The notes below the pieces were generated by a model that was not told where the DNA came from, did not search any database, and worked only from the letters and a program-made list of their open reading frames with translations. Below are positions 1 to 64,000 of a DNA stretch of 64,000 bases, piece by piece. The position numbers were made by a program, and so were the translations under genes. Origin of the DNA: an uncultured Nitrososphaerales archaeon (lineage in GTDB: Archaea > Thermoproteota > Nitrososphaeria > Nitrososphaerales > Nitrososphaeraceae); NCBI GenBank assembly GCA_963709405.1, contig CAVPXM010000050.1:1-64000 (forward strand). The letters are read 5' to 3'. Position 1 is the first letter of the stretch. Each line of letters starts with the position of its first letter.

Positions 1-152
1 TTGTTTGAACAATGTAAAATGAGTAATATCCATATTCTACTGTTTTAAATTCAGGTGGTGTGACACACCTTGATAGAAATACTAAGGAACAAACTGTCGC
101 GGGAGCCGATGAAGAAACTTAAGATTTATTTATTGTTCCTCCCTTTAATGCA

Positions 153-665
153 TTATATTGGTCGAATAAGGAGAATCGGACAAGGAGCCATTTCTGACAC
201 TTTTCTCGAAACACTTCCTAAAGGAAGCCATAATATTCTTTTGACTGGGTTTTTAGGAGCAGTGTTCCGGCTACTCATTACGATCAGGTCTACTTTATGT
301 TTCTTCGCATAGTCAACAATCTTTGCTGCAGCATTATCACCTACTGCAACATGAGTACTTACTGAAAGATCTTTTTTCTTTCGATCATTGCGAACCGTAA
401 CTTCTCTTTCCAAAACTTCCATTCTGGAATTAAGTATTCTTTGGGTGGTAGCTTCCATCTGTTCATAGATTTCTTGATAGGGAGTTAATGAAGTAAAGGT
501 AATTTTTCTATGTCTAACTGGAGAGTGAAGTAGAGGGATAGAAGGAATAATGTGCAAAATAATTATATCACTCTCATATAGATTTGCTATGTCTATAGCG
601 TACCCCAGTGCGTGATCTGATGATTTAGTAAGATCATGGGGTACAAGTATCTTTTTGAATGGTTC
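153..665 (-). CDS. Universal stress protein (UspA family); 5' start unclear or frameshifted
   Basis: The frame of ORF 153..557 extends upstream as FKKILVPHDLTKSSDHALGYA; C-terminal IVDYAKKHKVDLIVMSSR...LGSVSRKVSEMAPCPILLI is the USP signature. Confidence 0.85.
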   Translation of the reverse strand, partial: EPFKKILVPHDLTKSSDHALGYAIDIANLYESDIIILHIIPSIPLLHSPVRHRKITFTSLTPYQEIYEQMEATTQRILNSRMEVLEREVTVRNDRKKKDLSVSTHVAVGDNAAAKIVDYAKKHKVDLIVMSSRNTAPKNPVKRILWLPLGSVSRKVSEMAPCPILLIRPI

Positions 666-742
666 TGTAGGCCGCCCGACTCTTCATCAATTATCACTTT
701 CTCTTTCTATTTTGCCCTCTTCATGCTTGACAGATTCCTGCT

Positions 743-1045
743 TCAACAACATACTTCTTTCGAGCCAAATCCATTAATTTTCTTGTGAAAATTATTCCAA
801 AAACTACAACCGTGATAGCAAAAAGAAATGATGTCCGCTGTTAATGCTGGTTCTCCAATGCCTGTCGCTATATCTAGGATTCGTTGTCCTGGCCTAATTT
901 CTGCAAGTTCAATTAATCTATTACTGAGGCTTTGAGCGGCCTTCTCAATATGTGGCCACCATATTCGATAGCCTTGAGCAGCGCTATCCCAGATTTGACC
1001 TCGACCGATCTTAGACTGATTAGGATCAAAAGAAGCAGATGCCAT
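743..1045 (-). pseudogene. Class I SAM-dependent methyltransferase, N-terminal fragment
   Basis: RPGQRILDIATGIGEPAL (motif I), then unrelated sequence and an early stop. Confidence 0.75.
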
Positions 1046-1301
1046 ATTATCGAAGTTAACATGAGATATTAATATATTTCACACGAAATCTTACATCAAT
1101 TGGTCCCAAATGAATACGTGCGTCCCCTTCTAGTACTTATTTTTATCGTAAATATTTCAGATCTAACATTACTAAAAAACACAGCCGAACTAACTGTATA
1201 ATTATCGTTCATAACATAAGATACTATGGAAGTAATATATCTAAAATATCTATTTCAACTCCTTAATTGAGATATACCAATACGTTACGATCACAATACA
1301 G

Positions 1302-1556
1302 ATGAAAAGTCAAATGATAGTAACTATCATTGCAGTCGCAGTACTTGCAGGCATGTTAATAACTGCAGCGGCAGTTAGTCAAGATGTCTTCGCAAAGTGT
1401 AAGAAGAAGTATCGCAGTAGTAGCACCAATAAACAAACAATTGCTCAAGCCAACTTTTGTGGGAATGGAAATTTTCCATTTAATATCAAATGTCAGAACT
1501 TAGCCAACCAAATCCAAGGCGATGGTAACGCAGTCAATGTGATAGGCTTACAGTAA
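1302..1556 (+). CDS. Small secreted protein with a Cys pair (Nitrososphaera-type)
   Basis: Signal peptide ending VFA; QANFCGNG...NIKCQNLANQIQGDGNAVN tail. Confidence 0.7.
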   Translation: MKSQMIVTIIAVAVLAGMLITAAAVSQDVFAKCKKKYRSSSTNKQTIAQANFCGNGNFPFNIKCQNLANQIQGDGNAVNVIGLQ

Positions 1557-2078
1557 GACAATGAAAAAAATTTATTATATCACAGTAGGGAAAAATGGTT
1601 GAAGTCTAACTAGCATAGACTTGGTTATACCGATCCATCATGTATTTTTTCGGATCCCTTATTTTTGGTGGATAACTTATTTCTTTTGTATACGTATTAG
1701 TAAAAAGACGATAAGGTCATTATGAAACCTAAATGTAAGTGGGTTAGTATTCACTATGATTGCAGCAGTAATATTGTATACCAACAGCAACATTTTGTCT
1801 AACAGCTATGGCAATCAAATTGGCAACAACTACAATCAACGCATTTAATTTTCACATTACATATATAAGATACTACGATAAAATATATTCTCTTTTTTAT
1901 TTCATAAGATAGTTACATGCCCTTTAAAGAACGCTTTTGAGCCCCTATCAACACCATAAAATGAAATAACTATTCCAAGATAAGTACGAACAAGGTATAA
2001 ATCAAATTACACTATGCGGCACTAAAATGAAAAATCAAGCTCTTAATATTAATCTTATACTATACTTATTGTGTTATC

Positions 2079-2216
2079 TGCTTTGTTGCACGAATCCGAT
2101 ATTAGTCAACTAACTTTGAAACATTCAGCTAAAAAGGAGTAATCCGCATTTGGCCTATTCCTGAGAGTACTAAAAGCATTGCAAGATGACGATCTTTCTG
2201 AATTATGCACAAAGCA
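2079..2216 (+). mobile_element. MITE copy 1 (138 bp)
   Basis: Ends TGCTTTGTTGCA...TGCACAAAGCA; flanked by direct repeat GTGTTATC at 2071-2078 and 2217-2224; near-identical to the copies at 10996 and 18512. Confidence 0.95.
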
Positions 2217-2580
2217 GTGTTATCGGGTATAAATTATTCACAACCTTGAAATAATTTATGTATTACAATGGCAAGTCATATTAAATGATCATTACATATT
2301 TATAATTATTACCTGAAGAGACTGTCGATTCTTATGATGAGATATCTTGAAGGTTCATATCAACAAAATGGAGAATCAGTAATGTGCATATTTGTTGTAG
2401 TTAGCTTTCTAATTATTGTGTGTTTTCAATTTATTGTTCCAAATACACTTCACTCATTGGCTAACTTTTACGACGTTATACTTTCAGCTAGCAATTTAAT
2501 GACATGGTATGTGCATATTCCCAACGCTTATGCTGAGACTATAAATGATTCACAGAAACTAAATATTATAGGTAATATCG

Positions 2581-4384
2581 ATGACGGCACGTATAACACG
2601 GCAACACCTAGCAATAATAATAATAATGCTTATAGAAATAGCAGATTCTAATCAGAATTGGAGTATAAATTTTATAAACTTAGTAGTTGATTCTGCATTT
2701 TCTGTTTATAGGATGTTTGCCGCATTAGGATTATCATTTGTTGCTGCCATTCTAATTGGGATCACTGCTGCAAGAAAGCCTTTGGCATCTAAGATAATTG
2801 TCCCAATCATAGATATTCTACAGTCAGTTCCCATTCTTGGATTCTTCCCTGCAGCAATTGCCTTTTTCATCACATTGTTTAATGGAAGCCCAATCGGGAT
2901 AGAACTAGCAGCTATCTTTCTGATATTTACAAGTATGGTCTGGAATATGATATTTTCAGTCTATGAATCTGTACTGTCTATTCCATCAGAGTTGTTAGAA
3001 GCGTCCTATGCATATAGAGCTAATCCATTATTGCAATTAAGGAGGCTTTACTTACCTGCTAGTATACCTAAACTGATTTACAATGGCATGATGTCCTGGG
3101 CTGGGGGCTGGTATTTTATTACAGCAGCTGAAATCATATCATTAGGATCCAAAACATTTGTACTTCCAGGCCTAGGAAGTCTACTTGGTCACTCAGTCTC
3201 TTCTGGACAATACGTACAAGCCTTAGTTGCACTTGCTGCACTGATTCTAATAATTATGCTAACTGATCTCTTCTTTTGGAGACCATTAGAATCATATGCC
3301 AACCGCTTCAAATATGATTATGCATCAACTTCTCTTGATGCTGCTGCCCCTAAACGTCATCACGGTCGTTTTACATCGTATTTCTATAATGAAAATATTT
3401 CTAGGTATGTCTTCAATAGCACTGCAGCACTCTCATCAGTTCACTTGTCAAACTTTTTTATTAGAAATCCGAGGCCCTTGGTATATATAAAATCTAGTAG
3501 GATAATAGAAACAATTGCTAAAATATTTTATTCCTTTGAATTATGGCTATTTCCTATCATTCATCGATTGCTTGATAAGAAGAGAAATCTACTACTAATT
3601 GAGATTATTGCATTACCAATTCTGATATTAGTCATAATTTTTTTTGCCATTCGAGAAGGTGATGTAATCTACAAATCCTTTTCGTCTTTATCCAATATGT
3701 ATTTGTCTCTTTATAAGGATCCTAGAAGCCTAAAAGTAATTTCTCAAATTCCATTAGCGCTATTGTTGTCATACATGAGGTTAGCTGCAGCCTATTTTTT
3801 GTCGTTAGCATGGACAATACCTGTAGCTATTAAGATAGCAAATAATCCAAGATTTGATCGTATAATGCCCATATTTCAAACCTTCGCGGCTATTCCTGCT
3901 CCTGCATTCTTTCCATTTATGATTATTGTTGTAAATTATGTTCCAGGAGGGTTTGAATTCTTGTCTATATTGTTGATATTAACTGGAATGCAATGGTACA
4001 TACTATTCAATCTAATTGGGGGGGTACGATCTATCTCTGGAGATATAAAAGAAACAGCTAGAGCATTCAAGGTTGGTAGGACTCAGTATATCAAACGGGT
4101 TTTGTTTCCCTCTATGTATCCCTCATTTATAACTGGCAGCATAACAGGTTGGGGAGGGGGGTGGAATTCTCTGATTGTAGCAGAATATCTTGTATTTGGA
4201 AACAAGACATATTCTGTATTGGGTATGGGATCGCTTCTGGATACAGCTACGTAACAACATAGGAAATACAATATTGCTTCTTCTAATAGTTGGCGTAATG
4301 TCGACAGTAATCGTCATGATTAATCGTTTAGTTTGGAGACGAATCTATAGAAATGTAATCAGAAAATATAGTATGAATGCCTAG
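2581..4384 (+). CDS. ABC transporter permease (NitT/TauT type, two TM domains); frameshift near 4250
   Basis: DILQSVPILGFFP and a second EAA-like repeat (GDIKETARAFKVG); the last TM helix (NTILLLLIVGVMSTVIVMINRLVWRRIY) continues in another frame to 4384. Confidence 0.88.
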
Positions 4385-4501
4385 TGCATAACTGATATTA
4401 TAAAGGAACATTCACATTTTTAATACTATAATAAGAACAATAATTTCTCGAATAAGAATCGTTTTCTATATATTAATGTATGGTATGATATATCATATGA
4501 T

Positions 4502-5422
4502 GTGTACTGTCTCATGAAAGTTGACAAATATGATGTACTGAAGGGCAATTATTTTGAACATCAATCTAAAAGCGATTATCGTGTAAGTATAGAAAATGAC
4601 CCATCATCCTTAATAAAGAATGTTGAAAATATGCACAATAAACTTTTTCAAGATGACTCCACTCCATTGCTGGAGCTTAGAAACATTACTAAAGAATTCA
4701 TAGATGATAATAGTAAATGTATTAGAGTTCTGAATAATATTAGCCTTTTTGTAAATCATAATGAGTTTGTCTCAATAGTAGGTCCATCAGGTTGCGGTAA
4801 GTCTACATTATTGAGGATTATCATGGGATTAGAAAAATATACCAACGGAGAGATTCTATTCAAAGGTCATTCTATGAAAAGTGATGGAACTGTAAATCCG
4901 TATATGGCGATAGTATTCCAATCATTTGGTCTTTTTCCATGGTTGACTGTAGTTGAAAATGTAGAGTTTGGATTAGAATCCATGCATATCCCAAAAGTTC
5001 AAAGACGAGAAAAGAGCCTTCGTATTATTCAAGACGTTGGTCTAGAAGGTTTTGAGGATGCATATCCCAGAGAATTATCTGGCGGAATGAAACAAAGAGT
5101 GGGTATTGCAAGGGCGCTTGTCATGGATCCTGAAATACTTGTCATGGATGAGCCATTTTCTTCCCTTGATCCTTTAACCGCTGAAGCATTAAGAGAAGAA
5201 ATCTTGAAAGTTTGGAGTAATAAGCTTGCGACGCCAGAAGTTGTTATAATGGTGACCCACAACATCGAGGAAGCTGTTTATCTTTCAGATAGGGTAATAA
5301 TTCTGAGTCATAGGCCTGGATCAGTTTTGAAGGAGGTTAAGATAAATATACCAAGAACTCGTGAGAAGAGGGACAAATCAATATATGAGTATTCTGACTA
5401 CATTACAACGATGATTTCATGA
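4502..5422 (+). CDS. ABC transporter ATP-binding protein (NitT/TauT family)
   Basis: Walker A GPSGCGKS, signature LSGGMKQR, Walker B ILVMDEP, H-loop VTHN. Confidence 0.95.
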   Translation: MYCLMKVDKYDVLKGNYFEHQSKSDYRVSIENDPSSLIKNVENMHNKLFQDDSTPLLELRNITKEFIDDNSKCIRVLNNISLFVNHNEFVSIVGPSGCGKSTLLRIIMGLEKYTNGEILFKGHSMKSDGTVNPYMAIVFQSFGLFPWLTVVENVEFGLESMHIPKVQRREKSLRIIQDVGLEGFEDAYPRELSGGMKQRVGIARALVMDPEILVMDEPFSSLDPLTAEALREEILKVWSNKLATPEVVIMVTHNIEEAVYLSDRVIILSHRPGSVLKEVKINIPRTREKRDKSIYEYSDYITTMIS

Positions 5423-5519
5423 TAAAAGGTTTCATTTTCGCCTACTGAATAATTATTAATTATCTTATATTGATAGAATCACACTGGCAAATAAAAATGC
5501 ATATATGCTAAGATAATGC

Positions 5520-5935
5520 AAATTCTAGGAAGTTAAAGTTAGGTTTAATTAACGTACAAGAAGGAGAAGTAAGCATAACTGAGACATGTCATCTCTTTCT
5601 TGTCTGCCAGCCCAAAAGTGAGAAAAAAAATGTTAAGAGATATCATAGTTAATTTTGATATTTTTAAGAAGATAATTGACCTGGTTAGGAATAGCCGAGA
5701 TGGATATATTACAAGAAATGAATTGTTGGAATTTATTTCTGGTCATTATACATCATTTATTACTGATTCTACCGATGAAAATCCCAGCGACTTTGATTGG
5801 CTTGTTGAGTGGGGAAGACAGGGATTGATACTAAATTATGATGCCAATGATGTATTGTTCTATAAACTACAATTTTTCAGGATTATGACATTTATTTACC
5901 TGGTTGCAATCACTATTTTTCTTTCACTAGGTTAG
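5520..5935 (+). pseudogene. AAA-associated domain protein of NitT/TauT systems, degraded
   Basis: LGLINVQEGEV...LSASPKVRKKMLRD...FDWLVEWGRQGLILNYDA directly after the ATPase; 5' part broken. Confidence 0.6.
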
Positions 5936-6369
5936 CCTCTTAGTCACTAACTATGGCCATTGTCGTCACCATCATCACATCATTATTATTTTCCTGTACT
6001 TTATTTGGCCAAAGGAAATTATCTATTGGTAGGAGCTACCAGCAACATGACTTGGAAAGCCTCAGACAACCAAACTTGGACTGGAAGTCCAGCTACCAAT
6101 CGTACATATCCTGAGAACTTGAATGGTAAAAACGACACTGCCACTGGCACGATGACATATGAGGAGAATTTTGCACACTAGTCAATCAACTATCAAGCAG
6201 CATAGTTTTTTTGCTGCTACACGCTTTTTATTTGTATGCTACATTTGCTACAAGTCCAATTGGCAAAGTCCTTTCTTTTTCAACAAAATAAATGAAGAAA
6301 AATGGTACGCCTATTTTTTTAACATTTATATCCTATCCTAGGCCATAGGATATAAGGGTAGAATAAAAG

Positions 6370-8490
6370 ATGTTAGGTGCCTGTGAATATAAACCTTACC
6401 GTAAAGAACAGGAAGAGATTATTGAAAGAAAACAAGAGCAGAAAATCAAAAAGATAGAGATACTTCGATTGGCTGGGATAGCAATAGTAATGATATTTGT
6501 AGCGTGGATGCACCTGTTACAGCCAACATGGCTAGCAAATATTGTAGTCGCTATTGCAGTAATAGTTTGTGGATATCCTCTGTATAGAGAATCATTGTCT
6601 GCATTGAGGAAGGGTCGGGTCAACATGGAATTATCGATGGTGATAGCCATTGTTGCATCACTTACTTTATCACAATTTCTTCCAGCAATTGCAATTACTT
6701 TTTTTGCACTTTTAGCCGAATTTATTGAAGGATTCATTATAAAAAAAGGAAGAAAAAATATCGAAGAACTTTATAGGCATACTCCCAGAAAAGCAATTGT
6801 AAAAAGACAAAATAATCACGAAAATGAAGAGAATCTAACCACCCAAGAAATATCAATTAGTAATGTCATCATTGGAGATATCATCATTGTAAGAGAAGGA
6901 GACATTATACCTGTAGATGGTCATATCATAAGCGGCATTTCCACAATCGATCAATCCAGTATAACTGGGGAGAGCATACCAATAGATAAAAATATAGGTG
7001 ATTGGGTGTTTGCGGGAACTATTAATTTAACCTCTCAACTTATGATAAAATGTGAAAAGCTATCCATCGATACTACTTTTGCAAAAATAATTCACTTAGT
7101 GGAAGAAGCAGAATCTTCCAAAGCTCCAATACAAAAGTTAAGTGATAGACTTGCTACAAGATTAATACAATTTGCCATTGGGTTATCAATCCTTACCTTT
7201 ATTGTTACACAGAATATAATATCTACACTCTCCGTAATAGTAGTCGCAGGTGCTTGCGGCCTAGCGGTAGGTACTCCAATTGCATTACTTGCAACTAATA
7301 GTAAACTTGCAAGAAAAGGGATAATAGTAAAAGGAGGTCTACAGATTGAAAACCTAAAGAATGCAGGAACCATGGTTTTTGATAAGACAGGTACGTTAAC
7401 AGCTGGCAAGCCTATTGTTTCACAAGTTATCTCATTTTATCAAAATATTGAACCAAAAATGGTTCTGGAATATGCAGCGATAGCTGAGAAAAATGTTAAC
7501 CATCCCATAGCAACAGCTATCAAGGAAAAAGCGACAGAGGAAAAAATCGAAGTTAATGGGAATAGTAATCAGTATATAATAAGGAACAAGAAGAACAGTA
7601 ATCTGGTAAGTGTTGGTAGAGGAGTTACTTTAGCTACTCAAAATGGCCACAGGATAAGTGTAGGCAATACGAGGTTTATGGAAGAGCTATTGTCAGTAAC
7701 CAATGATGAACTTGAGGTATCACATATGAATTCAAAATTTTTGCTACCGCTCAATGTACAATTCTATAGATACCTTGTAAATAGCCACAATCAAAATTCT
7801 GATAATAATACTAAAAGAATACAGCTATTTAAAAAATCAGATATTAACAGTATTACTCACAATGATCTTTTATCTGCGTCAATGACTACTACTTTTGTTT
7901 CATTAGATGGAAAAATAATTGGATGTATATTACTTGAGGATAAACTACGAAAAGAAGCTAAACAGGCATTATCAAAAATGAAATCAATGGGAATAAACCT
8001 AGTCATGCTTACAGGAGATAATGAAAATGTAACAAAAAGAATCGCAGAGGATGCAGGTATTGATAAATTCTATGCTAACCTACTTCCACAGGATAAGGTT
8101 GCAAAAATTGAAGAAATTGTAGACAGACAAAAGAGAGAAAGAAAAGGAAAAACCATGATAATGATTGGAGATGGTATAAATGATGCTCCTGCACTTGCTA
8201 AAGCCGATGTTGGAATAGCTATGGGAAAGACTGGAACAGACATAGCAGTTGAAATAGCCGATGTTGTTCTAATGGCAGAAGATTTAGACAAGATACCTTA
8301 TATACTGAGAGCATCTAGACAATCTTTATCAGTTATACGACAAAACTTTTTTGGAACGTTATTTGTAGATGGTTTAGGATTTATACTGGCATTTATGGGT
8401 ATAATTAATCCTTTACTGGCAGCCATGATACATATTGGTTCTGAACTCATATTCATAGCAAATGCTGCTAGACTCATAGTTGATAATTAA
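6370..8490 (+). CDS. P1B-type heavy-metal translocating ATPase
   Basis: TGES, DKTGT, HP, TGDN and GDGINDAP motifs; TM metal motif is GACG. Confidence 0.95.
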   Translation: MLGACEYKPYRKEQEEIIERKQEQKIKKIEILRLAGIAIVMIFVAWMHLLQPTWLANIVVAIAVIVCGYPLYRESLSALRKGRVNMELSMVIAIVASLTLSQFLPAIAITFFALLAEFIEGFIIKKGRKNIEELYRHTPRKAIVKRQNNHENEENLTTQEISISNVIIGDIIIVREGDIIPVDGHIISGISTIDQSSITGESIPIDKNIGDWVFAGTINLTSQLMIKCEKLSIDTTFAKIIHLVEEAESSKAPIQKLSDRLATRLIQFAIGLSILTFIVTQNIISTLSVIVVAGACGLAVGTPIALLATNSKLARKGIIVKGGLQIENLKNAGTMVFDKTGTLTAGKPIVSQVISFYQNIEPKMVLEYAAIAEKNVNHPIATAIKEKATEEKIEVNGNSNQYIIRNKKNSNLVSVGRGVTLATQNGHRISVGNTRFMEELLSVTNDELEVSHMNSKFLLPLNVQFYRYLVNSHNQNSDNNTKRIQLFKKSDINSITHNDLLSASMTTTFVSLDGKIIGCILLEDKLRKEAKQALSKMKSMGINLVMLTGDNENVTKRIAEDAGIDKFYANLLPQDKVAKIEEIVDRQKRERKGKTMIMIGDGINDAPALAKADVGIAMGKTGTDIAVEIADVVLMAEDLDKIPYILRASRQSLSVIRQNFFGTLFVDGLGFILAFMGIINPLLAAMIHIGSELIFIANAARLIVDN

Positions 8491-8609
8491 TAGTTCAATA
8501 ATAAAATATCCAACAATCTCTCCTTTAAGTAATAGATATAATGGTAAATGATGACAACCAAAAAAGTTAGATATTGGATTATCTATCCGATGACTTAAGG
8601 AGAAGATAG

Positions 8610-8873
8610 ACAATAACACATCATAAACGACCAGAATTGGCAAAAAGATTGGCAAGAATCGAAGGTCATGTTAAGGGTATCAGGAAAATGATTGATGAAG
8701 ACAAGAACTATGCAGATATAGTACAGCAAATCTCTGCTGTTCGTGCAGCATTGGATGGCGTAATAGAGGTCATGGTTCAGGATTTGGTTGAGTATTATGT
8801 TAGTCAAACTGCGGATAATAAAGGAAAGAAAATAGCCATAGAACTAAAGGATACGGTCTCAAGGATTCTCTAG
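8610..8873 (+). CDS. CsoR/RcnR-family metal-sensing repressor (atypical ligands)
   Basis: HHKRPELAKRLARIEGHVKGIRKMIDEDK..ADIVQQISAVRAAL; directly downstream of the P1B ATPase. Confidence 0.85.
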   Translation, partial: TITHHKRPELAKRLARIEGHVKGIRKMIDEDKNYADIVQQISAVRAALDGVIEVMVQDLVEYYVSQTADNKGKKIAIELKDTVSRIL

Positions 8874-9165
8874 CTTATAGTTATACAATACTTTAACGAT
8901 TATTAGTTGAAATAAGCGTTATAGAGATGTTTATTCCGTCTGGTTGATAGAGAGATTGTTTTTCCAAATTCAAAATGCACGCCTACCTATGCAATTTCCT
9001 TGTCCTATTTGATTGGTTGGAGTCTTATTTCTAATATTTATCCAGTATGTGCTGCAATCCGATATCCAATTAATGCTGCTTCGATTTCCTCTGCTGTTAA
9101 TAATGCCATACAGGTGTTCTGATAGCGACACATAAGGGTATTAAAAGAGTAAGTTAAGATTTCTA

Positions 9166-9522
9166 ATGATAATGATAATGGATCGAATGGCAGACAAAAT
9201 AACGCCAAAGGAACTGCAAGCAAGAAAAGATGAATACGCGATAATAGACGTACGAGAAGCTGATGAATTAGAAGAAGAAGGCAAAATAGATGGAGCAGTC
9301 AATATGCCACTCGGACGGTTAATGAGAAATGCAAGACATGGTGACCTAAATGAACTTGCGAGAAAGAAAATTTGTACTTACTGTTCTGGTGGATACAGAG
9401 GAAATATGGCTGCAGATGAATTAAACAAGCAGGGATTTGATTCTGCTGTAACTATTGAAGGAGGCTATTCTGCATGGAAAGATGAGAAAAAGAAAAAGGA
9501 TGATGGAGGTAATAATAAATAG
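9166..9522 (+). CDS. Rhodanese-like domain protein
   Basis: IIDVREADE..G.IDGA; active loop YCSGGYRG; IEGGYSAW. Confidence 0.9.
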   Translation: MIMIMDRMADKITPKELQARKDEYAIIDVREADELEEEGKIDGAVNMPLGRLMRNARHGDLNELARKKICTYCSGGYRGNMAADELNKQGFDSAVTIEGGYSAWKDEKKKKDDGGNNK

Positions 9523-9524
9523 CA

Positions 9525-9756
9525 ATGAGTGAAGTCTGGAATAAAGTCTACAAATCAGACAATACTTTCTTTGGAGAGGAACCTAGCAACTTTGCATTAC
9601 TTTGTTTTAATCATATGAAGGCTGACAACGTAAAGAAAGTATTGGAATTAGGTGCAGGCCACGGTAGAGATACAACATTTTTTGCATCAAATGCAATTGA
9701 AGTACAGGTACTAGACTATTCTGTAGTTGCGATTGACATATTAAACACGATAGCAA
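9525..9756 (+). pseudogene. SAM-dependent methyltransferase, truncated
   Basis: FFGEEPS...VLELGAGHGRDTTFFA; homology ends at ~9756 where an opposite-strand gene fragment begins. Confidence 0.8.
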
Positions 9757-9946
9757 CCTACAGTCGCGATCGTAACTACAGCCCACCAAAAGGAGTCACC
9801 TAAATTCGTTATATTAGCACCCTGATGTTCGTGTTCTGCCAGATATACAGCAATGCCCCCACAAATTATAATTAATGAAGCAAGAACTGCTAAAATAATA
9901 ACAGTCATGTTTGTTCTTACTAATGTATAGAGGTGATTAGTTGTCA
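9755..9946 (-). pseudogene. Potassium channel (KcsA-like) fragment
   Basis: TM helix, then GANITNLGDSFWWAVVTIATVG, cut just before the YGD of the selectivity filter. Confidence 0.8.
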
Positions 9947-10995
9947 TAAGAAACACATTTCTTACGTTATTGGGGTATATAATAACAGACTCTCTTAAGG
10001 AATGAAACTGGTTGCTGTTATTTATAACCACAGCCTTGCCTCTTTCCATCTGGGTGCTCTGTATGGATGAACTTGACTTCAGTCTAGGAGGTCCTGTAAA
10101 GAAGATTGATGCTAGTGAATGAGCAAGGTTGTGTCGGAGACACATCGGCGAGTTTAAAGAAATAGAATTATTTGAATGGGCTAAACCAATGATCAAATCT
10201 GAGATCTTCGTAGCTAACACAAAATGCTCAAGAGAGTAGGTATACCGATTGTTACAATTTTTCTGGCTCTGGTTTTAATACTGTTGGTACCTACCCTTGC
10301 AGGGTTAAATCGCATAAGCAGAAGTATTGTTGATGCAGAGAATAATTACTATACTGATCGTAACAATATTGCGAGCGGGCTAGGGAATTAGATCAATGGT
10401 ATTTTTAAGGATTTTATATGACGAATAAACTCAACCGTTTCTTCCTGTAGTGATATTGGATTGTCTACTTTTACAGATACGAGCCAAAGTATTATATCAA
10501 GTAACGGCGATTCTAATATTGCTTCTATGCAAGGCCAAATCGGTGGCAGTAGTTTTATATCAAGCACGAGCAGTGGCTCCAGTAACGATGCAGTCTCCAG
10601 TACGTACCAATTCAGGTATTTGCTAAATAATGCTTACATAGTTAGTAATCACCTGTTATCGTAAATATGGGGGATATGAAAATTATCAACGAAAGAAAAT
10701 CAGATTACCTGCATAAAACATCAATTCTATTCCTCTAATGAATCAATAGTTCAAATTGGAGCGATCGATGCACTTGCAGCATATGGAAAACAAGCATTAA
10801 ACGCTCCTAACTGAAGTCATCAACACACCTAGTATAGACAATCAGGTCAAGGCACATGGATTTAAGACTATTGAAGATATCAAGAAAGATTCTTTGAGTT
10901 GATCTGTCTGTAGTTTAACAGCATTGTAATATCATTAGTAATTACTTTGTAAAGTGAATATGATTATTATGACAAACTAATTTTATGACTACAGC

Positions 10996-11136
10996 TGCTT
11001 TGTTGCATAATTCAGAAAGATCGTCATCTTGCAATGCTTTTCAGTACCTCTCAGGAATAGGCCAAATGCGGATTACTCCTTTTTAGCTGAATGTTTCAAA
11101 GTTAGTTGACTAATATCGGATTCGTGCAACAAAGCA
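10996..11136 (-). mobile_element. MITE copy 2 (141 bp, inverted)
   Basis: Reverse complement of copy 1; perfect TIRs TGCTTTGTTGCA/TGCAACAAAGCA; flanks ACTACAGC (10988-10995) and ACTACAGG (11137-11144), 7/8 identical. Confidence 0.95.
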
Positions 11137-11706
11137 ACTACAGGATGAAATCTTGGATAAAGATCGTGAAGCGTTTATACTCTTTAATCGACAACCCGTA
11201 TATTTTGTAAAGTTGATTCTCGTCTCTCGTCTTTTATAACATAAATATCATTCTAGTCTAGGGAGTCTAGGGAGTCCCTACATAGGAGGTGACAATCTTC
11301 ACAGTTGCTTTTCCCCCCCAAAAAACTCTCCTGTCTAAACAAGAGAATACAACTGCATCTAGTTGTAACTCGACTAATATTCATTTACTCATTCACCTTC
11401 ATCGAACGATATTTAACATCAGAATAGTCCACTGGGGCTCTTTTCTCATTTCCTTGTAGCGAATTACCCCCTCTGTGCCCTTGAGTTAACGAGCTATCAC
11501 TTGAAGTCTAGGTGTCGCCGACTGATAGATTTATCTACCGGTAAAAATGAATTAAGTATTCATCTTTACGAAGACTATAGGTCATCGAAAAGGTAGACGT
11601 GAAGAGTCTTCTGGTATGTAAGAATGAAATTACGTCAGTGATATTCCCATAAGAATACTCTAGATAGTCAATTTAGAACGTTCGTAAAACATTACGTCAT
11701 CCTTTT

Positions 11707-11970
11707 ATGCTAGGATCACTACCGCTGTGCCATATGAGTACCGAAGTACAAAGTATAGAAATTGCATATTACATTCTTTTTATATGTTCCCATGCATTTG
11801 CTATGCGACAGAGGAACGTCCTTAATGATAACGAATGGGAAGGATGGCTACATTGGATGAAAAATTGTTTTAAGTATGGAACTATAAATGAACAATGGAA
11901 TCTAATACGGTCAGAAGGATGGCTCAATCCTATTTTTGAGGAATTCGTAAACAAGGAAATAATTGGATGA
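11707..11970 (+). pseudogene. C-terminal fragment of a conserved Nitrososphaera hypothetical protein
   Basis: AYYILFICSHAFAMRQRNVLNDNEWEGWLHWMKNCFKYG has protein-like composition; the N-terminus looks missing. Confidence 0.45.
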
Positions 11971-12484
11971 AATTCTTGAGCCTGATTATAAACAAAAATA
12001 AAAACGGTCTTGGTTTTTCAGACATAGATAGCCAATATTTAACTAATCTTTTGCCCATTTTTTCATCCAATTTAATAGATAAATGACAGATTCTACCAAC
12101 ATCCTATCAAAGTCGAAAATTCCTAATACGGTATTTGCTGCTTGCGTCAAGCAACTTTTCTATCCGATCTTGAAAATTTCTTCATTACTATCAAATAGAT
12201 GCTGATATCTGCCTAAGCATTTTGTATCCGTCAAACATCACTATTATCGTCATATATGGTAATGAAGTTATCTCTAGCAGTCTAGTGCATTCTTCATTTT
12301 CAATGTATCCATGTTGAGATTTTGTTGAACATACCTACAGCTTGTTAACTATAGAAAATATTAATTTATTTTATTTTATCCCTGCAATATTGGGGTGGTC
12401 GTAAGACATTTCCTAAGAAAAGAGAAAGACACAGATAGATATATTGATATTCCATGATAGAATATAATTCTGGATTAGCTGGCG

Positions 12485-13519
12485 CTATCCATTTCTAAAA
12501 TGTGGAATGACGTATCTTGCGAATAAATTCAAGGATCTAATATCTGGAACATCTGCAAAGTGTATGGTAAAGTAGTTTACACCAAGTTTCACATATCTAC
12601 TTATTTCTCTTATGATACTATTAGCAGTTCCAGCGATAACTAGATCAGGGTTCTTTTTCCATACTCCACTGCCATCACTACTACTACTATTAGTACTTAG
12701 AGTATTGTCATCGTATATCTTATTTTTCAACGATGCTATCTCGTCGTCAGACTCAACAAGGAGTATGACTGTATGTAAGGCTTTGATTATATTTTCATAG
12801 TTTCTACCAACTGTATTACAACAATTTCTAAGGATGGATAGTTTGCTTAGGTATTCCTCATAACTGCAAAGCCCATAATTCCAACCATCTGCATATTTAG
12901 CTACCAACCGAAGAGTTTTCTTTCCTCCTCCACCTACCCACATAGGCGGATGTGGATTTTGAATCGGTTTTGGATTGCATTTTGCTTCTTTTATAGTATA
13001 GTGCTTGCCATTAAATGACGAAGCCTGCTCTTCGGTTAACATTTTCTTAATTATAACAAGACTTTCTTCCAACATTTCAAGCCTCGTGGAGGCATCTGGA
13101 AAAGGAAGGCCATATGATTTGATTTCCTTTTCATACCACCCCGCACTTAATCCAAACTCCACTCTACCATGAGTTATTACGTCGAGAGTGGAAACCATTT
13201 TAGCTGTAATAGAGGGACTTCTATGAAGGTTTACCAAAATAGCCCCTAATCTTATTTTCGTTGTTACTGAGCCTAGCGAAGAAAGTGTAGTCCAACACTC
13301 AAGTACAGGAGAGTCAGCAGATTTTCTTAACACTTCTCTTTCCTCTTTATATGAAAAATAAGCATTGAGCCAGGAGGAAGTAAAATTATCCTTGAGCCAT
13401 ATAGAATCAAATCCTAGTCTTTCACATTCGATGACAATACGTTGAATGTCTTTATACTCAACACCTTGTTGGTAAATATAACATCCAAATCCTATTTTGT
13501 TGATTTTTTTATTTGCCAA
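12485..13519 (-). CDS. LLM-class (luciferase-like) flavin/F420-dependent oxidoreductase
   Basis: GFDSIWLKDNF, LECWTTLSSLGSVTTKIRLG, PKPIQNPHPPMWVGGGG, VAKYADGWN. Confidence 0.92.
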   Translation of the reverse strand: MANKKINKIGFGCYIYQQGVEYKDIQRIVIECERLGFDSIWLKDNFTSSWLNAYFSYKEEREVLRKSADSPVLECWTTLSSLGSVTTKIRLGAILVNLHRSPSITAKMVSTLDVITHGRVEFGLSAGWYEKEIKSYGLPFPDASTRLEMLEESLVIIKKMLTEEQASSFNGKHYTIKEAKCNPKPIQNPHPPMWVGGGGKKTLRLVAKYADGWNYGLCSYEEYLSKLSILRNCCNTVGRNYENIIKALHTVILLVESDDEIASLKNKIYDDNTLSTNSSSSDGSGVWKKNPDLVIAGTANSIIREISRYVKLGVNYFTIHFADVPDIRSLNLFARYVIPHFRNG

Positions 13520-13621
13520 GATAATGATTCTTAATGCCGCTACTATTCCTTTTCAGTATTTCATAAAATGAAATTTCGGGAGATATTCAAAAATAATATT
13601 TTCTCTTTTTTCTTTAGATCG

Positions 13622-14035
13622 TTATCTGGGAGGTTGTTGATGGAATACTCTTGCTGGCTCTATCTTTAATATGACTCTCTTTTCGTTTGGTGAATGATAG
13701 GGATATTTATCTAGACCTAAATACTTTTTTGCAAGTTTGTCGGCATGTTCAGCTGCATATTTAGTAATCTGTTCGATAACTTTTCCTCTTATTGTAACCA
13801 TTTCGTATGGATTGCTATGATTAACAACCGAGATAGCTACCCTAGGATCTCGTGAAATGTTCTTGTGTTTAATCCTACCCTCAGCTGTATTTACTAAAAC
13901 AGTGTTTGTATCCTTTTCAAAATCTATCCATACAGGAGTGATCTGTGGTGAGCCATCTTTCATAAGTGTTGCGACAAAAGCGAAATTTTTTCCCTCAAGC
14001 AATTTAGCAATAGGACCTGATATTATCTGACTCAT
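13622..14035 (-). CDS. PPOX-class F420-dependent oxidoreductase
   Basis: FAFVATLMKDGSPQITPVW, NTAEGRIKHKNISRDPRVAISV. Confidence 0.92.
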   Translation of the reverse strand: MSQIISGPIAKLLEGKNFAFVATLMKDGSPQITPVWIDFEKDTNTVLVNTAEGRIKHKNISRDPRVAISVVNHSNPYEMVTIRGKVIEQITKYAAEHADKLAKKYLGLDKYPYHSPNEKRVILKIEPARVFHQQPPR

Positions 14036-14758
14036 ACTTCTCAAATAACAAATGCAAGGCATATTTAATAATGGTTATGTGTTTTATATGATATTGATTC
14101 TTCTCACATATTAGATCGAGTCTAATTAGGTCTAATAGGATATAGTTAATGTCAATCATTCAGCAAGAGCTAATAAACGTGATTTCAACTCTTTTCAAAA
14201 GCAAAGTACTTTACAAAAGTGCTTAAACAGATTGTAAATAGATTTATTGTAAGTCTATTTGGTATGCATGTATATCATCTCAATCATGTTTCTGTTCGCG
14301 TTATAATGGCCCCAGTGGTCATGAGTGCAATTGTTTTGATCGTGCTCTTCTATTTTAAGAAGAAAGAGTGGATTTTGTATAAGGAGCACCAGAAAATAGT
14401 AGTGGCGGTGAACACACTGCATCTGAAGAGTTATATGATTAGGCTGGCAATTAGGAATCTCCTCATTATCTAGTTATTTTGTATCAATTATTACTATAAC
14501 GAGTAAAGTAGTTACTGACTTAAAATCAAAAATTTTTGTTGTACGATGTAAAGTTGTCTACGGAACATATATTTGATGAGTTCCCTCCAGAGATTAAAAA
14601 TTTGAGATGATGCGCAACTGACGTAGGTAATATAGAAAGTAACTTATCTCTTACCTGCAATTAATAAGATAGACATAATCTAGTTGCATTATTACGGTTG
14701 ATATTGGTAGAAGTTCATGACAATTAATTTGATCTAGGCTTCGATACAAGTGAAAAAG

Positions 14759-15193
14759 CTACGGATTGTTAGTGGGTAATACGATAAATAAATAAACAAT
14801 AATGAGTACCCCTAGAAATATGAGGCTAATTGATGCTGCAAAGATATTAAAGTTGCTTGAAATATAGGATCCTTTCTCTATGCAGGAACGAGTGTTTAGA
14901 TAATTTCTTAACGCTAAGAGTATTAATGCAATTCCTAAAATTACAATAGTTATGCCTATTAATGAGGATTGATAATGTCCCAAAAGACCTACTGCAAGAC
15001 TATTATTGGCATTTTTTACAACTAGTGCAAATTCTCGCAAGAACAAGCCAAATCGAGCGACAATAAAGCCTAGTCCTATAAGTGCAATAGATGTCCTTAG
15101 CCATGACAGGAAAGTGCGCTCATTGGCTAGATGTTGTTGGGAATGATCAGTGGATTCTTTATCTGCACACAAATAATTATCTTTGTAATTCAT
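14759..15193 (-). CDS. DUF202 / YidH membrane protein
   Basis: HLANERTFLSWLRTSIALIGLGF. Confidence 0.92.
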   Translation of the reverse strand: MNYKDNYLCADKESTDHSQQHLANERTFLSWLRTSIALIGLGFIVARFGLFLREFALVVKNANNSLAVGLLGHYQSSLIGITIVILGIALILLALRNYLNTRSCIEKGSYISSNFNIFAASISLIFLGVLIIVYLFIVLPTNNP

Positions 15194-15374
15194 GAGTTAT
15201 ATATGCACCGTTCATTTAATGATAGAGACATATAACAAAATGTAATTCTTTGCGGCAATGACTTGACCTAAGATGTTGCAGATCCAGACCTTAGCATAAG
15301 AAAAAAGGAGAAACATCCCTGCCAACAACACCAACAACAACAACAGCTGTAGCTAATCATGCATATTAATTTCA

Positions 15375-15575
15375 ACGATCGTTACCATGGTGATAACAGC
15401 AGCAGTAATGGAGATTCTATAAGTAGTTAGTTTCTCTGCGCCAGTACTAGCACATCATTACTGCGACTTTCGCCATCACAGGGGTGAACATCATCTTAGG
15501 CATGGGCATGGACATCTTGTATACGCTAGTCCTCTTAGTCATCACGAATCTGAGATCTACAATATATATCGGTAA
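15375..15575 (+). pseudogene. Secreted His-rich peptide, disrupted
   Basis: Manual translation TIVTMVITAAVMEIL*VVSFSAPVLAHHYCDFRHHRGEHHLRHGHGH...; homologous to 44330-44539. Confidence 0.6.
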
Positions 15576-15664
15576 AACTACAATATCTGACCTGACCTCG
15601 GGTATGCAGATTATTCCGAGTATTTTACAGGACATTCCACTTCTACATATGAGCGTAAAAAGGA

Positions 15665-16054
15665 CTAGAGAGAACCGAGAAATCCTTCAAATAAGCATAT
15701 CCAAAGAGAGAAAGAAACATTCTTTGTTGCACAACGTTTTATATCAAACCTTGTGAAAAGATATGGAGAACAACCATCCTGTTACAACAGATGGAGGTAC
15801 ATTGTATCCACCACAGGCATGTAAATTCTTAAAAATAAAGCACCATCTTCATCGTTCTGAATTTGAGAAAAGCATAATTAAGAGAGAGAACGATACAATA
15901 ATGTGTCAAGAATAGAACGAAAAGTTTCTATGATTATTTTCCTTGTACAAGAATTAACTGCAAACTGGAGCACATAATGAAGTGGTTGATTTTATTTGTA
16001 GATATGCACAACAGAGAGATCAATAAAACGAAAGATCGTTAAGTGAACAAAGCC
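15665..16054 (+). mobile_element. IS6-family transposase remnant with right inverted repeat
   Basis: Frameshifted ENREILQISISKER..FVAQRFISNLVKRYGE..TDGGT.YPPQACKFLKIKHHLH..FEKSII..YFPC..CKLEHIMKWLILFVDMHN; ends GTTAAGTGAACAAAGCC. Confidence 0.8.
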
Positions 16055-16277
16055 TGCTTGAATATGATCATTGCTATATCTTACTTTGGAAATAATTATA
16101 GTCATGATTCTTCACTCCTATCGTAGTGTCATCAAACCACTGAAATGATTGATTCACTTTAACAAAATTTTAACCATAGGTCAAGTCTGATTGGTCTTTC
16201 TGTAGTCGAATAAATGAAGATAGTGCTCTGGTTAATATTTTTAATAAATATAAAAGTTTGCTGCATTTGTTTTCTGT

Positions 16278-17321
16278 CTAGTTAAGTACTCTCTGAGGTA
16301 ATACAAATGTATCAGAGATGGGGTTTGATAATATTCTATCGTCCTTGCCAACTATTGATATTTGTATAGAGTATGGTGAATTTTGTACTAGTACTGGTCC
16401 ACGTATATGAAATGTTCCTGTACTATAGACTGCTTCTTGACCAATGAAATCAGGCCCCCATGTAGTAAACGGATGTACTGTTGCATTGTCTGTGTAAGGC
16501 AATGAGGCTACGGTTTGTGAGGAAGAGGAGGAGGATGACGATGATGATAACTTGTGTACAGGAACAAGCTCTAAATCGAGTATACCATCACTATCATCGT
16601 AGCTGTGGCTATATATAGGCTTACCAGTTGAATTCAAGAGTTTGACGTTATAAGTGATAGCAACTGTGGGAGGATAGCTGACCGTCTTGGGTACAAACGA
16701 AAATACAATACTTTGTGCTTTATTGGGATTGAACGGCATACTGTTGATTCCACCTATATGCATGTTAAAGTTCTTACCGGTTTCAATAGCAGAACCTACA
16801 CTAATTAATCCACGTGCAGAAGGATTGAATTGGTCAAAGTATACATATTTTCCAGGATGATTAAATGTATGTATGAAAGATCCTCCATCTTGAACTATAG
16901 GTCCTGAATCAATTGTCTCTGGAGGAGAGTATGTATTATTTGTTAATGTAGTGACACTATGTTCACCATTGTCATTGTTGAACCAAATGACTGTCATTCC
17001 AACTGGTATTGAAATCTCTGGAGGAACGAATGCGGCTTTTCCAGTTGAAGTAAACGGAATACTGATTTCATATGACGGTTGATCTCTTATTGTATAAAAT
17101 ATAGGTGGAGGAAAATTAGTACCAGCAAGAGTCTGAGCTTGTACCACTCCAATATACGACGTAAGAGGAGAGGAGGACATTATTGTGGCAATGGATATAA
17201 AAAGACCCATTATTGTAGCAGTTGATTTTACTTTTTGTGTATTTCTTCTTGCAAATATGTTTCTTAGTCGTAGAAATGCTGTGCTATTATTGCTATCTTT
17301 TGTTACTCCCTTTAAGGCCAT
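16278..17321 (-). CDS. Exported cupredoxin-fold protein
   Basis: AFVPPEISIPVGMTVIWFNNDNGEHSVT...SFIHTFNHPGKYVYF plastocyanin-like pattern after an N-terminal hydrophobic segment. Confidence 0.8.
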   Translation of the reverse strand: MALKGVTKDSNNSTAFLRLRNIFARRNTQKVKSTATIMGLFISIATIMSSSPLTSYIGVVQAQTLAGTNFPPPIFYTIRDQPSYEISIPFTSTGKAAFVPPEISIPVGMTVIWFNNDNGEHSVTTLTNNTYSPPETIDSGPIVQDGGSFIHTFNHPGKYVYFDQFNPSARGLISVGSAIETGKNFNMHIGGINSMPFNPNKAQSIVFSFVPKTVSYPPTVAITYNVKLLNSTGKPIYSHSYDDSDGILDLELVPVHKLSSSSSSSSSSQTVASLPYTDNATVHPFTTWGPDFIGQEAVYSTGTFHIRGPVLVQNSPYSIQISIVGKDDRILSNPISDTFVLPQRVLN

Positions 17322-17599
17322 ATATATTTAAATTGGTTATATCTTTTTATAAAGGATTATTGAACTATGTCAATTGACTGTGTTATCCCATTTGGTATAT
17401 GTTCGTCGAATGTACTATAAATAATATTTGATGCTCGACACTTCCAATATGCGAGGTGAAATAATAGTAATAGTAATAAAATACATGTCCAACTTGCTTC
17501 AATCAATCCAAGTATCTTTGGACTGAAATTCTATATATTGTGGTTGTGATGGAGGTTTTAGTTGGATATGTTATAGAAAGGAAGCTAGCTGAAAGTATT

Positions 17600-17680
17600 A
17601 CATTGCAGAATATTGATAAGAGATTTAGTTATGTTTTAGAAGTTAGAGACAGCTCGTTGTTTCAAGACCTAGCGTACAGG
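17600..17680 (+). pseudogene. Short DUF72 fragment
   Basis: IDKRFSYVLEVRDSSLFQDLAY matches LDKRFRYAVEVRDSSWFQDLAY in 24840..25169. Confidence 0.7.
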
Positions 17681-17701
17681 TACGGTAGTCATATGCTATT
17701 A

Positions 17702-18022
17702 CTAGATCACATCCATTTTGTGAATGTGTGTGGAGTCAAACTTACTTTTGTTAGAAAATGATTTACCGGTATTAAATGCAAAGTAGCAGGAATGACACAT
17801 CTCTTTTCCGTATATCACGCCATTCTTACCACACTTGCTGCATACACTTTCATAATCAATCGTTGAATCCAAGGATTTAGCTTTCTGGAGACATTTACCA
17901 CATATGGGTGCCTCTAGGTTATAGCTAGAAAGAAAACCAGATCCACATTGAAAGCACTTCAAGCTATACATATTCCCTCTTGGTTTCCATCGTCTAAACA
18001 CGTTAATCATCTTACTACCCAA
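17702..18022 (-). CDS. Multi-CxxC zinc-finger protein
   Basis: CFQC, CGKC, CSKC, CHSC. Confidence 0.6.
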   Translation of the reverse strand: MGSKMINVFRRWKPRGNMYSLKCFQCGSGFLSSYNLEAPICGKCLQKAKSLDSTIDYESVCSKCGKNGVIYGKEMCHSCYFAFNTGKSFSNKSKFDSTHIHKMDVI

Positions 18023-18353
18023 CCCTTCTCATCTTTGAGCCACATTTAGGACATGCAGACTGTTTGTGCTCAGTTCCGCAGCTCATACAACAGTATTTCA
18101 ATGAATCATCTCCAAACATGGGTGACGCAGAGGACAATGATCCAAATATTCTAGCTGCTCCGCCCCCAATTCCCATTCTATGTATCATCCTTTTTCTCAT
18201 ATAAAGATTGAGCAAAACGAATACCACTATTATTGTTACCAACGATATAGGAAATGGTATAAACATAGAAATCGTAATACTTATACCTAATGATATTCCT
18301 AACCACATAAGTTGATTAAAGAGAAATTGTTTGTCATTGTTATTAATATTCAT
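18015..18353 (-). CDS. Membrane protein with C-terminal zinc ribbon
   Basis: Two TM helices; CMSCG...CPKCGSK. Confidence 0.75.
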   Translation of the reverse strand: MNINNNDKQFLFNQLMWLGISLGISITISMFIPFPISLVTIIVVFVLLNLYMRKRMIHRMGIGGGAARIFGSLSSASPMFGDDSLKYCCMSCGTEHKQSACPKCGSKMRRVG

Positions 18354-18511
18354 ACTTTATTTACCTTTATCACATTATCTTGTTATTAGGCGTATAAATA
18401 TAAAGAACTTGAGTAACTTAGTTACGTCCCAAAGTTATCTTTAGATCCGATAAATATATCTGAAGTATATTGTGGAAGTATTATAAAAGGAAACTGGATA
18501 ATGGTTTGAGG

Positions 18512-18651
18512 TGCTTTGTTGCACGAATCCGATATTAGTCAACTAACTTTGAAACATTCAGCTAAAAAGGAGTAATCCGCATTTGGCCTATTCCTGAGAA
18601 GTACTAAAAGCATTGCAAGATGACGATCTTTCTGAATTATGCAACAAAGCA
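18512..18651 (+). mobile_element. MITE copy 3 (140 bp)
   Basis: Perfect 12-bp TIRs; perfect 8-bp TSD GTTTGAGG at 18504-18511 and 18652-18659. Confidence 0.96.
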
Positions 18652-19959
18652 GTTTGAGGTATAAATTATTATGCAGAAGACTTGCAAAAGGTATCACATT
18701 GTCGAATATAATTGCCAATGTTCCACATTGTAGTCACAAGGCTTAATTGGTATAGATTGATTGAAGGAATTGGTACAGAATAAGCTTAATCTGAGAGAAT
18801 GTATAACAATTTATTGACATTCTGATATTGCTTGTGATATTATATACATTAAGACGGCATTTTATGCTATACCTGTACATAAATCCGAATATACTCACGA
18901 ATGCTTTGACCGTTACCTAATCCTGCTAGAAGATACACTAACCAATCAGAAATGGCACCAAGTTTTTACAGCTATGCATTTACGTGAATATATAAAGATG
19001 GTTATGATGTTTGTTCAGGTAATTCAAACGCTCGCTCAAATGGTGGTGGTATCTTCTTTTAGTAGACATAAAGACCAATTTGGTATTTCGACGAAGTTTG
19101 ACTCTCGTTAGGTCTTGTGAGAGCAGTGCGCTGTCTGCTTTCATAGATAAATCCATTTTCACTCAAGATGATGGGACTGGATCCCTTACGGCAGTCTTGT
19201 TCATATTATGTTGACCATACTATGCCTAGATAAGACATACATACATGCTGGCCGTTGGGGTTCAGCCTCCTATCTAGACACTTGTGGAGTTGGAGTCGAG
19301 CGGCTTTTTTATAAATTGCAGATTAGCCTTAGAACCGCATTTCTTAGGTTCGCGAGTTTGCACTGGTTTTATTTTAGTAATCTACATAAAAATCAGTTTA
19401 TTCTTTTAAGTTAAGATTTGAAGTGGCCGCTGGAGCATGCGACCAAGTACCACCACCACGTAGAAACCTTGATCACAATGTACCAACGGCCAAAATACTA
19501 TTGCGATAAACATGTTATTTATCTAGATTTAACTATGTTATCTAATGTATGATAGCAAAACTGTTTATGTAATATTGACTGTCAATCATGCGGTCGATCG
19601 TTAAATCTAATTCAGTCGATATGTCATAGGTAGGTAGGAATAATCCCCTAAGACGACTGAATTCTACAACGGTCTCCTACATGATTTAGATAAGTAATTG
19701 TTATAATAAAGCATCTTGATCGGTTTAAATTGTTACATTGAAAAACGGTTAAGGTTAAGATTTGCAAATTTGTGCTTTTACGGTTTCTACTAGTTCTGGG
19801 GACATGATCTTTTGACCAGATCCCTCCTTAAATGTATTCGAAAGACTTATGGTATTATTGCTTCTGTAAAAGGGTTAAGTTTCATCGCCTGCCTGGTGGA
19901 ATTCATTCGCACATGGAGAGAGTGATGATGCTGAAATTGATGGTAGGATGAGGTTGAAT

Positions 19960-20225
19960 GAGGCCTGAGTGATTTTTGATAATTCGTTTCTTATCTTGGT
20001 AGATGTTTCTTCCGACACTTCTGCAGGTTTACCACTTCTATGCTTATTCTTTAGTCCTTCCAAACTAGCATTATCAGATCTCTTGAGCTATTTGTAAGCC
20101 CACCATCTAGATCTATAGATTTCCTTTTCAGCTACACTCGATGCCTCTTTCTTATCTTCTCTAACAAGCCTTACTAGTAGAATTCTTTCCCTTATGTCAA
20201 GTCTTTTTCATTTCTATAGACTTTG
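19960..20225 (-). mobile_element. IS630-family transposase N-terminal (HTH) remnant
   Basis: IRERILLVRLVREDKKEASSVAEKEIYRSRWWAYK*LKR..LEGLKNKHRSGKP, with stops. Confidence 0.7.
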
Positions 20226-20226
20226 C

Positions 20227-20505
20227 TCAAAGCTTCAGTCGCCAACAGATTAGGTACACAATGCCCTCAAGCGTGGTTCTTATATGGCTAAGTCTTGGAT
20301 TGATTTCTCTTTTCATTACTATGATATTTTCTGATATTGTCAATGTATTTTCTTTTGATAATCTGGTTCTGTCTTTTAGGGGACCCTCACAAAACTTTCT
20401 TGTAAAACCCTCAGTTGCTAAGTTAATTTTTCTTTCGACTATTTCAATTTCTAGTACTGATGTTTTTGCCCTTGTTGTTCCTGGTGTTACCGACTTTAGG
20501 TTCAC
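20227..20505 (-). pseudogene. N-terminal fragment of a Nitrososphaera-type tyrosine recombinase/integrase
   Basis: ERKINLATEGFTRKFCE..LKDRTRLSKENTLTISENIIVMKREINPRLS resembles, from memory, the N-terminus of thaumarchaeal integrases; no catalytic domain present. Confidence 0.55.
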
Positions 20506-20594
20506 ATCTATTGTCTTTGGATTTGGAAGGCTCCTATAGACATCATTCTGTAATCTCGATATGCTAATAATACTTTCTATGAGACAGTATTACC

Positions 20595-21194
20595 TTAACA
20601 TATTATTTTCCGAAAAGTTAAATTTATTCTCGGCGTTACAATTTTTTTTACCTTCGGTAAGCTGTGTAACCAATGCATTTGAGTTTCATCTTTCATTACA
20701 AGCAAACTTCCATGTTCAAGCACAATCGAAATCGTTTGTTTAGTCTTCTTATGCTTAAGTGAAAATTTTCTCTCTGCTCCAAAACTCAAAGAAGCAATAG
20801 TAGCATTCCTTTCTAATGCTTTTTCATCATCGCTATGCCAGGCCATACCTTCGTTACCATCATGATATAAGTTTAGTAGACAAGAATTGAATTTTGTTCC
20901 TGTTATCTTTTCAACCAATTGTTTAAGGCCTCTAAGTTCGTTAGTCCATGGTAACGCTTGCTTTGTTGTGTTTGAATATGTATACAGATAATCTGAGTCG
21001 CCATACCATGCGGCTTTTCTTTTGGTAATGATGTGCTTTCCTAGAATTACTGCTTCATCGTTTTTCCATACTATATTTTGTAGTAATATGTCAAAATATA
21101 GATCAGATTCTTTATGTGCTATTATCTTTCCATAGTAGTCTGCTCTACCATCTTTATTTAAGACATGAATTATTTTATCATTAAATAGATTCAT
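20595..21194 (-). CDS. alkB: AlkB-family 2OG-Fe(II) dioxygenase (AlkB2/3-like)
   Basis: RKAAWYGD..YTYS, FNSCLLNLYHDGNEGMAWHSDDE, HWLHSLPK, RINLTFR. Confidence 0.92.
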   Translation of the reverse strand: MNLFNDKIIHVLNKDGRADYYGKIIAHKESDLYFDILLQNIVWKNDEAVILGKHIITKRKAAWYGDSDYLYTYSNTTKQALPWTNELRGLKQLVEKITGTKFNSCLLNLYHDGNEGMAWHSDDEKALERNATIASLSFGAERKFSLKHKKTKQTISIVLEHGSLLVMKDETQMHWLHSLPKVKKIVTPRINLTFRKIIC

Positions 21195-21216
21195 CTATTT
21201 TTCATTCATTTCCTAT

Positions 21217-21435
21217 ATTCTTTACGTATGCTGACCACAAGGTCAATAACCACGATATAGAGCTTCATATTCTGATTGGAAGAATACACCTTCTTTTTTC
21301 ATCCTTTTTCCTGAGCTGCACTTTAGTTTACCATAAATCTTAAGATTCAAGCTTTCACCGAGGCAAATCCCCAGCTTATTCTTATCATTTCCTTAACTTT
21401 TATACTGCTAACCTCTTCATGTTTTAACATTATGT
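21217..21435 (-). pseudogene. Ada-like metal-binding domain protein, disrupted
   Basis: Manual translation LKIYGKLKCSSGKRMKKEGVFFQSEYEALYRGY*PCGQH; the stop replaces R of the GYRPC motif. Confidence 0.75.
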
Positions 21436-21437
21436 GG

Positions 21438-22163
21438 TTAATTGGCGTAGTCTAAGGCGTCATGAAAAATAATTCCAAGGGTGTATCTTTTTCCATCATG
21501 TACTTCGCTAACTCCATGTCTCATTTGAGCTTGATAGTATCCTCTGGACCCCTTTATTGGTCTGAAATTTGTAGTAATTATTAGCATGTCTCCCTTACGA
21601 GGTCTTAAGACAATAACTTTTGATTGTGCTCTTGGAATTTGTTGTGTTAATACAAATTCTCCACCGATATATTCCTCCTCAGGCTCATTTAAGAATATAA
21701 CTAGTTGAAGTGGAAAAAAAATCTCTCCATACAAATCCTGATGTAGTGTATTATATCCTCCTTTACCATATTTTAAAATAAGAACTGTAGGTTTAGTTTG
21801 ATTATTATCATAACAAAGTCTTTGAAGTTCTTCAAATTCCTCTGGAAAGTGCCTTTTAAGATTTAATGCCTCCATCCAAGAATTTGCAATAGGCACGATT
21901 TTTGGATAAACTGTTGTTCTAATTGTCTGAATTAGATCTGGCAAAGGGTATTTGAAATACTTGTATTCGCCGAGTCCAAACCGATATCTTTCCATAGTAA
22001 TAATCTTACGGTAAAAATCTGGTTCGTCATATTCATCGATAAGTTCTTTACACGTATAAGCAGACAAGAATTTGGATATTAGAGAATATCCCTTTTCGTT
22101 CAATTCTTCCCTTACTTTTTGCCAATCTACATCGGAAATCCTTTCATCTATATTTTTATTCAT
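21438..22163 (-). CDS. 2OG-Fe(II) oxygenase (DUF2086 type)
   Basis: MERYRFGLGEYKYF, YNTLHQDLYGEIFFPLQ, GGEFVLTQQIPRAQS, MRHGVS..RYTLGIIFHDA. Confidence 0.9.
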   Translation of the reverse strand: MNKNIDERISDVDWQKVREELNEKGYSLISKFLSAYTCKELIDEYDEPDFYRKIITMERYRFGLGEYKYFKYPLPDLIQTIRTTVYPKIVPIANSWMEALNLKRHFPEEFEELQRLCYDNNQTKPTVLILKYGKGGYNTLHQDLYGEIFFPLQLVIFLNEPEEEYIGGEFVLTQQIPRAQSKVIVLRPRKGDMLIITTNFRPIKGSRGYYQAQMRHGVSEVHDGKRYTLGIIFHDALDYAN

Positions 22164-22176
22164 ATTAATTAGTCTT

Positions 22177-22572
22177 TCACATATTTGTCGTACCGTTAGG
22201 ATAGAATCTTACATTTTTAAAGTCCATAATGGTTGTTCCATTGCTAAAGGTTATGCCTTCTTTTTCGAGTAATTCTCTTTTTCTATTTATCCCATACTTG
22301 TAACCGCCTAATCTTCCATCAGATTTTACAACACGATGACATGGTACTTTGATTGGATTAGGATTTCTGCCCAATATTCGTCCTATCAGCCTTGAGGCAG
22401 AAGGATTTCCAAGTGCTTTTGCAAGATCTCCGTATGAGGAAGTCTTTCCTTCAGGTATTTGTAATAGTAAGTCATAAACATCTTCATCTTTTATTGCCTT
22501 GTTAATAGGATTCTTGTTATCATAATTCGTCCTTCCATTTTTCTGGTATTTATTCATATTATGTGATAGCAT
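22177..22572 (-). CDS. ogt: O6-methylguanine-DNA methyltransferase (MGMT domain)
   Basis: IPEGKTSSYGDLAKALGNP..SRLIGRILGRNP..VPCHRVV. Confidence 0.9.
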   Translation of the reverse strand: MLSHNMNKYQKNGRTNYDNKNPINKAIKDEDVYDLLLQIPEGKTSSYGDLAKALGNPSASRLIGRILGRNPNPIKVPCHRVVKSDGRLGGYKYGINRKRELLEKEGITFSNGTTIMDFKNVRFYPNGTTNM

Positions 22573-22780
22573 GCTTCAATATTTAAAGATAGGCTGAAAA
22601 CAGAAGGACAAGCTCAGATCCGAACACACAATGAAAAAGATATCGCTGAGTAATGTTCACAAGCTATTCCTTAACTAAATTTCATAATTAGATCACGTGG
22701 CAATCTCAATTTAATTTAATTATTGCTGCCCTAAAACTGTGATATAGATATTTTGCATGGGAACCAGCATTCTGCTATTA

Positions 22781-23200
22781 TTATATATGATCTCTACGTT
22801 CGTGTGATGCTCCTCTACCTGTTAACGAATCACTATAGGCGCCTGAAACCTCAATCACAAAGTCAAAGTCATTTAATCTTTTGAGAATGTCGCACGTTAA
22901 TCTCATATTAGTTACATAGTGAGTACCATTGTCGTAAATTGCTGGAACAAACCCAGATGTTTTCCATATGTGATTTCTACACCATTCCGAATCGGTACCT
23001 TTCTTGGTAAATACTTCGACCATGTAAAAAGGTGCACGTTCAGTCTTTTTCTTGTTCGCGTATCAGTATGTCATGAAGGAGTGCAGGATCTATTTTTGGA
23101 AGGTATGTATGATACAGCGTCTCTAGCCCCTGGAAGACATCCTAATTTCCTGCAGTTCTGTAGTCATTATCATTTAATACTTTGCGCCCTCTTTCCCATT
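22781..23200 (-). pseudogene. Conserved thaumarchaeal hypothetical protein, frameshifted
   Basis: MVEVFTKKGTDSE...PAIYDNGTHYVTNMRLT; upstream part lies in other frames. Confidence 0.5.
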
Positions 23201-23371
23201 ATGACGACTTGGACTTGTTTGAGGTAGCATCAAGACTGTTTTAATTTCTTTGAACATGCAAGGTCTTATTTTTGTGTCCTTGATTCTGCAGGCGGTAAAG
23301 TGCCATGCCAATTCCAGCGAAATATAAGTAACAACAAATCCGATAACTACATACAGGATGTTTTCTATCAT
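23174..23371 (-). CDS. Small membrane protein
   Basis: One N-terminal TM helix followed by AWHFTAC. Confidence 0.5.
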   Translation of the reverse strand: MIENILYVVIGFVVTYISLELAWHFTACRIKDTKIRPCMFKEIKTVLMLPQTSPSRHNGKEGAKY

Positions 23372-23401
23372 TGTTACTTATAGATCATAAGAGTAGTCAG
23401 A

Positions 23402-23830
23402 ATGAGCCGATTAAAGGAAATATGTCAGACTACTTCCAAAATTGCGGTAATAGACATAGAAAGGGAAAACAGATTATCAAAGGTTATTTCATTGTACAGT
23501 AAGGGTCTAAATCAGGAAGAAATAGCCCAAGAACTACATGTAGATCAATCTACAGTAAGTAGAGATCTACAATATATCAAACATGAAGCAAAAATCAAAA
23601 TAGAAAAGTATCTGAGAGACGACATCTTGTTTGAGTATGTAAGATACATGGCAGGTTCTAATGAAATAACTAGGCATTTGTGGGAAATTGTTCAAGACAA
23701 TGATACCACTACTAAAGAGAAAACTAATGCTCTATCATGCTTAATGCAATCATACAATAGTCGTCTTCAAAACAGTTACTTGCGGTCCAGAATCATATAT
23801 GAATATCAAGAAAAGTCTATCAGAAATTGA
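23402..23830 (+). CDS. HTH-domain protein
   Basis: SKGLNQEEIAQELHVDQSTVSRDLQ; probably frameshifted near its 3' end. Confidence 0.8.
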   Translation: MSRLKEICQTTSKIAVIDIERENRLSKVISLYSKGLNQEEIAQELHVDQSTVSRDLQYIKHEAKIKIEKYLRDDILFEYVRYMAGSNEITRHLWEIVQDNDTTTKEKTNALSCLMQSYNSRLQNSYLRSRIIYEYQEKSIRN

Positions 23831-24607
23831 TCTGCAGAGACTGGTAAAGAGTAGTCCTGTTTTGCAAGCACAAGTTAATCAAAGAAAATTATTAAATAGA
23901 TGATCTGCATTCGCCAAACTTAACAAATCTGTCTATAATTGATTCTAGACACTTTACTTTTTTTAATGAAAACTACTAAACATGTCAAAGTGTTGAAATA
24001 TCTTTCTTTCGTTGTTATATTTCTGGAGCCGGTTGCATACCAGATCTTCCATAACCTTGTCACTGATTCGTCCATATATTCCTTATTTATGTCGAACTCA
24101 ACAGATATTCTCTTAAACGCTCTAGACTTGCAGTTCAGTCTGTGTCATATATTTTAAAAGGCTGAGAGATAACCCTTGATAGAATCGAAGGCTGTATTAC
24201 AGTTTTCGGTATACGGATAACAATTCAGGAATAAAATTTTGCGGTTCCCTTGCCTAACTACAACATCATTACTGATTGCAGGTGGATTCAATCAACTATG
24301 CAATAGAGCATTACAAACTGGCCCGGTAACTAATTTCAGATCGGACTACATGATTTGAGACACATGGCGGTTTTTGAAGACGATATTATCCTTGACGTAG
24401 CTTCCAAAGAGATAGAAAGTCTTGGTCATGAATTAGTTAAGGCTGTCGGAATAGAGGGTAAATCGTATCCTTAGCCACGTGGAGAATCAGATATAATGGG
24501 ATTTTCAATATCCTGATAAACTGCAAATATTAAATCAGTAGATCTCTTGCGTAATTAGAAGATTACAGGCTATATTCGACGTCATATAGGATATTTATGT
24601 GATATCT

Positions 24608-25328
24608 CAGGACCAAAACCAGCATAATGATTGTTTGCTCCTACTATTGCCAGATTAATTTTCTCTTGTTCTTCATCTCTGGCTCTTTTCAGAAATCTAG
24701 CCCATTTTTTCATCTCTGAAACCCTATCTTTTTGTATCTTGCCAAAATCTTTTCCTTGTATGGTCCTATCTCCAATGAATCTAATATACAGAAAATCTGA
24801 TGTAACTATTGGAGGAGTTCTTATTCCAGCAAGTTGACTCTAGACCATGCACATATTGTTATTTGCAAAAAAACTATATGCCAAGTCTTGAAACCAAGAA
24901 CTGTCTCTAACTTCTACAGCATACCTGAATCTTTTATCTAATTCAGGTATGATATCTCTTAAACGATTCATGCCTTCAACTATACCCATCGATGGTGGTA
25001 GCTGTATTAATAATGCTAAGATTTTATCTTCAAGATAGACAATAGAAGAAAAGAATAATTCTAGTTCTTTTTCAACATTTTTTAATCTTTTATCATGAGT
25101 TATAACTTTTGGAAATTTAGCAGCAAATCTAAAATGGTCTGGAATCTTTTTACACCAGTTCTTTACCATAAATTCGTTAGGAATTCTGTAGAAAGAAGAA
25201 TCGATTTCGACAAAATCAAATACTTGAGCACAGTAATTTAGTCAACGGGAATTATCTAGATTGTGAGGATAAAATGGTCCTTGCCAAGCTGAATAACTCC
25301 ATCCAGAGCAGCCAATGTGGTATTGCAA
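24608..25328 (-). pseudogene. DUF72 family protein; two nonsense codons, C-terminus missing
   Basis: IGCSGWSY..WQGPFYP, VEIDSSFYRIP, KFPKVITH, LIQLPPS, YIRFIGDR, NNHYAGFGP; stops fall at expected Trp positions. Confidence 0.88.
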
Positions 25329-25586
25329 GTATGATGATGTATAGTAAAAGGTGATGGTTTTGAATAAAGATTGTGAAGCCTAGCTAGTTGTTAATCGATA
25401 CACTCTTTGTATATTTTGTTGTTCACAAATAAAAAAGAGAGTGCTATGCCATCAAAAGGGATATTTGGTATCGGAATAAGCATATTCTTTTTAGGACTGG
25501 TTCTATGGAGAGGATGGAATGTAATCAGCCTCCCCCTCTCTGATAAGTATTACATTTTATAATAATCACGATATCGAAATCTGGTT

Positions 25587-25826
25587 ATGAGGAAGAAGAA
25601 CCCATTACTGCAAGTTCAATCTGATCCATTAGACGTGCAGGAAGCAAGAGAGACCAAACCAAATGCTGAACTAAAAGAGATAGACCACGAAATAGAATGT
25701 CCTCGCTGCCATGACGTAATGATATTATCATCTGAATTTGATAGGCTAGGCTACTCGTGCGAAAAGTGTAGTTTCTTATTATATTTGACTTTAAAATGGG
25801 TAGAACAATTCCGTCGTTTAGATTAG
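25587..25826 (+). CDS. Small zinc-ribbon protein
   Basis: ECPRCHD...YSCEKC. Confidence 0.65.
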   Translation: MRKKNPLLQVQSDPLDVQEARETKPNAELKEIDHEIECPRCHDVMILSSEFDRLGYSCEKCSFLLYLTLKWVEQFRRLD

Positions 25827-26077
25827 CAACATCAGATGAAAAGGAAGAATGGAAGGAATTTCGCAACTGTCTTGGCAGATCTGACAGGAAATTATTTGAT
25901 AGAATGTTTTCTATTAGTCATTTGTATAATTCAGCGTGTTCTTATGCTGCCAGTCCTGTAAGAATACAGCCAATCTTCCTGTCTATTATATTCGATCATT
26001 ATAAGACATTAAAAAAGTTGGATGAACAAGAAAAGTCAAGACAATTGAAACTAGATGAGATTAAGCCCACTAACTAA
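25796..26077 (+). CDS. Small alpha-helical protein of the 'MGRT' family usually linked to archaeal PolB2 loci (arCOG07300-like)
   Basis: MGRTIPSFR..E..EWK.FR..L...DRK.FD.MF....Y.SA.S.A..P pattern, recognised from memory. Confidence 0.6.
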   Translation: MGRTIPSFRLATSDEKEEWKEFRNCLGRSDRKLFDRMFSISHLYNSACSYAASPVRIQPIFLSIIFDHYKTLKKLDEQEKSRQLKLDEIKPTN

Positions 26078-26395
26078 CTAAGGAATCAACGAACTAACCA
26101 GAATATGACCATGTTCACTAATTGTAGCAAATGCAGTAGCGATAACGTATTCCATTCAGTTCATGATACATCGGTCAAACCAAATCATACACGATTCATA
26201 TGTTTTAATTGTGGTAACGTCTGGATACAGCAGAACAATAACGATGGCAGGCTATTGTAAACAATATAGCTATTTACCAGATTTGAGTCAATATTTTAAC
26301 AAACGCGGGATTAAGACATTCACCAAAATGAACAATCAACTCTTTAAAAAGCATCTGTATAATCAGGTATCTAATGGATTATATCTTGGTATAAG

Positions 26396-26866
26396 TCATA
26401 CCTGCATTTTACCGTAGTCCCATGTAGAAAAGAACTTCGGACTAATTTCAATAACTACATTATCTCCATTTTTTGAACCCTCAGATATCATTTTTGCGAT
26501 TGGGTGATCAAGCGTCCCAAGGTATTTCATACTAATTCTATCTCCTTGTGAAACTGTTTTATCTGGATCTTCTACTAAAGTTGCTATGCCTTTACCTTTG
26601 ACACCTTTATACGGAGGATTCTCATCATCTATGGAAAAATAAATAGCTGGTTTGTTCCGGAGATTTTGAGTTTTCTTGGCTAATTTAGATGTGGTTATCA
26701 GGAGTTTTTCTCTATCTTTATTATAGTAAAACCAGACTGGTTGGATATTGGGTTCACCTTGTTCGTCAATCGTAGCCAGTTGCAAATTTAATTTACTTTC
26801 AAGGAATCTCTCGACTTCTTCCTTAGTCAGGCCAGGAACTTCGGATGTGGCATTAATGATTTTCAT
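26396..26866 (-). CDS. Pyridoxamine 5'-phosphate oxidase-like protein
   Basis: LQLATIDEQGEPNIQPVWF, KKTQNLRNKP, YKGVKGKG. Confidence 0.88.
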   Translation of the reverse strand: MKIINATSEVPGLTKEEVERFLESKLNLQLATIDEQGEPNIQPVWFYYNKDREKLLITTSKLAKKTQNLRNKPAIYFSIDDENPPYKGVKGKGIATLVEDPDKTVSQGDRISMKYLGTLDHPIAKMISEGSKNGDNVVIEISPKFFSTWDYGKMQV

Positions 26867-26939
26867 AACCTTTCAACGACATACCAACAAAAAAGAGTTT
26901 CTTACTGCACAAGTCTATATTTAGTAATTATGATTTTAA

Positions 26940-27098
26940 CTAATTTAAAAAATCTGATAAAGTAGTTTGCTTCGTATTACTGCTAGACAGCGCTTCTCCT
27001 GTCTTAGGCACTTCAACATCATCCCATATTACTTCTGATAAATCCAACATTTTTCTAAAAGTGTTAGCTGTTCCAGGACCAAATCCAGCATAATGATT
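26940..27098 (-). pseudogene. DUF72 C-terminal fragment ending in a PIP-box-like motif
   Basis: Manual translation NHYAGFGPGTANTFRKMLDLSEVIWDD...KQTTLSDFLN*. Confidence 0.75.
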
Positions 27099-27220
27099 CA
27101 AACCAGATTGCAATATCATCCCAATTTAATATAGAACGATGTTGAAGTGTATATATTCTATAAATAAAAAAAGATCGAATTTAAATATATAGCATAACAA
27201 TCTATATTTATTGCAATATA

Positions 27221-27391
27221 ATGGGTAAGAATAAATCGTCACAATTAATTCCCGATTCAATCAACACTCATCTACAGATATTTGGCAAGGAATCATGGGA
27301 AATGGACTATGATCTATTTGGATATTGCCAATTCTGCAATTCCCGAATAGACGAATTAGGTTATTGTGCGTGCGGTGGATCTGCTGATTAA
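27221..27391 (+). CDS. 56-aa Cys-rich microprotein (not in ORF track)
   Basis: MGKNKSSQLIPDSINTHLQIFGKESWEMDYDLFGYCQFCNSRIDELGYCACGGSAD; AT-rich TATA-like sequence just upstream. Confidence 0.7.
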   Translation: MGKNKSSQLIPDSINTHLQIFGKESWEMDYDLFGYCQFCNSRIDELGYCACGGSAD

Positions 27392-27961
27392 TTAGTTTTT
27401 CTTCTTGTCATTAATTAATTGTTAAAATGCTCATGTTATGAAGCCTGCCTTTATTGGCAGCATTTGTAGTGACTCATCTATCCGATCTGAAAGGAATGTT
27501 TACGATGAAAGTGTCGTCCAAGCAACGATACTAAATACACTTAATGCAGAAAATATCGGGATATCGGTAGAAGGATTGGGGCGAGTTGAAAATCCTGACA
27601 CATTCAAAATAGACACTTCAAGAACTAGGCAAACGATTAGCGCCGATACTACTCCAAAAACAATCCAATAGTTGGACATCGTTTTCATAAACTTCATTCT
27701 TAGAGTAGGATCGCCAGTCAAAGTCATTTCGCAGATAACAGACTAAGGTAGATTCCAATCTATTGAACGTTGCGTTCTTATTATTTGCCAGTTACGAAAA
27801 GTGAAACTATCGGATATGAATTATTTCCGGTCTTGTAAGAATTAGTGGGCTGAAACTATAAGCCTTGTTTGATTCGAACGTATCATCTATTGGACTACAC
27901 TGACTTCCGACCTGACAACATTAAACTTGAATGCACTTGATGCCGATTATTGATGCACTAG

Positions 27962-28159
27962 TCAACGTAAAGGTCGAAATATGAAATCCCTCAATGTCTT
28001 AATTCTCTGTTGTGATATTATTCCATTAGCAAAAACGAGAGCTCCGCACGTGTTACATCGTAGCATTATTCGCCTGGTCTTGGTAGGCTTGAGCGTAGCC
28101 ATAGCATTACAAAAAAAAAGACAATGCACGTATCGTTCCCATGAATCAATAACCGACAA
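27962..28159 (-). CDS. Small zinc-ribbon protein
   Basis: CLFFC...RCNTCGALVFANG. Confidence 0.55.
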   Translation of the reverse strand: MSVIDSWERYVHCLFFCNAMATLKPTKTRRIMLRCNTCGALVFANGIISQQRIKTLRDFIFRPLR

Positions 28160-28381
28160 GTTACTGTAGTATAATACATCATATCTAAGCTATATATATA
28201 GCGCCAAAAGGAATACATGAGATAGGCACACAACCGTTACGTGCAGCCGATCTGATATACTAGTACACCTTATATAATTTCTTCCTGTAGCACGATCTGA
28301 TGGAAAGTGGAAAGGATCATACATCGATTAGAAGTATAGCTTATGAAACACTGCTTTTTCGGCTCAAGAAGGAGAGAAACA

Positions 28382-28840
28382 ATGACTGACCACAAGATAG
28401 GAACACGTGAGGAGTGGCTTGCGGACCGGCTGGAAGCTGCTCAAGGCCGAGAAGGCTCTGACGCGGCATAGCGACGAACTGGCGCAGTGGCGGCAGAGGC
28501 TGCCGTGGGTTCGAATTGATAAGGAGTACCGTTTCGAGACCGACGAGGGCAAGGCGTCTCTCGCCGATCTCTTCAGAGGACGCTCGCAGCTCCTCATCTA
28601 TCACTTCATGTTCGGTCCCGAGTACCACCAGGAGGCTGCGCTGCATGTTCGGCGATCGCGGACGGCTTCAACGGCTTCGCCGCGCATCTCGAGCACCACG
28701 ACGTCGCGATGATCGCAGTCTCACGCGCCCTGATCGCCACGCTGCAAGCCTACAAGCGCCGCATGGGCTGGACATTCACGTGGGCATCATCGCTGAACAG
28801 TGACTTCAACTACGACTTCAACACGTCGTTCACCGAGGCA
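28382..28840 (+). pseudogene. DUF899 thioredoxin-like protein, high GC, frameshifted and truncated
   Basis: MTDHKIGTREEWL..LLKAEKALTR..LPWVRIDKEYRFET..LADLFRGRSQLLIYHFMFGP..AVSRA..YKRRMGWTF.WASS..SDFNYDF; AAGGAG upstream. Confidence 0.88.
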
Positions 28841-28945
28841 GCTGCCGCTCAGCCAGCTCCGCTACCTCTGGCTGGCGATGTTGTTGTTATTGTCGTTGAA
28901 TTCGAACTTGGTTTAGGCAAGACCTGCAATGCCATGATATGACCG

Positions 28946-30602
28946 TTATAAGTCGTGTAATAGAGGAGACCGCCGTAGCCAGGAGCTGGTGGAGCACCGG
29001 CAGACATACCGCTGAAGTAGTCTGAGGCTGCTAGTAGCTTGCCTGTAGGCAGCGTCTCTCCACTGTACCTGTTCAGTGTAAGCAGGAGGAGGATTGTTCA
29101 CCATTTGAGAGATGGTCGTACCGGGGTGCATGTTTGTCCCGACGAGCACTCGGTGATTGGCCGGACCTATGAGCGACAAGAAGGCTAATGTCACTCTGGT
29201 TAGCCCTCCATGCTACTGACGTATTGCCAGTCACCGGGTTGTACTTCGAGCCCCACTATCTTGTCTGCGCCGCTGTCCTGAACGTACATCATATGGTTCA
29301 CCGGGTCAACCAGCTGAATTGGAAGGTATATCAGCTCTGCTGCCCAGGAGCAAGGGGAATCGGGTCAATTCGAGTCATCTTGCTAGCGTTGGCCTGCGAT
29401 ACAGCCACGACGCTTAGCGGTGTTGTAGTAGGTGGACAGCAGTTGGTAAAGTCGAAAACCCAGTCACCCGCGATCATATTTGCTAAAAGGTTAGTCTGAC
29501 CTGGCTTTGTAATCTTAGCTGGCAGCCAGCTGTTGTCTAGCGTAAGATTCTTGCCATTCCAAATGTAGCGGAAAAGATTTGACGAATTGCCTATGTACGC
29601 GTAATCCTTGCCATTGTACACCGTGGCGGCTACTCTAGATGCAACGTTACCCTTTAGCTGAATAGAGTCAAGTACTTTCCACGTCTTTGAATCGACTATG
29701 TCCATGACCGAATTTGGAGCACTACTTTGGCCTGGACATGGTATAGCGAAGGGAAGACCTCCATCGTATGAACATCCTGGTGCTCTAGTCTGAGATTTCA
29801 GAACAAGAGTACCGTCTGGCCAGCCTGCTATACCGTTGAAGTCGGTGTTATATGGCAGACTGGGGCCTGTTGGCAAGTTAAGCACTGCCTCGACAGCTCC
29901 TGTAGTTACCATTCAGCTTCTACAAATAGCTATCAGCGACGACTGCGAGGCTGCCATCCGCAAGCACATTGAGACCTCCAATATAGTTCCATACGCCTGT
30001 CGGAGACGTGGTAGCATTCAAGTTGGCTAGATCTGTCCGCCATAGCTGCGTTAGATCTCCGACATTGAGTTTGGCTACGAATGGTCCTGAAGGCTTTGGA
30101 ATAGCACTACCCCATGCTCCGCCATAGACATACAGTTCGTTTACTCCTCGAGTCACCGAGAAGATTGGACTATAGTACTGAACAGGGGACGCGTAGGCAA
30201 ATACCTGGTTGGGACCTGTAAACGACCCTCCGAACTGTGCGCAAGCGTATACGTGCGTACGGTTGCTGTCATGAAGCTCGGCTGGATTGACAGTAGGATA
30301 CCATGGCAGATTCTTTTCTGCCGCGGCGCACTTCGCCTCTTGTAATGCCATTGTATGATTACCGGGGAGCGATCCACCTGCTGCTTTCTGGTTAGGAGTA
30401 ACCCCCACGTTTGCAATACCTTGTGGCTGGGGTGGAGGAAGTACCGGAGCTCATTCGTAGCAAGAGTCGCGAGGCTGCTGTTGCTGCCGCCAACTCTGGC
30501 ATAGCCTGGTGGCCCACTAGTAACGGGGAGTAGCAGGCCCAGCAAGGCTAGAAAGATGAAAGCTAATAAATTCATGTTATGGATGTTCCTATAACTTTTC
30601 AT
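28946..30602 (-). pseudogene. Secreted beta-rich protein, multiply frameshifted
   Basis: Signal peptide (MNLLAFIFLALLGLLLP) in 30153..30602, continued by same-strand ORFs 29920..30408, 29331..29912 and 28946..29194. Confidence 0.6.
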
Positions 30603-31021
30603 AACGCTGTAGAGTAAAAAGAAAGCATTTAAAGAGATCTATGAGAGTGTCTTGCTCTCATGTGCAGTGCACTCGCTCGCTATCTCAGTATGACTAGCCA
30701 TCAGGCGCTAATGTACTCATCATCCAAGGTCCGGTGATACTAAGTTCGCTATCAAGAAAGTATCGATGACAATAAGTCTAAAGTAGCCGGGATCTAATGC
30801 GAGTTTGAACGCAGGCAGAGCTTGCTACCGGATTTGAATATTTTTGTATAATAATGTATTCTCAGTGTCATTACTGATAGATAATCGCGGCATCCTCTCC
30901 CTCGTATCTGGTATCCAGCTTCCTAATTAACATCAATTCCTTCAGTCGGCCTGCTTATATTCTAAAATATCTTACCATTTTTCATACAAAAATTACTTAT
31001 GGCATTACAAAGGCTTTAAAA

Positions 31022-31426
31022 TCATTTTCTTATAGCACTTTCATCCATGTATATTACTTCCCAAATATGCCCATTAATGTCCTCAAAACTGCGTCCATAC
31101 ATCCATCCGTGATCTTGGGCCTCTCTCGGTTCGCTGCCTCCAGATTCTATTGCCTTATTTATCATCTGATCTACTTTTTCTCTGCTTTCGGCGGATAATG
31201 CTACTATTACTTCTGTATTTTTTGAGGTATCACAAATTTCCTTTTTAGTAAAAGTTTTAAAAAATTTTTCAACCAAGAGCATGACGAATATATCATCACC
31301 AATAATCATACATGTTGCATTCTCATCAGTAAATTGAGGGTTAAATTTGAAACCAAGTTTGGTAAAGAACTCAATTGTTTTATTGAGATCTTTGACTGGT
31401 AAATTTACAAAAATTTTTGTTGTCAT
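31022..31426 (-). CDS. VOC/glyoxalase family protein
   Basis: KIFVNLPVKDL..FFTKLGF.FNPQFTDENA..MYGRSFEDINGHIWEV. Confidence 0.92.
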   Translation of the reverse strand: MTTKIFVNLPVKDLNKTIEFFTKLGFKFNPQFTDENATCMIIGDDIFVMLLVEKFFKTFTKKEICDTSKNTEVIVALSAESREKVDQMINKAIESGGSEPREAQDHGWMYGRSFEDINGHIWEVIYMDESAIRK

Positions 31427-31617
31427 TATTTCTGAATAAAGACTGAAGACTATAAAACGTTTTTCAAATACATGCTCTTGGTCTAAAGGATCTACTTCAA
31501 AAGAAATTTACTTTGGGTTCGTATCAGCTTGAGCCCTTATATGAGGGGATTCAATCTTATAGGATCAATATTAAGTCATTAGACTTGAAGACGCTTCTAA
31601 TTATCCTCGAGTCATTT

Positions 31618-33277
31618 TCATTGTGGCAGTATATCCCAATGTGATCCAGGACGCACAAGACCATTTTCATCTAGTACTTCGGATATTAAATGTACTTTGC
31701 CATCAGATTTTTCTTTTTGTATTTTGATATATCCAAAATTGAAGATTTTATTTTCTTGATATTTGGCTGTAGCATTAATTGTTGGATCAGGTAGACTTGC
31801 TTTAACTGGAATTGCACTTATAGGTCCACTAATCAGTTCATGGTAAATCAGTTTGTGTCCATCATGATTAGGGTCATCTTCAACTAGTATATTTGTTGGG
31901 AAGTGTACATCTGTTGCAACAACGACTACATTTTTTATATTATGGTCATCTAGGAATTTTAAAAAATCTGAACGTTCTCTTGTAAAAGTCTTTTTAAAAG
32001 TACTACTAGGTACTGTTAGTAGCCCAATTATCGCAACCTAATTCTTTGTTAAAGCAACTTGGTATTGTAGTCGGAACATCAGCAGAGATAACTTTCCATG
32101 TGGCAGCAGAGTTAAGAAGACTATCTTCTAACCATTGAAACTGATCTATACCTAATAATGTTTTATTATTTTGCGGAGTATCAGGCAGATCATTTCGGCT
32201 ACGATAAGAATGCATATCCAGTATGAACAAATCAAGGTCTTTACCCCAATGGAAAGACCTATAAATGCGATTTGGTTCGTCTTTGTTTGTATCTATTGGT
32301 GAGAAGTTAAAAAATGCATTAATGCCAGCTTTTACTACATTAGGAAAGCCCGCTCTTCCTTTAGTTGCATTAGTCCAATACAACCATTTACCACCATAAT
32401 CATTTACGACTTCATGGTCGTCTGCCTGAGAATACAAGGATGTATTACGCAAGAGACTCTGTAAATGAGGATCCGCTCTGTTATATTCCCAGTGTTTGTT
32501 GTAAATATCTTGTAGCTGAGTTTGGTTAGCCCAATTAACCTCTTTATCAGTAACACTTGGGAAGTTTCCTTCTATGTTTGTCCATCCTGTAACATTTATT
32601 GGACCATTTGCAGAACATGCAATATCTCCATAAATTTGATCTCCATTAAATATAAAGAAGTCAGGAGATAGTGACTGCATTACAGAAAAGATTGGATAAC
32701 CCTGTATTCCTCCTGTACCAAGGCGTCTACAATAGTTCTGTCCACCAAGATCCCCTCCAAAAACAAAGCTAACTGATTTGCTAGTCAAACGATCTGGAGC
32801 TGTCTTAAAAGTTCCTGTCATGTATGAGGAATTGGCTCCTAATGAGGGAGTTTTCATTGTAGATTCTTCTTTACTTTTACTGTCATTTTCAAAGTTAGAA
32901 AACCAGATACGATAATAGTATAGAGTATCATGATTAAGGGACTCAAGCTTTACGTGGCCTGAAAAATCTGCTGTCCGATTAACTAAAATAATCTTTGACT
33001 TTGCATGGGAGAAAGTTGATACAGTATCATATTGTACATTCATTAGAGCCTGTGAATTAGAACGCGACCATATGATAGTGCTATGGTCTGTAACATCACC
33101 GCTAGCAATACCACCTGTAAGAGATAATTTGTTTATGTTGATATTATTGTTGGTACTTAGCGCATGTGCTGAATAGTATGATGATAATGATAATGGTATA
33201 ACGCCAATACTGCTAAAAGCTAAAAGAGTGAAAATCACTATAGATGATATAATAATGAGTTTTGAATATTCAAACAT
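31618..33277 (-). CDS. phoD: Alkaline phosphatase D (PhoD); one frameshift near 32008
   Basis: GIASGD, FFIFNGDQIYGD, DDHEVVND, LDMHSYR; continues in another frame via VVVATDVHF...ELISGPISA to a stop at 31618. Confidence 0.88.
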
Positions 33278-33859
33278 CCAAACCTAGACAGTTACAAAAT
33301 ATTTAACGGTTCCTATATATACAGCCAGTTCACATTTAATCGATAATACCTATATCATGTACTTTAAATTGTGAACAATGGAGAAGGTCTTTAATAATAA
33401 GTCTACTACTTTTACAGGCATACCGATCTTGAATGTTCCAATGACTAACTGATATCAAATTTCTCAGGATTAATAGCTATTCTCCCATCATCATTTTTCG
33501 ATATCATTTTGCAATGTCCTATTATAGCTTAGTGCTCTGTATTGAAATTAACACGAACAACTTTCATGTCTTGAATACTATTCCATATTATTTCAGATTT
33601 GTATCTGGCAAGTATCCTACAAAACTAGGAGCTTTATCATTTTACTAGGTTAGTCAAGCATAGATAGCCGAACAGATAATAATTAAAGCAAGCCTTAATT
33701 TGCAACCGTCTTTTCAGAGTGAATTTTAGAACCACAAATACTAATATGAAAAATCTTTCGCCATCAACAACTACTTCTATCTCTTTAAATAAAGCAAGGT
33801 CAAATTCTCATAGTGGATCAAAACCAGGTATCAAAGGTTAATAAAGATGTATTCCTAAA

Positions 33860-34200
33860 TGAAGGATAGCGTTATTTGTCTCTGACTGCACTTTTTCGGT
33901 CATTTTCTGTCATAGCTATCGCCGCAATAGTTCTTTAGACGTCTTCTAACATAGCATTATCCTTTTCCAATGGACAACCCGCATCTTATGTATTAGGACA
34001 GCCGGATTTCAAGTCTAATAGCAAATTTGCAGGTGGTATTGTCACGAGTTCAAGATCACTCAACAGGCCAGTTGAACTGGCATAGACTATAAGGACAATC
34101 TTTGGGTTACCGACACTTTTAATGGTCAGGTTTTAAGTATGTTCCTCCATTTACAAATGGAAAAGTAGCAAATGTGGTATTAGGGCAACCAGACTTATGA
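33860..34200 (+). pseudogene. NHL-repeat protein remnant
   Basis: YVLGQPDF, DNLWVTDTFN and NVVLGQPD fragments in shifting frames. Confidence 0.6.
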
Positions 34201-34328
34201 ATGTGTAAAAAATCTGGGCTAATTACCCAAATTCATAATGAGATACGGAATCTCAAATTTGATGTTTGATATAATAATGTGTTCTCAGTATCATTAATAT
34301 GTTATAACAAGCTTTTTAGTATACATTA

Positions 34329-34943
34329 ATGGTGTTATACGGACTTTTATGTACTTTAGGTATCAAGGGTGGATTAACTTTAGGCCTTACTGCGGCTGAA
34401 CTTTTAACATCCTATTGGAATTGCAGAAACTCAAGAGATAAGCCCTCCCAACCTCGTAAGGTCCATCTTCTCGATAGGAGATTACATCATGGAGAAATTG
34501 GTACAGTATTAGCTTTATCTTCACTGCTGTTGAGAGCAACATCAGTTCCGACTGCAGCCGCTGCACTCATGGCAGGAGTAGGGATGGGTCTTGTTAAGGA
34601 TGATTATGCAGACATGGGAGAATGGTTCAGATTCAAGAAAAAAAATGTTAACGATCAGAAACATACAGAGGTAAAAATGACATCTTTCAAACACCAAAAA
34701 GAAATCTCAGCAACTGAAGAGAAACAATATGAAAATGGTTCTAAATCAGAAAAAAGATCTCCGAACATTTTCGACATATCAGTATTCCATGACCATGAAG
34801 ATAAAAAAATAATAGAAAATCTTATCCTTGAACCTCTACAGAAGCAGGTACGAAATCTAATAGATGCACAATCACAAACGATAAAACAAATTGAATTACA
34901 GATAAAAAAATCGCGAGGTAGGTTGCAGCTGAATAAAACCTAA
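34329..34943 (+). CDS. Hypothetical membrane protein with coiled-coil tail
   Basis: Hydrophobic N-half with RLHHGEIG and DD motifs; charged C-terminus. Confidence 0.6.
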   Translation: MVLYGLLCTLGIKGGLTLGLTAAELLTSYWNCRNSRDKPSQPRKVHLLDRRLHHGEIGTVLALSSLLLRATSVPTAAAALMAGVGMGLVKDDYADMGEWFRFKKKNVNDQKHTEVKMTSFKHQKEISATEEKQYENGSKSEKRSPNIFDISVFHDHEDKKIIENLILEPLQKQVRNLIDAQSQTIKQIELQIKKSRGRLQLNKT

Positions 34944-35680
34944 AACTTAGACCAGTCAACATGTTATGTATGTACTTATGTACGTATGATAACTGTGGTC
35001 CGAGAGTGGGATTTTTGGATATTCTGGATTAAGAGGTGCAGTAAACAATACAAACTTAAAAGATAACAGAGATGAATGTTGTAGCCGATAATTGAAATAA
35101 CATAGGATCTAATAAAAAATAGGATTAAAATCATTTACGAAAACAAGCTGCCGACAAACCAATGTCTGAATATTGCATGTATTATATAAATAAGCACAAT
35201 CATATTGCTTTTCAGAGATGCTGCTCAAAGATGAAAGCGCCAAATCCTAAATAATTGATTCTCTTTCTAATTTCACTGTCATAACGATCATTCAAATTCC
35301 AGTAATATTCTCATAATTTGACAAACCTGCGAATCTGATTCAAACTCAAATGATGTACCATGAAAGTAAGATGAATTATCTAAAACCTACTACTATCAAT
35401 TTCGCCTTTAATGAAAGCCTTTCAGTCCTTAGACATGCCTGGAGGTTCCTTAATCATTGTTGAATCAACCCTGGTTACTCAAGTTTTCAAATATTGATTC
35501 AACCGGTAATGTATAGACTGATGAAGAATGTGCGCATTAGTACCCCTACCTATTTGAGCTTGAACTAAAAATTCTTGGTAGCAGGTGAAATCAGGTGGAA
35601 ACAGATGGTAGCAGATGATAACAAGGAGATAATATTTGCTTCGTCTTTCTTTTTTATATTATATTTATAAAATAAAGTAG

Positions 35681-36832
35681 ATGGTTTTAACAAGGCAGGA
35701 AAAGGAGCAGCGTATTCTCGACCTTTTCCAGCAGGGCTATCATACCCGCGAAATAGCTCGAGAAACTCACACTTCATTCCGAGATATAAGCATCATTCTG
35801 AAAAGAACGTCTAAACAGAAGGAAATTGGAAAAGCTCAAGCAGAAAGAGCGTCTATATCAACAAACGCGTACCGACTTTTCTCCAAAGGTAAGACTACGC
35901 TGGAAGTGACTCTTGCTTTACAGTTAAAAGCTGATGAAGCGATCGAATATCATAAAGAATACTGTAAGTTAATACAACATGACGACTTGATTCATGTGTA
36001 TGAAGAGCTTAAAGGAAATATTTGGCCTCTCGTGACTCTACATAGATTATTAACAGCTGCAGGCATGACTACAACAGAAGTCATCAACCTGCTAAAGATA
36101 ACGAATAACGACCTATCAACAGTGGGATCTAGGTTCGAAACGCTAAGCAAAGATGTGATATCGCTAGAATTAGAAAAACAGAACTCGAATAGAATTGTAT
36201 TAGGACTAAACAATCAGATAACGAATTTCCGGGAAAGAATGGAACACAATTTTATGTTCTTACAAGAACTAAACGCAGAAATTGATCAGTTATACCAAAG
36301 AAAGATGAAATTAGAAGGGTTGATAAGACATTTTGAAAATAATAATCAAACATATCTCACAATTAAGAAGAATATTGAAGAAAAGGTATATGGTACTTTA
36401 TGCGGTGGAAAGATGTTCTTAAAATTAGCCCTATTTTCTTTAATTGAGTCAATCAGTAATAATGCAGATAAATATACCTCTCTGCTTTATATGGTCTCAT
36501 CTTCACCAACATATTATAACTGCAAACATTACGGGCCCCACATCCACGAAGAATACCCCTCCCAAATTCAAGATAATAAAGTTATTATGGATATGATATT
36601 AGAAGAGGCTGAAAAACTTTTCAACAAACTAGCAAAAAAGATAGGCGAAGAAAGTATTACTTATGCTTCCAACATGGTGTCTTCATCCTTCTATTTGTTG
36701 CCATCATTTGATGAACAAGAAAAGACCCGTGCCTGCCCAGAACAGGTACCACTACATAATCCAACAGAGACCCATAAGAGAATTGGACATCTATCTAATA
36801 CGACCAGTAATGATAGTATCACGAAAAAGTAA
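35681..36832 (+). CDS. HTH plus coiled-coil protein (Nitrososphaera multicopy family)
   Basis: QGYHTREIARETHTSFRDIS, AYRLFSKGKT.LEV...L, long heptad region. Confidence 0.75.
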   Translation: MVLTRQEKEQRILDLFQQGYHTREIARETHTSFRDISIILKRTSKQKEIGKAQAERASISTNAYRLFSKGKTTLEVTLALQLKADEAIEYHKEYCKLIQHDDLIHVYEELKGNIWPLVTLHRLLTAAGMTTTEVINLLKITNNDLSTVGSRFETLSKDVISLELEKQNSNRIVLGLNNQITNFRERMEHNFMFLQELNAEIDQLYQRKMKLEGLIRHFENNNQTYLTIKKNIEEKVYGTLCGGKMFLKLALFSLIESISNNADKYTSLLYMVSSSPTYYNCKHYGPHIHEEYPSQIQDNKVIMDMILEEAEKLFNKLAKKIGEESITYASNMVSSSFYLLPSFDEQEKTRACPEQVPLHNPTETHKRIGHLSNTTSNDSITKK

Positions 36833-37978
36833 TGATAAGTAATGTTTAGCAACAATGTCGGTATAAATTACTCAACTATAAGCAAAAAAGCATGGGATTT
36901 GAGAATGTGGACAAATTTGATAATTATGTCAGTAATAAGATGAAGATGTGTGATATTACGATGATTGCTTCGAGCCACTATCCTAATTTTTCGGCCAGTT
37001 TCCAGTAGCTTATATGTGTCTAGAATGCAATTCTGTTATTGTTTACAATTATCAAAATTTAGATTAATTGACCTATATTAAATTATTTTTAGCACTCTAA
37101 AGACTTTATATCATAAATTAATCAACTTTAGGCTTAAAGCTATTGTTATCATTTGTTATCATATTGCTTCCACGTGTTACTCCCACATTTCCACATATAA
37201 TCAACTCTTTTCATCTGTTTACTGCTGCTACCATTACAAGTTTAATTGTGTTCGGTGGAGGTAGTCATGACTTTAAATTGATTTTCATTCAATAGTTTTC
37301 CTGTATGTTTCTTGCATAGTCTTGTTTATTTATGCTCGTCCTCAGGTCTATGTGTATCAAATTCTGAGTTAGGAAAACCAGTAGGATAAATTCATGGGAT
37401 GAGAATAGATTCTATAGACATATCCTGGCAGACGCTAAGATGTGGCTGTAACTATATTAACAGTACCAAAAGTGAAATTCTTTCACAGAATAACTAAATA
37501 AAATAGGTTTAGCAAACTACTTGGATCAATCATTCGATGTACTAGAACTCAAAAATACATAGCTTAGCAAATGATCGCAATATTCAAAGATGAGAATGAA
37601 TATGGTATCGTATACTAGTCCTCTTCGCTACATTAGAAGAGTGGTTGCTGGATATAGTATGCGCTAGTTGGAGCGCATAAATAATACTCCTTGTTTTGAC
37701 ATTATTTAGAATTTTTCAATTTTAGATGCCACGGTCAACACTTACAAGAATGAATTGGGTTATTATAGTTGTGGGTTTCGTTATTATTGCTTACCGTTAT
37801 CAGAATCAATAATACAATTAGTTCGGTATCACTCATATCACTTTCATAAAGAATTGATTACGCCTTTTTTCAACAGAATAATATGTTCTACAAGTACATG
37901 CAGAAATAAGTGTATACAAATATTTAATCATGGTTTGATCATAAATGTTCATTCATTATTATTATTATTTTAACGCAA

Positions 37979-39296
37979 CTAGCTTCTATAACTACTTTTG
38001 ACCTTATATGTTGTAATTCCAAGTGACGGTAGTATAAATAAAAGACTGAAGATACCTCCAAGGAACCATGCAATAGAATAACCCATATGTTGAACAACAA
38101 ATGTAAATACAATTGGAACCCAAAAGGCTCCAAATAACGATAAGCCGTTAACCCAACTTATAGCCAAGGTGTCGTACGAGCTTTTTGTTATTGTTGCTTC
38201 GATGTTTTCTTCGTTTCTCATTGCTGTTCTCGTTTTTCTGTATGATTCTTTAGCTGAAGTATATGCAATAGTAAAAACCCCAGCTGAAAAGGCTCCTACC
38301 AAAACGTTCGATATTCCAGTAACGTATATCCCCGAGGATGTTGTTGTAATACCAATTCCTGCTACGCCAGCGGACATTGCTAGGCCGCACACAAACAAGA
38401 GTTTCTTTATGTTTTTTGTATTATCGTATATCCTTCCAAAGATAGGTGCTGATACAACACCAGCTATTAAACCTAAACCAGCAATAAAACCAGCAGTTGA
38501 TGAATTTACTTTCAAATAATCTTCCAAATAAAATACTATAAATGTCAAAGGTAAACCCCATGCTATTTGTGCTCCAAGCAATACTAATCCGAAAGCAAAT
38601 AGAGACTTATCAAATAATACCTTGCGAATGTCTGATATCTTAATATGAAAATGTTTTCCTTTTGCTTTTTGTGATTGTCCCAGTTGCTCTTCGTACTCAT
38701 CCTGCTTCTTTGGTAAGAAAGCAATTAAGAATATGCTGCTAATCAAACCAAAGCCTCCGCTTAACAATAAGCTTTGTCTCCATCCTACTACTTCTGCAAG
38801 AATTACCCATCCAAATATCCCTATAATTCCTCCTATTGAATGAGCTGAGTTTAGTAATGCTATACCTAATCCTTCCGATCCTCTTCCCAAGTACCTTGTA
38901 ATCAAAGTAACACTTGATCCAAAAAATAATGCCATGCCAAGACCAACCACAAACCGTAGGACTTCCATTTGTTGTAATTCCGAAGATAAACCGCAAAGGA
39001 GTGCTCGCTGACGAAGCTATTGTTATTCCGTATATTGCAGTTCTCCTAGAACCCTGTATTGCAGCAAGAATTCCACCAGGTACTTGAAATAGACCTAAGC
39101 CTATCAAGAAGCTTGTAGTAAGCAATCCGAGGAAAGTGACGTCTTGTCTGAAGTCTGAAGCTATATGGAAGAATATAGAAGCTATATTAAACCAGTTTAT
39201 CGCGTATATCACTCTAGCAAATAGCAAACTCGCAACTGCAGACGGATTGGTTTTATCCAATTTTTCAGCTTTATTATAATTAATATAAATATACAT
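37979..39296 (-). CDS. MFS transporter; frameshift near 39000
   Basis: N-terminal ARVIYAINWFNIASIF..GLGLFQVPGG in 38739..39296 joins LRFVVGLGMA in 37979..38968. Confidence 0.85.
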
Positions 39297-39525
39297 GGTT
39301 TGAATTCACATTAAACACAAAGTGCTTATCACTGCTGAAGTGATAAACGACAAGATTACTTATAATGTAATAAAATATAATCCACTACTTGCCGATGTAT
39401 GCGATTCAGTTACTGAACCTTTTGGATATTCTTTAGATTTAGATTTATCGCTAAGAATTATCGCTACCGAATATCTGCTGACACCTTGAGTATTTGCTCT
39501 TGTGTCATACCTCATAGAGGTAGAG

Positions 39526-39620
39526 CTCGTCGACATGGTCTTAATCAACCATCACCAGTAGTTGTAGAAGAAACTGAAAAACGCATATTGATTAGAAAAT
39601 TAGACTTGGAGAAGGTTTAG
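39526..39620 (+). pseudogene. AbrB/MazE-like C-terminal fragment
   Basis: RRHGLNQPSPVVVEETEKRILIRKL. Confidence 0.45.
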
Positions 39621-40160
39621 TGAGATGTACAAACATCAACAAACTAAGTATTCCATCCTACAAATATTGACATAAATGAAGAAACGAATCAGGTTGGTGA
39701 ATGTGCTCAGCGTTGTGAGCAAGACCACATCTCAATCAACATTAGACAGATAAAGTCACGTCATACTATACAGTTACTATCGGCAAGCTACTCCAAATGC
39801 GAAGTGGTCAAATAAGTATCACTTACAACATAGCAACAACATAGCAAAATAAGCTTTTGAGTGAGATAAGTGTTGAATGGTGATCACAGTTAAAATGACA
39901 TCTGATTCTGCAGAATTTAATGCCAGTAGTTTAGAAAAGGCTCATTTATTTTTCAAAAACATTTACTATCCAACCGATCCATTATTAACAAACTTACATT
40001 CCTTTTCCTAGGAAAAGTTCGTTAATTTACAACAAATAAAGATAAATGATACAAATAATGATAGAATATCTAATAGAACATATCTAAAAATGCAGATACA
40101 TAATATACTCCTCAATAATAATCATCAAACTTAAATAATGACTTCAAGATCTTTACTATC

Positions 40161-40544
40161 ATGCCAAGAGTAATTCATTTTGAAATGGTGGCAGATAACC
40201 CAGAAAGAGCAATGAAATTCTACAAGGAAGTTTTTGGTTGGGAGTTTAATAAATGGGACGGTCCTCAAGAATACTGGCTTGTAAAAACAGGAGAAGACGG
40301 CCAGCCAGGCATAAATGGCGGACTTACTCCTAAAATGAATCAAGGGAGTGGCAGTACCGGTAGCAGAGTAACAAATACCATTGATGTGCCTTCCATAGAT
40401 GAATTCTCTAAGAAAATTTCCATGGAAGGAGGCAAAATTGTAAGGCCCAAAATGGCCATTCCAGGCATTGGATATTTAGCAATATGTGAGGACACAGAAG
40501 GAATTTTGTTTGGTATTATCCAAAGTGACCGAAATGCCAGCTAG
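40161..40544 (+). CDS. VOC family protein
   Basis: VIHFEMVADNPERAMKFY..FGW, PGINGG, PGIGYLAICEDTEG. Confidence 0.92.
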   Translation: MPRVIHFEMVADNPERAMKFYKEVFGWEFNKWDGPQEYWLVKTGEDGQPGINGGLTPKMNQGSGSTGSRVTNTIDVPSIDEFSKKISMEGGKIVRPKMAIPGIGYLAICEDTEGILFGIIQSDRNAS

Positions 40545-41049
40545 ATAGATACAACGAGTTGCGTTACTGCGCTAACCTCTTCCTAAGAACACAATAGCAA
40601 TATCAACGATACGGCAATTTACTACTTCGGTCCATCATTTTATTGGATAAGGGGTATTACATCCCGCTGAGAGCAGCTAAACAGGATCGCATGAACAAGG
40701 TACAGCAACATTGCTCGTATATGGAACAGTAATGACGAAATGATAATGCAAAGTCAAAACCAAGAAATGCATAAAACTGGTCTGAGAACTTGAATTTCAA
40801 ATCTGGCCACGTCCTAAGCATCAACTATTCTACCAATGCATATTCCTCCCTCCTTATCATCGATTATTCTATATTCTGTCCTCTTCCCTTTCTGTTTGTA
40901 ACTCTTATTCTACTTGTAGTACGTCCTTCTGGACACACCATATCTTTTACAAATACCACTTATGGTGTAACAATGTATGTGACTGACATTTATGGAGGAT
41001 TATTAATGACATGAAATATAAAGTGAAGTAAAAAAAATAAGGATAGAAA

Positions 41050-41472
41050 ATGTCAAAAAATAATACTAGACAGCAAGCTTCATTTCAACACTACCAATAC
41101 TACTTTATTGCTGCTGCATTTGCTATTGCAATAGCAGGAATAGTACATCTGTATATACCAGTTGGATTTCCCATGGTATTTGGAAATCCTGCAGTCGCAA
41201 TTTTCTTTCTAGGATCTGGAATTGCACAAATATTTTGGATAGTGCCTATGTTAAAAAGATGGGGAAAGCTGTGGTATTATATAGGAATTGCAGGAAATGT
41301 AGGTTTCATAATCCTGTATGTGATAGCACTCTTCCCTGGTAATCCCTTGACTGGAAGAGGGGGAAATGTGGATATAACAGCTATGATATGTGAAATAGGA
41401 CAAGTCGCTTATATAGCAATAACTGCAGTAATTTTAGCTAAAGAAAGGACAATGAAGATAAGTCAAAGATAA
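41050..41472 (+). CDS. Four-TM membrane protein
   Basis: AIAGIVHL, FFLGSGIAQIFWIVP, WYYIGIAG. Confidence 0.75.
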   Translation: MSKNNTRQQASFQHYQYYFIAAAFAIAIAGIVHLYIPVGFPMVFGNPAVAIFFLGSGIAQIFWIVPMLKRWGKLWYYIGIAGNVGFIILYVIALFPGNPLTGRGGNVDITAMICEIGQVAYIAITAVILAKERTMKISQR

Positions 41473-42058
41473 CAGCTTGGATAAAATATATACTGGAGAG
41501 TATGTACTGCCATCGAGTTATGATGCCGATCCAAACGATTCAGATCAACTAGTTTTAGTCCAAATATGACTGGTATATTCACTTATCATTGTGCATATCA
41601 TCCATTTACTATGAAAGGGACTATTCATCTAGTTAGCTAATATTACATGTTTCCTCTTCTTTTTTTGATTTGAATAACCTATACACATTAAATTCTTTGA
41701 TGGAGGTTTTGATCACTTATTCATTGTACTCTGCTGTCACTACGCCGGATTTCATTCTGGTGAAATCCGGTAATCCTCAGGCGATAGCCATAGCAAGTCA
41801 ATGATATCATGGTATAACTGAACCCTGAAAAGATACAGATTACCAATACGACTAACGAGATCTTATTTCAATTATCTTGTATTGCTCTATCAACCTCGAA
41901 CCGGGGTGGCACTCCATTGATTCTATACTATTCATCATCTACAAATCGATTTCAAATAGTTCTTGAATATATTAACATCTAAATTGTTGACAAGATTGTA
42001 ATGAGATTTATACAGCGTTGGTATTTTACTATGCTAACTTTTACCCTAATGAGATTAC

Positions 42059-42451
42059 ATGCCAACAATAGTGCATTTTGAAATTCCATCGGATGATGTT
42101 GAAAGATCAAAAAGATTCTACAGTGAACTGTTCGGATGGAATATTGAAAAATGGCCAGGTAGCGAGAAGATGCCAGAAGGAATGGAGTATTGGATGATAA
42201 CAACTACTGATGACAAAGGTAACAAGGCTTTGACTGGAGGTATGATGAAGAGACAGAATGCTCAGCAACATGGTATCACAAACTTTATTGACGTGAAGTC
42301 AATCGATGAATACTCATCCAGAATAGAACAATTAGGAGGCAAGATTGTAACGCCAAAAATGCCGGTACCAGGAATGGGATATTTTGGAGCATGCATTGAT
42401 ACCGAAAACAATAGTTTTGCTATATGGGAAACAGATAGCAAGGCTAAGTGA
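42059..42451 (+). CDS. VOC family protein (paralog of 40161)
   Basis: IVHFEIPSDDVERSKRFYSELFGW, GGMMKR, PGMGYF..CIDTENN. Confidence 0.92.
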   Translation: MPTIVHFEIPSDDVERSKRFYSELFGWNIEKWPGSEKMPEGMEYWMITTTDDKGNKALTGGMMKRQNAQQHGITNFIDVKSIDEYSSRIEQLGGKIVTPKMPVPGMGYFGACIDTENNSFAIWETDSKAK

Positions 42452-43185
42452 ATAGTTATGCAAATGCATACGTCAATTTCTTTTGATAACCTACAGCTGC
42501 ATGCTTCTCATACAAGATATGGCTATTAATAGATAGATAGAAGAGAAGATAATTCTCAATTATGCAGATTCTATGAATAAATCAATTTTTAGCAACAATT
42601 GCAGTATTGTTACTGATTAAATCAACATAAATGTAATCGATCGCAGATTATAGTTTGTCTGGGGTTTACGTCAAATTGTTTGCCATATTATCGTTATTAA
42701 ATATTAGCAAGTTCATTGATGATGATCTCATGACCATTTATAGTGTGGACTCCATAACCAGCTTTGGACAAATGCTTTACTATGGATTAGCCCATGGACT
42801 TGTAAACTCTGGATAAATGCTGTCTAATTATTATTTACCAAATAATGATGATCCTATATCAAGTGTCAAGATATTATATCTAAGTGTCCACTCTATACGT
42901 AACTTTGTTATCTATGAATAAATCAGTAATTCTCGCAATGGATATCGCACTTATTGCAATAGGAATGAAAGCGTCTAGTTTTTGCGTCAGCACTTGTGGA
43001 TACTCGGATAGTCGTGATTAGACCTAATGCGATTACTGCCGTAAGTACGATTATCTTATTGCTCATCTAGTTCGTATGCTGAAAAAAATTGCACCAATAT
43101 CTTATAGATAATAGTTACAGATCAAGATGTTGTAATTTATGTTCATAATCTTGGTATAATCAAATCTATTATACATTGTGTAGGT

Positions 43186-43476
43186 ATGAATCGAATTCAT
43201 ATTATCTCAGGAATAGCAATAGCGACAATAGCTCTATTGCTAGTTACGGCAACAATGTCAGATCAGCAGTCCGCGTTCGCACATAGAAACCACCACCACA
43301 ATGGTCATCATAATAATCATCATGGTAGTAATGGCGGAGCTGGAGCAGCTGATAGCAGCCGGTGGCAGCATAGCAGCAGCGGCAGTAGCCGGCGACAGCG
43401 CAGCAGCAGGAGGCAGCAGTGGCAGCACAGCCGGTGGCAGCGAGGACAGCAGGAGGAGCCGGTGGCAGATGATTGA
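43186..43476 (+). CDS. Secreted His-rich, Gly/Ala/Ser-rich peptide (probably frameshifted)
   Basis: Signal peptide ending SAFA, then HRNHHHNGHHNNHHGSNGGAG; GCA/GGC repeats follow. Confidence 0.65.
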   Translation: MNRIHIISGIAIATIALLLVTATMSDQQSAFAHRNHHHNGHHNNHHGSNGGAGAADSSRWQHSSSGSSRRQRSSRRQQWQHSRWQRGQQEEPVADD

Positions 43477-43589
43477 TATTTGTGAGCAAGATTAGGGAAT
43501 GGAATGGAAAGAACGTCCATAATCACATTTTTTTCAAAAAATCAACTATTATTATAAAGAGAAGGTAAGCAAATATAGACAAGTATAGA

Positions 43590-44027
43590 GTGATCATTAT
43601 GAAAAGAGAATCTAAATTTCTACTTATTAGTCTCCTTGCAGTTTTGACAGTGACATCATCTTCAATGTTACTATCTAATCAATTGTTGTTGCCCACATTC
43701 TCACCATCATTACCATTACTATCATTTTCACCTACTATCGTCCAAACTGCAAAAGCTGATGTGAATATTGATACTTCTGGAAATGGAAAAGCAGCTGCCT
43801 TTGATGGTAAAAATAGTATAACTTCAGATGGAAAGGGCTTTTGCAATACTGTTGACAATATTGCTGGAGGAAAGTTTGCACCTCTGTTCAGTGGAATCGT
43901 TGATTGCAAATCTTCGAATAACCCAAAACAGTTTATTGTGGGCTATTCAGTAATAAAAGACCCTGTAAAGGTAGGTGATACAACGTACATGTCCGTAGCT
44001 GTTAGAGATAAGGATCTGCGGCTATAG
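43590..44027 (+). pseudogene. Secreted protein, truncated
   Basis: Signal peptide; ends abruptly after KDPVKVGDTTYMSVAVRD. Confidence 0.5.
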
Positions 44028-44208
44028 CATCAGGTATCATTGCTAAATCCGATGAACATTTGCCCAAGGATATCTACGTATACCAGTTACCTAATAGGAG
44101 ACTTGCTTGAAGTACCGCCTCCAATCTTGAAGTGGCCGTTGCTATCTTTGTTATAGGTATTACCGTAAATTGTAGTAGGATTTCCCCTTCCCCTACCAAC
44201 GTTACGAC

Positions 44209-44280
44209 TTAAGTCTCGCCCTTGACCTGAACCACGCAGAAGAGGTTGCCATCGGGATCTTCCAACATGACAAAGTCATA
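44209..44280 (-). pseudogene. VOC/glyoxalase C-terminal fragment
   Basis: LEDPDGNLFCVVQ. Confidence 0.5.
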
Positions 44281-44329
44281 AGAAAAAATTGAGCGGGCAA
44301 CTCTTGTTATAGGTAATGCAGATTATCTT

Positions 44330-44539
44330 TTAAGTCGTCACCACTGTGCCTGCGCCACCTGATCCACCATTATGTCCATTCCCGGAATGATGACCACAGT
44401 GCTCGTGTCAGTGTCCTGCATGCCCATGGCCATGAGATCCAGAATGGTGTGCTTGTACTGGTGCTGATGCCGATACTATCTCTACTGCTGCTACCGTCAT
44501 CACTATGGTAACGATCAGTAACAATGCTTTAAGATTCAT
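44330..44539 (-). CDS. Secreted His/Gly-rich peptide with an in-frame TGA
   Basis: MNLKALLLIVTIVMTVAAVEIVSASAPVQA-HHSGSHGHGHAGH*HEHCGHHSGNGHNGGSGGAGTVVTT*. Confidence 0.7.
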
Positions 44540-44774
44540 TGTCCTGAGTGCGGTTAGAGAGGCCTATTTGCAAATTGGCAGGATATAGGTTGGTATTTAA
44601 ACTGTGGTTATAATACTATCAGGAAACGATAGCCTACAAAGACGATGTAAATCTATACCCTTCGTGTGACTACTGCGGCAAAACTCATAAGAATACATTT
44701 GTGATTTGTAACTTTTGTGACAAGACATCATATTATAAATGTAGCATTAACCATATCAAATAGTGTCCAGAAAA

Positions 44775-44921
44775 ATGAAATGTCCTAACTGTGGTCAAGA
44801 AGATTGCAAAACTTATTTTGTCATAGAAGGGGGTCCAATGGTTATGTTTGAAGAAGAATATCTAAACTTTTACTGTTATAATTGTAAACATTCAATTGCG
44901 AAGTTTCTGATAGGCGAGTAA
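44775..44921 (+). CDS. 48-aa zinc-finger microprotein (not in ORF track)
   Basis: MKCPNCGQEDCKTYFVIEGGPMVMFEEEYLNFYCYNCKHSIAKFLIGE. Confidence 0.65.
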   Translation: MKCPNCGQEDCKTYFVIEGGPMVMFEEEYLNFYCYNCKHSIAKFLIGE

Positions 44922-45015
44922 AACTCAGAATTCTATACATACAGTGGTGTCCAGTAGAGAAAGGCTTAAAGTAACGTATTAAAAATATGAGGGAGTGAAA
45001 GCCGTCATCACTAGA

Positions 45016-45123
45016 CTAATTCAACGCTACTCCCGCGTGTGCTGCCTGTGTTCCTGTCGCAACTACTATTCCTAATCCACCGGCAACGAGAGCCCCGATC
45101 ATGGCTAGTAATTTCTTTGCCAT
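45016..45123 (-). CDS. 35-aa secreted propeptide (signal peptide + GVALN)
   Basis: MAKKLLAMIGALVAGGLGIVVATGTQAAHA-GVALN*; GC-richer than flanks; TATA-like box upstream. Confidence 0.7.
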   Translation of the reverse strand: MAKKLLAMIGALVAGGLGIVVATGTQAAHAGVALN

Positions 45124-45143
45124 TATATGACAACGTATAGGAT

Positions 45144-45158
45144 ATTATATAGGGTTTA
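45144..45158 (-). promoter_or_regulatory. Putative BRE/TATA promoter of the 35-aa peptide gene
   Basis: Minus strand TAAACCC-TATATAAT, with the TATA 21-28 nt before the ATG, consistent with a leaderless archaeal transcript. Confidence 0.5.
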
Positions 45159-45850
45159 TGACAAAAGTCCAACAAGGTTCGATAATGCCGAACAGTATAG
45201 CGATCAGCATATTTATTTATCGATTTACAGATTTATTCTGTATCTTTAACTGTTAAAGCATGGGATAATGAGGAAAGTCGTCTACAAATATATCAGAATT
45301 ATTTTTGCTTGCTTAAATGTGAAAGGCTATTACATGACTTCAATTTGATTTTTTCCCAATGAATTTGAAAAAGCTCAAAGAAGATCTATAACCTGAATGA
45401 GTAAATAAAGTAAACAAGAATTGAAAGGTGAGGATGATAAATCTAACAAGTAGCTGACTAACTATCTACATAACTAATAAAACATAACATAGTATAAGAT
45501 CAAATGAATAACGAACTAGATTGATGGGATCATAATACCATTATTATCTATTTAGAAGAAGTACAATAAAATGATGATAACAATAATCCGATCCGATTAT
45601 GTACCTTACGTAGATCCATCTTTCGTGCTCTAAAAGACTATAGATCGACAAATTGATAAATACAAAATTCAGAAAGTTAGAATGATGATAATAATTGTGA
45701 GTAATGAATCTACGCACTATGTAAACTTGAATCACTGCCTATCATAACTCATATGTATAATCCCATTTCTTGTAATCTATGTTTGTGGGCAACTAAACCG
45801 AATATTACAAATACCACCTTCCCCAAATAATACGCGATAGTATTGATGCT

Positions 45851-47398
45851 ATGATGATGTCGGTAGCTGACGAACTAAAGCGTATAGCGAGGGGTGAAAT
45901 ACTCTCAGATGATTGGAGCAAAGGAGTATATTCTGTTGATGCAAGCCATTATTCAATTAAACCATCAGTGATATTGTTTCCATTAGATGAACATGATCTT
46001 TCAGAAATATGTCGATATGGATATTCTAAAAATGTATCCATAACCGCAAGGGGGGCAGGGACGGGACTTTTAGGTCAATCACTTAACGATAACATAATTA
46101 TTGATTTTTCAAAACATATGAATAAGATCTTGGAGATTGAAAGTGATTATGTATTAGTCCAACCAGGGATAGTAAAAGGTGTGTTGGACAGAGAATTGAA
46201 GAAAAAAGGAAAATTTCTACCTCCCGATCCAGCGAGTAGCAATTATTGTACTATTGGTGGCATGATTGCGAATAATTCGAGTGGTATTCATACATTAGGA
46301 TATGGTAGTACAATTGATTACCTAGATATGGTTAATGTAGCATACTCTGATGGCAATCTTGGATCTATCGGTGGTGGCAATACTAATATCAATTATGATA
46401 GAAATTATGGCGACGATGATAAGATAGCAAAATTATACAAATTACTGTCATCACGTAGTAATATGGAACTAATCGATAAACGATATCCAAAGGTAATAAA
46501 AAATTCATGTGGCTATCGTCTTGACGAGGTAATGAAGAATAAAAAATTCTGTGCACACAAAATATTTGCAGCCTCAGAGGGAACATTAGGAATCGTAACT
46601 TCGGCAAAACTAAGAATTGTCGATATTCCACTTTATAGAACTACAATAGTATTTGCATTTAAAGACATATTATATGCCATGTCGGCTGTCCCGTCCATTT
46701 TGAAATTCTCTCCAGTTGCTCTAGAAATGATGGATGAGACCGTATTCCGGAATTTTGATGACAGCCCATCTTCCAAAGCGATGAATAAAGATGTTAGGTA
46801 TCATTGTGGTGACGGTTGTTTATTATTTGTGGAATTTGCTGGGGATAATCTTGCAGATGTCGAACAGAAATTTGCTGGTTGCAAGGGCAAATTATCATCT
46901 ATGTCTACTATGGTAGAGAGTGTATCTGATGAAAATAGCTCCGGACTAATATGTGGAGCGAGAAAAAATGCATTAAATAATATCACTAAATTGACTGTGG
47001 GAAGTAGAAAGCCTCAGGGTTTGATAGAAGATACGGTAGTATCTCCAAACGTACCTTATGATTATACTCAGTTTATTTTACAAAAATATATTGAGAACAA
47101 GCTGGAGTATGTAATATATGGTCATGCTGGTGATGGAAATCTACACACAAGACCAATGATAAATATAGAATCACAAAATGAAGTTGAATTATATAATCTT
47201 CTAGCAGAGGAAGTTTTTACAAAAGTCATCAAGTATGGCGGAACAATAACTGGGGAACACCGTGACGGTATAGCCAGAACTAAATACATCAAATTAATGT
47301 ATGGCTCACTTGTAGTTTCAATTTTTGAACAAATCAAAAAAATATTCGATCCCAAGTCTATTATGAATCCTGGTAAAAAGGTTATAAATCGGTCTTAA
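45851..47398 (+). CDS. FAD-binding oxidoreductase (GlcD / D-lactate dehydrogenase family)
   Basis: RGAGTGLLG, PPDPASSNYCTIGGMIANNSSG, SEGTLGIVT, GHAGDGNLH, TGEH, FDPKSIMNPGK. Confidence 0.92.
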   Translation: MMMSVADELKRIARGEILSDDWSKGVYSVDASHYSIKPSVILFPLDEHDLSEICRYGYSKNVSITARGAGTGLLGQSLNDNIIIDFSKHMNKILEIESDYVLVQPGIVKGVLDRELKKKGKFLPPDPASSNYCTIGGMIANNSSGIHTLGYGSTIDYLDMVNVAYSDGNLGSIGGGNTNINYDRNYGDDDKIAKLYKLLSSRSNMELIDKRYPKVIKNSCGYRLDEVMKNKKFCAHKIFAASEGTLGIVTSAKLRIVDIPLYRTTIVFAFKDILYAMSAVPSILKFSPVALEMMDETVFRNFDDSPSSKAMNKDVRYHCGDGCLLFVEFAGDNLADVEQKFAGCKGKLSSMSTMVESVSDENSSGLICGARKNALNNITKLTVGSRKPQGLIEDTVVSPNVPYDYTQFILQKYIENKLEYVIYGHAGDGNLHTRPMINIESQNEVELYNLLAEEVFTKVIKYGGTITGEHRDGIARTKYIKLMYGSLVVSIFEQIKKIFDPKSIMNPGKKVINRS

Positions 47399-47608
47399 TA
47401 TACAATATTAATTCGTTCTAATTGATAATCAAAAATTATAAAGATATTATGTATGGTACGAGTCTAATGTATGGTAAGAGTCTAAGATGATAAAAACAGT
47501 ATTGAACACGTGTATAGCAATAAAGATGCATTATGAAAGTTAAATTTAAAATTTTAAATTGATTCAAAATTGAAAAACTAAAGTTACACTATATTATATG
47601 ATAGATAT

Positions 47609-48082
47609 ATGTCTGCAAATATTCAAAGAAGCTTTAAGATTATGGTTGCAATCGATGGCTCTGAAACCTCTATGAGAGCTGCAGAGTATGCGATTGCAAT
47701 GACTAAAAATGCCAACAATAAAGATGTGCTCCTAATCGGAATAACAATAATAGATCTAGGCAGATTGAATTATTCTTTTTTCGTCACCGCACCTTCTTAT
47801 GGCTCAAAGGAATTAGAAGAGAAAAGACAAGAAGCCAAGAAATGGTTGAATAAGCTAGATGAACTATCCAAAGAAAATAATGTTCCTCAATTTAAATCGG
47901 AAATCATTGAAGATGTTGTATCAAGGATAGGAGGAGCAATAGTAAATTATGCCGAAAAAGAGAAAGTAGATTTGATAGTAGTTGGTACCAGGGGAAGATC
48001 AGGTCTTAAAAGAATGCTAATCGGAAGTGTCGCATCCGATATACTACACTATTCACATTGTCCCGTAATGATAGTAAAGTAA
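47609..48082 (+). CDS. Universal stress protein
   Basis: IMVAIDGSETS, DLIVVGTRGRSGLKRMLIGSVAS..CPVMIVK. Confidence 0.95.
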   Translation: MSANIQRSFKIMVAIDGSETSMRAAEYAIAMTKNANNKDVLLIGITIIDLGRLNYSFFVTAPSYGSKELEEKRQEAKKWLNKLDELSKENNVPQFKSEIIEDVVSRIGGAIVNYAEKEKVDLIVVGTRGRSGLKRMLIGSVASDILHYSHCPVMIVK

Positions 48083-48329
48083 AAGATAGATTAACAAGCT
48101 AATGAAATTCATCTGCAAAACCCATTTGTATTCCCGTTGATGAAGAGGAAAGCTCGTCTAAGAAAGGAAATGTCATTAAATCTTATCTCGATGCAACCAT
48201 ATTTCAATTTCTTATTAAACATTCCAATTTTCATCGGTGCAGCAGTAGGAAGAAGTAGAGTATACTCATAAACTAAGTAGTGGAGTAATATGTCTGAAAT
48301 ATTTAAGAAAGTATTATCCATATTCGAAT

Positions 48330-48700
48330 ATGATGAAATTTCGCATATCTACTGAATTCAATAAAACTGCTCTCGGGATTTTCCTCATTATGATTTTAGT
48401 CGACTGCTCTCGGGGACATTAGTTGGTGAGACCAATGTCACCACCTTACAATCTCCAATCGTTCATAAGGAAACCGTAACACTATCGACTGTGCTTACCG
48501 ATCTAAGTCAAAAAGGTAGATGGGAAATTCTGATAGGAAATGCACTAAATGAACTAAGAAGCAGACATCCAGAAGAGTTCATCAATGTAAAATATGGTGA
48601 ATTTCTCACTAATGATACAAAGAGAATAATCACAAAAGCAATAACTAATGGGACGGAAGTTGACCTTGTATCGGTAGATCAAAATCTGGCTAGGTATTAA
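48330..48700 (+). pseudogene. Extracellular solute-binding protein N-terminal fragment
   Basis: VTLSTVLTD..RWEIL..ALNELRSRHP..DLVSVDQ, then IWLG in a shifted frame; truncated. Confidence 0.5.
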
Positions 48701-49462
48701 TTTGAGAACGCTTCTAGTTCTGTATTATTGTCTCTTAGAACGGTATTCATATCCGTATCTATAGCTCCATCTCACATATTTTATTAATAAGATCTTTTCG
48801 GCTTTGTAGAATACATGCATTTGATATATGATGCTATTGTATTCATAGTATTACTACTGCAATATGTAGATGTCATCTATAAAAATGCATAAGATGTATT
48901 CATGCTGTTCAAAATTCTTGATAGTAATGCATCTTTCATATCACTCAAATACATACAAATTATTCCAAGTCGATATGTTTTGAGATAAACTTAATTAGTC
49001 TAAATTTTAAGATGACGTACTTTATTAACATGATTTGATTTGATTGAAAAGAAACGAACAGGATATGCTTTTACCACACTGGTTATTAAATTGATTATTA
49101 CTGCAGCTTATATTATTAATATATCAATGAGAATGCCAAATTATATGGCTTAACAGTTGACAAGATAGCAGCAACAAAATATAAAGTGACAATTAATGTA
49201 TAAAAGATTCAAAATCTCTATCCAAAACGACGTAGTTATAGCCTACGTCATTATATTTGCAATATCATATTGGCTGCTCCGGATGGAGTTATTCAGCATG
49301 GCAAGGACCATTTTATCCTCTCATTCTAGAAAATTCCGAATGGTTAGGCATCTTCGATTAATTGTAGAAATCAAAATAATGTACTTGTGATCATGATGTA
49401 GAAAATTAAACAGATCGATGTTAATGCTAGATATTTAACTTGTGTTACTTATTGTTCTATCT

Positions 49463-50287
49463 ATGAGCGAAAATACAAAAATAAATATGATTAAAAGGCT
49501 AATGGTTAGACACAGTACTATAATAAAGCTTAAGAATTGGAATCCTGACTATACTGCAGAAATTAATCAAGAATATACTCAGGATTTATTAAATGAATTT
49601 ATGAATCAGATGTCTAGTTTGCAATACAAGCTGTTTGCAGACAAAAGTAAAGCACTATTAATAATCCTTCAAGGAATTGATACTTCCGGTAAAGACAGCA
49701 CAATAAGACATGTCATGGGCGCATTCAATCCACAAAGTTGCAAAGTTATTTCCTTTAAGGCCCCAGATTGTGACGAATTATCTCATGACTACTTATGGCG
49801 TGCACATAGAAATATTCCAGCAAAAGGTCAAGTAGGAATATTCAATCGCTCATACTATGAAGATGTAATAGAGGTATCGGTACACAAGATGATATCAAAG
49901 AGTACTTGTCATAAAAGATATAAACAGATTAATGATTTTGAGAGATATCTAGTTGAAAATGACATCAATATCGTTAAGTTATTCTTACATATAAGTAAAG
50001 ACGAGCAAAAAAAGAGACTTCAAGAACGGCTCAACGACCCAACAAAACAGTGGAAATTCTCTGAAAATGATACACTTGAACGCAAACATTGGGATCAGTA
50101 TATACAAGCACACGAAAACGTGCTCAGTGAATGCGGTACTAAATGGGCACCTTGGTATATAATTCCAGCAAATACGAAATGGTTCAGAAATTTCGCTGTA
50201 GCGTATATTATTGTTAATAATCTTCGAGGTATGAATCTAAGGTTTCCAAAACCGAAGACGAATTTATCAAATATAATAATCGATTGA
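49463..50287 (+). CDS. ppk2: Polyphosphate kinase 2 (PPK2, class III-like)
   Basis: LQGIDTSGKD, SFKAP, HDYLWR, FNRSYYEDV, WKF, APWYIIPA. Confidence 0.93.
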   Translation: MSENTKINMIKRLMVRHSTIIKLKNWNPDYTAEINQEYTQDLLNEFMNQMSSLQYKLFADKSKALLIILQGIDTSGKDSTIRHVMGAFNPQSCKVISFKAPDCDELSHDYLWRAHRNIPAKGQVGIFNRSYYEDVIEVSVHKMISKSTCHKRYKQINDFERYLVENDINIVKLFLHISKDEQKKRLQERLNDPTKQWKFSENDTLERKHWDQYIQAHENVLSECGTKWAPWYIIPANTKWFRNFAVAYIIVNNLRGMNLRFPKPKTNLSNIIID

Positions 50288-50556
50288 ATATCCAAATTGC
50301 CTGTAATTTGATTCAGTTAATACACTTGCTTACGAAATCGACCAAATAAAAAAATGCAATTTCTAATTATTGGTCTCAAGATTAATAGATAGTAAAAATC
50401 GACGATTGAACTACCAATTTATATCGAAGACCATTTTTTATAGTACATATAAATTATTATTGCAGACTGGTATTGTATAAAATTAAAATGAGGGCAAAGT
50501 GACTGGATATCCAAATAAAATATCAATACTAATACATGTTTGGAATACTTTGGAAA

Positions 50557-51744
50557 TTATCCATTACGAGTATTATTGAGCTTTTGCTTGACACTATCCA
50601 ACATACCTTGTGTAAAATCATTTATGCTATCAACCAATCCATCATTGAATTTACTGTTGGCTTGTGCTAGAATAAAGGGAGTATCTGAATTATGGCCATC
50701 CCGTACTTTGAAAACAGTAGTATATAGTTTATAGGGATATCCAGTTGCAACTGCACCTACTTTTACTTTATAATCGGCAGTTGACTTACCGGTTTCTGGT
50801 ATCTTCCAAGAGTACGAAAGCTCCCCAGTATTATCAGTAACTCCTTCAAATTCCTTCTTGACTGAGTCATAAGTATCAGTGATCTGACCAGTGACCTTCG
50901 CACCCACGATTCTTGCATTTGTATCGGAATCATATAGTGTGACTATAATAGTTTGTTCATGTCCCCGTATAACTGGATCCCGGTCGATATTAAAAGAAAC
51001 AAATAATGATTTTGAATTTGGATTATTAATATCTGCATTTGTATGCAAAATTGATTTATGATCTATATCATTGTCTTCTGTTTCTGATTCAGGAATAGAT
51101 CGTTTGGGTTCATTTGTTGCGGCTGTGCTAGTTGTGGATGATTGTGTTGTCCTGTTTACCACCTTTGTCGGTTCTAATTTCAGCAATCCCTGGTCAAAAG
51201 ATTGAGAATTATTTGATGTGCCAATCACTTCAACACTATTAAATTTTGTAAGATCTGTTCCAAATTCATCCGAACAAGATATTTTAGAGGTTATCTTATT
51301 CATTCCTTTATTAATAATACTATAATGAGGCGTAAATGAATAACTCCATTTAGAAAAATCGCCAGTGTCACCTTGCCCATTCGGAATCACATGTTGATAC
51401 GGTTTGATCCCATTTAAGATAACCGAAACATCGCATTTAGTAGTCATAGTATCAGAAGAGGTTCCAAAAATCTCGAGTTCTCCAGCTGAAACTTGCTGTC
51501 CCTTACTGAGAGAAGTGATCTTTACGCTAGGTAGTTTTTCTTTAGCTATAATATGAGATGGTGCTAATTCTCGATCCCGTATATCTACGATGCTACCATT
51601 TGTTATCGTACTCAATGTTTGTGCAAATACAGGATCTAGAATGAGGATAAAATGATAACTACCTACTGCTATGCTAAAACAAAATATCGTAATTATTAAA
51701 GTAAGTATTACATATTTAAAATTGTCGTGAATCATATTTTTCAT
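50557..51744 (-). CDS. Secreted protein with Ig-like domains
   Basis: Signal peptide; VKITS..GQQV..GTSSD...C.VSV..N..KPYQ domain; second domain with G.TDNTGE.SYSW. Confidence 0.7.
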   Translation of the reverse strand: MKNMIHDNFKYVILTLIITIFCFSIAVGSYHFILILDPVFAQTLSTITNGSIVDIRDRELAPSHIIAKEKLPSVKITSLSKGQQVSAGELEIFGTSSDTMTTKCDVSVILNGIKPYQHVIPNGQGDTGDFSKWSYSFTPHYSIINKGMNKITSKISCSDEFGTDLTKFNSVEVIGTSNNSQSFDQGLLKLEPTKVVNRTTQSSTTSTAATNEPKRSIPESETEDNDIDHKSILHTNADINNPNSKSLFVSFNIDRDPVIRGHEQTIIVTLYDSDTNARIVGAKVTGQITDTYDSVKKEFEGVTDNTGELSYSWKIPETGKSTADYKVKVGAVATGYPYKLYTTVFKVRDGHNSDTPFILAQANSKFNDGLVDSINDFTQGMLDSVKQKLNNTRNG

Positions 51745-52306
51745 ATCATGATCAATATATCATATCACATATTCGAATAACAGAAAAATATCTGTTTCTT
51801 TTTGTTCAGCATTTAAAATAATCCCAGTGACATCTGCATCAATCAATAATATGATAATCGTCGTGCAGTTATTTATGTTAATGTAAATGTTCACCATAAT
51901 GAATTGAGAATCATCAATGGCTTATTATCATCTACAAAACACTTGCTATGAATCTTTTTTGCATTTATCTTGTATTTATGAAGACATTTGGTCATTGATT
52001 TAACTCTTATCGAACTTTCGGTTATGTCTCTCCTTTATTGAACACATTCTTGTGTGAATTTAACGTCCTATATTTGACAAGGATTGCCATAACTTACGGA
52101 TCATGATAAATAGATCTTCAGGCCATCAAAATGTGATTTACTCAGTATCTTGATACTAATTTGTAAAGATCCTGTGCCACTTGATATGTACCAAACTCTT
52201 CAAAATATTAGTCTCAATTCTCCATAAAGGGGTTGTAAGTCCACTGATAAAATTTTTCTGAACGTTTTATTTAATAATGAAATAATTGCTAACTGTATCA
52301 GATACG

Positions 52307-53551
52307 ATGTGGGCTAGAGAATATAGACCAAAGAAAGTAGAAGACATGATAGGTAATGAGGATGCCAGATTAGCTGTAGTAAAATGGCTTACACATTGGA
52401 TTAATGGAAGTAAGCCTTTGCTTTTGATTGGTCCTCCTGGAACTGGAAAAACATCACTAGTACATGCATTAGCTCAACAATTTAATTATGATTTGATAGA
52501 AATGAATGCAAGTGATACGAGAGCCAAGGATGATCTAGAGAGGAGAATTATCCCGATACTTAACAACACTAGCATACTCAGAAAATCTATGTTACTTTTT
52601 TTGGATGAGATTGACGGGATATCAAGTAGACAAGACACAGGTGGATTAGAATATTTAACAAAAATACTGAAGGAGCCAACTATACCTGTAATTATTGCAG
52701 CTAACTCTAAGAATAGCAAGATTAAAGATCTAGCGAAAGTATGTAGGGCGATAGAATTCAAGATTATTCCTCCTAGACTACTTCTGGTGTTTTTGGAATA
52801 TATTTTAAGAGTTGAGAATAAGAAATTGAGTTTGGAAGAAAAAATTTCAATAGTATCAAATAGTCATGGGGACATTAGATCATTATTAAATATTGCACAA
52901 TCAAAACTCGCTGGATATAATGCGACCCGGGAAGATACTGCTGAAATTGACATCGCAAACGCAATAAATGGTTATTTTTCCTCAGATTCAATTGAAAAGG
53001 GCAAATCATTCTTATCACATACTAATGGAACGTATGCTGATCCCAGATTCGGTATGTCAACAGAAGAAAGAAGAAAGGATATAATAAACGCATTTTTTTC
53101 AAGCATAGTCTCTTCGTCTAGGCGAGTTGACAATAAGAGTATGGCTGCACTCCTTGATGTTCTCTCTCAAGCTGACATGATAGTTGGAAGGGCCGGACGA
53201 AATAGACAATGGAGTCTTCTCAAATATCTTAACGATATAATATCCTACGGCTTATACGAAAACTCACACAATAAGGGAATAAAGTATAATCAATATGGAA
53301 TGATATGGCCAGTAATGGGACCTATTCTTGCGAGAGGTCAATCAATGAAAAACGTTCTTTCCAGTTTGGCTCAAAAGGCTCATACGTCAAGGAGTACATT
53401 TGGTGCAGCATATCTGCCTTATCTAATTAAGATCATGATAGATAATAAAGTAGATCCGATTGAATTTGCACTAATGTCAAATGTTGATGAAAAAGTAGGA
53501 GAAGCACTGGCAAAAGAGATAGGACGGACGCCTATCAAGAATAGTAGATGA
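52307..53551 (+). CDS. rfcL: Replication factor C large subunit
   Basis: WAREYRPKKVEDMIG, GPPGTGKT, IEMNASD, LDEIDG, GDIRS. Confidence 0.9.
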   Translation: MWAREYRPKKVEDMIGNEDARLAVVKWLTHWINGSKPLLLIGPPGTGKTSLVHALAQQFNYDLIEMNASDTRAKDDLERRIIPILNNTSILRKSMLLFLDEIDGISSRQDTGGLEYLTKILKEPTIPVIIAANSKNSKIKDLAKVCRAIEFKIIPPRLLLVFLEYILRVENKKLSLEEKISIVSNSHGDIRSLLNIAQSKLAGYNATREDTAEIDIANAINGYFSSDSIEKGKSFLSHTNGTYADPRFGMSTEERRKDIINAFFSSIVSSSRRVDNKSMAALLDVLSQADMIVGRAGRNRQWSLLKYLNDIISYGLYENSHNKGIKYNQYGMIWPVMGPILARGQSMKNVLSSLAQKAHTSRSTFGAAYLPYLIKIMIDNKVDPIEFALMSNVDEKVGEALAKEIGRTPIKNSR

Positions 53552-53739
53552 CAAAGATAGTGTGTTCATAAAATGTGAAGTAGATCTTTGAGCCTGTCTC
53601 AAAAAAATGCAAACAGCTTGAAGAATACGTTTACTTTATATGTATGATCTATGATTTTATAAAAAAGAAATATCATTAAACTATTAAAATACTCAAACAT
53701 CCTTACCCTTATATGCTGAATTCTTCGTAATACTCCTAC

Positions 53740-55964
53740 TTGACTACCACCTCTACTACGCCATATCCTCCAACCAAAGACAGGAGTTCAGAAATATTAT
53801 ATGGTGTCGAAAAAGCTGTGGGTCGTGGAGTTTATTTTATGTCAAATGTGAGAGAGAAGATGGATATTTTTTTTGATAAAAATGCTCCTTCGATTGTGGT
53901 AGATGTTGTAGAATACAAAAATGGTTACAAAGACATCCAAAAGAGAGGAGGAAAGATAAGAGCATTTACAGAAATTACAAAAGATAATGTTCATTATTGT
54001 AAGCAATTGATAAAACTAGTTGATGAACTCAAACATTTAGAGGGAGTCAAAGGCGGTGTCGCAGTTAGTGAAAGCGAGTATATGGCTACAACACTATTGC
54101 AAGAAAGCACTCCCCTTATGCAGGTCATTTACAGTAATGTGAAGGAGGTAGTTGAACAAGCTCAATATATTTTTGATACTCTTTGGAAGACAGCAATTCC
54201 AGCTGAGCAAAAAATCAGAGAACTAGAGGAGGGTATTGTTATACATAAAACAAGAATTATAGAGAATGCAGAAGAGAATCATTAGAGAATTCAACCGTTT
54301 CTCAGATGTATCAAATGAGGTTTTATCTTGCATATCTGCACCTGGAGGTTTGCAATATGTACAGGATTATTTCGTTGAGTCAAACAGGAAATTGATAGAA
54401 AAGCAGATGAAAGGACAACATAAAGGAATAAGATATATTTGTAACATAGATAACAAGTATAATGCAAATCTTGCTCGAAAGTTTCTACAAGATGGCGTAA
54501 AGATAAGACACACTAGTAATCTTCCACCAATGAGTTTTGGCATAACTAACAAAGAGATAGCAGTAACATTTGAAAGAATAGAAAGGGGAAAACAAGTTCA
54601 GATACTGTTAATCAGTGATGAACCAATGTATGTAAAGTATTTCTCCAAGGTATTTGAAGAACTATGGACAGATAGTATTGATGCTCAGGGTAGGCTGGAT
54701 GAGAATCGACCAAGGTATTGTAGTCCCCTCTAACATTGAAATAATTAGGAATCCTGGCAAAGCAATTCAACGGATTTTAGAGGAATTTAAAAACGCAGAT
54801 TTTGAAATTTTTGGGATAATTCCAACACTTAATTCTTTTCGTCGTCTGGTCCGATCAGGATCTATACAACTATTAGATGAATCGGCTAGAAAGGGATTAA
54901 GTATTAGGATATTGATTCCTGGTGATAAGGACACAGTGAATCAAATTCTAGAACAAGAATATGCGAGACAAATGAAAGAAAACCAGTTCTTGAAGAGAAG
55001 AACTAATCAAAGTAAGAGTAATAGTGACTATACTAACAATTTCGATTACAAAATCGAGATCAAGTGTATTGATATAGGTTCACAAACGAGTTTAGGCATT
55101 CTAGTAATTGATAGAAAATGGTCCTTTATCATAGAGACAAAAGATGATACAAAGGATAATTCCTACGACGCGGCAGGACTTGCAATATATTCAAATAGTA
55201 AACATATGGCATTATCTTATATTTCAATCCTTGAATTCTTATGGAAACAGATTGAAGTAGCAGAACAACTTAAGTTACATGATAGAATGAAAAATGAGTT
55301 TGTTAATATGGCTGCGCACGAGTTACGAACACCTATTCAACCAATATTGGGCTTGGCAGATATTCTGGGTAGTAAGAAAGGTAATATTGAACAATATCAA
55401 GAATTTATATCCATTATTAGTAGGAACGCGCGTCGTTTAAAATTTCTTACCGAAGATATTTTGGATGTATCAAGGATTGATGGTAACTCATTAGAACTAA
55501 GAAATGATGTATTTGATTTGGTCGTTACAATTAATGGTTTATTAGATGATTATAGTAAAGATCGTGAAGGTGTTGCGAATGGGTGTAATATATCATTCAA
55601 ATGTAGATTCAAGAATGCTTTTGTTCTTGGAGATAGACAAAGAATTCGCCAAGTTGTCCATAATTTATTGGACAATGCATTAAAATTTACAAAACATGGA
55701 TCACTTATAGTATCATTATCAGAGAAGACAAGGAATGTAAATGAATGGAATATCGCTGTAAAGGACGATGGTGAAGGTATTGATTCAGAGATAATGCCGA
55801 GGCTATTTACGAAATTTGCGACGAAATCAGAGCATGGGATAGGGTTGGGCTTGTATATTTCAAAGAGTATAATAGAGGCGCATGGCGGCAAAATATGGGC
55901 CAAGAATAATATCAATGGCAGAGGTGCTACCTTTGCTTTTAGCTTGCCGCAGTTGCCGACCTGA
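53740..55964 (+). CDS. Sensor histidine kinase with N-terminal TrmB/PLD-like repeats; two frameshifts (~54280, ~54700)
   Basis: Three consecutive ORFs; AAHELRTPIQP, NLLDNALKF, DDGEGID, GIGLGLYISKSIIEAHGG. Confidence 0.9.
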
Positions 55965-56124
55965 CTCTAACTTTTGTCGATCTCATGTCAACTAAGATTG
56001 TCTAACACTTTTCAGTTACATGAATTAATCAATTATAGAGTTCTGGTTAGCAGATTTATCAGGAGAACTAGGTGAGAAGCAATCGCAGATTTGAGAAATG
56101 TGAGGCACAAAAAATTAAATATGG

Positions 56125-56910
56125 CTAGGGCATTTTTGGTCCCGCTAATACTCCTAACTCACCTGTATATGGAATGACTTGTATTAATACTAAATCCACA
56201 ATTGGTGTAATGGGAGCCCTATTTCCGAAGGATCCCATTCTCACAACATGTGGAATTTTCCAATCGGCATTGACTAAGCTGGTACTCCCTATTTGCATAT
56301 TCTTTAGAAAACTCAGTGGGTTGAAAACTGTGGTATTGTTCTGTCCAGTAGGGAGTCCATAGCCAGCAGATGAAGCATTACTGGACCCTTGCACTTCAGC
56401 CCCTAATGGATTCATAAAGCCGCCCTTACTTTTCGAAGATTCAGCTGCAACAGACATTAATGAGACCAAATCATCGTGACTTAAAGCTATTCTTAATGCT
56501 ATAACAGAAACCGAAGAGGTAGGAGTAGCAAAATTAGAAGTCATCTGTTTGTTACCTGCTAATGTAACAGCGAGTCTATTGTTATCAAGTAGATTTACCC
56601 CGGTTACTTTTATTCCATTTACCGTGCTTATTCCTGCTGTGATTGTAATCGAACTACCATTAAATATACCTGAAGATTTCAAAAAGTCTAATCCCATTAA
56701 TGGGCTATTACTATTGCTTCCAATTCCATTATCAGAAGGTACGAGGGGGTTATCTTGTGACGGTAGTGATTGCTGTTGTTCATTCTGTGCGTAAGTAATA
56801 GGAGCATAACGAGATGACGCTGAGATAAGCAGGACGGTAGAGATCAAAATTACTAATACTACAGGTTTAGAAGCTGCTGAAGGAAGCTTTGAAAGATACT
56901 TATGCGAACC
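56125..56910 (-). CDS. Secreted hypothetical protein
   Basis: Hydrophobic N-terminus ending TYAQ; Ser/Gly-rich; start uncertain. Confidence 0.55.
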   Translation of the reverse strand, partial: GSHKYLSKLPSAASKPVVLVILISTVLLISASSRYAPITYAQNEQQQSLPSQDNPLVPSDNGIGSNSNSPLMGLDFLKSSGIFNGSSITITAGISTVNGIKVTGVNLLDNNRLAVTLAGNKQMTSNFATPTSSVSVIALRIALSHDDLVSLMSVAAESSKSKGGFMNPLGAEVQGSSNASSAGYGLPTGQNNTTVFNPLSFLKNMQIGSTSLVNADWKIPHVVRMGSFGNRAPITPIVDLVLIQVIPYTGELGVLAGPKMP

Positions 56911-57689
56911 AGATAATGTTTTTCAAGTATCATAATTAGATGCTTGTACACCTGGTCATAATAATAAACATAGCTTTTGCCAAACATGCTGTAATTGACA
57001 TGTTCAATCTGATAGAAAATTTTATTGAAATGTCTTTACTTAATGACACATACAATAGAAACCTTAATTGTGTCCTATAGATTCATTAAAACTCTTAGAA
57101 GGCTCATAATTGAGTTTCCTAGAAATTCCTTGTTCCTGAAAAATATAATTAAAGAAAGAACTGTTCTTTGTTATCTCACTTGCCAGTATTATCTATTGAA
57201 TAATGGGTAAAATAAGAGGTTTTAAATCTACTATGTATTCTCAATCGTAGTGCTTGTAATAATATCAAGGTAATGTCTACAATATTTCTTTAGTTTTTTT
57301 TATCTGGGCCAATGTAGTAATTTTATGCAAAAAGTAGTATCTCAACTTCATAATTGGACTATATTAAACAAGTACGCCTATTCAGTCTTTATATTGAATG
57401 ATAAATATGAAACTAGATAAAGTAATAAGGTGATCTACCAAATATCTTTTATTTAACAGTAGAATAAGTTATTGACATATATAAAAAACCTCATCAGGAT
57501 TCAAACCCTGCCAAAAGAGGCCGTCATCAAACATATCATCTGAAAAATGACATAAAGATAAAGCAACGCTCTTTATTAGGTATTCAATCTAGAAAAGCCA
57601 TTTGGATGGCATTGTAAATATATTAATAAATAATCAGAGATAACCTCTACAAACCCAATATATTGAAGGATGGATAACAAAGTAGGCTA

Positions 57690-58685
57690 ATGAAATTGAA
57701 GAAATTTAGTGTGTATATCAGTAGAAAGCTATTGGATCCTGCAATACCAATGATTTCAAAAGAATGTAATGTTGTGTTAAATGACAAGGGAAGGCCTCCT
57801 ACCAGAAAAGAGCTTTTGAATGGAGTACGTGGAAAACATGCAATTCTGTGTACACTACTAGACAATATTGATGCCAAAGTTATTGATACTGCTGGGCCTA
57901 GTCTTAAGGTTATCAGTTCTTACAGTACAGGAATTGATCACATAGATGTGTATGAAGCAACTAAAAGAGGAATTAGTGTAACCTCTACCGGAGATATACT
58001 TACAGAAACAACCGCCGACCTTACGTTCGCACTAATACTCGCGATAGCAAGACAAATTATACATGGATATGAGACAATCATGCATAAACGTTGGAAATAT
58101 GGATGGGATTCATGTCTTATGTTGGGTTCAGATGTTCATGGGAAGGTCATCGGAATTCTCGGATTAGGTAGAATAGGTTCAGCAGTTGCTCGTAGAGCTA
58201 AAGGATTTGATATGGATATAATTTATCATAATAGACACGGTCGAAACATTCACAATGAAGAGCAAGTTGGTGCCAAATACGTTTCTTTGGATGAACTTGT
58301 ACAAAAAAGCGATTTTCTATCTCTGCATTGCCCTTTAAATAGTGAGAATTATCATATAATAAACAGATCAGTTTTCAAACGAATGAAAAGGAGCGCATAT
58401 TTAATTAATACAGCACGTGGGTCTCTTGTTAATGAGACTCAATTGATTGAGGCGTTAAGGAAAAAATGGATAGCAGGTGCAGGTTTAGACGTGTTTGAAA
58501 AGGAGCCGCTTTCTTTTAACAACGAATTATTGAAAATGGAAAATGTGGTATTGTTACCTCATATAGGAAGTGCTACATTTTCAACTAGAACGAAAATGGC
58601 AGAGATAGCAGCGAAAAATTTACTAAACATCTTGAATGGCAGGACCCCCATTTACACTACCAATCTGCAAGTACATCAAAGGTAA
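57690..58685 (+). CDS. Glyoxylate/hydroxypyruvate reductase (D-2-hydroxyacid dehydrogenase)
   Basis: GLGRIG, INTARG, AGLDVFEKEP, LPHIGSAT. Confidence 0.93.
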   Translation: MKLKKFSVYISRKLLDPAIPMISKECNVVLNDKGRPPTRKELLNGVRGKHAILCTLLDNIDAKVIDTAGPSLKVISSYSTGIDHIDVYEATKRGISVTSTGDILTETTADLTFALILAIARQIIHGYETIMHKRWKYGWDSCLMLGSDVHGKVIGILGLGRIGSAVARRAKGFDMDIIYHNRHGRNIHNEEQVGAKYVSLDELVQKSDFLSLHCPLNSENYHIINRSVFKRMKRSAYLINTARGSLVNETQLIEALRKKWIAGAGLDVFEKEPLSFNNELLKMENVVLLPHIGSATFSTRTKMAEIAAKNLLNILNGRTPIYTTNLQVHQR

Positions 58686-58907
58686 TGCACAGTACTGGGA
58701 AGTATTCGAAGACCAAATAAGCTGCTCGATCAGCATCATTGAGTATAAGAGCTATTTGAGAAAAAAGGTAGAGGATAGACAAGATCAAGAAAAAAGATGC
58801 AAAATAATGCTGGAAGTTGTATCGATGGTTTGAAATCGGTTAGCCTTATTGATTCGGAAATATCTAGACGTGAATTACATAAAAAATGAAGTAAGAGTTT
58901 GTACTTG

Positions 58908-59153
58908 TCAGTATCCTGATGTTGACGGAGGCAAAGTAGTACTTCCAGAATTAGTTGGATTATTACTACTATTATTGTTATTCGCTCCAAGATTTGTCGA
59001 AATGCCTGAACCAGTACTATTTGTCTGATTTCCTGCCTGAGATACAGCCGATACTGGATCAGCAAATGTTTCTATCATTGTTGATACGATTACCAATGAT
59101 GCAACAATTCCAATAAAGGTCACTGATTTCTTCTTCATAGTCATTTTTAACAA
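58908..59153 (-). CDS. Small secreted Asn/Ser/Thr-rich protein
   Basis: Signal peptide ending PVSA plus low-complexity tail. Confidence 0.6.
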   Translation of the reverse strand: MLKMTMKKKSVTFIGIVASLVIVSTMIETFADPVSAVSQAGNQTNSTGSGISTNLGANNNNSSNNPTNSGSTTLPPSTSGY

Positions 59154-59314
59154 GAAAAATCACATATGATTCTTTCTGATGAGTCAGGATATTATTATCC
59201 TCGTACAATGGCCATACACATATAAACTCTAAATCTGACCCAATTGTTAGTAAGTCAACTTTGTATTCTGAAAATATTTTTAGATTATCAATTCATTAGT
59301 ATAGTATAGTGGGA

Positions 59315-59696
59315 TTACAACCTAAGTAAGACAGTACGATAAAGGCCGTAATTCATCTCACCTGAAGTGACAAATGAAATAAGTGTAATAAAGAATAAAG
59401 ATAAAAGATTTAGGCAAATCAGCATCGAATACGAATCTTGGATTCGATTAAAAATAACATGATACTTAACCCAGTGAATACCGATTACGATGAAACTGAT
59501 TATATAAATCTCAAATTGGTGGATTAATTGGATTAGATTGTTATCAACTTGCTGTTCCGTAAGATTATGAGGCAAATCTGGAATTTGAATTGAAAGTCAT
59601 AAATGTTATTGCGAAGGCAAAAACCGTATCTACAAAGGAAGTTATGTGTTCTAATCTTATTTTGTTATGAATGGTACGCATTTTTTCATAAATCAT
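59315..59696 (-). pseudogene. TMEM175 (DUF1211) K+ channel family, frameshifted and truncated
   Basis: RLEHITSFVDTVFAFAITF; YIISFIVIGIHWVKYH..F; NLLSLFFITLISF. Confidence 0.75.
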
Positions 59697-60078
59697 TAGT
59701 TGACGGTAAATAAAATAATAATTGTTATATGCAGGTTTTATGATCATGGTACATAATCGTCCCAGTTACACGTGCATTCATCGCATGAATATAATTAATT
59801 ATTACAATCATAACATTTCTTATAATAAACTACGAATTTTGGAGTATTCACGACTTAAGCTGTGGTAACTTCATTTATGTTACTATCTAGTGATTAATAA
59901 GAACAGTCGATTCTAATTATTATGTCGATCTCTCCTATTTGTTATGGTTGAGCCGGTAAAGTTCGTTTTGATATACTTTTGATATACTGAATCTCGATTT
60001 TATGTTCCACCCCGCATATAAGTTGGAATTGTATACGTAATAATACAAATATAATATAGTATAAACGAAATATAAGAA

Positions 60079-60840
60079 ATGTACAAGATCCTTCTTACTA
60101 TATCAATTTTGACAATAGTCTCTATCGCTTGTCTCTCTTCAATTAATTCATCAAACGCCCAGTCTTCGCAAAATAATCACACTATAATACTATCTAATCG
60201 TGATTTTAATAGTACATTATCTGCTTCTGGAGCATCCATGATAAAAATAAAACCTGACAAGGTTACACTCTCATTAGGTGTCGAGACTACAAATAAAACT
60301 GCAGATGCTGCATTATCTTCCAATTCAAAGTCAATGAATAAAACCCTTGGGCATTAAAAACAGCAGGAGTCAAAGAAAATGAGACAAGCACATCCTTATT
60401 TGATATTTCACCAAATTACAACTACTCACAATCAAGTAGAGGAGATCTGACTGGATTTACAGCAAGAAATTCTATCACAATAGAAAGCTTTAACATTAAT
60501 GCAACATCAAATTGGATTCGATACTGCAATAGCCGCAGGAGCCAACAACATTAACAGTATAGATTTTACCCTTTCTGATAAGAAGTTAGAACAAATTAAG
60601 AATTCCTTGATTGAGCCTGCGATTGATAGCGCCGTAGAGAAAGCTAACATTGCAGCTTCAGCATTAGGATTAAAAATAATTGGAGTGAAATCCATTAAAC
60701 TTTTAGAATTTACAGCATCTCCACTACCACAGCAAGTATTTGCTACGAAAGCTATGGCTGCAACTCCTCCAACACCAATCATCGCGGGTGAACAGACGAT
60801 ATCACAAAATGTCGACATTGTTTTTATTGTTGGTAAATAA
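60079..60840 (+). CDS. SIMPL (DUF541) protein, frameshifted
   Basis: IKPDKVTLSLGVET..A..AL..NS; DTAIAAGANNINSIDF..A.EKA...ASALGL..GEQTISQNV. Confidence 0.85.
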
Positions 60841-60847
60841 AGACCAT

Positions 60848-60871
60848 TTTTGGTTTGGTTTGGTTTGGTTT
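60848..60871. repeat. (TTTGG)n microsatellite just downstream of the SIMPL gene; T-rich, possibly terminator-associated
   Basis: TTTGGTTTGGTTTGGTTTGGTTTG. Confidence 0.7.
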
Positions 60872-61555
60872 GATCTATTATAGGAATGTTCATAGCGACC
60901 TATATATTTTCTAATTATTTGCTTCAATTTAGATGCAAATAAAGCATTCTGTCTTTCTAATTCTTTGCTATACTAGAGGACTTGTTTCTGTTTTTGTGAT
61001 TCTCATATTCAATAGCAGTTATCATCATGTTAAGAGTTAGACGAGGAATCAAATTTCAAAAATATTGACCGATTATCAGCTTATTCTTAGTATGTATTCA
61101 AAAAAGGATGTCAAGAAAAGAATGAAATTAAGAACTATTAAAGCAATTATAACATCATATTTTTCTGCCTTATTTAGAAAACTGAGGAAATAAATGAAGC
61201 AACAAGAAATATTTTATGGTACGATTAACAATTTAAGGAAGGTGATAATGATAATAATCACAAAAGCTGTATATATTGTTCTTGTTTTTAATATATAATG
61301 TTATACCAATTAACATAAGTACGGTAACGGCAATCTGAATATGCGTAATTATCTGACCTGGAATGTGTTAGATTACTTATGTTAACTGGTATATGTTGAG
61401 CACCTATTAGTAAAATAAATTTGAATTGACAACCTCAATTTAGATTGAATCTATTCATGAAAGCTATTCAAGCTAATGTTTTCATCGAATTCGATGTTCA
61501 TCATTACGATATCGTAAAGTAACAAAATTAATAATAATGACCCAAATCTAGCTGA

Positions 61556-62065
61556 TTGTGCAAGAATCTGAAATTAGGTTATTTGCGTGAGCATGCACTC
61601 TTACCTTACTGTTATATAGTAGAAAAGGAAAAAATATGTGTGGAAGTATCAAAAAAGGATTCTCATTCAGATCAAGAGTTAATGAAAATATATGATTTGA
61701 AAAATATTGCTGTAGTTGGAATGTCTAATAAGGAAGAGAAGCCGGGGCATTTTGTACCTAAATATCTAATTGAACATGGATATAATGTGATTCCCGTAAA
61801 CCCTACTTTAAAGGAAGTACTTGGAAGAACATCATATCCCAACCTTGTCTCCATACCCGATAAAGTCGATATCGTCGACATATTTAGGAAATCTGAAGAT
61901 GTGCCTCCGATAGTAGAGGATGCGATAAAGAAAAAAGGTGTTAAAGTTTTGTGGATGCAAGAAGGAATATATAATCAAGATTCCGAAAAAATGGCTAAAG
62001 AAAATGGTTTAGAGGTTTTATTTAATAGATGTATGATGGCAGAGCACAAGAGATTATTTAAGTGA
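61556..62065 (+). CDS. CoA-binding protein (YccU-like); true start likely ~61638
   Basis: IAVVGMS, GYNVIPVNP, VDIVDIFRKS, LWMQEG, NRCMMAEH. Confidence 0.92.
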   Translation: MCKNLKLGYLREHALLPYCYIVEKEKICVEVSKKDSHSDQELMKIYDLKNIAVVGMSNKEEKPGHFVPKYLIEHGYNVIPVNPTLKEVLGRTSYPNLVSIPDKVDIVDIFRKSEDVPPIVEDAIKKKGVKVLWMQEGIYNQDSEKMAKENGLEVLFNRCMMAEHKRLFK

Positions 62066-62629
62066 ATATATTAAAGTTTAAATATATTCTTATAATATAC
62101 GAGCTGTGAATTCATGTTACATTCAATGTATGAGGTAGCCATGTTATCACATTGTTAAAAGTATCATTAAAAAGACTCCCATCTACCTATGATACTATAT
62201 GTTTCTAAATGTATTAGTAACGTAATATCGTAACAAATTTTAGCATCTTATAATAAATGATATGTTCTGCTGCGGCTGTAGTCTTCAGCTTCATCAACTA
62301 TTGTAACTATGTATTTATGTATGTATATCCTATAGGGTAGATCCATTTATGAAATAGTCATTCCAACAAGGCATAACGCAATGGCTATTGATAATGTAAA
62401 AAGAAAATGTGAAGAGTTTGATCACAGAGTTATTTCCTACTCAGTTCACCACTTATATTTGGACAGGTTATAAGAGTCCGATGAATTTATCTATAATGTC
62501 TCCATATCTGTTGTCTAATATCTAATTTGAGGATCGGCTTTAGAATAGATTTCTTATTTATAATGAGTTAACATAGTTAAACCAGTTTTATTAACCATTG
62601 ATGAGAAGATAATGTAGTCTTTAATAATA

Positions 62630-63055
62630 ATGTCCTCTCTCCAAGGCCTAGGAACAAAGCCTGTAAACCATTTACCACCATCCCATTGCTACCGAGATAG
62701 AATTTATATCATTAAGGATGTTATTCTACACTTAGTAGAATATGGATATCTTAATCAAACATCTTTGATTCGATTCTGTGGCTTAAATTTAAAAAAGCAC
62801 AGACCCATATTAGATGAGCTAGAATTCAATGCATTCATTAGTAGAAGTGAATCATCAATAGGACACAGAACTATTACAATTTATAGGCCTACACAGAAAG
62901 GAATAGAATTTTGCAATAGGATAATTGTACCATATGAAAAAGTGTTTCCTATGGAAAAGAAGCAACAGATTAAGATTGATAAGAGAACTATTGAATCAGG
63001 AGCTGTTGAAGATAATGAAAATAAGAGTGGTCGCAGGATTATCACGATCTCATAG
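62630..63055 (+). CDS. Winged-helix transcription regulator
   Basis: YRDRIYIIKDVIL..LNQTSLIRFCGLN..ILDELE..T.KG.EF. Confidence 0.8.
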   Translation: MSSLQGLGTKPVNHLPPSHCYRDRIYIIKDVILHLVEYGYLNQTSLIRFCGLNLKKHRPILDELEFNAFISRSESSIGHRTITIYRPTQKGIEFCNRIIVPYEKVFPMEKKQQIKIDKRTIESGAVEDNENKSGRRIITIS

Positions 63056-63239
63056 GAACAACTGATCAATAGCCATATTTTCTATCCATATCTTGAGAAA
63101 TTTAGCATATTTTAAAAATTTTAGTCTTGTACAGACAAGATTCAAAATAGATATGGCTTTCTATATGATTCTATATGATATTGCCACATGCAGTGAGGAT
63201 AAAGCGATATTAGCAACTAATGCACTAAAATTGCATTAG

Positions 63240-63698
63240 TCATGTCTCTATACCATATTCTTCTGCAATCTTTCTATCCGCTTTGTCCCTCTCTCTTTGA
63301 AATTCTCTATATCCTTTGGTCCACTTTACTACAATTGAACGGCATTGTCTTATTCCTGCAATAATCATCATTATAGATATAATAATTAGTAAAACGAGAA
63401 GTATTCCAAGCACGATTCCAAATTCGTTCTCAATTTCGAGCACAGCGAAAAATGTTGGATGGGATATCAAAAAGAGCGAGAGGCCTATTGCAAGAGGAGC
63501 CAGTATCAAAGCTGAAATAGAAATATAGAGTAACGTCTTCCTTATCTTTAGCATTTGGATTATAAAATCATCCATAGTTGTGATGATGTCCAATCGAGAG
63601 TGCTCAGTTCTAGTTACAGCGGAATTATGATTAGAAATATTATTCTTATTATCCCTGTGATCTTCAGAATCCTTCATATCTCTAAATACAATGACCAA
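63240..63698 (-). CDS. Two-TM hypothetical protein
   Basis: Two hydrophobic helices and a charged C-terminus. Confidence 0.65.
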   Translation of the reverse strand: MVIVFRDMKDSEDHRDNKNNISNHNSAVTRTEHSRLDIITTMDDFIIQMLKIRKTLLYISISALILAPLAIGLSLFLISHPTFFAVLEIENEFGIVLGILLVLLIIISIMMIIAGIRQCRSIVVKWTKGYREFQRERDKADRKIAEEYGIET

Positions 63699-63801
63699 TA
63701 CACAAGTTTCATTATTTATTTGATGATTAACTTTGTTAACTTATCAAAGTATGTTGCAATGAATCGTTTGTTTTAAGCTTAGTATCACTAATCGTATTAA
63801 G

Positions 63802-64000
63802 TCAAGTGTCGTAGTGTCTGTCGTCATTCCAAGTTCCAAATCTACTCTCTAGATAACCTGATACTGCAGCTTTCTGTTCTTCTATCTGCGTATAAAATCT
63901 GTTTGCACACACATCTGATTTTATCTGCTGGTTTACTTTCCTTTCATTTGGATTTAGGTATGGTGCTTTCTTTGGTAGGTGAATAATGGTCAGCCAGTCT
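63802..64000 (-). mobile_element. IS630-family transposase C-terminus (continues beyond the window)
   Basis: Manual translation DWLTIIHLPKKAPYLNPNERKVNQQIKSDVCANRFY..IEEQKAAV*; matches the LPxYSPxLNPxE motif of IS630 DDE domains. Confidence 0.75.

What the first reader, a model, noticed from the sequence alone, without database searches (positions are those of the whole stretch)
45016..45158. 35-aa archaeal propeptide that would release a pentapeptide (GVALN): candidate Phr/AimP-like peptide signal
Seen: an intact ORF below the ORF-track cutoff, MAKKLLAMIGALVAGGLGIVVATGTQAAHA|GVALN*, with a TATA-like box 21-28 nt upstream. It is almost entirely a Sec signal peptide (KK n-region, hydrophobic h-region, AHA signal peptidase I motif) and leaves only 5 residues after cleavage. 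Established: Bacillus Phr and phage arbitrium AimP precursors are short secreted propeptides processed to 5-6-residue signals. Inference: this may encode a secreted peptide signal in an ammonia-oxidising archaeon; I know of no described system of that kind. No receptor is adjacent, and any link to the sensor kinase at 53.7 kb is unsupported.
Basis: partly seen in the sequence, partly recalled or inferred. Interest (0 to 1): 0.8.

Follow-up and report, generated by a model that had tools for sequence, protein, structure and literature searches.

The report
Archaeal mini-gene family encoding secreted pentapeptides
This 35-codon gene is real and belongs to a large, undescribed family in soil ammonia-oxidising archaea that looks built to release tiny peptides ending in asparagine, which may be peptide signals, a kind of signal I found no report of in archaea.

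Summary
It is not a chance ORF. It belongs to a family of about 33-36-aa ORFs found only in the window's own family (records titled Nitrososphaeraceae): 24 of 151 genomes and 10 of 18 genera there, and 0 of 227 genomes from 19 other families of the order. A library of 1.84 billion proteins holds 243 clusters, and 132 of the best 150 end in Asn. Members share a K/R start, a conserved GALIxGGLG hydrophobic core, and an A/V-x-A site with -1 Ala in 117 of 118. A hypervariable 4-6-residue tail follows, then an invariant Asn and the stop. The tail is under strong purifying selection (omega about 0-0.07), and identical pentapeptides recur across genera with different codons. Genes often form tandem arrays, with a TATA box before the first gene and Shine-Dalgarno motifs before internal ones. 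Arrays usually lie between a PRTase gene and a hydrolase gene, sometimes beside a histidine kinase and response regulator. The rare long forms appear to be derived fusions, so the ORF is not a remnant. Cleavage, secretion and signalling are untested, and no receptor is known.

The parts
45144..45151 (-). TATA-like box TATATAAT, -28..-21 from the ATG; probable promoter of a leaderless mRNA
   Evidence: The block is kept in the same-genus copies. A TATA-like hexamer at -18..-40 is present in 15 of 28 first or solitary family genes against 2 of 18 internal array genes.
45124..45174 (-). Upstream stretch of about 50 nt conserved among same-genus copies (promoter region)
   Evidence: DNA matches to relatives run from window 45013-45019 up to 45151-45174 at 74-83% identity and stop there.
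45016..45123 (-). 35-codon ORF plus TAG stop; precursor peptide
   Evidence: HMM score 73.4 bits, E 9.5e-20 in the own genome. It is the only copy found in the own genome.
45112..45123 (-). n-region MAKK (positively charged, predicted cytoplasmic side)
   Evidence: Family column 3 is K in 109 of 120 representatives.
45055..45111 (-). Hydrophobic h-region or transmembrane helix LLAMIGALVAGGLGIVVAT, with the conserved GALIxGGLG core
   Evidence: Columns A10 (114/120), G14 (117/120) and G15 (108/120). A11, G15 and G16 are at least 90% conserved in alignment A2.
45034..45054 (-). c-region GTQAAHA with the predicted type I signal peptidase site A-H-A
   Evidence: Across the family, -3 is A in 98 and V in 19 of 120, -1 is A in 117 of 118, and -2 is variable at 2.72 bits.
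45019..45033 (-). Tail GVALN; predicted released or exposed pentapeptide with the invariant C-terminal Asn
   Evidence: Omega is about 0-0.07 over codons 23-35 among the short copies ending GVALN.
44981..44985 (-). T5 run 30 nt after the stop; possible archaeal terminator (inference only)
   Evidence: No hairpin terminator was found. This stretch is not conserved among copies.

Best explanation
The ORF is a genuine, translated gene for a 35-aa precursor of a Nitrososphaeraceae-specific peptide family. Residues 1-30 act as an N-in, Sec-type signal peptide: a KK n-region, a conserved Gly-rich hydrophobic core, a helix-breaking stretch of G/S/T (Pro in many relatives), then A-H-A. Type I signal peptidase cuts after Ala30 on the outer face of the membrane. 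This frees the C-terminal pentapeptide GVALN into the space under the S-layer or into the medium. The pentapeptide, with its obligatory C-terminal Asn, is the functional product. Related genomes encode many different tails, often as operon-like arrays, giving a repertoire of distinct short peptides. The most likely role is a diffusible peptide cue between cells, with the tail setting specificity. Shown here: the gene is real, conserved and selected. Shown here: the A/V-x-A site, the tail and the Asn-then-stop architecture hold across the family. Shown here: selection acts on the tail's amino-acid sequence, and promoter and SD motifs sit where translated genes need them. Inferred: membrane insertion, cleavage, release, and any signalling role or receptor.
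For: Conservation. DNA similarity in 4 of 6 same-genus genomes is limited to the ORF plus about 50 nt upstream. HMM hits occur in 24 of 151 genomes and 10 of 18 genera of the family, and in 0 of 227 genomes of 19 other families of the order. The 1.84-billion-protein library holds 243 clusters at E<=0.001, mostly 32-36 aa, with the match running to the C-terminus.

Architecture. Of 60 unique hits with a start codon, 47 end in Asn then stop, as do 132 of the best 150 library representatives. The background is 386 of 8861 (4.4%) for all 30-40-aa ORFs of the own genome, and 7 of 171 for hydrophobic ones. The Asn codon is AAC or AAT and all three stop codons are used.

Cleavage-site signature. Position -1 is Ala in 117 of 118 and -3 is Ala or Val in 117 of 120. 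Position -2 is free (entropy 2.72 bits). Pro occupies about -6 in 48 of 74 sequences with a residue there.

Selection. Among the short copies ending in GVALN or RVALN, codons 23-35 have Sd 1-5 against Nd 0-2. Omega is 0-0.07 among the window copy, L004, L007 and L008, and up to 0.35 in pairs with L005. Codons 1-22 have omega 0.3-2.5. Identical tails recur across genera with different codons. GVALN is GGA GTA GCG TTG AAT in the window and GGT GTC GCG CTT AAC in G095. ALSTN uses TCC in one genus and AGT in another for Ser.

Translation signals. Internal array genes carry GGAG/GAGG/AGGA at -3..-18 in 10 of 18 cases, against 2 of 28 first or solitary genes. TATA-like boxes show the reverse pattern, 2 of 18 against 15 of 28.

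The same leader heads a 154-aa soluble helical protein in G005. This shows the module is used as an export or anchor signal.
Against: No program for signal peptides was available, so the cleavage rests on sequence rules alone. The hydrophobic stretch is about 19 residues long and its sequence is conserved (GALIxGGLG). That is more typical of a functional transmembrane helix than of a generic signal peptide. A 35-aa product cannot be targeted co-translationally.

No receptor, dedicated exporter, importer or TPR protein is adjacent in the window or among the recurrent neighbours. The kinase found beside three arrays has no predicted membrane segment, so it cannot sense an external peptide directly.

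The invariant C-terminal Asn is unexplained by simple secretion and may point to a modification. The own genome has a single orphan copy in a non-syntenic region.

The family counts were made on hits of an HMM that already contains the N and A columns, which inflates them somewhat. The stop codon directly after the Asn is not part of the model.
Confidence: 0.5

Rival explanations
1. The product is an uncleaved single-pass membrane micro-protein. The 35-mer stays in the membrane, N-in and C-out, as a small subunit or modulator of a membrane complex. The conserved GALIxGGLG helix packs against a partner, and the roughly 12-residue exterior stub (GTQAAHAGVALN) contacts it.
For: The h-region is long, about 19 residues. 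Its sequence is conserved across genera: A10 in 114/120, G14 in 117/120 and G15 in 108/120. It carries a small-xxx-small pattern (G10, A14, G18, A22 in the window copy). Very short proteins are often inserted without cleavage; that is general knowledge and was not tested here.
Against: The conservation pattern is the (-3,-1) rule: -1 Ala 117/118, -3 Ala or Val 117/120, -2 free. A structural stub would not produce that pattern. The residues after the site are the most variable of the whole peptide (entropy 2.3-3.5 bits), yet tail length and the terminal Asn are fixed. Arrays of up to 8-9 paralogues with different tails (L049) fit a subunit role poorly. No membrane-complex gene recurs next to the family.
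Confidence: 0.27
2. The ORF is a precursor of a modified peptide (RiPP-like). The conserved N-terminal 30 residues serve as a leader recognised by enzymes. The variable core is modified, and the invariant C-terminal Asn is the chemical handle. The PRTase-family protein and the alpha/beta hydrolase that flank most arrays would be candidate tailoring and processing enzymes.
For: A conserved leader, a hypervariable core and multi-copy tandem precursors form the classic RiPP precursor pattern. The invariant terminal Asn recalls microcin C precursors; that comparison is recalled, not tested. In 10 of 15 loci with larger flanks a PRTase gene lies directly upstream on the same strand, and in 7 of 15 a DLH-type hydrolase is convergent.
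Against: The leader looks like a membrane or Sec signal, unlike known RiPP leaders. The PRTase and hydrolase have no signal peptide. They are homologues of widespread bacterial proteins of unknown function (1wd5 TT1426, 2o2g). They occur without any such peptide in five near-complete genomes of the family and in the own genome. The window copy and the other same-genus GVALN copies are not next to them. No ThiF/MccB, YcaO, radical SAM or lanthipeptide enzyme recurs nearby.
Confidence: 0.12
3. The ORF is a truncated remnant. It is the promoter, signal peptide and first residues of a gene for a secreted protein with an 'LNGFNDW' domain, cut off by a stop codon and without a function of its own.
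For: L011 (G005) encodes the same leader followed by ...AAALNGFNDWN... and a helical domain of about 120 aa. L010 and L003 are further copies. That domain forms a family of 86 hypothetical proteins and often starts at 'LNGFNDW'. The window's final 'LN' therefore aligns with the domain's first residues. Several same-genus copies are frameshifted or decayed (L012, L014, L009, L016-L018).
Against: The short form is far older and wider (10 of 18 genera, 243 library clusters) than the leader-fused long form, which occurs in two species of one genus. Short members with unrelated tails also stop right after Asn. The tail is under strong purifying selection. The long form's leader is the nearest relative of the window copy (pS 0.11-0.14) and evolved at omega about 1.1-1.5, as expected for a recent fusion. 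The own genome has no LNGFNDW domain by tblastn.
Confidence: 0.04
4. The ORF is a type I toxin-like membrane peptide of a toxin-antitoxin or addiction module. This would explain the multiple dispersed copies in variable regions.
For: The product is small and hydrophobic. Copy number varies widely (0-13 per genome in the genus). The window copy lies in a non-syntenic region.
Against: Conservation stops at the stop codon and about 50 nt upstream, leaving no room for a structured 5' UTR or a conserved antisense RNA gene. There is no Rfam match. Members are strung in SD-linked operon-like arrays. The A/V-x-A site and the invariant terminal Asn have no role in such toxins.
Confidence: 0.03

Closest known systems
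Bacillus Phr propeptides (RRNPP quorum-sensing peptides; recalled knowledge)
   Same: Both are short ribosomal precursors of about 35-45 aa with a Sec-type signal peptide. The active part lies at the extreme C-terminus and is 5-6 residues long. Both have many paralogues with different pentapeptides per genome.
   Different: There is no pro-region here: the A/V-x-A site abuts the pentapeptide, so signal peptidase alone would suffice. No adjacent Rap or TPR receptor gene was found. The host is archaeal. The C-terminal Asn is invariant and the hydrophobic core is conserved. Genes form tandem operon-like arrays.
Phage arbitrium AimP (recalled knowledge)
   Same: A short secreted precursor whose C-terminal 6 residues are the signal.
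   Different: The ORF is not in a phage or prophage context. No aimR-like gene was found. One 20-base pattern search of viral contigs gave 0 hits, which is a very narrow test.
Microcin C precursors (MccA family; recalled knowledge, review PMC7136475 seen only in a search listing)
   Same: Very short ribosomal peptides with an obligatory C-terminal Asn directly before the stop.
   Different: MccA peptides have no signal peptide and need an adjacent ThiF-like MccB. No such gene recurs here.
Peptide + histidine kinase + response regulator modules of Firmicutes (Agr, ComCDE, bacteriocin regulation; recalled knowledge)
   Same: In three genomes from three genera (G143, G006, G153) the peptide array sits beside a histidine kinase. 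It is divergent from a response regulator (AbrB-like N-terminus by eye plus a REC domain) that is the best full-length match in each genome.
   Different: The kinase has no predicted membrane segment. There is no double-glycine leader and no C39-ABC exporter. The kinase family is hugely expanded in these genomes. The window copy has no such neighbours.
Small membrane proteins and type I toxins of bacteria (recalled knowledge)
   Same: Size of about 35 aa, one hydrophobic helix and a positively charged N-terminus.
   Different: The family has a signal-peptidase-type site, a hypervariable tail of fixed length, an invariant terminal Asn and SD-linked arrays.

Membership tests
Sec-type (class I) signal peptide with a type I signal peptidase site | Positively charged n-region, hydrophobic h-region, and small residues at -3 and -1 with a free -2 | tested here: met
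   K at column 3 in 109/120. -3 is A 98 or V 19 of 120. -1 is A in 117/118. Entropy at -2 is 2.72 bits. Pro is near -6 in 48 of 74. In the window the features are KK, LLAMIGALVAGGLGIVVAT and A-H-A. No SignalP-type predictor was available, and cleavage itself was not shown.
Phr / RRNPP propeptide signals | Short secreted precursor whose C-terminal 5-7 residues are the mature signal | tested here: inconclusive
   The architecture fits: a tail of 4-7 residues follows the site in 38 of 46 by strict A-x-A, and selection acts on the tail. Release and activity were not tested.
Phr / RRNPP propeptide signals | Cognate cytoplasmic TPR receptor (Rap, NprR, PlcR, PrgX, AimR) encoded next to the peptide gene | tested here: not met
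   Window neighbours are glyoxalase-like, Zn-ribbon, FAD oxidase, Usp, PPK2, AAA and HK proteins. Recurrent neighbours elsewhere are PRTase, DLH hydrolase, HK, RR, Rad51/KaiC-like, DUF72 and an unknown secreted protein. No TPR family was seen. Non-recurrent neighbours were not all scanned.
Phr / RRNPP propeptide signals | Re-import of the peptide by an oligopeptide permease | not tested
   No search for Opp or Dpp transporters was made.
Arbitrium (AimP/AimR/AimX) | Encoded in a phage or prophage beside aimR | tested here: not met
   There are no phage genes around the window copy. A 20-base pattern gave 0 hits in viral contigs. That test reaches only near-identical copies.
Microcin C-like (MccA/MccB) | Precursor ends in Asn | tested here: met
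   47 of 60 locus hits and 132 of 150 library representatives end in Asn.
Microcin C-like (MccA/MccB) | Adjacent ThiF/E1-like adenylyltransferase MccB | tested here: not met
   MccB is not among the recurrent neighbours nor among the window neighbours.
Type I toxin-antitoxin | Overlapping or adjacent antisense RNA and a regulated, structured mRNA leader | tested here: not met
   The conserved block runs only from about -50 to the stop codon. The promoter position implies a leaderless mRNA. No Rfam match. Members form SD-linked arrays. No RNA data cover the locus.
Gram-positive peptide/HK/RR three-component systems | Membrane-embedded sensor kinase that binds the external peptide | tested here: not met
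   The kinases adjacent to arrays in L069, L070 and L050 have no hydrophobic 19-residue window at or above 1.6 on the Kyte-Doolittle scale.
LNGFNDW-domain secreted proteins (long form) | Helical domain of about 120 aa beginning at LNGFNDW | tested here: not met
   The window ORF stops after LN. There is no domain remnant downstream and none anywhere in the own genome by tblastn.

The most novel reading that the evidence does not exclude
These genes encode the first ribosomal peptide pheromones of Archaea. Signal peptidase releases a repertoire of Asn-terminated pentapeptides (pherotypes such as GVALN, ALTTN, LIAAN and GIQFN that persist across genera). Soil ammonia oxidisers would use them for cell-cell communication or kin discrimination. 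In the ancestral locus they would feed back through the adjacent cytoplasmic histidine kinase and AbrB-REC regulator after re-import. The terminal Asn would serve as the recognition or modification handle.
Probability: 0.2. Interest if true: 0.95.

Novelty: new variant of a known kind. Interest (0 to 1): 0.78.

Why it matters
From recall, the signals known in archaea are small molecules such as acyl-homoserine-lactone-like compounds and diketopiperazines. My five searches and the passages of PMC12144867 seen turned up no archaeal peptide system of this kind and no description of this family. The family belongs to Nitrososphaeraceae, soil ammonia oxidisers that matter for nitrification and fertiliser loss. 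The predicted products are unmodified 4-6-mers that are cheap to synthesise. Whether archaea use peptide cues therefore becomes directly testable, by adding peptide and reading transcriptome, growth, biofilm or nitrification rate. Even if the peptides turn out to be membrane micro-proteins or modified natural products, this is a large and strongly selected small-gene family that standard annotation misses. It gave no Pfam or NCBIfam match. Its invariant Asn-then-stop rule is unexplained.

Tried and rejected
RNA evidence. One search for public runs found two soil metatranscriptomes with a small share of the words. Their contigs, 90-95% alike and so from relatives, cover 43000-44015 and 44411-44951 but not 44963-45264. 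This says nothing either way about the ORF.

Synteny. Six loci in relatives that match the neighbouring FAD oxidase (L086-L091, 77-81% aa identity) hold no family member and no DNA similarity to window 44000-45850. The window copy therefore lies in a variable region and has no positional orthologue there.

Kinase link. The kinase at 53.7-56 kb is one of many paralogues of an expanded cytoplasmic HK family. It is not the best match to the array-linked kinases, so the link was rejected.

Own 'home locus'. The best PRTase homologue of the own genome (C83:11443-12162) has no family ORF downstream. PRTase loci of five near-complete genomes without HMM hits also lack such ORFs.

Known RNA or known family. 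There were 0 Rfam matches at E<=1 in 42500-46000. Pfam and NCBIfam gave 0 families for the peptide. The ESM Atlas gave no usable hit. The sigma-70 and hairpin-terminator scan is not applicable to archaea and gave nothing useful.

Viral and metagenome pattern scans. A 20-base pattern had 0 hits in viral contigs. In metagenome contigs it had 11 hits, of which only 1 (L105) encodes a family member.

Ideas considered and dropped. A Cu-binding N-terminal His was rejected because position -2 is not conserved. A type IV pilin-like (class III) signal was rejected because no G/A/S follows the K/R pair. A lipoprotein was rejected because there is no Cys. A Tat signal was rejected because there is no RR.

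Literature. Five full-text searches were seen as listings and abstract starts only. PMC12144867 was read only as 'find' passages, with no mention of Thaumarchaeota, Nitroso*, signal peptide or asparagine.

Unpublished source. G092 is an unpublished genome. Its loci L029 and L060 are among the 45 rows of alignment A2 and among the counts. Two points rest partly on it: the cross-genus recurrence of the tail GIQFN among the genome loci, and the fourth case of response-regulator adjacency. The main conclusions do not depend on it.
Full report
THE OBSERVATION. The window holds an ATG-to-TAG ORF at 45016-45123 on the minus strand. It encodes MAKKLLAMIGALVAGGLGIVVATGTQAAHAGVALN. TATATAAT lies at 45144-45151, which is -28..-21 from the ATG, the position expected for an archaeal TATA box in front of a leaderless mRNA. 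The ORF is 50.9% G+C in a 30-35% surrounding. The assembly (4.83 Mb, 100 contigs, 91% complete, 3.7% contamination) contains an archaeal amoA at 392.7 bits. Its nearest public relatives are titled Nitrososphaeraceae archaeon. By itself a 35-codon ORF means little, because 74 ORFs of at least 20 aa overlap 43000-47500.

A FAMILY, NOT A CHANCE ORF. A DNA search of 40 relatives hit only the same genus, in 4 of 6 genomes. There were several copies per genome at 74-83% identity. The similarity was confined to the ORF plus about 50 nt upstream and ended at the stop codon. The copies keep the frame. Four (window, L004, L007, L008) end ...TGTQAAHAGVALN followed by stop. Others are frameshifted or decayed.

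A profile of nine members found matches in 24 of 151 genomes and 10 of 18 genera of the family, mostly in open frames of 31-56 aa. A profile of 45 members found matches in 9 of 73 sampled genomes of the family and in 0 of 227 genomes of 19 other families of the order. Against 1.84 billion representative proteins the same profile found 243 clusters at E<=0.001. The best 150 are mostly 32-36 aa long, and the match runs to the last residue. Pfam, NCBIfam, Rfam and the ESM Atlas do not know the family.

THE SHARED ARCHITECTURE. Of 70 unique locus hits, 60 have a start codon, and 47 of these end in Asn directly followed by a stop; 46 of the 47 are at most 40 aa. Of the best 150 library representatives, 132 end in Asn. 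The background in the own genome is 4.4% (386 of 8861 ORFs of 30-40 aa) and 7 of 171 for hydrophobic ones. The Asn codon is AAC or AAT and all three stops occur, so the constraint acts on the amino acid.

Column statistics come from 120 representatives:
- K at position 3: 109
- A10: 114
- G14: 117
- G15: 108
- Pro near -6: 48 of 74
- -3: Ala 98 or Val 19
- -2: free, 2.72 bits (E, H, S, Q, D...)
- -1: Ala in 117 of 118
- +1: mostly Gly or Ala
- the next three positions: the most variable of the peptide, 2.6-3.5 bits
- last position: Asn

This is the (-3,-1) signature of type I signal peptidase substrates, followed by a 4-6-residue variable tail. Strict A-x-A leaving 3-8 residues occurs in 38 of 46 locus members. 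Of the other eight, by eye, five have V-x-A or V-x-G and two have A-x-A leaving 9-10 residues. These sets were picked by an HMM that contains the conserved columns, which inflates the counts somewhat. The contrast between neighbouring columns, and the stop after Asn, are not imposed by the model.

SELECTION. Among the short copies ending in GVALN or RVALN (window, L004, L007, L008, L005), codons 23-35 show 1-5 synonymous against 0-2 non-synonymous differences per pair. Omega is 0-0.07 among the four copies ending GVALN, and up to 0.35 in pairs with L005. Codons 1-22 give omega 0.3-2.5, as expected when any hydrophobic residue will do.

Thirty-six distinct tails were seen in the genome loci. 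Six recur in two or three genera: ALTTN, GVALN, ALSTN, ALTAN, GIQFN and LIAAN. Where both sequences were printed, they use different codons. GVALN is GGA GTA GCG TTG AAT in the window, GGT GTC GCG CTT AAC in G095 and GGT GTA GCT CTC AAC in G006. ALSTN uses TCC against AGT for Ser. The pentapeptide sequence itself is therefore what is maintained.

TRANSLATION AND TRANSCRIPTION SIGNALS. Members are often strung head to tail: eight or nine in L049, three or four in L027, L050 and L051, and two in L006, L024, L026 and L031. First or solitary genes have a TATA-like hexamer at -18..-40 in 15 of 28 cases, and internal genes in 2 of 18. Internal genes have GGAG/GAGG/AGGA at -3..-18 in 10 of 18 cases, and first genes in 2 of 28. 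A leaderless first cistron followed by SD-led internal cistrons is, from recall, the usual layout of archaeal operons. No RNA data cover the window ORF.

THE LONG FORMS. In G005 (L011, L010) and G004 (L003, with a one-base frameshift) the same promoter and leader continue through ...AAALN into GFNDWN... and a helical domain of about 120 aa. That domain defines a family of 86 hypothetical Nitrososphaeraceae proteins. These usually have other N-termini, one of them with a metzincin-like HExxH segment, and often begin the domain at LNGFNDW.

Four points argue against reading the window ORF as a remnant. The leader-fused long form occurs in only two species of one genus. Its leader is the closest relative of the window copy (pS 0.11-0.14, with a shared upstream block) and evolved at omega about 1.1-1.5. 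The short form with unrelated tails is spread over ten genera. The own genome has no such domain. I read the long form as a recent fusion of a short gene to that domain at the shared L-N, not as the ancestor.

NEIGHBOURHOOD. In the window the ORF is an orphan. A Zn-ribbon ORF converges on it, and an FAD-linked oxidase diverges 730 nt upstream. Further away lie glyoxalase-like proteins, Usp, PPK2, an AAA ATPase and a kinase split into three ORFs. The oxidase-matching loci in relatives lack the peptide and the whole 44.0-45.85 kb stretch.

Elsewhere the family has a recurrent home. A PRTase-family gene (Pfam PF00156; closest solved structure 1wd5, a hypothetical protein) lies upstream on the same strand, with a gap of about 200 nt, in 10 of 15 loci with larger flanks. 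A dienelactone-hydrolase-type alpha/beta hydrolase (closest 2o2g) lies convergent in 7 of 15.

In three genomes of three genera (G143, G006, G153) the array also lies beside a histidine kinase and is divergent from a response regulator with an AbrB-like N-terminus (by eye) and a REC domain. In each of the three, that regulator is the genome's best and only near-full-length match. A fourth case comes from the unpublished G092.

These are leads, not proof. The genomes are related, so shared synteny may be inherited. The kinase has no membrane segment and belongs to a hugely expanded family. The PRTase occurs without peptides in the own genome and in five near-complete genomes.

MECHANISM. The reading best supported is a minimal secreted propeptide. 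The K/R n-region holds the N-terminus inside, and the hydrophobic core inserts. Signal peptidase I cuts after the invariant -1 Ala, and the 4-6-mer ending in Asn is set free outside the membrane.

Four findings point to a short, specific ligand rather than a structural stub. The tail has a fixed length. It is hypervariable between paralogues. It is tightly conserved within a type and across genera. There is a repertoire of tails per genome. Functionally this works like Phr, PapR or AimP precursors of Firmicutes and their phages. It is not a member of that class, because the defining adjacent TPR receptor is missing.

Two features remain unexplained by this reading: the sequence-conserved Gly-rich core (GALIxGGLG) and the obligatory terminal Asn. 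The core may serve recognition by a dedicated insertase or intramembrane protease. It may instead mean that the helix itself is functional, which is the micro-protein rival. The Asn may be a receptor contact or a site of modification, which is the RiPP-like rival in which the PRTase-family neighbour is the obvious suspect.

My odds are:
- released peptide: 0.5 (a signalling role within that about 0.2-0.3)
- uncleaved micro-protein: 0.27
- modified peptide: 0.12
- remnant: 0.04
- type I toxin: 0.03

NOVELTY AND VERDICT. I found no description of this family or of ribosomal peptide signals in archaea. That rests on five full-text searches seen as listings and abstract starts and on passages of one survey of archaeal RiPPs. 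Supplements could not be read.

The function is open but cheaply testable with synthetic pentapeptides and mass spectrometry. I rate it a new variant of a known kind (Sec-dependent short propeptides) in a domain where none is known, with interest 0.78.

Noticed in passing
window 42923-44539: There is a cluster of other small ORFs with signal-peptide-like N-termini and unusual tails. 44408-44539(-) is 43 aa and ends ...PVQAHHSGSHGHGHAGH. 43186-43476(+) is 96 aa, with ...SAFAHRNHHHNGHHNNHH followed by a Gly/Ser/Arg/Gln-rich part. 42923-43066(-) is 47 aa with a Cys-rich tail. 43590-44027(+) is 145 aa. None has a Pfam match. Soil metatranscriptome contigs from relatives (90-95% alike) cover 43000-44015 and 44411-44951. 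These may be metal-binding secreted peptides.
   Followed up: partly
window 24609-25328, 27024-27125, 49257-49358 and many other contigs of the own genome: A DUF72 (PF01904) gene is present in many full and fragmentary copies across the own genome. There are more than 30 tblastn pieces at 50-95% identity. DUF72 also lies near peptide copies in L004, L042, L049 and L052. This may reflect segmental duplication or a mobile region.
   Followed up: no
window 53740-55964 (+): A histidine kinase appears as three overlapping ORFs (53740-54285, 54266-54733, 54654-55964), so it is either frameshifted or an assembly error. It belongs to a cytoplasmic HK family with many paralogues of 33-40% identity in the own genome.
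   Followed up: partly
L011:635-1105(-), P0001-P0086: There is an 'LNGFNDW' helical domain family of 86 hypothetical Nitrososphaeraceae proteins with varied N-termini. One member (P0079) follows a metzincin-like HELGHNLGLDH segment. No Pfam family reaches its cut-off.
   Followed up: partly
L051:3593-4231(+), L008:787-1224(-); own genome C83:9563-10045 and about 10 other places: A multi-copy secreted protein of about 213 aa has no Pfam or NCBIfam match. It lies directly downstream of peptide genes on the same strand in L051 and L008, with a frameshifted copy in L012.
   Followed up: no
L118 (G007:C1:565579-569226): PRTase and DLH-type hydrolase homologues lie head to tail in one 452-aa open frame, an apparent fusion of the two genes that flank the peptide arrays elsewhere.
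   Followed up: no
window 43561-44411: One RNA contig of run X19 joins 43561 to 44411 with 16 other letters between them. A relative therefore lacks the 849 bases that hold the 145-aa ORF (tables 5 and 5c).
   Followed up: no
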